NCBI GenBank assembly: GCA_038496445.1
Contig: JALMLS010000075.1
Coordinates: forward strand, 62,001-126,000
Length of the DNA stretch: 64,000 bases
Origin: Trichosphaerium sp. ATCC 40318
Lineage: Eukaryota; Protista; Tubulinea
Direction of reading: 5' to 3'
Shown here: piece by piece, positions 1 to 64,000 of the stretch
Position numbering within the stretch: position 1 is the stretch's first letter
Layout: every line of letters begins with the position of its first letter
The notes under the pieces: model-generated
Told to the model about the DNA's origin: nothing
The model's input: the letters and a program-made list of their open reading frames with translations, nothing else
The model's database searches: none
Made by a program: the position numbers and the translations under genes

Positions 1-1617
1 CAGCTTTCCAAATATCACGTGTTCCTTACAAGAATATCAGCTCTTATTTCTGTAAATAATAGGCATATGGCGGAGGAGGGAGACAATTCAAGCGTTAGAA
101 AAGCGCAATTAAAGCCATTGACAGTATTCAAAGGAACAGACAGCGCCATTGATAAAATAAACAACGCAGGAAACTTTATATTTGATCCGAATGGAAAGAA
201 CAACGATAATTACGTAGACAGGTAATTCGTTAGTGCCACGGCACTGTACATAGGTTAATACGCTTAGACTAATACGCACGCATCGCGCGAAAACGCCTGT
301 GGATGGTTTGGGTCAAGGTTTGCTTGGGCTCGGTAATAACTTGTACAAGGGTGTAACCGGCGTTGTAGTACGTTGGAAATGCGATAGCACTCTTGTGTTG
401 TGAAATTCAAATGTTACATAGACTGAACCTGTTCGTGGAGCATCAAAACAAGGCACTATGGGATTTATGAAAGGTCTAGGAAAAGGCCTAACAGGGTAGA
501 AAATTAAACAGAAATTACAAAAAAATAAGAAATTTAATTGTGTTATTTAGATTAGTGACGAAACCTGTTGCTGGTGTTGTTACATTGACTTGTCAAACAG
601 CTGAAGGTATTGTAAATACACCAAGGACAATTGCAAGGGCAACAGGGAGAAGAAGGAAGAGTAAGTTAAGGAATAGCACTAATTCAAGCAGAAAATCTGA
701 TTCAGTGTAGAGGATAAAAAAGGTGCTATTGATACGGACAAGGACGTATCAGATTCAAGCAGTGAATCGACTCTTCAAAACACTGATGTTCACTTTATAC
801 AACCGCTTATTTCAACCATAATTGCTAAAGGTAAGAAGAAGTTTATTTTTCTTAACTTTTTTCATTTTGTGCTAACAACAAAAAAGGCTTGGCCGTTCCT
901 AGTTTATTCTCAAAAAACGGAGACTATGCCAAGGTTACTGCTGTGAAAAATAAAATAACCAATGGAACACGTATAGACTTTAGAGCATATGATGTACATG
1001 TGTTGGGAAGCGTTCTCTTAGTATGATGAGCCTTTTAAATAGTCTTCTTTAACTTCTCATACGATTATAGATGTATTGTAGTGATTTGCCTGATTCTCTC
1101 ATTCCATCAAGGCTCTACCAAGATTGCATAGAAGTTGGCAAACAACTTAAAGATGCAAAGCAGGCAAACCAAGACAACGAAAAACTAATATCTAGCGTCA
1201 AGAAAATCCTTTCGCAAGTGCCATCTAAAAACGAAGTACGTCTGTCTTGTTTTGGTTTTACGTACTAACTATTACATAGACAGTATTCGCTTTGGTTATT
1301 TTAATGTTATACGAACTATCACAGGGGCTTAGCGACTCTAAAAAGAGACTAATGCAGCTATCAAAAGTTTGGGTAAAAAATAACCGGTTTTTACCTCTTG
1401 AACACGTGTTAACCGCGTGTAATGTTCTGCTGTGCTTACTTGGAACTAGGTTAATGTTCTTACATACAAGCTAGATGGAGACGAGAACGCAGCAAGCATG
1501 GCAACCTTGGACTATAACGAGAAAAGTGCTTGCCGTTTTTTGGCCTTTATTGTATCTAACTGTGATATTTTCTTCCCTGCTGAGGATATATCAACTACTA
1601 GTAGCGTGTCAATGTAG
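1..1617 (+). CDS. 3' part of a VPS13/ATG2-type C-terminal (ATG_C) domain protein followed by a RhoGAP-like domain (spliced, 5'-truncated)
   Basis: Spliced translation gives TPVDGLGQGLLGLGNNLYKGVTGVV-TEPVRGASKQGTMGFMKGLGKGLTG-LVTKPVAGVV (VPS13/ATG2 C-terminal helices), then YDVHVLGSVLLMYCSDLPDSLIP...ILSQVP (RhoGAP-like). Stop TAG at 1615-1617. Confidence 0.7.
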
Positions 1618-1758
1618 AGTACAAGTTCGAATGTATTAATAAAGCGCAAGTGGGGGACTGTTTACTCTAAAACCGTTCGTTGAAAGACGTAACTTAAACC
1701 GCCTTGTAATTACAACGAAAAATACCTCAAGCATACTGTATTTCAAACGTTTTAAAGT

Positions 1759-4186
1759 ATGTTTAGTAGTAGCAGCTCATCTGACTCAGAAGACGAACTC
1801 CCACATGTACGTTAAAACAGCGCTTGTGTTTGTAGTAATATTACTTAGATAATAGTTAATGATGATGCTGACGCACCCAACAATGGCATTGTTAGTACGC
1901 CTCCTAGTTTTAATACATGATAGTAGCTTTAATCAGTATCTAACTATATATGTGTAGTACGACGTAGACTACATCTTGGAGGACGTCCAAACAAGTTCGA
2001 TGAGGAAAATATTTCTGGAGCCAGTGTATTTAATTTTTATTCCAAAATTGTGCGTTTACAGCGTGTAGGATATTCCAAACGGTCCAGTTGTACTTGTAGA
2101 GAGCACAAACTTCTGTTTGAACTTTTATCAATACGAATTATGTGTACGTGCGTTATAAACGCAGATAAGCACATATCGCATGCGCTAATAACGTCTTTAT
2201 AGTTTACAGACACCGACCTCGAATTCTACGTGAAGGTAACAGAAACACCCTCTATGATATCTTTTCGGCGTTGTTAACCGCTTACGCACCTTTTTTTACA
2301 TGAAACAACTTACAATAAGCGCAGGAAAATCCATTTCCAATTTTTAGCATTCAGCTCGCCAAAATACTCGAAATTAGGGATGTTGAATCAAATACAATGT
2401 CATTCGAAGTTGTAACGGCAGATAAAGTACAAAATAATTCCAACCGAATTTTTAGTCAGAAAAACTGACAGTTTTTTTTCCTTTTTCTTTTCGTTGCTGA
2501 CCAAGCGTTTGTAGGTGTTTCAACTTCGTTCTAATTTTCCGTACCATGAAACATGGCGTCGCGAGATAATAAAATGGACCAATATACATAAAGAAGAAGT
2601 TGATAACGCTGCGGAGGAAGAAGAGTTTGTTGTACGTCTTATGTTAATGAAAACATGCGCTTGGATTTTTCTCTCTTTCACATTTATTAATTTATTGATT
2701 AGCCTGGTGCTCCATATTATGAAGACATTGCTTACGTACCACCAGAGATGTTTTTACTCATTTGGGAAATGATTGGCCCAATTGATACGCTTCGCAATAT
2801 CTCCTTGGTAAATACAATTATTTTTTCAGCTGTCAAACACTTTCTAATGTTCTGTTTTAGGTATGCCGAACATGGAATTCTCACGCATCTTACCATAGCT
2901 TCGGTGTGCGTTTCTGGAAGCACCAGTACTTTAAACATTACGGTAAGACCAAAGAAAGTTAAAGATTTTTGTTAGAATATGTTTTTCAACGAAATTCATC
3001 ACACTGTTTTAGGCGAATATCCTCAAGGTTTAGATGATAGTATGTACTTTAGTTCAATACGTATGTCAATGAACTTATAATTTTATAGTATCTTGGAGTG
3101 AGCGCTTTAATAAACGCCGTAAGGTCGAGAAAGATCGTCTTTGGGATCACATTACGTTTAATTTCAACGATGATAATTTGTATGTTGCATCCAGTAAATC
3201 ACGTTTTGCAACATGGAGACCAAATATATGTACGCAAATATACACTATTATTATTAACATATATGAAGCATTGTGGTCCGGTAAATGGTACTACGAGGTA
3301 ATTCTTCGCGAGGATGTTAAAGAGCATCAACTTGGATGGTAAAAAATTAACCAAGCTGCTTTTATTTGACTTTGTTTTTCAGGTTGGGCCTAACTTGCAC
3401 ACCAAAGCCATTTGTACGTGTATTATTATGAGACAATTAATTTATATTATATAGGGCCTTACTCTGAAAGGAGTTGGTGACGATGATAACTCATGGGTAA
3501 TATTAACTTTTAAATTTATTTTTTTGGTTTTTTTTTGAAACCAGCGGCTTCTAATCTCCTTTATAGTCTTGGGATGCAAAGAGACAACAAACTTTCTTTA
3601 AAGAACAAGATGCAAAATTTGGCACAGACCAAAAGCCTGGCAAAAAGGGGTCTGTAATTGGCGTTTACATAGGTACTTTTTTATTGTTTTCCCGATTTCG
3701 GTTTTTATCATCAGTCGTGGATTGCACTCTTCTGCAGAGATATCAATCGTAGTATATTAAAAGTATTGAGCCTTTGTCTTACACGTGTGCTTAGATCTTG
3801 ACGAGCTGACTATAAGTTACTCATTGGATGGAAACTTTTTGGGCGTAGCTTTCAAAGGTAATTGCTTTTGTGGTTTCGATGAAATTCCATTTTCCCTGTG
3901 CTTATGTGTCAATGTATCTAGATATTAAACCCAACCTACCCGTTTACCCAGCATGCAGTGTTTATACTGAGACTATGGAGATTGAATTTGTTCTACACAG
4001 GACGCATCAAAAGTACCTACCTTTCCGTTGTTGCTTCTTTTTTCGTTTTTTTCAACATTGACTTATGTACCTTTTAGACATCCACCAGAAGATTATAAAT
4101 CAGTTGGACAAGGTATTCCAGAAAGTGGTATTTGTCTTGATACTTGCATTGGAAAAACTCATTTCGAGTCATACCGTAATAGGTAA
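1759..4186 (+). CDS. PH-like + F-box + SPRY domain protein (multi-exon)
   Basis: PH-like FEVVTADK-VFQLRS...ETWRREIIKW; F-box PPEMFLLIWEMIGPIDTLRNISLVCRTWN; SPRY GKWYYEV..QLGW..GVGDDDNSW..GSVIGVYIDLD..ISYSLDGNFLGVAF..VYPACSV. Confidence 0.75.
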
Positions 4187-4687
4187 GTGAATGGATTAGG
4201 TTTTTTTTGGTGAAATTTTTTCTATTCTATTCTATTTTCGTGGTCAAGTCCATTTCGGTCTTGTTTCAAATTTGGAGTCTGGCTTAAAGCAGGCCCTTGG
4301 GCCCGGCTCCTTGTCGAGCCACTTGTCAGTCTGGTACATGTACATCCAGCTGACTGTAATTTTTTATCACAATTTAATTTTTGGTTAAGGTACATGCAAC
4401 AATACAACTAAGCGAAAATAAACGATTATTTTATCTCACCTATTATACTTGACCGTTTTTGTGTCCACCACATGCACTTTGTGTTGTTTACCATAAGTTG
4501 ACAAACAAGCAGTTTTTACTTCTTTTTCCCATTTACCAAGCTTTATGTCATTACCCGAATATTTTTGGAATTTCAAAACACGTGAGTTTTTCATATTTAG
4601 CGTTAAGTGTAGCGAATAGAATTGACTTCGCACGATAGATTATCGTGACTTTTACGTGCAGATAGTGATTGCGTACTTGTCTACAAA

Positions 4688-5724
4688 ATGGCAGAAAGGT
4701 GCGGACGTGCCATTGTATATTGCTCACTAGTCGTAGTACAACATGGTCATTTGAAGGCTTCCTACAAAAACTTACGCCCACGAAAGCTGACTTTAACAGT
4801 CATACCGTTCGTGCTCCACCAAGGAAACCAAGGGATGGAGCTGTCAAAATTCTCGAGACCTCGAAAGGTAAATTACGCAAAATAGGCGATTTTACAGGCG
4901 CAGGTTCATTCTCATGGCGTAACGGAACTAAGTGAGAGTTTATCACCGATCAGAAAACAAGTCTACTTATGATGTTGTAGATTCACTGGTGAGTGGAGAA
5001 ATGGACAGCTGTACGAGGGTGAGATGACGTGGCCGGATGGAACAAAATACAATGGTGCGTAGCTGAAAAATGCAAATCTACAAAAAGTACAAAAGCGCCT
5101 AAACGAGTGCGTAGGCAAGTACAGAGACAACGAGATGTTCGGATACGGCAGTATTCACTACCCCAGCGGCAAAGTATACACAGGCTACGTTCGAGACGGG
5201 AAGAAAAATGGCGTTGGAACTACAACGTATCCGAACAAAAACGAATATCATGGCGAATGGAAAGACAACAAGCTTCAAGGTAGCGGAATGGCACTGATGG
5301 CAAGAGGAAGGAGATATGAAGGAGAATGGGTCAATAACAAGCCTAGCGGACGCGGCGTTATGACTTGGCCTGACGGTCGTCGATATGTTGGCGAATTCTT
5401 GTCGGGACGAAAAGAAGGTAATCAAAAAAAAACAGCAACAACTTTTTTACCTTTCCTTCACTATCACTTACGATCTTTGCACTAGGCTATGGTGTCATGA
5501 AATGGCCAAACGGCGATAAATACTGTGGCATGTGGCTCAATAATTGCATGCACGGTCAAGGGCTATTCTTTAACGCTGATCTTAACTCAGAGTACGAAGG
5601 TTTCCATAGACGCAATAAGTGTCATGGTAGAGGCATCTTAAGGGATCACACAGGATACAAGTTCAAAGTAAGATTCAGATCAGGGGATATAATAAAGAAA
5701 GAACGCTACCATGAACATGCTTAG
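4688..5724 (+). CDS. MORN repeat protein
   Basis: Repeated Y.GEW..NK..G.G.MTWPDG motifs across spliced exons. Confidence 0.85.
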
Positions 5725-5790
5725 AGAGCATCAAAGTCAGTTGTTAAGACGAAAGCCATTGTGCAAATAAAGGAATACGTTTACTACTTT

Positions 5791-6638
5791 TTACCAAGCA
5801 TTTTTGCGCCAATTGAATCCTTCTTTAAAGTCACATATCCTATAACCACATAGTGTTTGACCCCATAACTTCAAGTGATCATATGTAAGGCTTTTTTGCT
5901 GTGCTATTATCTGTGCAACAAAAGAGTGAGATTTAAACCTCCAAACGAACTTGCAAAAACAGTACATTTTCAAACAGTGATTTCCAATGATCTACAGTAT
6001 CGTTATCTACAAAAAATAACCATCGTGTCCATATAAGGTACTGTGTTGCTTTACGAGCGCATTTTGTCCATGAAACACAAAAATCAGCGGACAAGTATTT
6101 TGTAATATAAACGCCAGTCAAAGCAATGACTTCCTTTCCTTTTTGGAACAATTAGTCAAACAAAAATAAACACTAAAAATAGATAACGGTATTTCTTGGT
6201 CACGTGCATACTATCAAACAAAAAGAAAGCTTAAGGTTTACCTGGTGGTATAGAAAAATGAGGTAATGGTATGTCAGGTACCAACCCCTTTTTACCAACA
6301 TGAAGTGTTGAATCCTTTGTTATCATTATACGATGGCTTGGCCATGCGTCTTTGTCATTAGGTTTGAATAAAAGGAGCATGTTAAGCTTGTTTAGGACCG
6401 AGAAAGGACGTAAGGCAGCAGACTGTCGGATTCTTCTTTAGTATTAGTGATTTTGTTTAAAACTGCCAGAAATAGCCCACACAGTACTTACTCACATATA
6501 CCATGCATTTTAAAGTTATTTCGAGCCGTTGCTTCTTTGTACGTGAACGAATTCGTCTGTATTATTATTAGTGTTTTGAAATCATTATATGGGTACTAGA
6601 ATAAATTTTGCGCGTCTTGTAAGCTTTTCTACTCCCAT
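5791..6638 (-). CDS. Hypothetical protein (spliced)
   Basis: ATG at 6638 (MGVEKLTRRAK), GT-AG introns join the ORF segments, ends ...FNWRKNAW*. No family recognised. Confidence 0.45.
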
Positions 6639-7009
6639 TGGCGCTATGAAGCTAAACTAGTTATAATTTTAGTTTTAAATGATCAAGGCACCTGCATGTT
6701 CGCGTAAAATTCAATAGAGACGCTATAATAGATTAAATAAGATAAACAATTAACAATTTGCCCTACACAGTTCCATATTATCAGCTATCATATGTAGTAA
6801 CTCTACGGGTAAATCCAGAAACGACATTTAGTACTAGGTAGCAAACCGTTACAAATTCACTAAAAAATGATGCCCAAATAAGCAAGCGCTATATTTAAGC
6901 CTCTTGTAAGCTCAAGCAAACCTGTCACGGTGTTTTAACACCGACAAAGGGTTAACGTTTATTGTATGCAGTAGTCTTTGAAGCTTGGGTAGTAAGATTC
7001 AATGACAAA

Positions 7010-7730
7010 CTATGGAGCAAACTTTCGATAAGCACCAACGAGAGTTTTTGTATCAATTCTGGTTTTCTTGACTGCCTCTGTGGACGCTATTGCGTCAAAC
7101 CATCCAAGAAGATGTGTATAAGACGTTGGAATTTCAAAGCCACGTAGTTCTTTCAGTACAACCATTGTACGCTCCAAAAAAGGAAAGCACATTACTTCAG
7201 CAAAACCTAGAGTTTTTCTTCCATTTACAAAAGGTGACGCCTGCCATTCTCCGCCCAATTTCTCATTGAGTTCTTTTAAAGCATCAAGTAGCTCGGTTTT
7301 GAGAGTTTTACGCGTTTCAGAGTTTGAAGTGCCCAAGAAGCGAAATATCTGCTTTCTTAGCTTGGTTTCAAACCAAGAAACCATACACTGTTGATTTACA
7401 ATGTCTAACGCGCCTTTGTTGAATTTTGTGTCCAGGTACTTTACAATAAGCTCTGATTGGCATAGAACCGTATCATCGTGCGTAATGAGAGGGACTGTGC
7501 GTTGTAAATAACCGAAATGACTACATTTTCGTGCCTGTTGATCTTGATGACTCCACTCTACCCTCTGCGCGTAAATAAAGTGCCTCGAATTCAATAGGCT
7601 TATTCCACAAATCGATTACGTTCAGATTGAATGGTACGTCTTTTAAACCAAGAGTAATCCATACACGTTGAGCAAACGGGCACGATAGCGGCTCTCCGTG
7701 ATAAAAATTTAGTGTGTCAGTCGCGCTCAT
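7010..7730 (-). CDS. Glutathione S-transferase, Omega/DHAR/Lambda-like (Cys active site)
   Basis: SCPFAQRVWITL..K..P motif, VPLI..D..LCQSELIVKYLD, C-terminal GFAEVMCFPFLER..LLGWF. One intron near 7498-7525. Confidence 0.9.
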
Positions 7731-7799
7731 TGTAAAATACGGTTTTTGGGAGAACTGACTTCATCTGACTGTAAATCAAGTTGACATCCACTGTGAGAA

Positions 7800-10700
7800 A
7801 TGGCAAGCACGGCTAGTGCCATTGTACGACTACTGATGGGAATGTACGCTCACTACGGGTAGTTAACAAAAACAGTAAGTACAGCAGGTGACAAACAGTC
7901 TGGCCTGCGGATTAATGTACTAGAAGCTGAGATATTTGGAAAGCAGAAAGCCTCATGTACGTTAAAAATTTGCAAAAAACGAAAGCTAATAACAGCTGTC
8001 AAACAGCTTACCACTGCGAAATAAGCGTCAAGGGCAAGAAAACAAGCGGCAAGAAATATAAAACAGAACAAGCACGCAAAGAAAATGGTATTATATGGCA
8101 CAAACCCATTATAATTCCAGCGTACGTGCGTCGTACAACCTCCACAATAGTCTAAAAAATCCTCAAGCGCCACACCGCCGTTTACATTCACAGTAGCTCT
8201 TAAACGCAAAGATAGCGTTGTAGGAAGCAAGAAAATAACTCTGTCAGGTTTTTCACCAGTGCTAGACGATAAAGAAGTCCTTTGTCGCTGGTACAAGCTA
8301 ACAAAAGGTAATGATACAAATACCACTTGTAAGGTGTTCCTATCGTTTGTTTGTGTACCTACAAAGGTACGTACACTTATTTCTACTATCCTACAATGTA
8401 CCATTGGTAATAGCATGACAGCACATTCGCACTACAAACCCGAAAAAGCAGCCGAAAATTGCTTGTTACCCTGACTTAAGATTGTTTTTTGTGAAGTTTT
8501 TTGACATCGGTGTTTCTTGAGTCTATGCTTAAGTAAATCTATAGGAGTCAGTGGCTAAGGAAATATCGCAAATGTATAAAAAACTGCTCAGTAGGCCTTT
8601 GAAGACACTGATTAAAGAATTTTTAGAAATGCCTGAAAATCAAATCATCAGTACGTTCAAAATACATATAATTGAGTAATAATATAACTATTAGGTAGCC
8701 CTGACCTCAACACACTTAAAAAATCTATAGATGCACCCGCAAGTTTCATTGCTGATGCGGTATTCTTTTTTATCTCTTTCAATGAAATATTGTTTAAAGG
8801 TATTGTTGAACGTTGATTTAGTACGAGGATGAATCAGATGACATGGTATACCCATCCTACGAGAGCGTAGAAGACTTTAATAATACATATACAGTAGTTA
8901 CAGGTAAGTTAGATAAGACAATATACCAAAATGTTTGTTAAAAGTGCTTGGTAAATACTTGCTTTTAATTTTGCTGACTTCTTAAGACAATGCTTCTGAT
9001 GATGAAGATACACCCACATGGAAAGGATTTGAGTCTGATACCCAGTTAAATTTATCCATAGACGAAGAAGACGTCAAATTTACAAACTCCGCACGTGGTT
9101 TATTATTCAGGTAACAAAGTTTACTTACAATCTTTTATTTTAGGCAGACTTTAATGAACGTTTTCAACAATTAATGACAGCACTTGATAACACTCATGTA
9201 CAAGGCTCAAATCTATTTGAGTGCTCTAAAATTAATAATGAGATCATATACCTAGCCGAAGGTACGATGAGTACCAATGCTTCGGAAAAAAAACAGAAAA
9301 GACTAAATTTGGAAAATAGACTTTATCGAATCTGCGCGAATGTACGGCCGTATAATTATTGCTGAGAGGTATTTAATATAGTAGCTTTATAAAAAACGTT
9401 AACAGAGCCAATTTTAGGTACTTGCCCGTTGAGCAGAAAACAATTAAACCAATAAATCTTGGTGGAGTTATAGGTGGCATGAAATATATTGTACATAATG
9501 TATGTATAATTCGTGGTTCAAGGGTTGAAAGAAAAATAGATTGATGTATTATTAGATACTATTTAAATTTGCTGTTGCACAGGATAAAATGTTTGGTACT
9601 GATGCCAACGCTGCAAAGGTATGCAACCTTCTTTTTTTTTACTTATTTGAACCAGCCGGTACAAGTCTCAAAACAGTTTTGTTAGGCTGCAGGACATGAA
9701 TTGAAGGGAATGTTAGCGTATCATAATTGCAATATGAAAGGCATACATTTCCCTTTAGTATGTCTGATTGACTATAGAGGATTTAGATTAGTAGCAATGG
9801 TACATGTTTTAAGTTCAGCGTGTTAATTAAGTTTTAACATTTTCTAGACTGTCTTGCCAATTGGTCCTGAAACCCTTGTAGTGGGTTCTTCGAATGCTGG
9901 AGAAACTGTTCATATTGAAGATAACGCTATACTAAATAAATTAAAAAAAGCTGGTAAAGCATTAAATCTAGCGCCACATAGAACTATAGGTACTTGAATT
10001 TGATTTGTTATCTTTGGGTTATCTGATTCCTTGGAGGTTTGCCTGAAGGTGTCATGATGCCTTCTGTGTGTGACATGGAAGGACACGTATGTATCATTAA
10101 TCTCTTTCCTCTTAATGTTACATAGCTTGCGAAAGACGGGCGGCGGTATCTCCTAGATTTCAGTCGAGTACAAACAAAATTTTATGAACATATTGTAATT
10201 TTGTTGTTAGGTACTTCCTCCAGAAAAGCCACACAAAGGTCCTCATACGAAAGGATACCCTCATTTATACTACATGCTGCGTTCGGAGTTTGTAAGGAAT
10301 CATCCAGAACCATTATGCCCTGATGGTAAGACAAAAAAAAAACCAGATGAGCCTTAACCATTTTCCTAGCTTATTCAAGTTTTCTTCCTTCTGAATGTAG
10401 GGATAAACATAACAAAGCAGTGGCAGAAGCGACTGGGTAAGTATAAATTACTAGTAACACGGCATCAAACAACCTCCTAGATTGTATTATTAACGTTGGG
10501 TAGGTACCTACATCAAATACTCATCCCAACATTCGCTAAAAAACTCGAATACAAAGTCCATCGCGCAAGAGATAATGGCATATTAAACGCATTTCCTGTA
10601 AAACGTGAGCTTCACTCAGTTGGTATAAACCTAAGGTACGTTTTTGTTCAATGTGATTATTTTAATCACGTGCCTAGGCATATGGGTAAGCTATATGCAA

Positions 10701-12229
10701 GCTGCACATGTAAAGATACAAGGCGAATTCTTTTGATTGAAATGACTTCAAGGACTTTGAAGTCTTGGTTTAAATTATTACTTCGTAATAAGATGAAACA
10801 GCTTAAACTTCCTCTAGAACAAGCCTATATTGCTCTTATTGTAAATCAGCTTAATATTCATTTTGGTAATGTATTGGAACAGAGTTCTTCCGGGAAGAAA
10901 GCTCATTTAGCTAATTTTGTTGCAAACAAAAGAAGAGATCAATGGAATACGTGTATATTGCCACGTTTGATGTCTTACTTTGGTGATATATTTTCAAATG
11001 AAAGTAGTGATAAGGATTTTAGCCTTTATGATACTATAACTCAGACAAACGATTGTCAAGTTCAAGTATTCGAAAAACTTGTAAAAAGCTTAGGTATTGT
11101 TATTCATCCAAACAAACTCAAAAAGGTTCGTTTTTGCACCCTTTAATTTGCTGTCATGTGTGTTGACATGCTGACTTTGTTTTACTTATTTTTATGTAGA
11201 TTAATAACGGTGTTTGGTGTAATCATAAGGTTAATAGTCTACTATCAATGCAAACATTCACAAGAGAAGGTAAGACAAAAACTTTTTAACCTTTTAAAGA
11301 GCAAAAAACTACTCATAATATCCGCATGAATTCACAATCTGAAATACATCTTGTTTTCTTTATAATAAAGGTTATAACCTACCGTTTGAAACCAAAATTT
11401 TTGTATTCAGGCGGCATCTCAAAACATGCTTAACCCTTTTTTTTTTGCAGATCTTGTTCGCATTGACATTATCATAAAACACATGAATATTATTGAACAT
11501 GCACGTGGATATTTGCATAAACTACAAGGAAAACTGGCATTGTCTAAAGGAGATAAGAAATCTGGAATAGAGCTTTTAGAAAAAGCTCAAGATGAGCTAG
11601 AACAAGTACTTGCTTCCAACCCTACAGCCAAAGGTATTTTTCTTATTTTTTTCTTGACTTTCTTTTTGTATTGTACCCACGTTCTAAATTCTTTGATCTA
11701 GTCACCTTGAGAAATTTGGCTGATGTTAAGACCAATCTTTACTTGTGCCATAAAGAAGAGATGGGTGAAAGTGATGACGATGCTTCAAAAGTTCAGGATA
11801 TTGAAGATTTATTTAAACTTGCACTTGAAAGCGATCCTAATGATACTCATACGTTGTATCAAGTATGTATTTTTTTTCTCTTAAACACCATCTGTACGCT
11901 TACGCTTTACTATATAGTTTGGGTACTTTATTAAACGCAATGATGTTACAAAAGCAGAGGTAAAAAATACTCTTAGGTTTTTTTTCCTAATTGTTGAATA
12001 GATCTTGTTCCTACGCTCGCTCTTGTCCAACCCAAGCCATAGCGCAGTGTTAACAGCTCTTATTGAATTACTAAGGAAAAATAACCAGGAACAGAGAGCA
12101 TCAGAATTACAAGTACGTTGAGTCTTAGTCTGTTCCAGAAAACAGTTCACCCTCTAAGTTTCTTACTTCTTTATGTTTTAGAAATGGGGAGGACAGGCCT
12201 ACGACCAAGAAGTACATGAAGAAGATTAA
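7800..12229 (+). CDS. C2-like + Clu (clustered mitochondria) domain + TPR protein
   Basis: N-terminal C2-like strands (LRINVLEAE...RWYKL); Clu motifs DFNERFQ, YGRIIIAE, GGVIGGMKYIV, AAGHELKG, CLIDYRGFRL, DGRRYLLDFSRVLPPE, LRSEFV; C-terminal TPR helices (ALESDPND). Confidence 0.8.
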
Positions 12230-12368
12230 ATAAAGTAAGCGATGAAAACTGGCAAGAGGATGGTATCAACCAGACAAGTTTTAAAGGAAGCCGGAACTCG
12301 ATTTTAATAAACATATTTACAAAAAAAAAATTACAACAGCTATTTACAAACGTGAACAAACGAGTATC

Positions 12369-14838
12369 CTATACTTGCATTGCAGCATTTGGAGACATTA
12401 TTCTACTTCTTACTGATATCTCTAAATAAAGGTATAAATATTAAAGAAAATGATTAGAGACATACCTCTCTCAGAGGAAGCAAGCATATTTTGTTTTTCT
12501 GGGATTACCAATAATTTGGGCACTCCATGCACCTCAGGCAAAGGTGTATGTGAACAATGATGTTTTATTAATTGTGCCAGTGATTCTGTATCACCAAGCT
12601 CCCACCAATATGGGACATGTACTAGACTTATACCTACAAATAAGTCAACAAAAAAAACAGAAAAAAATTGTTAATGCTTTTTTTCACAAAATCGTACCAC
12701 TGTCCATGCACTGTTGAGCTTTTTCTGAGTCTAGAGTCTTCCATAGAACAGAAGGGCTATGAGGTAGTATATCATGATAATGTTGTTCTCCTAAAATCAA
12801 TAAGGCGTTAGAACGAGAACGAAATTCAGTATTTGTTTGAGACATATTACCTTGGTACTCAATGGCAAGTGAATATTTTGGTACAAAAATATCTACTGAT
12901 AATACAGAATAAGAGCTACCCCTAGCCCCTATACTGTGCTCTTCTTCGATTTCATCATTTGGAAATATTTTAGAAATACATTCACGTAGGTATCTGTAAG
13001 AAGTCAGTTAACTGAAACCACCATTTTGTGGAGCTTTTTTTTACCTTTGAATTGAACGCTTTGAAATCAAGTCAAACTTACTCCAATTCCATTTGATACC
13101 TGGATACATTCTAACTAATGCTTTTGGTAACGATTTAACAAACGTAATACCGCCAAGGATACCCATCTGAGTCTGAGAAATACGATACCTTACATATGTC
13201 AGATTTCAACTCAAACAAAACAGAAATTTTGTATTACCACGCTTCTGGGTCACTTGATAAATTAAACTTCTTTGCAGCTAATTGTAAAAAATTCATTTGA
13301 TTCTCTGTACTATCCCAATAACCCCTAGGTAACCTCCTAGTAGTAAAACAATGAAAATCAAGCATATAAAAAAAAAGCAACACATTTTCTCATCACGTGC
13401 TCAGTATCAATTAGACACGTTTTGTAAAACTATGACTTACATGACTTCCAAATCTTTCCACTCATAATTAGGATATAAAGACGTAAGTGCATTGCTCACA
13501 GAACCTCCATACCTATGAAACCACATAAATAAATGCACGAAACAGAAAAATTAATTAATTTGCAAAAAAAAAAAGCACGTACTTGTGATTTACAATACTC
13601 CCAGCACCGCCTTTAACAACTTTCTCCCAACTCAATGCTTGCCAATCACTAAACGTATAAATATCCTTGGTTTCAGCAACCTCTTCAAAACGCTGACGTT
13701 GATTATCAATACTATCCCAATGACCATTTGGAACAAAACTAAAAAAAAAAGGTATTTAGTTATTGTTGTGTTCAAAAAAAAACTGGTATTGCTAGAAATT
13801 CATGATCGCTGAAATCAATAGGAAAATCAGTGTTATATCTACAAAAGACAATGTAGGCCATTAGCTAAGGTAGATAGGTAACCATAAAACGGCGATCTTT
13901 CTTTTTTTTCTGACTAAAACAGAAGATGTACGTGAATTTATGCCTGTCCCAGTCATGTTGTGGATACAAGCTCTTTAGACATCGAATGAGCTTACCGTGT
14001 CTAAGATTAGTGTGTTATTTCGTGAAGGGTTGTAAATTTTAGGTCACGTGACAGTTTTTTATATTGAACAAAAAAGAAACGTAGTAAATTTAGATTGTAT
14101 CTCTTCAGAGTTTACGTTGTGAATCTCTGTAAGTTTATGAGTGGTATACGTACTGTCTGATAACACCATGAGCACCATTTTCAAGAATATTGGAACGTGT
14201 CACATCATACCAACCATCTAGTGTCTTGATATCCAGTTTTTGAGCCAAAAGTTCCCACTTTCTTTTTCTATTATGTACATTGTTCCAATGAGAGTGGGGT
14301 AGACCCTTACTACATAAACATTGTTAAACAACTACCACAAACCATTAAAGTAACACACTACAACAGCATGGAACACGTGTGACGTAGCATGATGTAGGAA
14401 GCAAATGTGTAAAAAAACCAATAAGTTTCGTACAATAATCTGGACCAGTCATAATCAGGGAAGACATTTTTTAGCGCTCTGGATAGAGAACCTTTGTAGT
14501 ATGTGAGGAGAATACCACCACCCGCTTTTTTGACGTCTGAAGTGGTAACAAAATGCCAATCGAATAGAGTGCGTACCTACACAGTTATTTAACATGTAAG
14601 TACAGTTTCGATCGTTTTATGGCGTACGTTACATTTTTGCCCAATGTTTGACAGAAACGCCGCTTGATGGCGTTTATTGCTCCAAAAACCATCAGGTAAC
14701 TTATCAAACGCTTTATTTAACAATATGTCATAAAATAATAGTCACTGTCAATGAAATACCTGTAAACGATGTCCTACGCTTGCGCTCTGGTAAAAAGCGC
14801 TGTTTTTGAGCGCCTAATGGTAAAAGTCTACTAGCCAT
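12369..14838 (-). CDS. Trp-rich helical-repeat protein with C-terminal PD-(D/E)XK/RAP-like domain, possibly mitochondrial
   Basis: About four ~65-aa repeats (P.GFW.N...Q..FL..I.......DW..VT..DV...GG..L..Y.GSL..AL..V.P.YDW), then VDIFVPKYSLAIEYQGEQHY...GISLVHVPYWW. Arg-rich N-terminus. Confidence 0.7.
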
Positions 14839-14954
14839 GTACAATACACACTACCATAGCGTATGCGGGTTCTCTCTACCAGTACGTTGTTGAGAGACGT
14901 ACAGAAACATAATTAAGCGAGTCAAACTAAGTTAAAGGATTTTAAATTTTCAAA

Positions 14955-17900
14955 TGGGCAACAAGCACAAGAGCAAGCCAAAACCGAAGGCATCGTTCTC
15001 ATTACCTTATGATCCTAATAAAGAAGCCATTGATTGGGACGTTAACCACGGTTATTGGTGCAATGGTTGTACAAAGCCAATAACTACAAAATACCACTAT
15101 CATTGTTCCGGTTAGTAATATTACACGCTCTAGATTGTATTATCTAAAATAAGCGCGCAGAGTTAAAGGATTTTGATTATTGTGAGACTTGCTATGCGGA
15201 GAAGGGTCATAAATACTACATGGCGAAAGAAATCGGTACTTTGTTTTTCTATTTTTATTTCTTCGTTTTCAGATAAAAACCGACGTGTGTACAACATTTC
15301 GCCTAAACAAGTCAGAAATTTCCTCATTTTTTCGTTTTTAGCCCATCCCCAAGCCATTGTAGCAAGGTTAAATCGTACCAATTGTATGGCTGGATTATTC
15401 AGGTACAGTCATGTTGTTTGTTCACGTGTTCATTGTAACAATAGAATTGCATTTGCAAGTTTTCCTAATCGCTTATGCTTTGGTACTTTCATTAATAAAG
15501 ATGGTGTCAAAACTCCCTTGTGGAAGACGTATAAGGTAATTGATAAACTCCAAACTTAGTATTAAATATAGACTTCTCGATTAAAAATATAATAGGAGGT
15601 TGGTGAAGCAGTGGATGCGTTTTGTGCCGGGTTAAGCAAAATTGTCAAAGAAGTACAATTGTTTTTAGTTTCCGCCCAGTTGTTTTTCTTACCAATGAAC
15701 TAGAGAGATTTCGTAGGTATATGCAGTACAAATAGGCCAGAGTGGATCATAGCAGATATTTCTTGCGTTTATTTGAATGTAGTGGTTGTACCTATACCTC
15801 ATAACGTTGGTAGGACAAATTGTTTTAATCAGTACATGGATTGTACTGACAAGTATTAATAGATATTGAAAAAGTTTGTCACGTTGTACAGGACACAGAT
15901 ACCAAAGTAGTAATATGTAGTGGAAAAATGACTCCCATGGTACAATCCTATCACCTTTATACACAACATTAATAATTGTGTTAGTTCTACAAACTGAAAC
16001 CAAAATGTCCTACAGTACATACAATTATTCTTATGGACAAAGTTGATATTTATCCTCCATCTAACTGTAAAATTATACAATTCTCAAGCGTTTCAGAATC
16101 AAGTAAGGATATAGCACTTGACGTAACCCCTATAATGAAAGGAGAAGATGTTTGTACGCTAAAAAATAATTCCAGCAATACACTAACAAGTACTCAAGAC
16201 AGTATAATTTTTACAAGTGGTAGTACGGGTATGCCGAAGGTACGCCTCTTTTGTTAAGCAAGTCAATCATCGCCATTGAGCATCTCACACGAACTTAAGG
16301 GAACTATACATACACATGATAGTTGGATGTACTCTTTAAAGAGGGATACCAGATCATACGTTGATCCGCTTGTAAGTGTTTTTAGCTTGAACTTTTTTGG
16401 TTGTTAGTCTCAAGCTCACAGTATGTTCGTAGGTAGAGCTGTCTTTTAATCCAATGTCACATACTAGCCCTAGAAGGTTTATACATATATCATTGATACG
16501 CGGTGGGCGCACAGCATTCTACTCTGGGGTACGTAGAGCAAGGAAATCTCAAAGAGTTTTTAAGAATATTTTAGGATATTTCAAAGGTTTATGAAGAAAT
16601 TGGTATTATTCGGTCCTCAGTTATTAGTTCTACACCACGGTAATAAATACTTTAAATCTGTTTCTATGTGCTTAAAATAGCATAGACTATGGAATGTGTT
16701 GTACGGACAGTTTAAATCTGAGCTTGCTCATCGTATTACAAATAAATCTGAAGAAGAAACAGATGATGATGTAGAAGAAGCAGTAATGAAGGATTTTAGA
16801 GATAGACTTGGTGGTAGAATTAGTGTCATAGGTTAGGGTTTAAGTACCTCTCTTTAAGCTTTAACTATTCGTTTAGTTACTGGAGGAGCGCCTACGCCTA
16901 AAGATACAATTAGTTTTCTGTCAAGGTATTGTTTTACAGAAATATGGCTTTAACTGTTTCTATAGATGCTATAAATGTTGGGTTAGTAATGGATATGGTG
17001 CAACTGAAGTTGGAGGTATTATGGGAGACGGAAGAATCCGTCCTGACGTGGGTAAGAAGTAGTTCTTTAATTAAAAGAGAAACCTGACAATGAGTAGAAT
17101 TCAAACTTGTTGATGTTCCTGAACTGGGTTACTTGACTACAAACGATCCACCATGTGGTGAAGTATGTGTAAAGTACGTCTATTTCTATTATTAGGTTAG
17201 TAATTATTCTGATAAATGAGTAAGGTCTGGAGGAATTGTCAAAGGATACTGGAAAGATAAAGCAGAAACGTTCGAACAAAACAAGAACCTTTTTCTCTTC
17301 TCAATTGTTCATTAGGTCAAAGCATTTCAAGGATGGGTGGTTCCATACTGGGTAAGTAGTCAAATAATCTAAACAAGTTTTTATTTAAAATACCGGTTAC
17401 GGTTACTCTTTAATTCTGTTATAGTGATATTGGACAGAGAGATGTCAAGACTGGTCTTGTAACCTTAATAGATAGAAAAAAACACTTCTTTAAAATGGCA
17501 CAAGGTGTTTTTATTGCGTACGTCATTCTATCCATTCTTGGCAATACTTTTCTTCTGTATCTATATTTCTAACTTATGATTAGGCCAGAGCATTTAGAGA
17601 ACATATTTGAAGGCAATAAATACGTCCAGCAAGTTTTTATTCATGGCAACTCGGAGAAGTCATCACTTGTACTGATAAAAAAAAATACTTATCTAAATAA
17701 CGGTGTTAGGTCGCCCTTGTTATACCTCTTATGAAAGTTGTTAATCAAAATATAGAAGTGCGTTGTGTACACTTCTTTTAAAGTTAATAGCTAATGGGTT
17801 GTTCAGAATGGTCAGGACGCTGAATCTTTAATTCTAGATAGTTTTTTGGAGACAGCTCAAAAACGACAGGTCAGAGCACATGAAGTACCAAAGAAAGTAC

Positions 17901-20350
17901 GTTTATACGCACAACATGAGTTACTTATATGACTGTAATAGATTAAAATCATTACTGAAGCGTTCAGTATTGAAAACAAGTGTCTGACTTCAACAAGAAA
18001 AAAATCGAGAAAAGGCATTAAAGAAAAATACAAAGCTGAGTTACAAGAACTTTATGATGAGATTGACAATACCCAAGAAACACTTAAATATGTCATAGAA
18101 GATGCACTTAAACTAGATAATCCATCGGTTCGTAGCTCCATGTTTTTAAAATCACTCCAAGAATCTTCTTTTCGTATTTAAAAAACAGACAAAATTAAGA
18201 TTGACTGAAGAATACCAATGTTCGCTCTTCATCCCATTATAATGTTTGACGAGAGCTGTTTGAAACTAAGAATCCCTAACAACAATTACAGGTACCACTC
18301 CACGACAACTTTTTTACCCTTGGTGGAGATTCTTTATCAGCTTTAACTACTGTGAAAATAATACAAAGAGACTTTGGCGTAGAAGTGCCTATTTCAATGT
18401 TGATGGAAAATCCGCTTACAGGTATATTTATATTTGTTTATCTGGGAGACAGACTGTTTTATTTTGTTCAAAAGCAGTACCACACTACAAGTAGTTTTAC
18501 AAGAATACAAACAATATCTTTTATTTGCATTAGTACACTCAAACTTCATAAGTGGTTTTTTTTACACAAAAGGAATGTTCTGTACAAGAAAAATCCGAGA
18601 TTATTTATTTCTTCTTTTAAATCCATTGTGGTACAATGCAGCACTATTAGAGGTCTCGCTGTATAACTGAATGTTCTTTGTAGAGGTAGTAAAGTATATC
18701 AAGGCACAGATGCAAGGAGACAAAGCTATAGTAAAGAAAAAACCGAAGTCCAATTTGGATATTCTCAAGAATATTTGCAGTGAAGTAAAGCTTCCAGACT
18801 CTATTAACGCTGATAATAACCTTGTTGTATCCAAAGAAGATATTATATTCGTAACAGGAGCAACAGGATTCCTTGGAGCTCATATACTAAGCTCGTTGAT
18901 AAACATAAACGACAAAACGCCCAAGAAAAGAATTTCAAAAGTTGTTTGTTTAGTAAGAGGAAAAAACGAGAAATCTGGAATGAAGCGACTTAAACGGATC
19001 ATGAAGCGTTTTGATTTATGGACAGATAACATAAGCACTATAATTGAAGTTGTAAGCACCTCTTTAGATACTTCTAAATCATTCTAAGCTAATTAATTGA
19101 AAGGTATGTGGCGATTTGTCTAAAAAGCTGTTTGGTCTTTCTCAGAAAAAATTCGATGAACTGTCTTCTTCAATTACTTCCATCTATCATTGCGGTGCAT
19201 GGGTAAACGGATTATATGATTACAAGGTACTAACTTAATACACTCACCTCAATCAGTCTTTTCTTTGATTAAGTTCTTAATATAGACTCTGAGACCAGCA
19301 AATGTGTATGGTACTGTTGAGGCTCTTCGCCTGGCATCAAACAAGACTTTAAAACCATTCAACTTCGTTTCTTCAATGGGCGTTGTACCTAAATCGGGAA
19401 CTGAGAGTTTAACAGAAGACATTGTACTCACTGACGACAATCCATTAGCGTTTAATATCTCTGGATACAGGTACAACACCAAGGTATTCCATCAAACTAA
19501 ACTTTTTCAGTCAATCAAAATGGGTAGCTGAAAGAATTGTTCATCTTGCACACAAGAGAGGTACGTTACTATTAGAACTATGATATTGTAATCACACTCA
19601 TTAAGGAATGCCTGTTACTGTGTGTAGACCTTCGACTATTTGTTGCAGTACTGTCACTGGAGCATCAAATGATTTTGACCTTGTCAATAAGGTCATGCTA
19701 TCATTTCACCATCTCCAGGCGTTCCCAGAGTACGTCACCACAGCAACAAAAAGAAACTATTCCAGCTTATGCTGTCATCTATGCATTCCTCTTGATGGAA
19801 CCTAGTTAGAGTTCTCTACTTTTCTGTCATTTTGTACTAGTCTCTTTCATCTCACATTAAATTAGCTCTATCGGCAATGCGGTATTGAATCTAGTGCCAG
19901 TAGACTATTGTGCACATGCAGTAGTAACAATTGGACAGAATTGGGAAACCTTCAATGGTCAAGTACGCAAAGGAAAAACCAATAACAGCGTTTATTAACT
20001 TTTTTTTTTAAAAGACGTTTCACGTGGTCAACAGTCGTTCTCAAAACTGGAAACTTATTTGCAAAGCGTTGAAACAAAATGGTTCTTTACTAAGGACTGT
20101 TTCATTCAAACAATGGAAGAAATTATTGAAAGCAAACACAGAAGAGTCTCCTTTAAAAGCTACAGTCTCTTCTTTTTTAGGTCATTCTTTTCCTCATTTT
20201 CAGTCTAACTACGATGGTAAAAACCTACACAAGGTAGTATATGATTTATCTCAGGTGAAGTGTCCAAGAGTTACGATAGATATTTTACAAAAGAGTTTGG
20301 CATACTATGAAAGGACAAATCAGTTACCGAAGAAGATTGAATACGAATAA
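14955..20350 (+). CDS. NRPS-like carboxylic acid reductase (A-T-R) with N-terminal ZZ-type zinc finger
   Basis: CNGC..YHCS...DFDYCETC...H (ZZ); adenylation motifs FTSGSTGMPKG, GYGATE, GWFHTGDIG, IDRKKHFFKMAQG; carrier FFTLGGDSL; reductase VTGATGFLG, HCGAWVN, GYSQSKWVAE. Confidence 0.9.
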
Positions 20351-21321
20351 ACAACATTTCACCAAATTTTTTGTGTGGACAACAGACTCTGCATCTCTTC
20401 TGAAAACAACTTTTTTGGTCAACAAAATTGGATATATTATAGTTTAAATCCTAAAGTGGTGGTATACTACTTTTATTAGAGGCACAACTTCAGATTAGGT
20501 GACCGGACGTCCGAATTAAGCACATTGACTTTTCCGATTGTAGCTAGTTGAAAAAAAGAAAGGCGTAAAACTAGCTCTAATGCACGTATCAAAGCGAAAT
20601 AGAGTACTGTGCAATAAAGTAGCTGAGCTTACTTAAACGAGAACAACAGTACAATAGCAAAGGTAAGGGATGACGAAAAGTGTTGTATCAATTAGTTCAG
20701 ATAGCCTTGAAGCGCACAAAAAGGGTAAGCAGCGTAATTCGGGTATGATAAACTAGCGCAATATAGATTTCTCGCTAGTTTCATGTCTTTCACCCAGTAT
20801 TAGCTACTATTTCTGTATTGGCAGCGTATGCTTGTTCTACACCTAAAAAGCACTTAGCAAATCGAGAGGTCGTCCCAAATAAGGCAAACAACACAACACT
20901 TGCATTTTAAAGCCACCACTGTTAAATACGAAACAAAAACACTCCGCCAGCGCTTTTTTTAAGCCCTTCCTAGATTAGTAGTTTTGTGTTCATTCATTGT
21001 ATTCCCCAAGTCCTGACCCTTTTTTCAATATGTAATGTAACTCCAATACCCTATATCTCCGCCAGGTTACTACACGGAGGCTAAAAACGTCGTGAAATTG
21101 AGAGAATCTTAAATAAAAAAATAGCGAATTTTCAACACTTTATCGTAATTCACAGCCTATTCACTTTCGCGACAACATCTCCACCCTATTGTTTTCAAAC
21201 ACACTCACGTTTGAACTACAACTACTACACCTTCACTCGCGAACACCCAACCAACCTATAACACAAATCTATCACAAACAACTCCCCCATCACATAAAAA
21301 CCCACCTTTAACTACAAGAAC

Positions 21322-22404
21322 ATGTCCTACCGCAGCAGAAAACGTAAATACGTAAAGAACGCCTGCACTAATTGCAGAGCAGCACACGCAAGTTGCACCA
21401 ACAAGAAAGCTTGCAAACGTTGCGTAAAACTCAACTTGGAGTGCACTGTAGAACCAACGTACGATTCCCTTTTCATTTTCCCAAACGACAAAGTCTTTTT
21501 TATCTCTTTTGAATTCGTCTTTCTGAATAAATTACAACAACCTCTAACCTATATGTAGTGCACCTACAAGACGTAAACGAAGAAAGTCTGAACTTGCAGC
21601 AGCTAAAGCTACAAAGACTGAAAAACCAACGTTGAAGACGATTGGAATTCATACCACAAAAGGTACGCAACCAAAATGGTTTTGCAACATCCCTTACAGC
21701 CAATTGTTTTTCGGTTATTCGAATTTCGAACAAAAATACTTACGTTATCCTTTCTAGGCGCCCCTACGAAGCCTTCAATGAGAAATTCATCTCTTAGCTT
21801 CACTGTAGCTATGCCAGCAACCTTTGGAAGAAAATATAGTGCTATTGAACAAAATAGCCTCGCAAACGAGCTTAATCACTCTCGTGAAGAGTTACAAAAA
21901 CTTCACGCTGTATACTCGAGCCTACAACAGGAAATCAACGAAAAGCGCAACGAGATAATGTTACTCCAGAATAGAGTTTCAGGACCTCTCGCGTCTGATC
22001 ACTTGGATCTCCCTATGCATTCACCAATGGATGTGCTCAATCTACGCCGAGTTACCCCTATGGACGAGATGTGCTTAATGTCCGATATGACATCCATTCC
22101 AGCGTACTACGGCGCTGAAACAACCGATCCACTTTCAATGTCAGCCACTTCTGACGAAGAAGAAAACAGCATCGAGACATCCGATGAATGGAACTCTTTC
22201 TACTCATCGAATACACCAAACATTGAAAGCCTGATGCTAGACTCACCTCTACTATCAATGAAGAACGAGCAATCATTCAACTTGAAGACAGAGATGAAGA
22301 GCGAACATGGAGTAGTAGGAGGATCATTCAATTCAATGCCAACGATGCCTTTCTCATCAGAAACATCCTTTGACGCCTGGCTTCAACCAGTGACGAGCTT
22401 TTAA
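21322..22404 (+). CDS. Zn(II)2Cys6 binuclear-cluster transcription factor with coiled coil and acidic tail
   Basis: ACTNCRAAHASCTNKKACKRCVKLNLEC matches C-x2-C-x6-C-x5-C-x2-C-x6-C; heptad coil LQKLHAVYSSLQQEINEK; S/E/D-rich C-terminus. Confidence 0.9.
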
Positions 22405-23053
22405 AGTACTCTCACCCTCCTACATCAAATATCTTGTTTGCAACCAAAGCGGATGAATTTTTTTTTTACCCCCTCTATCTACTTCTATTTGATTGGTGTG
22501 CGATTGCGTGTGTGTTTTTTTACCCGGTAAAGAAGCTCTGTATTTCTAGAATTTTAAAATGTGGTTTTATGTGTTAGATTTTATCTAAACAGACAAAAGA
22601 GAATAAATAGGCCTATTTAGTATTATAATTTTCGGCCTACTGTTTTGTTGCAACGAAATGCTGCTCTTTTTTATTAAAAGGCGCTAGATACGTTCTACGC
22701 TCATGTGTGAAGCTTGATATATGGTTTAAACGCGGTTTTGTTGCAATTAGTATTGAAATTGCTTTAAAGGTAATCAAAAGCGAAGACTGCACTGTATAAA
22801 TGGGGTTTTTTCGTCACACGTAAAAGGAATGTTCAGCTGGCGAAGCGAAACACAACTACCAATTTGGATTTCGAACAAATGGAATTCTAGTGCACGTAAA
22901 TTTTAACATACACTACTCCATGGAGCTCGTTAATGTGTTGAAAATTTTACCCAATAAACTACAAATTTCTAAAGACGGTTAATAACGCAACAGCGCTAAC
23001 AGGTTCACTAAATAGAAGGAATCAAAACGAACTTTTTATTGTTATTGTTGTTT

Positions 23054-24016
23054 CTACTTTTTGAAGTTTGGTATGTTTTTCGTAAAAAATGTCAAATCCA
23101 GTGGAACAAGATCACCAATAAACATTGCGTATTGATCATGTGCGTTATATTCTAGACGATGTTGACCTTCTTGCCATGTAACAGGGTGCATAAATATAGA
23201 TATACCTTGCCTGTTACACATAAGCCAAGAAACAGCAATACCGATATTAGTGAAAACTTTTGGATCAGTCGTTTCGAACTTCACTTCCCATCCTCCTTGA
23301 ATATGTGGTCCGTTCTCTCCTGGTTTATAGTAACAATGGCTTGTAGGCTTTATACCTTCGCTCTCTAGGAAGGAAAGGAAGTTATCATAGATTTGGGTTG
23401 CAATAGGAGCTTCATCGTCCTTGTAATCCATGTGAATATGAAATCCTCTTTGGATTATTTTGAAAGGATCTAAAAAGTCGGATGCCTTCAATCCTTGGTT
23501 GTTCTTGTACTCCTCATCCTTTTGTTCTTGTGACATGACTCTCTTAGTACGTGTATCGACTACTTTACCGTCCGCTGTTCTTGGTGGATGGAAGAAAAAG
23601 TCGAGTTTCTGATCGACCCTGTAACTGAACCACAAAGTGTTGTTTTGGTTATCTCTGCCTTCTGTTTCAAGGTCGTCCTCTAAAGAATCATCATGCGTTA
23701 ACGGATGAATGTAAGCGCTTAAGCCAAAGCGATTAATAGCCATAAAGCTGATGGCCAAACCGAGTTGTTCCAAAATGTTTTTTGGTTTTTCTTCTACGCG
23801 TAGTTCCCACATGTACGCCAAGTGAGGGCCGTAACCGGGAGTGAATGACGCGTTTGCGCTGATTTCTATACCGTTTTTCTTCAGAAAAGCGCTACAATTC
23901 TCTTGAATTACAAGGGATTTGCCAAATTGTTCTTTAGGAAGCTCTTGGTGTACATGAAAACCCCAAATTGCTTCTCTTGGATTAACCCATTTTAATTCCG
24001 GCTTTTTAGACGTCAT
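23054..24016 (-). CDS. Tandem-duplicated DOPA 4,5-dioxygenase-family protein (intronless)
   Basis: Two copies of GFH.H...GPH...W...(F/W)L..NR.G.S...HP; the second ends in NAH...A.FIG...LDL. Confidence 0.8.
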   Translation of the reverse strand: MTSKKPELKWVNPREAIWGFHVHQELPKEQFGKSLVIQENCSAFLKKNGIEISANASFTPGYGPHLAYMWELRVEEKPKNILEQLGLAISFMAINRFGLSAYIHPLTHDDSLEDDLETEGRDNQNNTLWFSYRVDQKLDFFFHPPRTADGKVVDTRTKRVMSQEQKDEEYKNNQGLKASDFLDPFKIIQRGFHIHMDYKDDEAPIATQIYDNFLSFLESEGIKPTSHCYYKPGENGPHIQGGWEVKFETTDPKVFTNIGIAVSWLMCNRQGISIFMHPVTWQEGQHRLEYNAHDQYAMFIGDLVPLDLTFFTKNIPNFKK

Positions 24017-24235
24017 TTTCTATGTAATAACAAGCTGTCAACTCAACGACACGAATTCGTTACTGCCTTAATCAACAACTTAAACGACGGCCTACAACGT
24101 TTTTCTGACAAGAAAATTACAGCGAATATTATGTATAAATGATATACTACGGGTGTAACCCCTTTACTAACTGTTGTTGTACAAAAAAATGTCACAAGCA
24201 CCAGAATCAGTACTTTCGTGACATAGTAAGCTTGC

Positions 24236-25993
<1,758 letters not shown>

Positions 25994-26339
25994 CTGCAGT
26001 TAAAAGTCAGCTAAGCGATCATCTACTAGTTTGGCCTAAACTGGCAAAATGCAGCCTAAAGTTCGCAAGAACGAGTACAAAAAGCGACCAAAAATGTAGA
26101 GCGGAACGCTGGCGTTAATTTATGCTGGTTTCAGGTAATTTAAAGCTCAAGAGCAATTTACGACGTGCCTTTTGTTGATTGTTGTTTACGGAAGTTTGGT
26201 CTTTGGGCTAATGTGCCTTAATAAGTGTTTAAGCGCCCTACCGTTTCGAGTCGCTCTGTTTAGTGTGTGATTCGCTCTAGTAGCCGCCTACCAAGCTTAA
26301 TTTGATTCTTCGCTCGGTTGGGCATTATTTTTGGCAGGG

Positions 26340-29300
26340 ATGTCTAAAAGCAAACCACAAGTGTATAAACTGCCTCACTTGCCATCAAACGTACACGGGA
26401 GACAACAATTCTTGTCGCGGGCGACATTACTTCGCACGGGGCAAGTAATTGCTGAGTACAATAAATCAGGGGCTATTGTATGCGCGAATTGCGAGCATAG
26501 CGTCACTCAATTCGATTGTTCTGCCAACAGAACCAACTGGCATGTTTTTTATCCTCGTAACTCGGTGCTTCCTGCGCAAATGGTCATGCTATTTGACGAC
26601 GATTCTTTCCACCTGATAAACTTAGCAACGAAAAAAAGAAAGGTATACAAGCAACCTAAAGGACTCTTACACAAGGCTATATACGCTGTGTGTGATCTAG
26701 CGAAAGTTGTGGTACGTCTAATCAATTTACATTGTTTTATACCACAGAGACGCCTGTATATTTTGTATAATTTTATACGGTGGTTTCAAGCGGTTTTATT
26801 TCGTTTACATTTCAAACGGATTTTTTTTTCTTTTTCCTCCACACCTTTGATTTGTTGTACCACCAAAATCAGCGTTTTAGCTAATTCGGAAGTAGGTAAT
26901 ATTTCGCGATAAGCTACTCATCTTCACAAAAGACGAAGGTTACAAAACGTACACAGAAATACCCTCAAAGGCTCACTCTTCAGTGGCATACGTAAAGTCA
27001 GCCGAACTGATCGAGCAAAGCTCAAAACTCGTCATTATTTGTCCGTCACTTATTGTAGTGTGGGATTTGAATCAAAACAAACTTATCGCTTCTTGCGCAT
27101 CAACAAAAGAATTATCGACGAACGAGACGTTTCTTTTGGGTGGATATCGTCATGGTCTTGTACTTGGTACAACAGTCGATACTACAAAGATTTGGCGTCT
27201 AAATGGTATGTGAACGTGGTCACCGCTTCTTTTTTAGAGTTTGGGCAACAGTGGTAACTTTTCAAAGAACATCTCTTTTACCTTTTTTCTAGACTCTGGA
27301 GATGGCCTAGTTAATCCTAAACCGACACCTATCGACCACGATAATCATATTCTCATCACTGCGTTTTATATTGATTTCCACGTACTTATAACTGGTGACA
27401 ATCGCGGATACTTGACTTTACGCAACAGAGAGACTGGGTTGCCTATCTATAACCTCAATTTGACTAAAAAAACAAAATCTCACTTACACGTACAAGTAAC
27501 AAACATAGAACTCTCTAATCGCATAAGAGATATCAAACGTGTCGGTAGATGGGTTATTGTAATGGCTGAAAGCTCAAGGATATTCGCTTACGATATTTTT
27601 CAAAAGGATCAAAAAGAGCCTTATCTAGAATTGTCTTACGGTCGATCTGATAAGAGTAAACCACACGCATTTTATGTTTCACCTGCTGGAATATTGCAAG
27701 CAGCAACGGAGCGCACTAAGAAAGGAGAAGAGAGTACGGAATATTTATTTTAGCGCCCTACTTGGCATTTTTTATTTTTTTTTTGGAGGTTTGTTTCGAA
27801 ACAAGGAAAAGTCTGAGATTAATTGTGTACTGTTGTTAAAAAATTATTTAAGGTGGCAAGGGCGGTTACAAGGCAAAACCTGAGGTTTGTACTTCGCTTT
27901 CTCAAGTTTTTATTAAATGTTTTTTTGTAGATTTGGTTATGGCGATTACCAAGGCTGGATGGTTTTGAATACTTCTCGTCGTACCCAGACATGAATAAAA
28001 ATGCTGCTGGCGTTTTACTCCAGCTAGCGTCTCACACTCAGAATATTTTGCAATCTGTTGACGCAGGAGACGAAGGTACGTGAATCTGTTGCTTTTTTGC
28101 GCCGCCGATAGTGTTTTTCCTAGTCAAATAGTGACATTATGTACTTAGATATACGTGATTTTGAACAACCTATTGACCGCGCTGTTAAATCACTGCAGCA
28201 AGTACAAGACTTACAAAACTTCCCTTGGACATACATAAGATCTCTATATGTTTGCTTAGAGCAATACCACTCTACACTAGTAAAATACCAGTCAAGGAAC
28301 AGGTTGAAGCGTGTATTTACATCACGTTTACGTGGTAACATTGAAAAAATCAATATTGAATTCCACTCCAAGCTTTCACTTGTACGCTTTTAAAAATCAC
28401 TGGAGAACTGCTTTCCGATTTACTCGTGTTAATTTTTTTTTTGTAGTTTACAAAAGAGGTTGATAGACGCTTAACAAACCAGCTCCGTGCGGTATGATGG
28501 AAATTGAGTCTCTGGTATAATTTTTTGACTTTTTTGTTTAGATCAGGCTTCCTCTTAATGTGAAGATAAATGTAGATGAACACAGTAGGATATCGTCCAA
28601 GGTGGGTGCTTTCTCCATTATGAGCTTTCACCTTTTTTCCTCCTTAATGCTCATGTAATGCGGTAGGAGTGTCAAATTGAAGATCCTGTTGGCAAAGATA
28701 TGTGGCTGCGCCGATTCAACAATGAGGTAAACCAAGAGAACAACTTTTTTTTGTTGGCGCAACTTTAACGCTTTACGTAGTTGATGGCTCCTTGGGATGA
28801 ATTTATAGTAGCACTGCGTGAGGAGACCAAGTGCACTGGCGCTTTCCCTCAACAATACTTGAGAGAAATTTTAGGTAAGCAAGCCTTTCATTACAATACC
28901 GTATCTCTTATTGGATGCCTTTTTTTAGACAAGTTCGCCACTGGGAGTATCAGTCAGTTCAAATTTTCTGCTTTTCTCAGAGGGTTTGGTCCTTTTGAAC
29001 GTTGCATTGATAACGTCAAACAGTTATATAACGCAGAGTACGTTGATCAAGGCTACAGCTGACATTTTTAATTAAAATTTTTTTAGGTGGTTTCATGGTT
29101 ACCTTACTCGTGAAGAAACGACCAAGATACTTGTCGGCCAGAACAAAGGGACTTTCCTCATGCGATTTTCGAATTCCACACCTGGAGCTTTTGCTGTCGG
29201 TTTTATGTATAACGGTGGTGTAACTCAAATTTTGCTAAAGAACCCTGCAGAAAAACCATATGGTGTTGTTATGCCAAGTGCGTTTAAAAGTTTACCGCGT

Positions 29301-29814
29301 AGCGCAACAAACTTACACGCTTTTTTTTTAGTTTCTGGCACAACGCACAAATACTTTGAGCGTGTTTATGACGTCATTGGGCACTACCCTAACTATTTTA
29401 AATGTCAATTCAAATCGAATATCACCAAGCAAAGGTAATCTAGCATGAATCTTGATTTGAAGGTGCTAACGTTTATCTTTAGCTGGTTCTTTGGTGATGT
29501 GTCGCTTGAAGAATCGAAAGAGCTCCTAAAAGATAAACGTCCTGGTGTGTTCTTAATTCGCTTCTCTGGGCGCATAGGAGGTTTCTCATGTGACTGCGTG
29601 TTGCAAACAGGTATGTAATGAAGCGCCAAAATACTTTAAAAAAACAAGTTAACAAACCTCAGGCAAACTCCTGCATACGCGTATACACGTGCAAAACGGC
29701 AAGTTTATACCACAAACAGGCGCAAAAGGGCAAGCGCTATATTTCGATGATCTCAGTGACTTTGTGGAACATTTCAAGCGCGAAGGCCTGTTTACAGAGC
29801 CAGTAGTAATATGA
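26340..29814 (+). CDS. Beta-propeller-like N-terminus + helical bundle + EF-hand-like region + two SH2 domains (Cbl-TKB-like module)
   Basis: WD-like strands (LIVVWDL, TKIWRL, LITGDNRGYL); PWDEF...ISQFKFSAFLRGFGPF; SH2 WFHGYLTREET..L..KGTFLMRFSNS; second SH2 WFFGDVSLEES..LL...GVFLIRFS. Confidence 0.75.
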
Positions 29815-29946
29815 GGTACTTCCGAGTGTCTAAAAATCAAAAAACAACTTGTATCAAATAAAACTTGTAGATTGGCGAGAACCGGTTTTTTATGTTTAAT
29901 ATTACAATACATGCTGTAGGGTATTACAAGCTACTGTGGAATTCAC

Positions 29947-30288
29947 TTATTCAGGCTTTTCAGGACAGATATAGTGCTCGAAAGTCCATAACATCTTCTG
30001 TTGCTTGAAACGTTTCACCTCATCTTCTGAAGCAGTACGTGCTGGTGGACGTGGTGGTAGTGATGATGCCGCTGCCGGTTGGTTTTTCGCGACTAAATTT
30101 GGATTTCCCTCCATTTTGGCAAGCGCGTGCAAACCCTTCGTAGTGAACGCAGGACCTACAGAGAGCCAGGCGTCGTTGTTTAAACGGATAAAGCCCAAGC
30201 TTCCTCCCTTCATCGCTTGTGGTTTCGCTACGTGCATTGGTGCTTGAGCTACGTTGTATGACGATCTTTTTAGTTCTCTAGATAACAT
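29947..30288 (-). CDS. Hypothetical protein, 113 aa
   Basis: Intact, relatively GC-rich ATG-initiated ORF with plausible composition; no family recognised. Confidence 0.45.
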   Translation of the reverse strand: MLSRELKRSSYNVAQAPMHVAKPQAMKGGSLGFIRLNNDAWLSVGPAFTTKGLHALAKMEGNPNLVAKNQPAAASSLPPRPPARTASEDEVKRFKQQKMLWTFEHYICPEKPE

Positions 30289-31395
30289 GATGCGTTCGTG
30301 GTTGTTTTAATTTAGAATAATGCAAAAATAGTGAAATTTCAAACTTAAAGTGGAACTCACATAAGTCTGTATTTTTTTTTAGACCTGTTTGATGGAGGTG
30401 GTTCGCGTTTTCCACAACCTTTACAACATTGTTTTCGGCTTTTCAAATTCTAGCTAGGTAGCACGTGCGAAAAAAAGCGTAATTTCAATGAAATGACAAC
30501 AGCACGACAAGGGTATTTTATCCTTTGTTGGAGAAGCATCTATGTGATACTAATTATACGAGGTCCGAGAGGTTGTTTGAGAGCGCAGCATTTTAGGAAA
30601 CTAAAACGTAGGACTAAAAACAGATTTCGATTTGTGACTGTTTAACGCGTTTCCTCGTTCATAAGAAGTGGTTTGAAGCTTTGCAAAAAGCGTGCATTTA
30701 AATATTTCGCGCCAAACTCTTCAACTAAGAAAATCGCGCTAAAGCGTACAAAAACGTCAATATAAGAAGTGTCACTTACGCTCTTCCAAGTGCGTAATAA
30801 AATTCGTCCAACTCGTAGTGTTGTGCAGTTTTTTAGTGTCGGCATTTGCGGCCAAGCACAAGCAGGGTCCTTTCTCACAATCTCTATTACAAAGTGACTT
30901 TCTAAACAACGAAGCTGGTCGGAGCTACAAAAAAATAAATTCCGTTCCAGCCAGAAATAGATTTCGCTTTATTTAGTGTTTTTCTTAGTTGCACAAAAAA
31001 AGTTCTCAGAAAAACTGTGGTGTATGGCTTTTTATTATAACTTCTTTTTTAATGGCTGTTGCAATCTTGTGTCACCGTTCTAGACAAAACGGTAAGGCAA
31101 GCTTGGGCAAGGGGAAACCTGAAACGTTTGTGGTTTTTCTCACCCCAAATTGTTATAAATATACCACCAAAGCTTCCTTCCTTGACGGCCGGGGTGCTTG
31201 CCCACCCGACAACTGCCGACTCATTTTGTTGGTGATAGGTGAGATAAATCGGTATACTGCCAGATTTCAAAAGTCGCAGATCTTGCCGTACTTACGACGG
31301 CTGTTGAACATAGCGCCCATTTTTCTACAACATAAGCTTTTGCCAAAACCAGGATAAATTCAACTTAAAAAGAGCTTTGTTTTTACAGCTGAGCT

Positions 31396-32622
31396 ATGCA
31401 AGTTGATACTATATTAGCAACATTATCCGACAGCAGAGTTCACTTATCGATTACAAGGCAGTTAGTCTACAACTTCGATTCTTGTTCTCTGAGAGATTTG
31501 GATTTTTCAATATCTCTCGCAGAGAAGACTACGTAAGTGAATTAGGATTGCGCCGTGAGAGACACTAGTGTAGCTGTTGATGAGTAATAAAAAATACAGA
31601 GCTACACATGACATTCTCGTTGTTGGGGATGGAGATTTCTCCTTTAGCAACGGTGAATATACAAAATAGAGCTCTAAATTTCTAATACTTATTTATGTAG
31701 GTCTTGCTTCTACGCTAACACATGCTCGTAATATCACAGCAACTACTTTAGACAATAGTACAGATGTTAGGCGTAAGTATAGAAAGGCTCAGAAGAACAT
31801 AAATACGTTGAAATCAAGAGGTGCATCTGTAATATTTGGCGTGAATGCAACAAGTCTACGGCGAACCATACAGTCAAAAAAGTAAACTATTTTGATTAGA
31901 ATCCGTTTATGAGCTGATTTATGGATATAGGTTTGATTTCATTGTATTCAACTTCCCTCACACTGGTGTACAGATGCCAATATGTTATAACCAACAGCTC
32001 ATATCAGGGTTCTTCTCATCAGCACAAAAACATCTTAAACATGGAGGCGTTATTCACATTACTGTAAAGGTACAGCTATACAAAGCGCCCTCAAATAACG
32101 TCCTATGTTAAACATACATTGTAGGATCACAAAGCTCCGTACAGCCAGTGGGGAGTATGTCGTAGAGCAAAGAAAAGCAACTTGAAAATGACTGGAGTTG
32201 CAAGCTTCAATAGGTATGCATATCCTGGATACGCTCATGTCACCACACGCACTATGCCGATACGATTTGACATAACAGGAGCTAAGACATATCAATTCGA
32301 ACTCAAAAATCCACCTCAACCAACCCCACAGCCAAAACCAGCTCCTATACAAATTTACGTGCCACGGGTGCCTAAAACACCGGAACCAATCCTCACACTG
32401 TCACAACCAGAACCGGCATTGCCTCAACCAAAACCAAACGTAGTGTTACCACCACGTGTTCTACAAAGACCAATTGTGAAGTCACAACCAAAACCAGAGC
32501 CACATGTAGAACTCGAGATATTTACGGAGCCAACACATCAACAAAAACCAGTGTCAGCATTCGAAATGTTTCTACGTGTGATGTGTTGCTGCGTAATTAC
32601 ACCTAGCCAATCACATTTTTAG
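31396..32622 (+). CDS. DUF2431 / BMT5-like 25S rRNA uridine-N3 methyltransferase domain protein with Pro-rich tail
   Basis: ILVVGDGDFSFS, ITATTLD, GVNAT.L, FDFIVFNFPHTG, LISGFFSSA, IHITVK, YPGY. The start may lie further upstream. Confidence 0.85.
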
Positions 32623-32803
32623 AAAAACTAAATACTTGTTCACTCGAAAATAAAGCATATTCCTTTGCTATGTTTTACTGTTGTCCACACAAAACTACTG
32701 TAGGCTATACCACCTTTTTGATTTATTATTATTACAAGTGTTAGAGTTTGTATCGCGGATTTGAAAGAAAGACCTGGCAGGTCTTGAGATTAATCAAAAT
32801 ACT

Positions 32804-34469
32804 CTACAAATCAGCAGTCATTGTTTTCAGCTCCGCGTCAGTATTTACACTGCTAGTTTGTTGTGACGCCTCCTACACATACAATAAACATTTATATAGC
32901 CTTAAAATGTAGCAGACGTACTTCAGTTGTGTTAGCGACACCAGGAAGACGCGGCTTTAAAGGTACAACAGTAATAGTAATACTGATAATAAATGCCATT
33001 TCAATAAATCTAAGAATCATTTGATAACCAACGTAGAATCTTATATACGCGTATTCTGTTTTTGGAGTGAGGATAAACGTTAGTACTATGGCCCAGACAA
33101 TCAGTCCAAAAAAGAAAAAAGTCCCGAGAAACGCAGTACAGAGTAACAAGATGTGAACCTAAAAACGAATTGTAAATGACTAGATTATGTTTGTATTGGA
33201 CTTGCGTTGTGTGCCAACCCTTTTAGAGCCTTAAAAGTGCCCCTTTTGAGTGTTTTATATGTATACCATCCACATCTCATTACTAGAACCCATACTATCG
33301 CTGTATTCAATAGCAAGAACGCCCAAGAAATGAACTGCAGTGTTGACTTTACGTTTCCAGAAGTTCGTCCAATTGAAATTACAAGTACAGTAGATAGCGT
33401 TAAAGTAACTACATTCAACTCGTTAACAACCAATACAATAATATCTTAAGTAGTACCTCCTATCCAGAACCACGAGATCCACAAAATGTAATGGGCTTGT
33501 GCTTTATTTGGATGTGGTTCAAACTGAACCCTTTTTTAAAAAGAATTAATTAAAGGTCACACTTTTGTTTATGTCGTACCAAAGTCGAATAACCAATATG
33601 TACGCTGTGAACAAGGCGAAGTTCCCAAGAGCCCAGAATACTTCTGATATCCATATAGGCATTGCTTTACGCCAATGGAAGGGATCAACCGTTATAAACC
33701 AAGCACGTGCTACCAACCATCAGTCGTATTAAAAAAACCCCGTAAAACTTCTGGAAAGATCCAAGGCTTTGAACTCTTTGAAAAATGAAAAAAACGAAAT
33801 GAGCAACTAATTTAACTGAGTTTAGAGGTGTTGTCGACTTTTCAGTCAATTTTTATAAAGGTGTAATTATACGTAGTAGGCCTACAAACGTTTAATTACT
33901 ACGTAAAAATTATAACGTAATTTGGAAGAAGTCCAACAATCAAAAAAAAATCACGTGAAAGAAAACCATGTCACAAATTACTTCTTTAGCGCCAATTATG
34001 CGCCCGTTTTATGGCATACCAATACTTAGTACCAATATTGATATCCATAATAGCTTTATAGTCAATGTTTTCGTTGTGAGAGGTGACGCAAGGATACCTC
34101 TCTGCTGCATCCTCCATCTTTCATATGATTCAAGTAAGTAATTTTGTGGAAAAAAAGTTAAAGAAAGGTCGGCGTACGAAGTCCATAAAATCAATAATAC
34201 GAAGGGTACACCAACAATTATGACATATGACCAAAGTAACGCATCTTTGAGGGTTAGATATAATAGTATTTCTATGGAAAAAGCATACCAGACGGACCCA
34301 ACTCGCATCTTGTTTAAACAGTAGTATTAGAAACCATTAATTTATACATCAAGATTTTATGACTTCAAAACTCGTACCTAGAACCTGCATAAGCAGGAAA
34401 ACATACGCACTCTGAATCTACGCATGTTCCTACTTGCGAGCAATCAATATTGGTTGTACAATTTGACAT
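32804..34469 (-). CDS. EGF-like domain + multi-pass (THH1/TOM1-like 7TM) membrane protein
   Basis: Spliced N-terminus CTTNIDCSQVGTCVDSECVCFPAYAGSRCE, followed by about 7 hydrophobic helices including ARAWFITVDP..W and F.AY.L...LW. Confidence 0.65.
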
Positions 34470-34782
34470 GTGATGGCTTGAATTCGCGTTTAGTATCTAT
34501 TTTTAAGTACACACAATTTTAAAGTAACTTTTTTGTGAAACAAGACTCAGTGTTTGTTCTAAAACAGTTATAAATATATAGAAGAGAACACCAGAGTACC
34601 TCACTCTTAATCTAGGTGATTTGTCTTTCGTTTTAGCAGTACACCTTCCAACCATGTTGTCCTTTGATTAACGACTGCTTGTTCATATGAAAGAAGAGGT
34701 TCGAGTACGTTTAAGCTGTTTTGTAAGGCTAAGTCTGGCAGTAAGATTCGTTACGGAATATTTCTGATCCGACAAGCTCATT

Positions 34783-37032
34783 ATGAAGCCTATTGTATTA
34801 TTAATAGTATTATGCACATTCTACGCAACAGCCATAATTTTTCCTGATGGCTCTCTCCCTTTTTCTCTTCAAGGGTGTAAATCATCTTTTTCACCACGCC
34901 CATCTATTCCTGTACGTTATAATACATTCACGTACACCCTTTTTTGACATTTCGTCAACAGGTTACTCAAAGAGGCATTCGCTCTAAATTCGTTTCCTAC
35001 TTCAACGATCGCGGTTCGTTGTTAAATTCCACTGATTGTAAATATTTTACTCATTTTAACAACAGTTCCGAATCCTGTGCGTGGCCTAGTGTACCTGGAG
35101 GGCTTAAAACTAGAGTTTCGCCCAGATACTGACACAGAGGTTGATTTTAGACAAGAGTCAAATTTTTAGTACGACAGAACGCTTCAGCTGTATACTAACG
35201 CACTATCAAGTTACCTGACAGGTTCAAATGATCCTGAATTTAACCTTGTAATCGATTTGGAGGATGGAAAATCTACCCTCTTTGTACCAAAACGAGACTC
35301 ATACTACGCTCTGTGGGAAGGTTGTGTTGAGACTCCAGAACAAATTATAAGTCGTTTGGGTGTAGACGAAGTGTAAGTAACTGTATAATCTTGATGCCAA
35401 AGTCACGTGACCTTACAATAGCTTGTAGTTTTTACAACGAAGAGAGACCTACTAAAATTCGCGACATGACCAATAACGGGCAACGTGTCACTTATACTCT
35501 CCCTGGTATGTCCATTTCTCCGTAAACACAGAACCGTAACCCAACACGTTTTAGGTGTAACTGTACCCGGCACAAGCTATGTCAACGGCCAAGACTTGAG
35601 ACCGTAAGCCGTAACTTTTTTTATTTTTATCTTTCTGATTTGTCTTATTACTTTTCAGACACATCCGTGATTGCCGAGCTACTAAGACAAAAGAGGAGCT
35701 TGATTTATTAAAAATTGCTGCTTCTGTCAGCAGGTACAGTATTTTATTTAACAATTTAACAACTAGACTAATTGCTCACTAGTGATGCTCATATTGCTGT
35801 AATGATTGATTCTCAGCCAGGTATTTTCGAATACAATGTTGATAGTTTCTTCAAATACTACTGCGGATCTTGCACGTACGTTTCATGATTTCTGTGTTGT
35901 AATAACTCACTGCACTACCTCTTTTATAGTGCGTTTTTAACAGTAATCTTAGGTTGAGACATCAAGCATACGTGCCTATTGTTGGTAGCGGAAATGCTTC
36001 TGCTATTTTGCATTATAATAGTAACAGACGTCAATTGAAAGATGGTGATTTATTGCTTATTGATGCTGGTGGAGAATACGATGGTTATGCTGCAGATATT
36101 ACGCGTACTTTTCCAATAAACGGAAAGTTTACTCCTGTTCAAAAGGAGATCTACGAAATGGTGCGAAAACCCTTACTTTTTCTTTTGTTTTTTTTCTTCC
36201 AATATTCTTTTTTTGACTTGCTGTTATCACACGTGTAACTACAACTAATTATCTTTTTATCCAGGTGTTAAAAACAGTGCTCGCCGTAGAATCAAGTTTG
36301 AAGCCTGGTACGCCATAGCATATCAAGCAAAATAACTCTTTGCAGGAGTAAGTTGGGGCCAAATGAGCATTTTAGCGCGAAACACCCTAGTAGATGAACT
36401 TTTAGCGGTTCGTACACCAATGACATAATTTCATAAAGACTGATAATTTTTCTAGGCTGGATACCTCAAAGGCACTGCCCAGGAGATAATTTCAAGGGTA
36501 ACCCACTTGACCGTTTTTTAGTGGTTTAATCTAATATCACGTGATTAGAACGTTATTGGGTTATTCTTTCCTCATGGCTTGGGTCATTCGGTTGGATTAG
36601 ATGTACATGATCCTGGAAATGTTAATACAATGCAAGAAGGCATGGTGATGACTGTAGAACCAGGGTTATACTTTAACAAAGTATACGTTGAGGTATTATT
36701 AGCACAGACTTTTTTTTTTTGGTTTGTTTAATGTTGTCCACTGACTTTTGTTCTTAATCTAGATTGGTATGGAAGATCCTAACAAGGCAGAGCTCATAAA
36801 TATCGAAAAAGTTCAACCTCTCCTTGATAATAACTTTGGAGGTAAAAAGACTAAACTTTTTTACTTTGTGGTCTTTTTTTAAACTTCTGTAACGTTTTAT
36901 GTAATTACTAACCAACAACGATCTATAGGTATACGTATTGAAGATGTTGTTGTCATTACAGAAGATGGAGTCGACGTCATTTCAACCGCACCAAAAACTG
37001 TAGAAGATATCGAAAAGCTCATGAACCAATAA
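34783..37032 (+). CDS. Secreted Xaa-Pro aminopeptidase/prolidase (M24B)
   Basis: Signal peptide [11 protein letters not shown]; [80 protein letters not shown]. Confidence 0.92.
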
Positions 37033-37811
37033 ACAGAAACCATTTTTTTACACAACTTTCTATCCATAGAAACAAACTACGAAGAGCAAAAAAAGTATTT
37101 TCTGTAATCATCAACGTGGCATATGCAAGTGGAATTATGTTATTCCAAAAAACACCAAAAGTGGGCATTGTGTTGCTGTAGATTTGTACAATCCAAGTAC
37201 ATATTTTGTTGTTAATAGTTGTTAGAACAACGGAGATATAGGTATGTGAAATTACTCTACATAGATTTGGACTTACTAATAATAAAGACGGAGAAAATAC
37301 TAATTTAGATATTCGTGTATTATCGTTTCTCCTTCTCTTTTCTCCTCCTTGAACGTTCGCCCTACATATCAAAGAGTAGAAAAAACGATAGACGCAAAAC
37401 ACAACCTCGTACAACACCACAAAAATTCGGTAGAAATGTTGCAAATAAAAATAGCATTTTACACACTTGTGTAGATCGAAGAAAAGAAGAAGAATCAGTA
37501 AATAGGAGGACAAGTGTTAAAGAAATACAAGGGTTTGTTTATTATTATTTTAAAAGTTACAAGGTAGGGCGAAAGTGAAATCATCAAAGTACATTATTTA
37601 CATTTTTTCTGTCTTTTTTTGGATATTTCTCCAATAGCCAAGGAGTTTACAAATTGCCGAACTACAAGAAAAGTTCAAGTAATGAACTAAACTTAGTAGC
37701 ACGCGAAACTCCAAAGCAAATTGTGTTTTTTTTTTTTCTGTACAAACACGAAAAAAACAGGCCGAAACCTGAATTACCGCGAGAATTCCAAAACAAAGGA
37801 AGTATGCATTC

Positions 37812-38518
37812 TTAAAATGCTAGCATTGGAGAACCCAATCGTTGACGTAAAGACCTTCTGTGATGTTGTTGTCTTCTTGTAAAAGTCATTTTTGCAACGT
37901 TGACTGGTTTCGTTGTTATATCATACATTCTGAACTTTAAGTATAGTTGAATCATTTGCTTTTCCATTTCATCAGCCTTAGCGTCTAAAATCCAAAATGA
38001 GAAATTAACGGACAAATGCCAAAAAAAACGGTTTTTTGAATCAAGAATGAGCTCAGACGCGGTTTTAAACTGTGTCTGTACGTGACTAGTCACATACAAG
38101 CCCAACAAAACAAAAACGAATTGTAGAATGAAAACCATTCATCAAAAACCACCTTTACGCCGTAAACGATAATATATATCGCTCTTAGCATCTGTAGGAG
38201 GTTTTTGGTAAAGAGTACTACAAAAAAAACGAAGAAAAACCAACGGCGAGAAGTGTAGAGCTGGGTTTTGATAAGGAATAGATGCGTACCAGCGAATTGT
38301 GTGCTCTTTGCAATCATGTAGTGGTGACCAGGTTTTATTTCGTTAATATCTTTCTTTTCTCTGTCTCCAATGTTGTAGATTGTATCAATTTGATCGTAGG
38401 AGATGATATTGAAGTAACTTCTTGTAACGATGAGGTCTTCGAGTTCTTCAACCGTTGAAGGCATATCAATCTTGTTATAAGTCTTGCCGTTGCATGTAAT
38501 AGTAATAGTAGAAGTCAT
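37812..38518 (-). CDS. Hypothetical protein with small N-terminal globular domain and a TM segment
   Basis: ORF segments joinable by GT-AG introns; MTSTITITCNGKTY... followed by a hydrophobic helix. Confidence 0.5.
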
Positions 38519-39381
38519 AGTCGGTTATTGTTTGGAAAGTTCGGCGCAAGAGGTGCTTTGAATGTGATTACTTAAAATACAAGCACGAAAATAAAATTGA
38601 TAAAACAAAAAATTCGGTGAGACTACGCAGGTTTTAAGATTGATTAATCGCTTCTTAAAATACCATCATGCGTAAACAAACACGCGTAGCATGTTTAAAA
38701 CCGATTTTATGAGACATGCCCAAAAAGGCTAAGAAGGTTTTAAAATAATGTAAAACGTACATAAACAACACTGTTTTACACTTTCTGGTTAATAATGAAC
38801 ACAAGCGTTCTATGTTTAGATATGAGACGTCGCTAAAGGTTCAACCAACGAATCTAAATTAGAAACCAACCGACATAGTCCTAAACGCGTTGAAAGGATT
38901 CAATTAGACCATTCAATGCGTAGATGTGTTTGATAAGCTAAAAAAAACGTTTCATTTCAATTTCCAAACGACATTTTTGCCATTATCGGGTGTTATGTAG
39001 GCGTTCAAAATACAGGCATTTTTACAAAGAAAGAATATAGTTTCCTATGACAACAACATTTCAATCTACACTTTTTCAAACTTTACATTCGCCGGAGATT
39101 TGGAGAACACGTGTAAAAATGATCGAAGTGCCATTAACGAGTTCTGTATACTCTTTTTATAATGCACAGAGACTTTTAAAGATTTCGTGTAAGGAAAAAA
39201 CGTAAAACTTCACAGTTCTTTGTCAAACTATTATTAGCAGTTGCTCATTGCGTCTGATTTCCTTTTTAGAATTATCATAGCGCGTATGATACATTACACT
39301 GCAATTTCTATGAGTTTTCTCATTTGGTATTTTGGTGACTCATCTTTTTGCACGAGGCACACCAATTATTGACTACAGGCC

Positions 39382-40585
39382 ATGTCGCTACTAGTTAATG
39401 TATTAAAAACATTGTTTGCTGTACGTACGCTATGGTTTTACAAAAAGTTTTCGCTCGCTTACGTAAAATAGCTATCGTTGGTGACTTTGTGTATATACAG
39501 CGTATACTTTAGACTAGAAAATAAAGTCAGCTGTACTGATAAAGATGGAACCGAAATAGATGGTAAATGCCACGTAACCGCATAAACTAACTTGTTTTTA
39601 GGCCCTCCACCTATTGGTTACGCTTATTGCGCATGGAATTTTGCGTTGTACTGGAAGAGCGATAATAACACTGTTTTTCACATTAAAACACAATATAGTG
39701 GTAACGTAAGCGTTTTAATTGGTTAATTACGCGTATAAAACTAACAAGTCCTCAAGTGGATAGAAGGCATAAAACATGGCCCTGGGACTTTCACATCAGC
39801 ATCTGGTAGCGTATATAAAGGTGAATGGCAAAGAGATAAGCGACATGGAAAGGGAGAAATGGTATTATCGAATAAACACGTGATATCAGGCAAACCAGCA
39901 AAAAGGGAAAAAAGGAAAAACATTTCTTACTTTTTACATTAGGTGAATGGAAGGATGACGTTTTGACGTGTAAAAAGGGCTCTGTTATTATGAGTTTTGT
40001 AGACGAAAGCGGTACTTCTGGAGATGAAATAACGTCTACCGTAAGGTACAATGGCCCTTTGAAGGATGCAGTACTTGATGGAAGCGGTACAGTACTACAC
40101 AAAATGAGCAATACCAAAATTAAAATCGGTATAAAGATCAAACAAAATCAGCTTGAAGTACGCTTTGTAATCCATTAGTATGCTTCCTAACAACCTGATT
40201 ATAGGCAGCAAATATTTTCTTAGCTAATCATGATCCTATTTCAATATCAGACATGGTAACTAACGACATTGTCATCTCAAGTGCAACGTTAAAAATTGAA
40301 GAAACTGATTATATTTTCAAAGACAACAAAATACAAAGTGGAAACTCTACAGATGTGCCACAACGTGTTTTGGATATTCAACGTGTAATACAAGACTATA
40401 ATAAGCTTTGTTCTCATGTATACCGTAATGCATATCACGTGAGATCAGAACCATATCATTTTCCGAGTGATATCGAAAAACAGTTCGAAAAGGTAAAAGA
40501 AACAATGAAGAAAGGTAGCCCAGGTCAACAAAGTTTCGAGAAGCTTGTAAATTCTCCTAGTAGTGCTGATAATACTGAACTGTAA
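39382..40585 (+). CDS. MORN repeat-containing protein
   Basis: WIEGIKHGPGTFTSASGSVYKGEWQRDKRHGKGEM...GEWKDD. Confidence 0.7.
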
Positions 40586-40820
40586 ATAAATAACAAGTAA
40601 TACAACCATCTTTTTTGAAACACGTGGCTCTTTGTAAATACAATGTATTCTTGGGTATTATTTGTTGTGTTGCAGGCGTATATGTGGAAGTCATTATCAC
40701 AAAAGAGTTTGCTTGGAGCTACGAAGTACTTATGTTGGCGAGTCATAGCACATACACCATTTGAATAGCAAATGGTTTAACTAACACTTTTATAAATACT
40801 GGAATATTTAATAACTTGCT

Positions 40821-41292
40821 TTACAGTTTAAGGTCACCCAATTCTCCATCCAAATCACTGAAGTCCGAATCAGAATCCTCATCTCCAAGAGCAGCAATTG
40901 TACCTTTAACGAAATTACCAAGTAAATCGTCAAGGAAATTGTCAAGTAAATCATCAAAATCCTCATCTACAACATTTAGTATTTCTTTTGTTTTAGTTTT
41001 CCCTGGCTCACCTGAGTCACTTTCTACCTGGGCACTCTTTCCTTGCTGTTTTTTTGGTCCCTGAAGACGGACGTTTCCCTGGTACTAAATTTGGCTTGTC
41101 ACCTTTGATTTCAACTGAATCGTATTTGTCGGATACTTTCAGCGATTTACCAATAACTGTATCAATGGTACTGTCTTTTTTGGTTTTAATCATAATCTTC
41201 TGGACTGGTGCAAAAAATTGCGCTGATGTAGAAGGACCAGCTTTTACCTCTATATCGTATTCGCTTTTGTCATAGTTTTTAACCCAAGACAT
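40821..41292 (-). CDS. Small hypothetical protein with acidic C-terminus (one intron)
   Basis: MSWVKNYDK...ECP joined by a GT-AG intron (about 40967-41027) to DEDFDDLLDNFLDD...GDLKL*. Confidence 0.6.
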
Positions 41293-41630
41293 GTTGTACT
41301 ATTGGTTGATGAAGTGTAAATAATATTATTCTGGATAAGTCTTATGAACTGTATTTCGCGAAATCAGCTAATTCGTCAACAGAAACAAAGATCAGATTTG
41401 GTTTGAAAATAATCCTCACTATTCCAATTGTTGCCTCTCACGTGCAGTTTAGGAACTAGCATGCTCGCCACGAGTTTTCTAAATACATGAAACGTTTCTG
41501 ACCCGTTGTTAAAGGCAACTGTTTAAAAATGGTTTAGTACTTCATAGCGCGTTGTAGACAATAAACAGAGTAGTCACTATCCTACGTTTCAAGTTTTTTT
41601 TTCTAGCCTCATTCACAGAAATATTCAAAA

Positions 41631-42287
41631 ATGTCAAAAAAAGGAAAGTTCGCAGGTTTTTTGTATACCACTTTTTTTTTTATATCAGTTTCGGTTCTTT
41701 AAATACTTCCATAACATACACTTCTAATGGATAGTGAAAATAGGTGCAGTTCAATGCTTCTACATAAATATATAACTCTACTACGCACTGAGTGTTCGTG
41801 TAAAGGAGTCTTAAAGAAGACATCCACGCACAATCTCTTAGCTTGGGTGGCAAGTTATTTCGCAGTGACAAAGTCACTTGTAGCTGTATATGACACGTCA
41901 CGTTGGTCCATCGGCAATACGCAAAACAAATACTTACTAAAATACGAGCTGATGTATCGACGAAAGCGTGAACAATATATGCAGGAAATGACTTACTTCG
42001 ACGAAATTTACTTCGACATTCGAGCTTTGAGAGGTGCCATGTGGTCCTTTCAAAACTCCTACCTCCCTCCTCTTCGGGATTTCCCGGAGACTTACAACCA
42101 ATTGACACGATCACCTTTCACATCCTTTTTTTTTTTTATTTCCTCATTGATACATCACGTGAGAGAGTGGAAGCAAACATAGACGCCAGTTGTTTGTACA
42201 TAAGCGACTTACACTAATCTCGTTTCAGTCATTGCATAGGAAGTACTAGAAGCTGAGATTGTAGCTGCACAAGTTTGCTTTGACTAA
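41631..42287 (+). CDS. Hypothetical protein
   Basis: 151-aa ORF core with flanking putative exons; boundaries uncertain. Confidence 0.35.
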
Positions 42288-42355
42288 AATAAGCGACAAC
42301 TGTTCATGTTTTATTTAATAGTCGTAGTGCTGTCATTAACCAGCTACGATTTCTA

Positions 42356-43228
42356 TCAGTAAGGTTTGACATAGTTCCATATACAGCATAAGGCTGAGAA
42401 AATCACATATGCAAGCAACAACAACACAAACAGTTTACCAATAATCATACATATTATTATGCACAATGTCCAATCATGATGTTTATTGCTATAGTCTTTT
42501 TCCACAAGTAAATGACCGTTCGTGTCCCACACTTGGGTCAGTCCGTATGTGCCATTGTTCATCATAACCTTACTACTAAGTTGACCATTATAATGCCACT
42601 TTTTGCACTCACCGTGTTGGTTGCCTTTAAGATAACTACACTTCATTTCTAGTTGACCATTTCTGTACCAAACCTTACACTCTCCTTCTCTCAAATCATC
42701 AACAAAATAATATTCTTTGTGGAGTTGGCCATTATCATGCCATGCCTTGAACTCACAGACTTGTTTATCTTTGACATAATAGCCACGATTCATCATTTTG
42801 CCATTGGCATGAAATGTCTTGTACTCACCTCCAAGAGAACCATCAATATAGTAGCATTGCTTTCTTAGTCGATTATATTTATCCCACTCTTTGTACTCTC
42901 CATGGTATAAATCATGCCTGAAAGTACTCTCGACCTACAAGTAATTGTCATCAACAGTATCGTAAGATGTTGTTTTTAATTCTTTTACCTTACGTTGATA
43001 GTACGTACAGCTCTTATTTCGTCTAAAGTCGTAACAATACTTTTTATTGCTTTTTATCCACTTTCCTTGTTTTTTTAGTTCATCGTCAAACCTTGTGGTT
43101 GTTGCTGCGTGTTTTGATAGAAGAGGCCATCGTAAATAAGCTTCAAAGTCTAAATCTATTATATCAAGCTGTAGCTAAAGTGGAAGGTCTAACAGGCGGC
43201 AACAATCTGATTTTAAAGCGCTTGTCAT
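42356..43228 (-). CDS. MORN_2/YwqK-type repeat protein with C-terminal TM; F-box-like N-terminus interrupted by TAG (possible pseudogene)
   Basis: Repeats W..NGQL.....Y..G...GE.K.W; N-terminus LLDLPL*LQLDII. Confidence 0.65.
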
Positions 43229-43280
43229 GTATCTGTTGGTGTGACATTTCGATACTCTAAACTTAACACATGCTTACAAC

Positions 43281-43905
43281 TTAATAGACACTCACGGAAG
43301 GTAACGAGAACAAGGCACGACAATACACCTGCGATGCTCTACAATTTGCAAACGCGTAGCATTGCATTTTGGATAAAACTGCCTGGTGACTAACTGTCGT
43401 AGCTGAGAATGTTTCATTAGTAGGAGATTCTATTACTACTGCTCGAAAATCCCATGGACCTTTTAAAGATTTAGAGGTAGCGAGGTGGATGCCACACCTA
43501 AATACTTTATACGCTTGTACGTACTTCGTATCCCGTTCCATGAGCCAAGCAGGCGCCCGTTCACCATATCTAAACGAAACATCGTCTGCATTAACATTTT
43601 CAAAACGTGATATTCCAAAATTAGAGAAAAAAAACGTCAGTATCTTGTACTTCTTTTCTAAAAACAACACGGAAATTGGCGCGTATCTTCATAGAGGTGG
43701 ATGTGGTCTGGCCCTCGCTTAGCCGGTTACGAAACCTCTGAACCGGTTAACACTAGGCTAGGGAATGGGCACTATCTATCTACATAGTACTTTATCAATG
43801 ATGACATGCATATCTTTACTTCAATCATGGATTATGAGTTCTGATATATGAAGGTAAGTTAGCACAACGCATCCGGCTTGCTTTTGTCACTCAAGTACAG
43901 CATGC
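43281..43905 (-). CDS. Hypothetical protein, possibly a beta-propeller hydrolase fragment
   Basis: GIHLATSKSLKGPW resembles a GH43-like blade motif; the 5' end is uncertain. Confidence 0.3.
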
Positions 43906-44291
43906 ATTAGAATGTAGATTGCTTTTATTGATTTGTTGGTACTTTCTCCACCACGGTTACGTAACATGCCCTAGTGTTGACAATGACAGCTAAATATTGA
44001 GTAGATCCGACAGTGCTGCTTGTTATTGTTCGAAAGTTCTACACGTGTGTACACTAAGTGGAACAACAATACCGTGGAATCATTTAGGAGTAAAGAACCC
44101 GCAATCGCTGTGCCTGTAAGATACCTTCTCGCTTCCTTTCTTTCCGTTTCTTTTCGCGCTCCTTTCTATTTTTACACGTACAATGAATGCTCGTTTCTTA
44201 TTGGCTCAGTATTTTTAGAAAGAATAAGACTTGTGAACTCTTTTTTTCTTTGACCTCTCGAAGCCAGAAACAACCCTGCTGAATATTAAAA

Positions 44292-45746
44292 ATGGCAAAT
44301 ACCATTAACGAATACAAACTAGTAGTAGTTGGACCAGGTACGGGCACCAATAAACAAGAACACCCTTCGCAAGAAACAATAAAAAACAAAAAAACAATAG
44401 ACTCGTTTATCTAACTTGTTGTTACTATATAGGTGGCGTTGGTAAATCGGCAATTACAATACAAGTACGTAAATAGCTAAATAAACTTAAATTATTTACA
44501 CCAACGTTTTACACGTGTCGCTAACAGGTATTTTTTTTAGTTCATAAAAAGTACTTCGGATTGTACTTTTTTTTTATTTTCTAACCCTTGTGTTTGGACC
44601 ATTTCATATTGGAATATGATCCAACGGTACGCTTTATTTAAACCCCTACCTATTACGGAGTCACAACAAAAAACGTGTTTTATCAAAACAGATTATCGTA
44701 ACGACGTCGAACGCAACTACTTTGTGACAACGTCCTTACTTTAATTCTGTGGAGTTTGCTTCCTTGTAGTATTTTTTTTTTGACCTTCGCGCTAGATTGA
44801 GGACAGTTACAGGTAATAAAACTTGATATGAATGCGTAGCAAATTACTAAGACGAGAATAAGGAAGCAAATGGTGATTGACGAAGACGCCTGTTTTTTGG
44901 ATATTTTAGGTACAGTTTTTTTTCTTACTTTCGAGCCACCTTGTTGTTGACCGTCTCCTACAGACACAGCTGGTCAGGTAAGTTCCGGATTCTCCACATA
45001 CTATTCCATCACCTCACAATTATAAAAGGAGGAATACTCTGCGATGAGAGATCAAGTACGTTATTGTAGCGAACTAAAGGTGTCGCGACCTTTTTTACCC
45101 TTTTCATAAAAACGACACAAAAAAAAATTACTTCGGCGAACTTTTTCACTAAACGACGTGCAGTATATGCGTAACGGCCAAGGCTTTCTTGTTGTATACT
45201 CTATAACCGAAAAAATATCGTTTGAAGAGCTTGCCGTTTTCCGTGAGCAAATCGTAAGGTACGCGTGTAGTTGATATCACGTGATATAATGCTTTTGTTG
45301 TAAACTATTTGGCGTTAATTTTGGCGTTTTAGAGTTAAAGACACGGAAAACGTTCCACTCGTCCTAGTAGGAAATAAAGCGGATGTACGTTTTAGAAAAC
45401 CACGTGGTTTTTTTTGTATTAATTCCTTTTCGTCTAGTTGGAAGAATACCGTGCTGTTGCGACTGTAGAGGCATCGGAACTAGCAAAGAGCTGGGGATCG
45501 CCTTTCTTTGAGGTAAATAAAACGAAAAAACCGCCTATATGCTAATGCCGTTTTTAGTGTTCCGCAAAGACGCGAGACAATATTGAGGGTATGTTTTTTG
45601 TTTTTTTGAAGTGGTTTTAAATATTTACATCCCAAATAGAGGTATTTGTTGAGCTTGTTCGTGAAATTAATAGAAAGGGTGGTGTTGTTAAAAGCAACAA
45701 CAAAAAACCTGTTGGCAAAAGAAAGCCAAAGTGTTCTATCTTGTAA
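44292..45746 (+). CDS. ras: Ras-family GTPase (13 exons)
   Basis: [75 protein letters not shown] box CSIL. Confidence 0.95.
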
Positions 45747-46003
45747 ATCAATACAAAGAGCCTGTGAACAAACTCATAACAAGGCAGTACTGTAAACATA
45801 AAATAGAAAAATTTTCAGGTACCTGGGCTTTTTTTATGCAGTAAATGAATTATTTGTAGTAAAAATTTAATAAAATAAGCTTGAATAACTTTATGAATTT
45901 ATGGTGGTAATTTGTTGGCAACGTAAAATAAGAATAAAACCAAAGACAATGCAATCAGTTTATAATTTTATGATTGATTAAACACATCAAAACTCATCGG
46001 GTG

Positions 46004-46209
46004 AGCTTGTCATTGTATAATAAATGTATTAAAAGCCGTGATAGCTCAGCTGGTAGAGCGTTAGACTGAAGATCTAACGGTCGCGTGATCAAGCCACGCT
46101 CGCGGCAAACACCTTTTTGGTTGTTTTGCCTTTAAAAGATCTTCAGTCTTAACGCTGTACCAGCTGAGCTATCACGGCTTTTAATACATTTATTATACAA
46201 TGACAAGCT
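46004..46209. repeat. Inverted repeat with ~72-bp arms (46004-46075 and 46137-46209)
   Basis: The right arm is the reverse complement of the left arm with one mismatch and one 1-nt insertion. Confidence 0.95.
46035..46107 (+). tRNA. tRNA-Phe (GAA) with atypical T-loop
   Basis: GCCGTGA TA GCTC AGCTGGTA GAGC G TTAGA CTGAAGA TCTAA CGGTC GCGTG ATCAAGC CACGC TCGCGGC A; T5 terminator follows. Confidence 0.9.
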
Positions 46210-46838
46210 TATTTAATCCTAAATGATGGATATATGCATCATTTTTCAATTAAACAACTTTTACTCTTTTTTTTTTCAAATCTTACTGATGTATTTTATA
46301 GACAGCCACTTAGCACTCTTAGTAATTCATGAAATTAGACAAAACCAATCGAACCACAGCACTCTATTTTGCTTATAACAATAGAAGTGAACTCTGTAAT
46401 ATTTCCAGAACCACGGAATTCTAACACTATAAGGTAAGGTTGTTTTTTTTTTTTTTTTCACCATTTCATATTTTCTCTAAGGTTTTTTCAAATGTGGACT
46501 TAAGAGTTTTGTGCATTGTATGTGTTTTGTAAAATAAAATAAATAGTTGTACAAAAAATAAGGCATTTTTGTAAAAAACAATACATTATTTGGATGAAAA
46601 TGCCTCATTGAATTTCAACTCTGCTTCAATTTAGTCTTTAATCTATCATCAGTCTAACATTATACTAACTGTGCTATTTTCAGCCTAACACAAATCGCTG
46701 TTGTGAAACCTATTGAAACTAGTGTAAACTATCATGTTATCAAAGTTATTTTGGGTCTAACACACAATAAGGTTTTACAAACAATCATATTTGAATATCA
46801 TAAACCTGTTTATTTTTGTAACAAACAATTATTTGTAT

Positions 46839-48169
46839 TTATGATGTAGGAAACCAAGGAAAAAAGCTACTAGTATTACGCATGTATGCTTCAAAGCCTG
46901 GTTTTGTTTTACGCAAACCACGCTCTAATAATGCTACACCTGAAACTTTCAAAAGCAAAAATGTCATCAATATTGGAGAGTAAATTGTTGAGTAGTTTCC
47001 GGCACCAGCAGACAATAAATAAAATCCCCAAAACATAGCAGCATTTCCAAAGTAATTAGGGTGTCGTGTGTATTTCCTATAGAGCTAAGTAAGTACCACA
47101 ATCCTTGTATGATTCAACAGAAAAAAAATGACAACCAGTTTTTAAGTTTTTCAAAGAAAAAATTGAGCACAACTTAGATGAAGGCCAAATAAGCACTCGT
47201 GTTACTCAGTTGGTAGATAACACTTATGTGCATGCGTATAGTGCATTGTAAATTTTGTAAAAAATCAGGACGTACCATAATCCGGTTGTTAATAGTTTAC
47301 CCTTATTCTTCGGTGAACTTTTAAAAGCTGCCAATTGAAAGTCACCAACAGCTTCAAAGTAGAATCCTACAGCCCAAACAGCCATACCAACAAAATCAAG
47401 AACACTAGCAGGTGCGTCACCACTAATAGCGCCAGATAAAGGATGTCCAATGATCTAAATGAAGCGCAAAAGTCAGAATCTGAAAAAAACTGAAAGCATC
47501 GACGAACCCAGTTTAGTACGCCTTGTAGTACAAATGTTTGGAAGTAAGATACCCACCACCAGTTCTTACCGTAATGCTTTGCAAATTGCGCATATCGATA
47601 ATCTAGTTCTTGTGAGGAAAAGATGACAAATCTAAAAGTAGGTTGTAATCGTACCTTCGTGGCCCCAGTTACGCCAGAATAGGTATGCAGCCAACCTTAT
47701 CGCCCATAAGCTGGTTAGAAGCATAGTTGTGTCTTTTCGCCATTGATTGCCATTTTGTGAGTCGCGGTGGATGTAATAGACGATGGCACTGAGTAGAAAA
47801 CCTATACAAGTACTTAGATACGTTATTTGTAGAAGTATCGCGAACCTAAACTCCAATACGGATCTACGATAGATACTTTGTTAATCAATCGTGCGTAAAG
47901 GTAGAGAACGGAGAAAGCGCTTAGTAGAACGCCAAAGCACACTAATTTCGCTGAGTAAGTGTTCGCAAACGCTTCCAGGGCGACATATTGCGATGAGGAC
48001 GTTAATGCGCTCAGAGCTTCCATTATTGAGGGTTTAGCGGCTAATTCAGAATAAACGGACTAATTTCTAAATAATCCGTACCCCAAGCAGCACCGATAAG
48101 AGCAAACGATATAATAAGAGCCTTGTTCTTCGACAAGAGCTTTTGTACGAATTTCAGCGGTTCTGACAT
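46839..48169 (-). CDS. DUF1295 / steroid 5-alpha-reductase-like membrane protein
   Basis: KVSIVDPYWS, LWAIRLAAYLFWR, EDYRY, FEAVGDFQL..FK, GLWKYTRHPNYFG, LLKVSGVALLE, YMRNTSSFFPWFP. Confidence 0.9.
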
Positions 48170-48379
48170 TTGACGGCGAAAAGTGATTACGACACGCCTT
48201 AATCCAGCAACCTTACATTGTGTTCAGTACGAAAACGAAATAATAGAGTGGTAAACGGGTGATCAATAATCGTTTTATTGTATTTCAAGTGCTTTTGCTC
48301 ACATAACCTCTTAACCGATTCTTATACGCGTCAATAGCGGGTAGCGAACGAATTCTCGCCAGCAAAGCAGTTTTCGCCC

Positions 48380-48450
48380 ACGTTTCCGCCCTTTCAGCAG
48401 TTTGTCACTCGCTAGAGTTTTGACAAATCGCGTCACTTGCATGACGACGT
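48380..48450 (-). promoter_or_regulatory. SECIS element (form II, GUGA core)
   Basis: Minus strand reads ACGUCGUC..AA GUGAC GCGAUUUGUC AAA ACUC UAGC GAGU GACAAACUGC UGAA..GGCG..ACGU: quartet core, 10-bp helix II with one A-C mismatch, apical AAA, mini-helix. Confidence 0.85.
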
Positions 48451-48498
48451 ACAGGTAGTTAATTAGAGGTCGTGGCAATCACAGCGCGAATGTCACGC

Positions 48499-48958
48499 TT
48501 ATTTCTGTTTAATCTCTACTGAGTGGGAATAGAATCCGAACCTATGGTACATTAAACAAGGCTTGAGGGTAAGAACTTGCCATCCTTTGATTTTCTTAGA
48601 GGATCCAGAAGCGTTTGGGTAACACCAAACGTGGTTTGGGAGTTCCTTCCCATCAACAACGATGTTGTAGTAGCTGGCCGTGCCCTAAACGTTCAATGAC
48701 GAATCGATCTGAGGAAAACTCCGCACAAGCGCTGGTTGCATTAAAAACGTACCTTGGAGCCTCAAGAGCTGGTATTAGGCGACTTGACGAAATACTCCAT
48801 GTTAACAGATTGTGGAGGGATGTAGGTGTATCCTAAAGCGCATAAGCATTGTTTTACGTTACATACAGACCAAAAGAACAAAACAGTTGCCTACCTGAGA
48901 GCGACTCAGTTTTTTTACTGTCAGCGATAACTTTGCCGTTGAAGGTAATTGTTGCCAT
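48499..48958 (-). CDS. DUF427 (NTP_transf_9)-family selenoprotein candidate, 96 aa, Sec45
   Basis: Exons 48958-48895, 48832-48753, 48684-48581, 48541-48499 give MATITFNGKVIADSKKTESLSGYTYIPPQSVNMEYFVKSPNTSSUGSKGTASYYNIVVDGKELPNHVWCYPNASGSSKKIKGWFGFYSHSVEIKQK*. TGA at 48764-48762. Confidence 0.85.
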
Positions 48959-49044
48959 GATTGTCAATTTAAATTACTAAAACACAAAGTATTGCTTAAC
49001 GCTATTTTTTATTTAAGCTAGTAATATTGGGCTATGTACAAAAC

Positions 49045-50100
49045 TCATTGTTTCCAACTGTAGATTTGCATACGAATCTAGAAAAAAAGTGTCAAGATTT
49101 CTCATGGACACAAAAAAAGAAAAAAAAAACCTCACCTCTTTTGCTTCGTCTACGTGGTCTTCGCGGATTCTCCTTTCTCTTTCTTCCTCCTCTGCTTTTT
49201 TAACTTGTTCAAGTGTTGCTTTACGGGCTTCTTCCGCTTTTCCTTCTTCCTCCTTTTCTTCCACAATCTTAAACAACCCACGTGTTAGTATAAAATAAAA
49301 AAAGAACAAGTTGGGAAAATGTACTTACCCTACGTGCACGCTCCTTCTCTTCCAAGGTCTTAGCTCTGCTCAATGAAGTGTGTTCTTCAATTGGACCAAA
49401 TGCCTTCTTTGCGATCAAAACGTTACAGTCAGCGTTCTCGAGGCAATACTTTGTTGTAGAACCAACGAAAATTCTTGCAAAATGTCAGAAAATGTAGCAT
49501 AATAACAATAAACCACACCTTTTAACTGAGTTCATATCGCGTCTGCCAATCACCAAGTGGTGAATATTCTTTTCTTTGACAGCCTAGGCTAGTTTAAGCT
49601 TCTTTGTGACAAAACCCAGACTCACCTGACAAATGCCATCCCCAATATGCGTCGACCAACCCATTACTAGCTTAGGCGTCACAAGTACTTCCTTTGCTCG
49701 TTTATGGAAGAATCTCAACGTCTTTTTACACAGTGCTTCCTATTTATCGTTGTCAAAATACAAAACCGCAAAAACACTTTAAAACGTACCTGTTGCGCCT
49801 GGTATTCTTTGATATACTCACCAGACTCTAAAGGAAACAAGTGAAGGTCCTTTAGGTCTTCAGCTGCTCTGTAAATGTACAGAGTGTCGTCTTTGACGTT
49901 CATTAGCGAGAGAGCCTACAAACAAGCAGTCAGTAAATCGGTACGGAACGTTAACTGCCGTACAATATTAAAAGCCCACTGGGCGTACCTACGCGGTAAG
50001 TGTCAGTACAGCAGTACAACGGTTGTACAAGTAAGCGACTTGTATTTAAAAAAAAAACGTACTCGCTCTCATCTACTGCTACCATCCAATTTGTTGCCAT
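49045..50100 (-). CDS. Universal stress protein (UspA domain) with charged coiled-coil tail
   Basis: WMVAVDESEYAQWAF...ICQAVKEKNIHHLVIGRRDMNSVKRIFVGSTTKYCLENADCNVLIAK. Confidence 0.88.
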
Positions 50101-50528
50101 TGTTGTTGTTTGTTTACTTTTTTGGTTTTATGATTCTTAAAAAAAGTCTAATTTCCTCTTGCATCAGTCAGTTCTTAAGTTTATTGGTAATAGTAAGAAA
50201 AAACGTACACAGATCCTTTACGTTTATACGGTGCCACAGACTACGTAAGCGTAAGGGCAACTTGTATTGTAGTGAACCTTTTTTTTCTTTCTTAGGCAAC
50301 CAAAACACGTGTCAGGAGTGTTACAATGTAATTAAATTTCACTGAGAGTAATAACAGGCGTAATTGCTGAGGTAGATAGCTTTTTATAACTAGCAAGTCT
50401 CACTTAGAATAGCATCGGAGGTATGTTGCATTGTACGTACAAGCAACTGAACAACCGACCAAAATGTTTGTTCACAAAAGTACAACAACAAGTTGGTGTT
50501 ACAAGCGAATTTATTTTTCTAGAACTAG

Positions 50529-52099
50529 TTACGAACTAAAAACATCGAGTTGGCGTTTTGTATCGATAATACTACTTGATGTATCATCCAAAAGTTTCAA
50601 TAGCTTTGCAAGTGTTCTATGTGCTTCCTCAACCTGTTGCTTCTTATACGCTGACATATCTTCACTCATTGTAGTATCAGCTTGTTGTGTGCTTCCACCT
50701 TCAGGTACAGCTGCAAGCTTACCCTCAAGCTCTTTATTCTTAGCCATGAGCGCCTCAATCTGGGTTTTTTGCGCAGTGTTTATTGAAGCCAAAGTCTTGG
50801 CTTCCTCGGCCTTCTTCTGTAGTGCCATTCCCATTTCTTTTAGTTTATTCGTAGCCTCACTATTAGCAGATTCTAATGCAGCATAATCTTTATACAATTG
50901 CATTAACTTCCTTTCTGCAACACTTTTTGTTTCTTTCAGTTTAGTTTCAAGTGCTTTTTGATCTTCAACTTCTTTTCTCAAATCAAGAATTTCTACAGCA
51001 TAGTTAGCAACTTAAATTCCTTTCAACTCATTGGAATATGTCACAGTTCAAATATCCAACAAAAACAAAAAGAACAGTTTATCAAGTTGTAATCAGTACC
51101 TCCTAGCCTCTTTACTTTTGATGGATCAAAAAAATCAATGAGTTCTTGATTTTTTGTATCAACAACTACATCATACGCAGTACCTGAAAGAAAAAAGTTG
51201 GCATGTCATTCAAATTGTATCAACCGTACGTTTCATAGAATCCTTTATGTTTCTATCAGCTCCTGCATCAAAGAGCATACGTAAGCAAGAGATATTCTGA
51301 TTGGTAGCACTAAAGTAAGTGTAAATCTCTTGCAATAAAAATTTAATGTTACTTCTGTAAAGTAGTACAACGTACCTGTAGTGCAATGGCGTGAACCCTT
51401 GGTTCCCGCGAGTGTTTATGCTGGCTTTTCCGCCGTGTGCAAGCAAGACAGCTAATGTTGTTTCTGCGCCATTTAAACATGCCCAATGAACGGCTATGGT
51501 TGTTTTAGTGCGTAAGAAGGCGTGGGAAACGCAAGTAATTGAAAATAGAAAGAGAAAGAGAAGCACAGAATTAGCAAAAAATTCGGTGAAACTTCGGTTT
51601 TTTAAACGTTTGGCTTTGTTTACGTACGAGATTCATCGTTAATATCCAAAGTTAGTTTAGCGTCAGCTTTTAAGAGCGCTAAACAAATATCTGTTCGACC
51701 TTCACCAGCTGCCCTAATATTGATGAATTGGTTTAATTTCGTTGTTTTCAATGGTTTAACGCACCAGTGCAGGGCGGTTGCTTTTTCTGAGTCTACAACG
51801 TTTAAAAGGGCAGGCGCAGCGTCTAATAGCATTTTTGCCACGTCCCAGTGCCCCTCTGAGCACGCGTAGTGTAATAATGTAGCGCCACCGTATAAACCGC
51901 AAGCAGAGGCTAGCATTGCTTCCACAGGATCGTCGTCATCATCAACCTACACATAGTTAGACCTAGAATTAAATACTGTTTTTCTAACCTCCATCGCATC
52001 AGGATTCTGTGTAGCAGCTATAGACTTTTGCTTGGCAGTCAACCATTCTTTTACAGCCTGTACATTTCCTTCTTTAACTTCTTCAAGTACTTCCGCCAT
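50529..52099 (-). CDS. Ankyrin-repeat protein with C-terminal coiled coil
   Basis: GATLLHYAC, ATALHWAAGEG, AVHWACLNG, GFTPLHY, GADRNIKD; long heptad tail. Confidence 0.88.
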
Positions 52100-52227
52100 G
52101 TTTCTTGACAAGTTTTTTGGTTTTTTTTTACTTTTTTTGAAATTTGACTGCCTTTTTGCTAAGGGTCCCATACTTTTAACACCCATGAGGTGAACTGAAA
52201 TAACAAGCATTATCACTACACTACAGC

Positions 52228-54301
52228 ATGTTTATTAGAGCAAATATTGGCTCGCAAATAACGCGATCGCATTTTGCTACTAGAGGCACACAAACGCATA
52301 GGAGAAGGCGTGACACTATATCATTGTTAAATGTGCTAACAACACTTGCAGATACTCAGTAGCGCGTGTAACCTCGCCTAAACATGTTAAAAGAGTCGAC
52401 ACGCGCTTTTCTTTGGCGTCTAAAACCCACTTTGCCCCAACAACACGAGTTTGGCACAGATTCCTTCAAGCGCCTTCCACGCTCTTTCCTCGTTGGTATT
52501 GTACAGTAAAAAACGAAAACACGTCAAAAGACACAAAAGCTACTTCAGCGCCAAAAGACAAACAAAAGCAAGAGAATACTTCGATAAGCTTTTTTGCGCG
52601 TCATTTCACAACCTCAGAGCCTCCTGACATTCAACGAATTCCAATTCTAGAGGAGCAACGCACTAGAGGTACGCATAGAGAGCGCTGTAGCTACCAAATG
52701 TAGACATTGATGGACATAATTTTTTTGAATTTGAAATGTTAACTGTTCCCTTCAAACGGCAAATCTATAACTTACGCTACACTAGCCGTCAATACAGTAG
52801 CTACAGCATTAGTCATGAATGTTTTCAATATGGTAGCGCGTTTTGGCGTTGCTAGTTTCACAGGTAACTCCTATTACGTCGCTGAAGCACCTTTAATTCT
52901 TTGTAGGTTCTTCTTCTATCCTTTCAGAGGCAATTCATTCCGTGGCTGATTGCGTCAATGAGAGTTTGTTGTTGATAGGCATCTTTGCACGTGATATTTT
53001 TTTTCACATTGATTTTTTTTAGCTGGTTATTGCTTCTAACATTGTATTGTAGCGATCTCACCGATCTCCTACGGCTGAGTACCCTTATGGATTCTCTGGT
53101 GAATTAAATGCTTACGCTTTAGTTTCAGCCGTTGGTGTTTTTTTCTTGGGCTGTGGTGCTTCTATTGGTCATGGACTTACATGTTTGATGGCACCTCACG
53201 ATGTTGAGTACCTTTGGGCCGCTATGGGGTTACTAGGTAACAATTTCTTCACATTTGGGATTCTGAGTTAACGTTTCTAGGTGTCACCATTATTTTTGAC
53301 TCCATCTCTATGATGAGGGCTTTATTCACCTTAAATGCGAATGCCAAAGAAACAAATTTGTCATTGTACAGCTATATTATGCGTGGAGATGATACAACAT
53401 GTATGTAAGGCTGTAGACACAGTTCTTTGGGATTTTTTTCATTTTTTTTCATTTTGGCTTTTGACTGGTACTTACATTATTCAAAAGCCGTTTCTGTACT
53501 TGTAGAGGATGCTACATCACTGGTATGTTACATTACTAGCGGTTTTCACGTTATTTTTTGATTGTTGTTTTTAACAATTTCTTTTTAGGTTGGTCAGGTT
53601 GTTGCTGCTACTTGTTTGACGCTGGCTGCTGTTACAGGTCATCCAATATTTGATCCTATTGGGTCCATTATAATTGGTGTTCTATTAGGTAAGCGTGTTG
53701 CATCCCTCGCCGTTTTTTTATCTTAACTTTGGGTCTTTTAGGATGTAGTGCTTGCTTTTTAGTAAAGCGGAACATGAGTGCTTTAGTACCTAGATCAGTA
53801 CCAGATGGAGAAAAAAAAGTAATTACTCAGGTTCTTAAAGACTCACCATTAGTTGATAAGGTTTACAAACTCAAAGCGGTACGTCTAAAGTACACTGTTT
53901 TTCAGACTTCTTTTGTTCCAAACGTCATGTGGCTTGTTTTTTTGACTTTAATAGGTTCAAATCGGTCCTAACGTGTCGAGAGTATCTGCTGATCTTGAAT
54001 ATAATGGTATATTTGTTGCAGAACGAGTTCTAGCCAAGATCAAGCTAGATGAAGTAGTTCCAGCAATAAAAACACATGATGATCTACGACAATTTTTGCT
54101 GTACTTTGGTATGTCTTGCTATCATTTCTTTTCTTGCTTTGCTTCAGAAACATGGTATATATTTCCCTGTATATTTTAACACGTAGTTTAGGAGAAAGCC
54201 TTCTTGAAGAGCTTGGTGATGAAGTTGACAAACTAGAAGTTGACATTAAGGCAGACTTACCAGATCGTGGTGTAATCCACATCGATTTTGAATCAAACTA
54301 A
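52228..54301 (+). CDS. Cation diffusion facilitator (SLC30A9/ZnT9/MTP7-like), likely mitochondrial
   Basis: GSSSILSEAIHSVAD, EYPYGF, SAVGVFFLGCG, VLVEDA, TGHPIFDPIGSIIIGVLLG, LGDEVDKLE..I.....HIDFE; R/S/T-rich presequence. Start is inferred. Confidence 0.88.
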
Positions 54302-54451
54302 ACCATTGTACATTCGCTTACGTAAGTAATAATAATAAATAAATCAAAAATTTTGGTTGCGCGCAAGTATTTAAGTCACAGACAAAGTTTAAGTTAAAGT
54401 TCACGAATTTGTGAAATAATCTTTATTACGCTATCGACAACGTTGGAGACG

Positions 54452-55308
54452 ATGCTTCAACTTGGTAAACAGATTAGCCCACTTACAAACTGGATACCAG
54501 ACAATGAGAGAACCCACTGTGGTTTTTGTCAGGTTAAGTTTAGATTTCCATCCCCTTCCAGGCATCACTGCAGGTATGTACTACCATCGCGCGTTGGAAA
54601 AGCCTTTTCCAACTCCGTCCTTTAAAAGCACAATTTTTCCTAAATTTAAGTCTCCAAAAGTGTTGTTATGGTACTGACACCGTACAAGGCGCTGTGGCGA
54701 AATCTACTGCAACGACTGTACAAACCTCCGTAGCAAGTTTCCGCCAGAGTACTCTTACAAATCCAAGCAACGCGTCTGTAATACCTGTTACTTCCTTTAC
54801 GATGGTCTGGGCTCGCTTTTGACGACTGGTGTGACTTTCCGCGTTATTGGGGTTCGTAAAGCGTTTCGAGCGAAACCAGCGCTACTATACGCCTATTGTC
54901 GTTTCTAATTATCGAGTTTTAGAGTCTTGCGATTTGTTCAAGATGGACTGAGCTAATCAGCGATTTCTATGAGGAAAGCCAGGATCTCATAGTAAAAGTA
55001 AAAGACTGTTGTCCGAATATCAAGCGCGGGATTCTTTGCATTGGCCTTAAAAAGATAAAGCTCTCACAAATACGGTACGTCTCGCTAGTGTTAATTTACG
55101 CGATATTACGTCGAATTCTGACTTTTAACGTGGTAGAAACGTTCAATGGAAAGTATCATCTCCAACAAACCTTGTTGTAATTAGCATGGATAAAGGAGAT
55201 ATTGTATTAATGCAACGTGATCCGTTTGTACCATCACACGAAGAAAAACCAAAGAATGTAGCGAAAGAGTTTGCTACCATTTTGAAAGAAATGTTAAAAA
55301 AAGTTTAA
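54452..55308 (+). CDS. FYVE zinc finger protein with C-terminal PH-like region
   Basis: WIPD...CGFC...F...RHHCRRCGEIYCNDC....RVCNTCY. Confidence 0.88.
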
Positions 55309-55660
55309 CACTTTTTTTTTTTGTACAAAGCATGACATGTATATAACGTAAATAAACCTGTACATATTGTAAACAACAACAATGAAGCTGTACAGGTCGA
55401 TACACTACAAAAACAAATCTCTCAGAGTCGCCAGGAAAGCAGTTTCAGAGTCTTTTTTTTGCGCACACAAACACAAGTTGCACGGCAGGCGAAGGTGTTG
55501 TTATTAAAAACCATGGTAACCTCAGTAGTAGTAGGGTAGCTTTGTGAATACTTTTAAAAGTCGTAACGCTTGAAAACAGCGAGACTTGTTCGGTGAAACA
55601 CTTAACGCGAAAAAAACCATAAGTTACCTTATTTTTAACCTAAAAAAACCCTTCAGCAAA

Positions 55661-57863
55661 ATGAGTGATAATGCAGACGAGAAAATGGATTTGAACGAAA
55701 CAGCAGATACGAATGATCTTGCGTTCTCCAATGACGCACAATTGGTTGACAGTGATTACGACGATGATGGGTATTACTCCGCAGCGTCACTCTCTTCAGG
55801 AGCAGAAGACTTTATGTTTGATGACGAACCGAAATCAACACCACAGGCTACAATTCCGCCAAATTCATCTGGAAATGCTCCAGAAGTTGGACCTAACTCC
55901 AATAATAATATTGAGCTGATGATAAGCTTCAAAGATGACCTTTACCCTGTAACCGTACCAAAAAGCGCCACAGTCAAGCAATTAAAAGATGCAGTATGCG
56001 CAAAGACAGGTGTTGTACCAGATAGACAAACGTTTATTGGTTTCAAAGACAGTGTGCGCGATCTGCTTGCAATGAACGAGGTACGCGTTTTTTATCTATT
56101 TTAAATCAAAATGAGCTAATTGCAGTATTTTTGTCATCACCAGACATTTTAAATTGTCTTTGTACAACTGTCCTCTACGTTTTTTTTTCATTTAATGAAA
56201 TTCTGTTTACTCGTTATCTCCGACCTTGTATTTTAGTAATACTTTTCTAGTTTCCTTTAGAAGCTCTTGGTATTGAACATCTACAAAGCGTGCTGTTGCA
56301 GGAAAAGTTTCTGGCTCCAGAAAACCCGTTTGAGTGCGTGCTTGACAAACTGTTGTGTTTTTTTATTTGTTGGCTGTTGTTAACGCTTCATAGGAGTGGA
56401 AAATTAAATGTAAATGATCTATCGCAGTTACTCGATACTACAGCTGTAGATGAAAAGGAATTCACAGCCAAGTTTGAAGTACGTGAGTTGTTAATGCCAT
56501 TTTTTTTCAACTTGTATTTTTTTTGACACTTTGGTTTTTTTTGTCTAACTTTTTATGTATAGGAAGACTATGGCTCAACACATCCTATATTCCTCGGAGG
56601 ATCTTATTCAGAAACAGCTAAATTAGCGAAAAGTTCATTTAGATTAATGGTCGTGAATTTACAGGCCAACAAAACTCAGAATAATTTGTACTGCAGGTAT
56701 GTTACACGACACTTGTATTATTGTTATAATTGCATTGTGATTGTTGATGAGATTCATGTACTAACATAAGCGGTTAGGAACGTACTCACCAATCCCAATC
56801 TCGCGCAGTTCTGTTCTCTCAATTTCCTGTTCTGGGTTGGCTTTTTAGATGAAGAGAAGGAGCAACAGATTAAGGATTTGACAGGTGTTACTTTTCAATT
56901 TCCTTTCTTGGCTGTTGTTGGTCATTTAGAAACTGGTTTCAATGTATTAGAAGTAATGCAGGTACGTAACAAACAATTAAAAACAAAGTCAATGTAAAAA
57001 AATTAACTTTTTAATATTAGGGTGCCCAACTGGTTGATCCTGACAATTTGATGGCTAAGCTAATGCAAGTCCAAGAAAACTCCAAGGCGTCTCTCGACAA
57101 GGCGCGCATTACCTAGTACGTTTAAAAACAAGAAAGATTACAAGTGTTTTTTGGTATCTAATGAAAAATAATAGTAACCGACGTCAAGCTGAACGACGAG
57201 TTGTTGAAGAACAAAACTATGCATTTAATAGAAGTTTACTAGAAGATCAAGAAAAGGAAAGAAAAAGAAAGGAAGAAGCAGACCGTGTTGCTCTTGGTAA
57301 ATAACAACGAGTCCAACTGTATTTATTGTTCTAAATTACTCTTCTAGAGAAGGAAACAAAGGAATCAAAACTCAAGGCTGCTAGAGAGGCTTGCCTCAAA
57401 GCACTCAGTGAACTTCCAGCAGCGCCATCAGCAGAAGAGTTGCAGGGACAAAGGTATGTGTTTGCAGTGTATAGATGTAGTTTCCTGCTAACTAACCTTT
57501 ATTGTAGAGCCGCAACACTTGCAATCAAATTACCAGATGGATCTCGCATAAAGAGGACTTTTCCACCAGATGTTACTTTCCAGGTATTTTACGACTCTAG
57601 TTGCAGTGTGCTTACATTTTTTCCTTAAGGCTGTACTTACTTTAGCTGCTGGAACGATTGCGGAGCGTCTTACGGATACAACGTTCCTGGACGACTCAAC
57701 GCCATTCGATCACCCAGATCCTAAGCCATGGAGTATAGAAAGCTATGAGTTTGTTGCAAACTACCCAAGGCGTGTTTTCCACACGGATTCAGCGCCAAAA
57801 ACTTTAAAAGAGCTCGGTTTATATCCGCAAGCAATGTTGTTTTTACAACCTAGAAGAACCTAA
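55661..57863 (+). CDS. FAF1-like UBL-UAS-coiled coil-UBX protein (p97 adaptor)
   Basis: UBL ATVKQLKDAV..KTGVVPDRQ; UAS FEEDYGSTHPIFLGGSY, FPFLAVV; EQNYAFNRSL.EDQEKE; UBX IKLPDGSRIKRTF...NYPRR...TLKELGLYPQAMLF. Confidence 0.9.
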
Positions 57864-58108
57864 GAGATAAATATTGAGAAGGTTAAAAAAAACTAGTCGC
57901 GAAGGATACCAAAAAACAAGTGATGAGATCGCTCTCTTTGTAAATAATAGGCATTAAATGACCCTGTACAAACTCTACTCGTGTTGTTGAGGCTTTATTG
58001 CGCTTTTTGATGTTAGCGAGCGCTCTTGTGTCTTTTTTTTTGAGGTTTTTTTTCTTGTCTTTGAAATTCTTCTACTTGGCGAAGTACTCAGTTTTACAAT
58101 ATTCTACA

Positions 58109-59051
58109 ATGTCGAAAGTATCAAGAGAACAGCTTAAAAACATCATCCTTGGGTTTGTAAAACTATTTGATGACCGTGCGTTTGTTGGGTACTTGAAAAC
58201 CTTAAACAAGAACGAAACGAATATCACCAGCGCTGTGGATACCAAACAAAAAGAAATAATACGTGCCAACGGTGTAGAACCAATTGATGGTTTCAATGCT
58301 CTCAGACAAGCAAACATCACCTACAAAGGTACAAATAACAGATTGTTGAAGGTCCAAAATGGCCGGAACGCAAAAAAAACCTTCATCTGCATACAAACGC
58401 GCTACAACCTCGTATTTTTGTATGACGATATATATTCTAACCAATACTAGGTGATCAAGAGTTATTACGCCTTCTTACAATGTGTGCTGTAAAGGAAGAG
58501 TCTGCAGGTACATGACGTTCCAAAAGAGTAAATTGTGCTGATTTCCCTTCAAAGTCGCCGTTGCTATGGGAGAAGTGCCAGCTGAGATACAACAAATGAC
58601 AAGAGATCCTCATAAAATGCGTCAAATGACCGAACAGCTTAAAGCTAAGCTAAAGGAGGTTGAAGAGCAATCAAAGAACGAGGTAGGAAGGCAACTCATT
58701 GTCTTACATCTGAATTAACGGTTTTTTTTTTTCAATTTTCTTTTTTTCTTCATTATTTGAGAACTGATTGTTTTTGATTTAGACCTTCAATGAGCAACAA
58801 CGTGAACAATTCAGAGTCGTACACATGATGTTGTCAAACCGTAAGTACTCGTTTTAGTCTTATTTACAAGCCTTTTACACTGCTTTCTGCAGTAGCTAGA
58901 GGCGCTTATTTATTTGTATTTTTTTTTTGTTTTTTGACAGCAATGTTAATACCTAAACGTAGAAATCGCACAAATGGAAGGTGCATGCAACGAAGCAATA
59001 TCTACTGGTGCCAAGGAAGAAGGTCCACAATCCCTAGACATGGAAGAGTAG
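58109..59051 (+). CDS. Helical hypothetical protein (weak resemblance to protein C10)
   Basis: Spliced ORF MSKVSREQLKNII...SLDMEE*. Confidence 0.5.
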
Positions 59052-59254
59052 AATTGAATTTTTTGTACATTTCGTTGTCAAAAGAAAGAAACTTTACCTC
59101 TCATTGCCGCGTATTACTATGAGCAAAGCACAAGTGCTGCCTCTCATCATGATGTACATCAGTGACACCTGACCTTTGTTCATTAATGACGTTGACTTTA
59201 GTTTTTTTGTCTGTTCTTAAAGCGTACGCGTTAAACAAGCGTTAAAACACAAAC

Positions 59255-59944
59255 ATGTCGGCCATACGCCTCGCGCGTATGAAGCGCTGGTCTTGGAAGC
59301 CTCCACATAAACAAACTCACCCTCTTATGAAGTATTCCAAGTCTTGCCACTTTAAATGGAGTCCTTGGGCGCCATTTGACAACGATGCGCTTCAACTCGC
59401 TATGAATTTGGTCAGAACTGAAGTATGGGGTTTTACAAGGCTAACCAAGTTTGTAATGACCGAAGAGATTGTTTCTAGCCAAAGAGAGGCACTTACAACA
59501 AGACCAACAATGCACGTTGTATTAAGTACGTAGGGCTTCCCCTCTTCGCTAGAGTCCTCACGAAGCAAATTTAAAACAAAAACACTACCTTCTTGGCTTA
59601 TTTAGTATTCTTTTATCTATTAGAGCATTAATCAAGCGTAATACTAACCAGTACTGTAAAGTGAACGACGAAGAAATTACATTTGACTTGACGGTGGTTC
59701 CACTGACGCGCGTCACAGAAGAGCTAATAGCTAGAAGAGAATGGTTCGATTTTAACCTAGAATGGTGAGTTAACGCCTAAGATTTCGTCAAAAACAGATT
59801 TTTTAACCAAAACATCTTTTAAACAGGGAGCGTACTCATTGGGATAACGTTGACGATGATTTGGAAACACTTGAAGAAGAATTAAAGATCATCGAAGAAA
59901 CAAAACAGAAGCTCCAAAAGTCGAAAAAGAAGAACAAATCATAA
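59255..59944 (+). CDS. Small mitochondrial-type protein, possibly ribosomal mL53-like
   Basis: R/K-rich N-terminus; F.W.PW...PTMHVVL.N.EEITFDL pattern reminiscent of mL53. The family call is tentative. Confidence 0.4.
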
Positions 59945-60299
59945 GAGCTTTCTTTGGCCTTTATTTTTCTCTTCTCTTCTCTTCTCTTTATTGTCAATGA
60001 TGTATCTGGAGAACATAGTGTTGTCTTCTATGATTTCACGTGTTGTTCTTCTTATATTGTATTTATAACAACGATGACAACAAAGCACAAAACGAAAAGA
60101 TATCTTTTGCTTTTTTGGATTTTTTTTTGGATCCAGAATTATGTGTAATAAAACAAACTTGTTTAAACACGTAGCTTTCAATACTGTACCCAATAATGTC
60201 TTAGATATTGTCAACATCGAAACAAGTTCCAAAGTATTCTAGTACAAGATCTGCACTCTTAGTTATGAAAGTTGTTTTACTTGCACGTGAAATCATTTG

Positions 60300-62877
60300 G
60301 ATTAGCGTGGTTTGGCATGTTGTTATCCGTCCAGTCCTTCAACCTTATCATTTATGAAGTCGTTGGAGACTTAACCCGAAAAAAACTAGAAAACAGCGTG
60401 GACAAAAACTAATTGTTTGTACTGAGTACGAACAATCTGCGCATAATCAATGAATAAAATGAGTTTAAAGTACTTTAGCTGTTCCACAAAAATGTAACAA
60501 TAATCTCAAGGTGTACCACGTGCGACAGTGAAGTACTCTATGGTATCTAAATGGAGAATACTTCAGATGGATGTGGACTAGCACCAATGAACAACGGGTT
60601 ATAAAGTACTGAACGCAAGCAGCTCTAAAGAATCTGTATAGGTGTAGCGCTAACAAGTTCGTATAATCTACACATCTATTGCTCCACCATGAACACTTTT
60701 ACCTTCTGCCAACTTGTCCGGTGACTTATAATATGTGTAGGACAATTGAGCATAAATTGTATGCCATGCAAGAGGTGGTTGACACTTTGAACTTTAAGTA
60801 AATTTCAACACCATTTTATACGGTTTGATGTATTCATTGTTTCATCCTGTACAGTTTTTTTTTTCTTATTTTTGCATGAAGTTCTATCTAAACATCTAAC
60901 TAATGCTATGTGTAGTTGTTAATACCGTTATACATTTAACTAACCACCTACAATTGATTAGTTTTCATAAATGTTCGTTTTTCATTTCTTACTTTTGTAC
61001 TGATTTCTTCTCTGATCTATCAACAAAACGGTGCCAGATAAACTGATGCGTTGGATATAATTTGCCTAATACTTGAGGGAAGTATGGTATCATGCCTCCT
61101 CCCTGGAGGTTTTTCAATTGCATGTCAGATACGTGATACCTAAAAAAATTTAGTTGGCATTCAAAAATATGTTTCTTTAGGTTGGCTTAAATTTGCTTGC
61201 CACAGCCTTCATATTATGTATACTCGGTTTTTATCAAAGTAAAAAGTAATATACACATGTTTTGAGTTGTAGTACCACATTAAAAGTAAACTGGTGATGG
61301 GACTTGTTTTTATAGGAACTCGCTTGCACATGGCTTTTGAGAAAAAAATTTAAAGAAAAATCTCCTTACCAATCGTCTGGCTGTATAATACCCATTCTAC
61401 CTTTAACATACTCTAGAAACTTTGACATATTAGGCCAATGTTGCCAATATTTTGCAGGATTACGTGGTAGATCATTACTGTATACGTTGTTAATAGCTTG
61501 CTCAAAAAAACCAAAACAAAAAAAAGCGTGCCTGAACTGCCAGTTATGTTTTGGATACAGGAACTTTAACGTATTCTCCAAATTCTTATGTCTAGAGTAT
61601 AAAATTACAAAACAGTGATTCAAAAAAAATTTATAGAGTAAGTCATTGTAAAGAACTGTCAGAAAAAAATAAGAAATTAGTTACTTGACATGTCTTCTCG
61701 TACATTTTCAATACTGTAGCAAATGGACCTTGTATGTCTGAGTACCGTGCAGAATGCCATCCGTCAACATCTTTTATACGTAAAGTCTGAGCTAGATTAT
61801 CAGCTGCATCTTGGACATTATTGATATTCGACCAGTAACCCTGTGGTGCATTCCTACAAAAAACAAAAAAACTTTAGTAAAAAGCAAACAAAGCATAAAA
61901 AAACCTATTGTTTCCTCAATTTAAAGCGTACTTGAACTTAGTTGGATCCCACTGATATTCAGGATATATTGCGCATAATGTCTTATACGGACTATCTCCA
62001 TACCTTGTTGCTGTATTAGAGTAGATAGACGTTCAGTAGAAGGAGTACCTTTCAAGTATACGAAAAGCACCAAGCTGTCTTATGTCGTCAAGTGTCACTG
62101 AATACCAAGCTTCAAAACCGTTTAGATTTAACCTCCTTGCCAGTTCATCATATTTATTTCTTTGGTGACCTATACAGCTCCAGTAATTACTCGGACTATG
62201 TCTAAAGAAATCAGTTAACTCAAATACCTTTTTTCAGAAAAGAAGTATGAAAAAAGGCGATTTCTGACAGACAGGCCACTGGGAATCCCTCAAAGAAGTG
62301 GGGCGTGGCACTGCTTGTAGTCATTGCATGCGTGTAAAATACTTTGATGTTCAACCAGAATGTGGTAACAAAGAAACAGTTAAAAAACCGAAATGTCAGT
62401 TTTGTCGTACAGGAAATTCCACTCAACCCACTTGTCATAGGGATATAATGTCTTTAGAGTTGTACAAACAGAATCTCCATGCCTTAGTAAGTACGTCAGA
62501 GGCCGTTAGCGTTATAATAGAAGCTGTACCGTGCTATAATTCCTCTACCACCGTTTTCAACGACGTCGTCTCCTGAAACGTCGTACCAATCGTCTTTTGT
62601 AAAGACTCGAAGCTTTCTTGCCAATACAATACTGAAGAATGTAGCTTGTGACTCTATTAGATTCCAAGTCCCTGGTTTATTGCGTCGTTGGCCTGCAGGA
62701 TGTTTTTTAGTCCTCGTTACTGGTTTAAACTTAGGCGTCAGTATTTTCATCACCCATTGTCTACCACGCGTAAGAGAGATGGTATTGGTGTAGCTGAAAG
62801 CCCAATAACAGATTCAGAGTACAAACAAACCAAACAGATTTATACAACTCGCCAGAGATAGCAAAGCATTCCTCCAT
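60300..62877 (-). CDS. Second Trp-rich helical-repeat protein (paralog of 12369-14838)
   Basis: Repeats such as PGTWN..SQ..FF...DDWYDVS..DV..NGG, PSNYWSCIGHQRNKYDELA..LNL...EAWY, PQGYWSNINN, PAKYWQHWPN. Ends approximate. Confidence 0.65.
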
Positions 62878-63168
62878 GCGTACCGTACGGAAAGGAGGCA
62901 GATAGAATAATACCGTTTCTATTCGACACTAATTTGGTGCTAAAACGAAGGAAACAAGATCAACAATATCCAAGACAACCCGTTGTAATGCGTTTGTACA
63001 AAAATTTGCTACTGTGACTTATGTAAACTGTCTCTCACAGTTGTGCACGTGACTGTCTTTTTATCACCTTCACATTGCAAACAGCAAGCGTTAGAAAGGT
63101 TTTGCTTGCAAGTGTCACATTTTTTGGGTTCGAATGGTGCCTTAACATTGACAAGAAAATAAACTAGG

Positions 63169-64000
63169 ATGACCTCCTTTCTATTGGCATTTGCTGCCAT
63201 TATATTTGTTGTTAGTGCGTCTGGAACTACAGATGGGTACAAAGGAATAAAAACACCAACAGGTAACCAAGAAGAGTCTAACTTTACGCTGTAATGTTGT
63301 AAAGGGTACACGTCAATACTGAAGCATGGTAATAGCTCTGTTTGGACAGTGGATGCTGGTACACTTATTTAATTTGTAATTGCACATTTACACCTTGTTT
63401 TCGCCAAAGAACCAAGCTGGTTATTAAAAAATCGTACACTAGCCTGTTTTGAGGCATTTACGGTCTTTTTTGGCTCTTACTAATTCAGTGCTTGCTAATA
63501 CACTCTTAGAAGGAGCGTATGTACATCCAATATACATTGTTAACCTGTATGGTGATCATTATACAATGGGTTATGATTACGGATACATGTTGGCAGGTAA
63601 CGTCCATAAACGTGATAAATCAACAGTTATTCAACGTCTCAAACAAATGACACGCGTTGTCATAAATGACACGCGCTGTTGAGCTACGAAACGGTTTTTT
63701 TTTTGCACTCACAATCTTTTTTTTTCCTTTTTTTCTGTTTTTAACCTATTGATTAGATAAGATTCAGGAAATGTTTCCAAGCTTCATAAAGCACTTTTTG
63801 CCTTACTCTTGGGAGCAATTTGTACTTGAGGAGTTTCTTGACTGGCAGTGGGATTCTTATTTATCCAAACAAGTACCTAAAGAGTATTTTGAAGAGCTCA
63901 AGTACGTAATAGTTTTTTTTTGACATTAAACTTTTCCTCAAAACAAGAAATGTTTGTCATTTGATGTCTGGGTTAAAAATAAACAAATGATAGTATTAAT
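63169..64000 (+). CDS. Secreted Dcd1-like / Ntn-hydrolase (C45-like) protein, 3'-truncated
   Basis: Signal peptide MTSFLLAFAAIIFVVSA; IVNLYGDHYTMGYDYGYML...LDWQW....VPKEYFEEL. Confidence 0.6.

Follow-up and report, generated by a model that had tools for sequence, protein, structure and literature searches.

A short, four-exon gene on the minus strand of the window (the whole 64-kb stretch of DNA that was analysed) very probably encodes a selenocysteine-containing member of the DUF427 family (Pfam NTP_transf_9, PF04248; COG2343), a family so far unlisted among selenoproteins. Its reading frame continues through a TGA at codon 45, at the position of the family's conserved Cys, and a hairpin with the features of a form 2 SECIS lies in its 3' UTR. 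We consider it highly likely that UGA codon 45 is decoded as selenocysteine (Sec), as directed by this SECIS, in place of the Cys. That reading rests on the retention of the TGA in four independent spliced contigs, on homology to DUF427 on both sides of it, and on the SECIS.

Gene structure and transcripts

The gene model, which specifies 96 codons (288 coding nt) in four exons, is taken from the window sequence together with spliced transcript contigs (Table 1). The transcript evidence consists of contigs from four public runs, belonging to four studies and carrying four organism labels, that map to 48200-49100. Each run yields a spliced contig, and what is absent from these contigs is precisely the introns of 62, 68 and 39 nt. 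No variant letter is found at the TGA in any of the four runs. (Under two of the labels, B and C, the sole departures from the window are at 48380, 48471 and 48487, all of which are in the 3' UTR and outside the SECIS.) The four-exon gene of the original prediction, with its frame open through the TGA, is accordingly found with all its elements at the predicted minus-strand coordinates; transcripts from four runs bear out the predicted splicing, with the three introns removed exactly, and the codon in question is neither TGC nor TGT in the contigs nor spliced out, being present as TGA in all four spliced contigs.

The ATG at 48958 is preceded, 18 nt 5' to it, by an in-frame TAA. Contig X9 ends at 48978, where it adjoins a loose end resembling a template-switch oligo, and this position is suggested to be the 5' end of the transcript. 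At the other extremity, contig X1 stops at 48260 and contig X9 at 48264, just past an AATAAA. These contig ends imply an mRNA of ~550 nt with a 3' UTR of ~239 nt.

The third intron is very short, its 39 nt are a multiple of three, and it contains no in-frame stop, so that its retention would add 13 residues and leave the frame unbroken. (The position of its joint has 2 nt of slack, and GC-AG is the sole canonical placement.) It is nevertheless removed in transcripts, and its excision restores the C-terminal pattern of DUF427 that is seen on alignment with bacterial homologues.

Table 1. Coordinates of the protist gene (window numbering) and of the bacterial loci discussed in the text (numbering of each locus)
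Feature	Position	Strand	Remarks
Transcription unit	48260..48978	-	~550 nt once spliced; from contig pieces
Exon 1	48895..48978	-	20-nt 5' UTR; ATG 48958-48956; 21 codons + 1 nt
Intron 1	48833..48894	-	62 nt, GT-AG; joint seen in 3 runs
Exon 2	48753..48832	-	bears the proposed Sec codon; contigs, Pfam match
In-frame TGA, codon 45, proposed selenocysteine	48762..48764	-	retained in 4/4 spliced contigs; Cys in 55/56 homologues
Intron 2	48685..48752	-	68 nt, GT-AG; joint seen in 4 runs
Exon 3	48581..48684	-	G-T-A-S-Y-Y-N-I core of the domain; Pfam match
Intron 3	48542..48580	-	39 nt, GC-AG; joint seen in 3 runs
Exon 4	48260..48541	-	last 13 codons; TAA 48501-48499; 3' UTR ~239 nt
SECIS, form 2 (candidate)	48385..48447	-	Rfam SECIS_1 full-length alignment; own descriptor; constrained fold
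AATAAA polyadenylation signal	48274..48279	-	contigs end 10-15 nt downstream
L060, TGA at Cys codon	1633-1635		NCBI MAG
L061; L062; L063, TGA at Cys codon	1633-1635; 347-349; 395-397		JGI and ENA; one of six distinct sequences
L064, TGA at Cys codon	300-302		distinct sequence
L065, TGA at Cys codon	1633-1635		contig ends ~9 codons past TGA
L066, TGA at Cys codon	836-838		Logan
L069, TGA at Cys codon	401-403		distinct sequence
L070; L071; L072, fragmented DUF427 genes	1201-1481; 92-229; 1201-1520		1-nt deletions in T or C homopolymers
L011, L015, L018, L022, L030, L031, L046, L053, egtD-linked	DUF427 start ~1360		egtD = Methyltransf_33

Homology to DUF427 and the TGA at the conserved cysteine

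DUF427-like sequence had been claimed on both sides of the TGA, and Pfam matches both pieces. (The scan was run on the exon pieces separately and not on the joined read-through protein.) The exon 2 piece, which precedes the TGA, matches NTP_transf_9 over profile positions 28-47 (E 0.021, 15.1 bits). Positions 53-87 are matched by the exon 3 piece (E 1.5e-7), whose 31.5 bits exceed the cut-off of 22.1. Since the two matches are colinear and free of indels, the TGA corresponds to profile position 49.

Homologues were collected by scanning one genome per bacterial or archaeal species with the exon 3 piece. The resulting 56 loci were picked partly by way of the word G-T-A-S-Y-Y-N-I, and so represent one subfamily. 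When the spliced protist protein, with X at the TGA, is aligned (MAFFT) with the ORFs of these bacterial loci, the alignment runs from end to end at 35-46% identity. In tblastn against the same small set of 56 loci, to which the E values of 1e-13 to 5e-21 refer, the aligned part of the query ranges from residues 1-87 to residues 1-95, and its counterparts are bacterial ORFs of 92-105 residues (most of them 92-96), which in turn score 115-118 bits against PF04248. On this comparison, in which the Pfam threshold is passed and the full-length alignment is colinear, the protist protein is classed as a member of PF04248. Its N-terminus aligns with the bacterial N-termini, and there is therefore no obvious targeting extension.

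The alignment column that contains the TGA is occupied by Cys in 55 of the 56 bacterial sequences and by Tyr in the other one (L015). PDB 3DJM, a more distant DUF427 member that has been crystallised, carries the same Cys. The placement of the TGA exactly on the conserved Cys thus stands both by profile position and by alignment column. The sequence that follows is x-W-K-G-T-A-S-Y-Y-N-I in the bacteria and G-S-K-G-T-A-S-Y-Y-N-I in the protist protein, which has both the invariant K-G-T-A-S-Y-Y-N-I segment and a W-C-Y-P motif. Three residues that are invariant in the bacterial proteins are changed in the protist (W47 to S, N23 to Y and F26 to I), and constraint on the protist protein may, in view of these changes, be relaxed. 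The change of C-P-W-K to U-G-S-K, taken in the original prediction as suggesting an adapted active site, may be of that kind.

The SECIS element

A form-II SECIS had been predicted about 50 nt after the stop codon, and a hairpin is present there, its base beginning 51 nt past the stop. Its core consists of GUGA at 48436-48433 (62 nt after the TAA and, in the mRNA, 218 nt beyond the UGA), followed after 11 nt by AAAA at 48421-48418; the 3' core strand is UGAA at 48396-48393, making a UGAC/UGAA core in agreement with the consensus UGAN/KGAW published with SECISearch3 (PMC3753652). Helix 2 comprises 10 positions of which 9 are paired (there is one A.C mismatch and one G.U pair), helix 1 is as aligned by Rfam, and the apex is made up of a 3-bp mini-stem (CUC/GAG), a UAGC loop and one unpaired U.

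On a 141-nt segment (48340-48480), SECIS_1 is the sole family that Rfam reports out of 4227, and the alignment extends over the full model (positions 1-64) and reproduces the layout just described. The score of 13.4 bits is far below the curated threshold (a gathering score of 35); the E value of 5.6 over 4227 families is equivalent to ~1e-3 for a single family. Rfam scans of 1.2 kb and of the whole window do not report the SECIS. Our own descriptor looks for RUGA separated by 10-12 nt from AA, then an apical part 9-29 nt long, the complement of helix 2 (no more than one mismatch tolerated) and N-G-A; helix 1 must comprise 4 bp or more. With these parameters, which were chosen with the candidate already in view, it has a single match on the two strands of the 64-kb window (128 kb), and this match is the SECIS site; 100 second-order Markov randomisations yield an expected 0.16 sites per window, or 0.09 if helix 1 is required. 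From this background rate, the chance of finding such a site in this 240-nt UTR is ~3e-4.

With the core and AAAA held unpaired, the element folds at -14.1 kcal/mol, and its upper stem-loop at -10.5 kcal/mol. The unconstrained optimum (-21.8 kcal/mol; z-score -1.1) is not SECIS-shaped: it breaks up into three small hairpins, and in one of them the GUGA is paired. This competing fold counts against the SECIS. Nearest-neighbour folding models give no score to kink-turns.

Bacterial DUF427 genes with TGA at the same codon

If codon 45 is a true Sec/Cys position, bacterial genes with TGA at the identical codon are to be expected. A profile of N-terminal halves, searched against a large protein collection for proteins of 24-77 residues, retrieves 1268 short DUF427 calls, and of the 120 top-ranking ones ~11 end exactly before the Cys. 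Contigs were retrieved for seven of the latter. In at least six distinct bacterial sequences the Cys codon is replaced by an in-frame TGA, beyond which the frame goes on to encode x-W/Y-K-G-x-A-x-Y-Y (Table 1). Five of the six TGA sequences reach a normal C-terminus, the exception being L065, whose contig ends. In the informative pairs (L061 and L063 against L064), dN/dS is 0.15-0.17 over the 44 codons that follow the TGA, values implying that these codons are translated and subject to purifying selection.

For Sec decoding in bacteria, the hairpin would have to follow the UGA directly and not lie in the 3' UTR. When G+C content is taken into account, hairpins following the bacterial TGA have no clear advantage in stability over those of the Cys forms. 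The bacterial TGA forms are regarded as candidate Sec forms. The protist protein is no closer to them than to the Cys forms, and comparison of the sequences suggests that the change from Cys to Sec occurred independently in the protist and in bacteria.

Recoding at a Trp codon, entertained for short DUF427 calls that end in C-P, was rejected: these genes are fragmented by 1-nt homopolymer deletions in long-read assemblies.

Proposed decoding of the in-frame UGA

We propose that the nuclear gene is functional and encodes a DUF427 protein of 96 residues, a single domain of the beta-tent fold, and that UGA codon 45 of its mRNA is recoded to Sec by SBP2 and eEFSec under the direction of the form 2 SECIS in the 3' UTR. 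Sec would then substitute for a Cys that is near-invariant in the sampled homologues. The Cys column, the TGA in the mRNA, the SECIS and the bacterial TGA forms all support the original identification of the UGA as a selenocysteine codon, and we hold it with considerable confidence.

The principal alternative is that the TGA is a true stop in a recently disabled DUF427 gene, which would leave a 44-residue fragment and make the SECIS-like hairpin coincidental. A single base change suffices to convert TGC or TGT to TGA; on the other hand, the 51 codons beyond the TGA, which are interrupted by two introns (GC-AG in one case), contain no frameshift or stop, and the TGA form is common to several strains or labels. 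Several family-conserved residues are altered, as might be expected of decay, yet the codons that follow the TGA retain 31.5 bits against Pfam. The SECIS falls below the Rfam threshold and must compete with other folds, but a hairpin of SECIS shape is present in the right UTR, where its occurrence by chance has been put at ~3e-4. Conservation of the downstream frame is not documented by any eukaryotic orthologue found, but bacterial homologues with the same TGA have their downstream frame under selection. Moreover, a stop lying 113 nt 5' to the last exon junction would be expected to trigger nonsense-mediated decay, and yet the mRNA has been assembled in four studies. A disabled gene is, on balance, an improbable explanation.

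Read-through of the UGA without selenocysteine, whether by a near-cognate tRNA (Trp, Cys or Arg) or through a second, standard meaning of TGA, is less probable still, to the point of being barely credible. UGA at a Cys position is also typical of systems in which UGA encodes Cys, and the ends of all eight long ORFs checked in the window (including those at 24236, 23054 and 7010) are TAA or TAG and never TGA, a sample too small for avoidance of TGA to be inferred. Against such read-through stand the presence of the SECIS and the behaviour of the Pfam-supported ORFs of the window: when only TAA and TAG are counted as stops, the actin, DOPA dioxygenase, GST and CLU ORFs do not lengthen and contain no in-frame TGA. 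TGA is not in general sense use here, and general reassignment is rejected.

An actin gene in the region 24431-24650 (minus strand) contains a gene within a gene: tRNA-Met (CAT), at 24481-24553, lies inside an intron and on the same strand as its host. This intron stays open in frame, and the ORF list consequently shows one ORF of 313 residues.

Search for eukaryotic relatives and for precedents

A eukaryotic orthologue, with Sec or with Cys, has not been found with the tools used, which are weak for short spliced genes. A phmmer search of 1.8 billion representatives with the 61-residue exon 3 piece gives only two repeat-driven false matches, and word-indexed protein searches with the exon 3 piece and the 44-residue N-terminal fragment give no candidates. 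Single pieces compared with PDB and the ESM Atlas likewise yield nothing informative. The DNA pattern for TGA-x-x-K-G-T-A-S-Y-Y-N has three chance matches in metagenomes; this pattern, which demands N after Y-Y, is over-strict, D or T being present there in the bacterial TGA forms.

The original prediction also held that DUF427 is new among eukaryotic selenoproteins, and the literature agrees with it as far as it was covered. Nowhere in the full-text literature searched, supplementary tables and subscription papers aside, is DUF427, PF04248, COG2343 or NTP_transf_9 described as a selenoprotein, and PF04248 is absent from the table of known and predicted prokaryotic selenoprotein families, with Pfam identifiers, in a review of May 2026.

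Fold and comparison with known systems

Structural comparison was made with an AlphaFold model of the best bacterial homologue (L006) and not of the protist protein. The model has a pLDDT of 97.5 and a TM score of 0.91 to 3DJM. The Foldseek matches that come after 3DJM are Mis18/Yippee, RIG-I C-terminal domains and MSS4, neighbours that place this homologue in the beta-tent class of folds, the class given for DUF427 in PMC4287342. In the model, the key Cys is predicted to lie at the end of the strand formed by residues 36-45, just before the P-W-K / x-W-K-G turn.

The protist protein resembles the bacterial DUF427 proteins (3DJM and the ~93-residue cyanobacterial, acidobacterial and Bacteroidota proteins L002-L056) in length, in colinearity, in its K-G-T-A-S-Y-Y-N-I core and W-x-Y-P motif, and in the position of the key Cys/Sec. 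It differs from them in being the product of a eukaryotic gene with three introns, in having a proposed Sec with a 3' UTR SECIS instead of Cys, and in having Ser for the invariant Trp two residues past the Cys, along with changes at other invariant positions. With the bacterial TGA genes (L060-L066 and L069) it shares both the family and TGA at the identical codon.

MsrB, the methionine-R-sulfoxide reductase, is a selenoprotein in animals and is of the same beta-tent class. MsrB1 (SelR) is likewise a small single-domain protein, its single catalytic Cys is exchangeable with Sec, and its sulfoxide reduction chemistry is of a kind that would suit an ergothioneine-linked role. There is, in contrast, no detectable sequence similarity between the two and no Pfam MsrB (SelR) match for DUF427 proteins; DUF427 lacks the zinc site, and the protist protein has no CxxC. 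The catalytic residue is in a different motif, and MsrB is not among the 50 Foldseek matches listed for L006. A further parallel is provided by lineage-specific selenoproteins from protists whose selenoproteomes are large; these are also small and uncharacterised, with an in-frame UGA where bacterial relatives have Cys and a SECIS in the 3' UTR; they belong to different protein families, and the SECIS described here differs in having G, not A, before the UGA of its core.

Linkage to egtD and a possible function

Common among bacteria and fungi, and with a crystal structure available since 2008, DUF427/COG2343 has to our knowledge no assigned function. The family most commonly encoded beside the 56 bacterial DUF427 genes is EgtD, the histidine methyltransferase, whose gene is directly upstream in 8 of 52 loci. 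In these eight loci, which are from Bacteroidota and Marinimicrobia, egtD shares its strand with DUF427, and 7-60 nt separate its end from the DUF427 start. (One of the eight, L015, is the locus with Tyr at the Cys site, which implies that not every member depends strictly on the Cys.) Of the sulfoxide/selenoxide synthases responsible for ergothioneine-type compounds, 5.7% are listed in a 2026 survey (PMC13674229) as co-encoded with DUF427/COG2343.

Residue 45 would, on the proposed scheme, be the catalytic nucleophile or redox centre of DUF427, and DUF427 would probably take part in sulfur or selenium chemistry tied to the metabolism of thiohistidines of the ergothioneine type, a role suggested because bacterial members are co-transcribed with egtD. 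We would guess at a redox or nucleophilic step, based on Cys/Sec and linked to ergothioneine-type metabolites. A more specific version, which is doubtful but deserves statement, is that DUF427 might be a Cys/Sec-dependent thio- or seleno-histidine enzyme, for example one acting on intermediates of ergothioneine-type compounds (sulfoxide, sulfenic or selenenyl) by reducing or resolving them. If this were so, the independent Cys-to-Sec changes in the protist and in several bacterial lineages would mark the catalytic residue, and a function would be provided for a widespread family that has a solved structure and no known activity.

The gene would add a family to the catalogue of eukaryotic selenoproteins, and apparently to the bacterial one as well, and it exemplifies a gene that standard callers would cut at codon 45. 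It directs attention to a single residue as the working centre of DUF427/COG2343 and, taken together with the linkage to egtD, offers a testable hypothesis: that the family carries out sulfur/selenium redox chemistry around ergothioneine-type metabolites.

Follow-up and report, generated by a model that had tools for sequence, protein, structure and literature searches.

A stretch of 64,000 nucleotides of Trichosphaerium DNA (the window) carries on its minus strand a hairpin with a GUGA core, which had been predicted from the sequence to be a SECIS element. The locus raises the question of whether this hairpin could direct the decoding of a UGA codon as selenocysteine (Sec) and, if so, which protein it would serve.

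Anatomy of the hairpin

The minus strand was read between 48100 and 48700, and every base named in the original prediction was found there. The candidate consists of the following parts:

48380..48450, minus strand: whole SECIS candidate with helix I, internal loop, core, helix II, AAA bulge and mini-helix (sequence, Rfam SECIS_1, pattern scan)
48433..48436, minus strand: 5′ core GUGA, in which G replaces the usual unpaired A and is followed by the UGA of the non-Watson-Crick quartet (sequence; aligned to AUGA of RF00031)
48393..48396, minus strand: 3′ core UGAA, with G48395 and A48394 opposite A48433 and G48434 as tandem G·A (sequence; aligned to CUGAU of RF00031)
48422..48431, minus strand: 5′ strand of helix II (sequence, RNAfold, pattern scan)
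48397..48406, minus strand: 3′ strand of helix II (sequence, RNAfold, pattern scan)
48418..48421, minus strand: unpaired A run (AAR motif) on the 5′ side (sequence, Rfam alignment)
48407..48418, minus strand: mini-helix of 3–4 bp and tetraloop UAGC, the form-2 apical part (RNAfold, Rfam alignment)

The predicted partners GUGA (48436-48433) and UGAA (48396-48393) are both present. Within them, UGAC (48435-48432) stands opposite UGAA (48396-48393) in the UGAN/NGAN layout, with U48435·A48393, G48434·A48394, A48433·G48395 and C48432·U48396 facing each other, and the core quartet of a type-2 element is in place at the sequence level. G48436 is located directly 5′ of the quartet, in the position that is held by an unpaired A and less often by a G. 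The adjoining helix II was described in advance as a 10-bp helix with one A-C mismatch, which agrees with the sequence apart from an additional wobble pair: the strand G48431-C48422 lies opposite G48406-C48397, and the 10 positions comprise 8 Watson-Crick pairs, one G·U (48429·48399) and the A·C mismatch (48428·48400). Its length falls inside the range of about 9–12 bp for type-2 elements. The apical AAA of the original prediction is in fact part of a run of four A (48421-48418), which starts 11 nt past the fourth core base and thereby inside the usual range. The mini-helix CUC/GAG (48417-48415 with 48410-48408) is closed by the loop UAGC (48414-48411) as predicted and has 3 bp, or the predicted 4 bp when the pair A48418-U48407 seen by RNAfold is counted. 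At the foot of the hairpin, one possible helix I is formed by 48450-48443 with 48390-48380 and contains a 3-nt bulge; a constrained fold (see below) gives a different helix I.

Pattern statistics, Rfam comparison and folding

For a pattern scan of our own, RTGA-N, a helix of 9–12 bp with at most one mismatch, AA and GA were demanded on both strands of the 64-kb window. The sole match is the GUGA hairpin. Markov-simulated sequence yields an expectation of 0.8 matches per 64 kb and both strands, and the match by itself is not significant across the window; for one given 3′UTR strand, the corresponding probability is about 0.002.

When 101 bases around the hairpin (48365-48465) were compared with all 4227 Rfam families at E≤10, only RF00031 (SECIS_1) matched. 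The score of 13.4 bits (E=4) lies far below the gathering score of 35, in a model whose seed stems mainly from animals. Division of E=4 by the 4227 families results in about 1e-3 for SECIS_1 alone on the 101-base stretch. The alignment extends over the full model, with 48447-48385 on model positions 1-64, and reproduces the register of the original prediction in placing GUGA on AUGA, helix on helix, AAA on AAA and CUGA on CUGA. In the scoring with SECIS models, one of the checks proposed with the original prediction, the hairpin matches a single family in the right register and reaches 13.4 bits against the gathering score of 35. At the gathering thresholds, Rfam reports two tRNAs only and no SECIS element in the whole window. 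A scan at E≤10 of 451 bases spanning the 3′UTR gives no SECIS match, and on the same strand only a CRISPR repeat (E=1.5) and SymR (E=7.2), both at chance level.

In several respects the hairpin corresponds to the form-2 SECIS elements of RF00031, namely in its place in the 3′UTR, the UGAN/NGAN core with tandem G·A, a helix II of about 10 bp, the unpaired A run 11 nt past the core, and the mini-helix with tetraloop. It deviates from them by the G instead of A in front of UGA, the A·C mismatch in helix II and the bulged helix I, and by its score relative to the gathering threshold.

The folding energy of the hairpin is not unusual (z = −1.17). In the minimum-energy structure calculated by RNAfold (−24.1 kcal/mol) the GUGA is part of a competing hairpin, in which 48446-48441 pair with 48436-48431. 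When the core and the A run are constrained to stay unpaired, the optimum is −19.4 kcal/mol for a structure that retains helix II and a helix I, and the structure written out above, built from helix I (48450-48443 with 48390-48380) and helix II, has −14.7 kcal/mol. Folding with RNAfold, likewise proposed as a check, accordingly supplies a SECIS-compatible structure with an open core; the calculated optimum, however, pairs GUGA elsewhere and is more stable than the SECIS fold in terms of the folding model. We regard this energy difference as a reason for caution and not as a refutation, since nearest-neighbour models give credit neither to G·A pairs nor to protein binding. Taken by itself, the hairpin is no better than chance, and the case for a SECIS element consequently depends on where it is located.

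Place of the hairpin in the transcript

Transcript evidence was obtained from RNA-derived Logan contigs of three runs belonging to two studies (X1, X2 and X3), which together cover 48260-48961 and define the following gene:

48895..48958, minus strand: exon 1 of the DUF427 gene, start codon ATG 48958-48956 (splice joint 48894/48833 in three runs)
48753..48832, minus strand: exon 2, which holds the UGA (spliced contigs; weak PF04248 match before UGA)
48762..48764, minus strand: in-frame UGA, proposed Sec codon, codon 45 of 96 (RNA contigs X1, X2 and X3; Cys of homologues)
48581..48684, minus strand: exon 3 (spliced contigs; Pfam PF04248)
48499..48541, minus strand: coding part of exon 4, stop codon TAA 48501-48499 (spliced contigs)
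48260..48498, minus strand: 3′UTR of 239 nt with AAUAAA at 48279-48274 and the end of the X1 contig at 48260 (sequence, transcript contigs)

The introns 48894-48833 (GT-AG, 62 nt), 48752-48685 (GT-AG, 68 nt) and 48580-48542 (GC-AG) are removed in X1, X2 and X3, and the orientation of the splice sites assigns the transcript to the minus strand. Splicing joins the four exons to an open reading frame of 96 codons from ATG 48958 to TAA, interrupted by a single in-frame TGA. The GC-AG intron is very short (39 nt) and itself in frame; its retention would add 13 residues and leave the frame intact.

The contigs of X1, X2 and X3 traverse the hairpin and reach 48260, 48290 and 48297, respectively. The AATAAA expected near 48275 is found at 48279-48274, about 100 nt downstream of the element, and the X1 contig stops 14 nt past it, which means that the mRNA reaches at least to 48260. 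Because the contigs extend through the hairpin and beyond the AATAAA, polyadenylation upstream of the element, the finding that according to the original prediction would speak against it, is not borne out. In the mature mRNA, the UGA is positioned 219 nt and the TAA stop 62 nt upstream of the SECIS core. The minimum spacing between a UGA and its SECIS element is said to have been put at about 51–111 nt by Martin et al. in 1996. The hairpin is hence situated inside the 3′UTR of an expressed and spliced mRNA, which contains an in-frame UGA at sufficient distance.

The neighbouring DUF1295 gene on the same strand contains a 41-nt intron (48041-48081, minus strand), and its transcript contig begins about 92 nt downstream of the end of the DUF427 mRNA (48167-48260, minus strand), a very compact spacing.

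A further contig, X5, originates from a marine metatranscriptome; it spans 48274-48470 and differs from the window by four substitutions and one insertion. Two of the changes fall into the region of helix II and the apical part, at 48400, the partner in the A·C mismatch, and at 48412 in the apical loop; those at 48378, 48380 and 48382 are clustered at the base of helix I, whose outermost pair is broken by the change at 48380. All Watson-Crick pairs of helix II, the core bases and the bulged A are untouched in this near-identical strain. By position counting, such a placement has a chance of about 1 in 20 and lends weak support to the hairpin.

The in-frame UGA and the invariant cysteine of DUF427

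The part of the protein encoded downstream of the UGA (exons 3 and 4) is recognized by the Pfam model PF04248 with 31.5 bits at a cut-off of 22.1, and the part upstream of it (exon 2) only weakly, with 15.1 bits (E=0.021). PF04248, or DUF427, is a domain with a beta-tent fold and unknown function (PMC4287342). A contig scan with the 61-residue exon 3-4 sequence as query provided 69 metagenomic loci, which are mostly intronless and probably bacterial. The column of the UGA, four residues before the GTASYY motif, is occupied by Cys in 69/69 of these homologues, and a Sec-type orthologue, with a second SECIS element for a comparison of the helices, is absent among them. The same correspondence was obtained over the entire length of the protein: when the 96 residues, with X at the UGA, were aligned by MAFFT with 50 distinct full-length homologues, they matched end to end at 33–45% identity, and the X column was Cys in 50/50.

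The UGA codon is identical in X1, X2 and X3, whereas three other positions of X2 and X3 deviate from the window. Since three runs carry the same letters, the UGA is no artefact of assembly and no private nonsense mutation, and a sequencing error was likewise rejected.

The protein shares with DUF427 proteins the PF04248 match and the end-to-end alignment; unlike its homologues, it has UGA in place of the invariant Cys, three introns in its gene, and several altered motifs that are near-invariant in the family. According to the MAFFT alignment, these departures concern residues 21-27, 45-49 and 66-71, where EGN.YFP is changed to SGYTYIP, C.WKG to U-G-S-K-G, and AAWYYP to HVWCYP. The last of these changes produces a Cys 24 residues after the UGA position, where the family has a Tyr. 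Other searches contributed little: the 61 residues read from exons 3 and 4 gave no candidate in a word-based protein search, a sequence search of the PDB gave one irrelevant weak match only, and a full-text literature search for DUF427 and selenoprotein gave no report of a Sec form.

Proposed function of the element

On the basis of these data, the hairpin is very probably a functional eukaryotic SECIS element of type 2 (form 2), located in the 3′UTR of a gene with four exons that encodes a 96-residue protein of the DUF427 family. In analogy to established SECIS biology, we infer that its core would fold into a kink-turn composed of G48436 followed by the non-Watson-Crick pairs U·A, G·A, A·G and C·U. 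The 10-bp helix II would act as a spacer between the core and the unpaired A run, with the mini-helix as the closing element at the top. The kink-turn would be bound by SBP2 or the equivalent SECIS-binding protein of the protist, and the resulting complex would recruit the Sec-specific elongation factor with Sec-tRNA, such that the UGA 48764-48762 (codon 45) would be decoded as selenocysteine and not as stop. The G before UGA would be tolerated, as a variant that occurs commonly in some lineages.

This variant is documented elsewhere. In Chlamydomonas reinhardtii, Ostreococcus tauri and O. lucimarinus and in the sponge Amphimedon, the majority of SECIS elements follow the pattern GUGA_AA, with 12/21 elements in Amphimedon (PMC3473315), and GUGA is also cited for green algae and for some archaeal SECIS-like elements (PMC11227280). 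The hairpin of the window resembles the elements of Chlamydomonas, Ostreococcus and Amphimedon in the G before the quartet and the AA in the apical part, and those elements operate with the standard eukaryotic Sec machinery. The original prediction was right in calling GUGA a known variant; given its majority status in several green algae and a sponge, however, the term “non-canonical” is too strong. As the GUGA core is already known from other lineages, the hairpin would represent an ordinary type-2 eukaryotic SECIS element.

Stop codon usage and alternative explanations

One alternative is that the hairpin merely looks like a SECIS element by chance and that the UGA is a true stop, which would leave a 44-residue fragment or a young pseudogene. 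It is compatible with about 0.8 expected occurrences of the pattern per 64 kb, with the weak Rfam score, with a SECIS fold that is not the energy minimum, and with a protein that differs from its family at several near-invariant sites. However, it does not explain why 51 further codons behind the UGA are open and family-like across two more correctly spliced introns, why the UGA falls exactly on the invariant Cys, or why it is retained in the transcripts of strains that differ at other sites; in addition, the probability of finding such a hairpin in the UTR strand of the DUF427 gene is about 0.001–0.002. We therefore consider a chance resemblance improbable.

A slightly smaller probability is assigned to readthrough of the UGA without Sec, in which Cys or Trp would be inserted by a near-cognate or suppressor tRNA or owing to a variant code, and the hairpin would be irrelevant. 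The use of stop codons in the window bears on this explanation. We read 11 frame ends, those of nine open frames of at least 170 aa and those of the DUF427 and DUF1295 genes, and all of them (11/11) are TAA or TAG and none TGA, a sample too small to call TGA avoided as a stop. The ends with Pfam support belong to actin, GST, DOPA dioxygenase, DUF427 and DUF1295, and a homology-supported TGA stop was not found among the 11 ends read in the 64-kb window. The lack of TGA ends agrees with readthrough; against it, the rate at which TGA interrupts long frames, corrected for its frequency, equals that of TAG, and a SECIS-shaped hairpin sits precisely where Sec decoding requires one. The number of long open frames that end at TGA (23/85) is close to that expected from its frequency, and TGA thus gives no sign of being an ordinary sense codon, a possibility that was rejected on this count.

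Least probable, in our estimation, is an insertion of Sec that is directed by a different RNA element, at another site of the 3′UTR or in the coding region, with the hairpin as a bystander. Two more GUGA strings do exist in the UTR, near 48495 and 48481, and the minimum-energy structure is devoid of the SECIS form. No other RTGA in the window, however, satisfies the pattern of helix II, AA and GA, and the 451-base Rfam scan of the UTR offers no substitute beyond its chance-level CRISPR repeat and SymR matches.

Among the frames read, the actin gene (24236-25177, minus strand) contains a tRNA-Met (CAT) gene at 24481-24553 on the same strand within an intron; this intron happens to stay open in frame, and the whole stretch therefore reads as one 313-codon ORF.

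Meaning for the DUF427 family and for the host

Under the preferred reading of the hairpin as a SECIS element of the DUF427 gene, the element adds no new mechanism, as its core variant has long been described. The gene that it serves appears to be of greater interest than the element itself, since the encoded protein may be a new selenoprotein. The UGA codon and its Cys counterparts support a DUF427 protein that would use Sec at the position of the invariant Cys. By experience, a Sec/Cys pair points strongly to redox catalysis, and the pair presumed here would consequently supply a functional clue for the widespread domain DUF427. It is reasonably likely that the SECIS element serves the first Sec-containing member of the family, that Sec constitutes a redox-active catalytic centre with the Cys at +24 as a possible resolving partner, and that GUGA is a recurrent minority type in the selenoproteome of the host. 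If this holds true, Sec at the invariant Cys provides DUF427 with its first testable biochemical hypothesis, in which the lineage-specific Cys generated by the change from WYYP to WCYP, 24 residues downstream, could act as the resolving partner of the Sec.

For annotation, the SECIS element would rescue a gene that standard gene callers would truncate at codon 44, and searches for SECIS elements in the Trichosphaerium genome must allow for a G before UGA. Within the family, one of the Cys-type relatives (L062; JAABUK010001026.1, 55 kb) has a reading frame whose interruption upstream of the conserved core resembles an intron, and might possibly be a eukaryotic DUF427 member as well.
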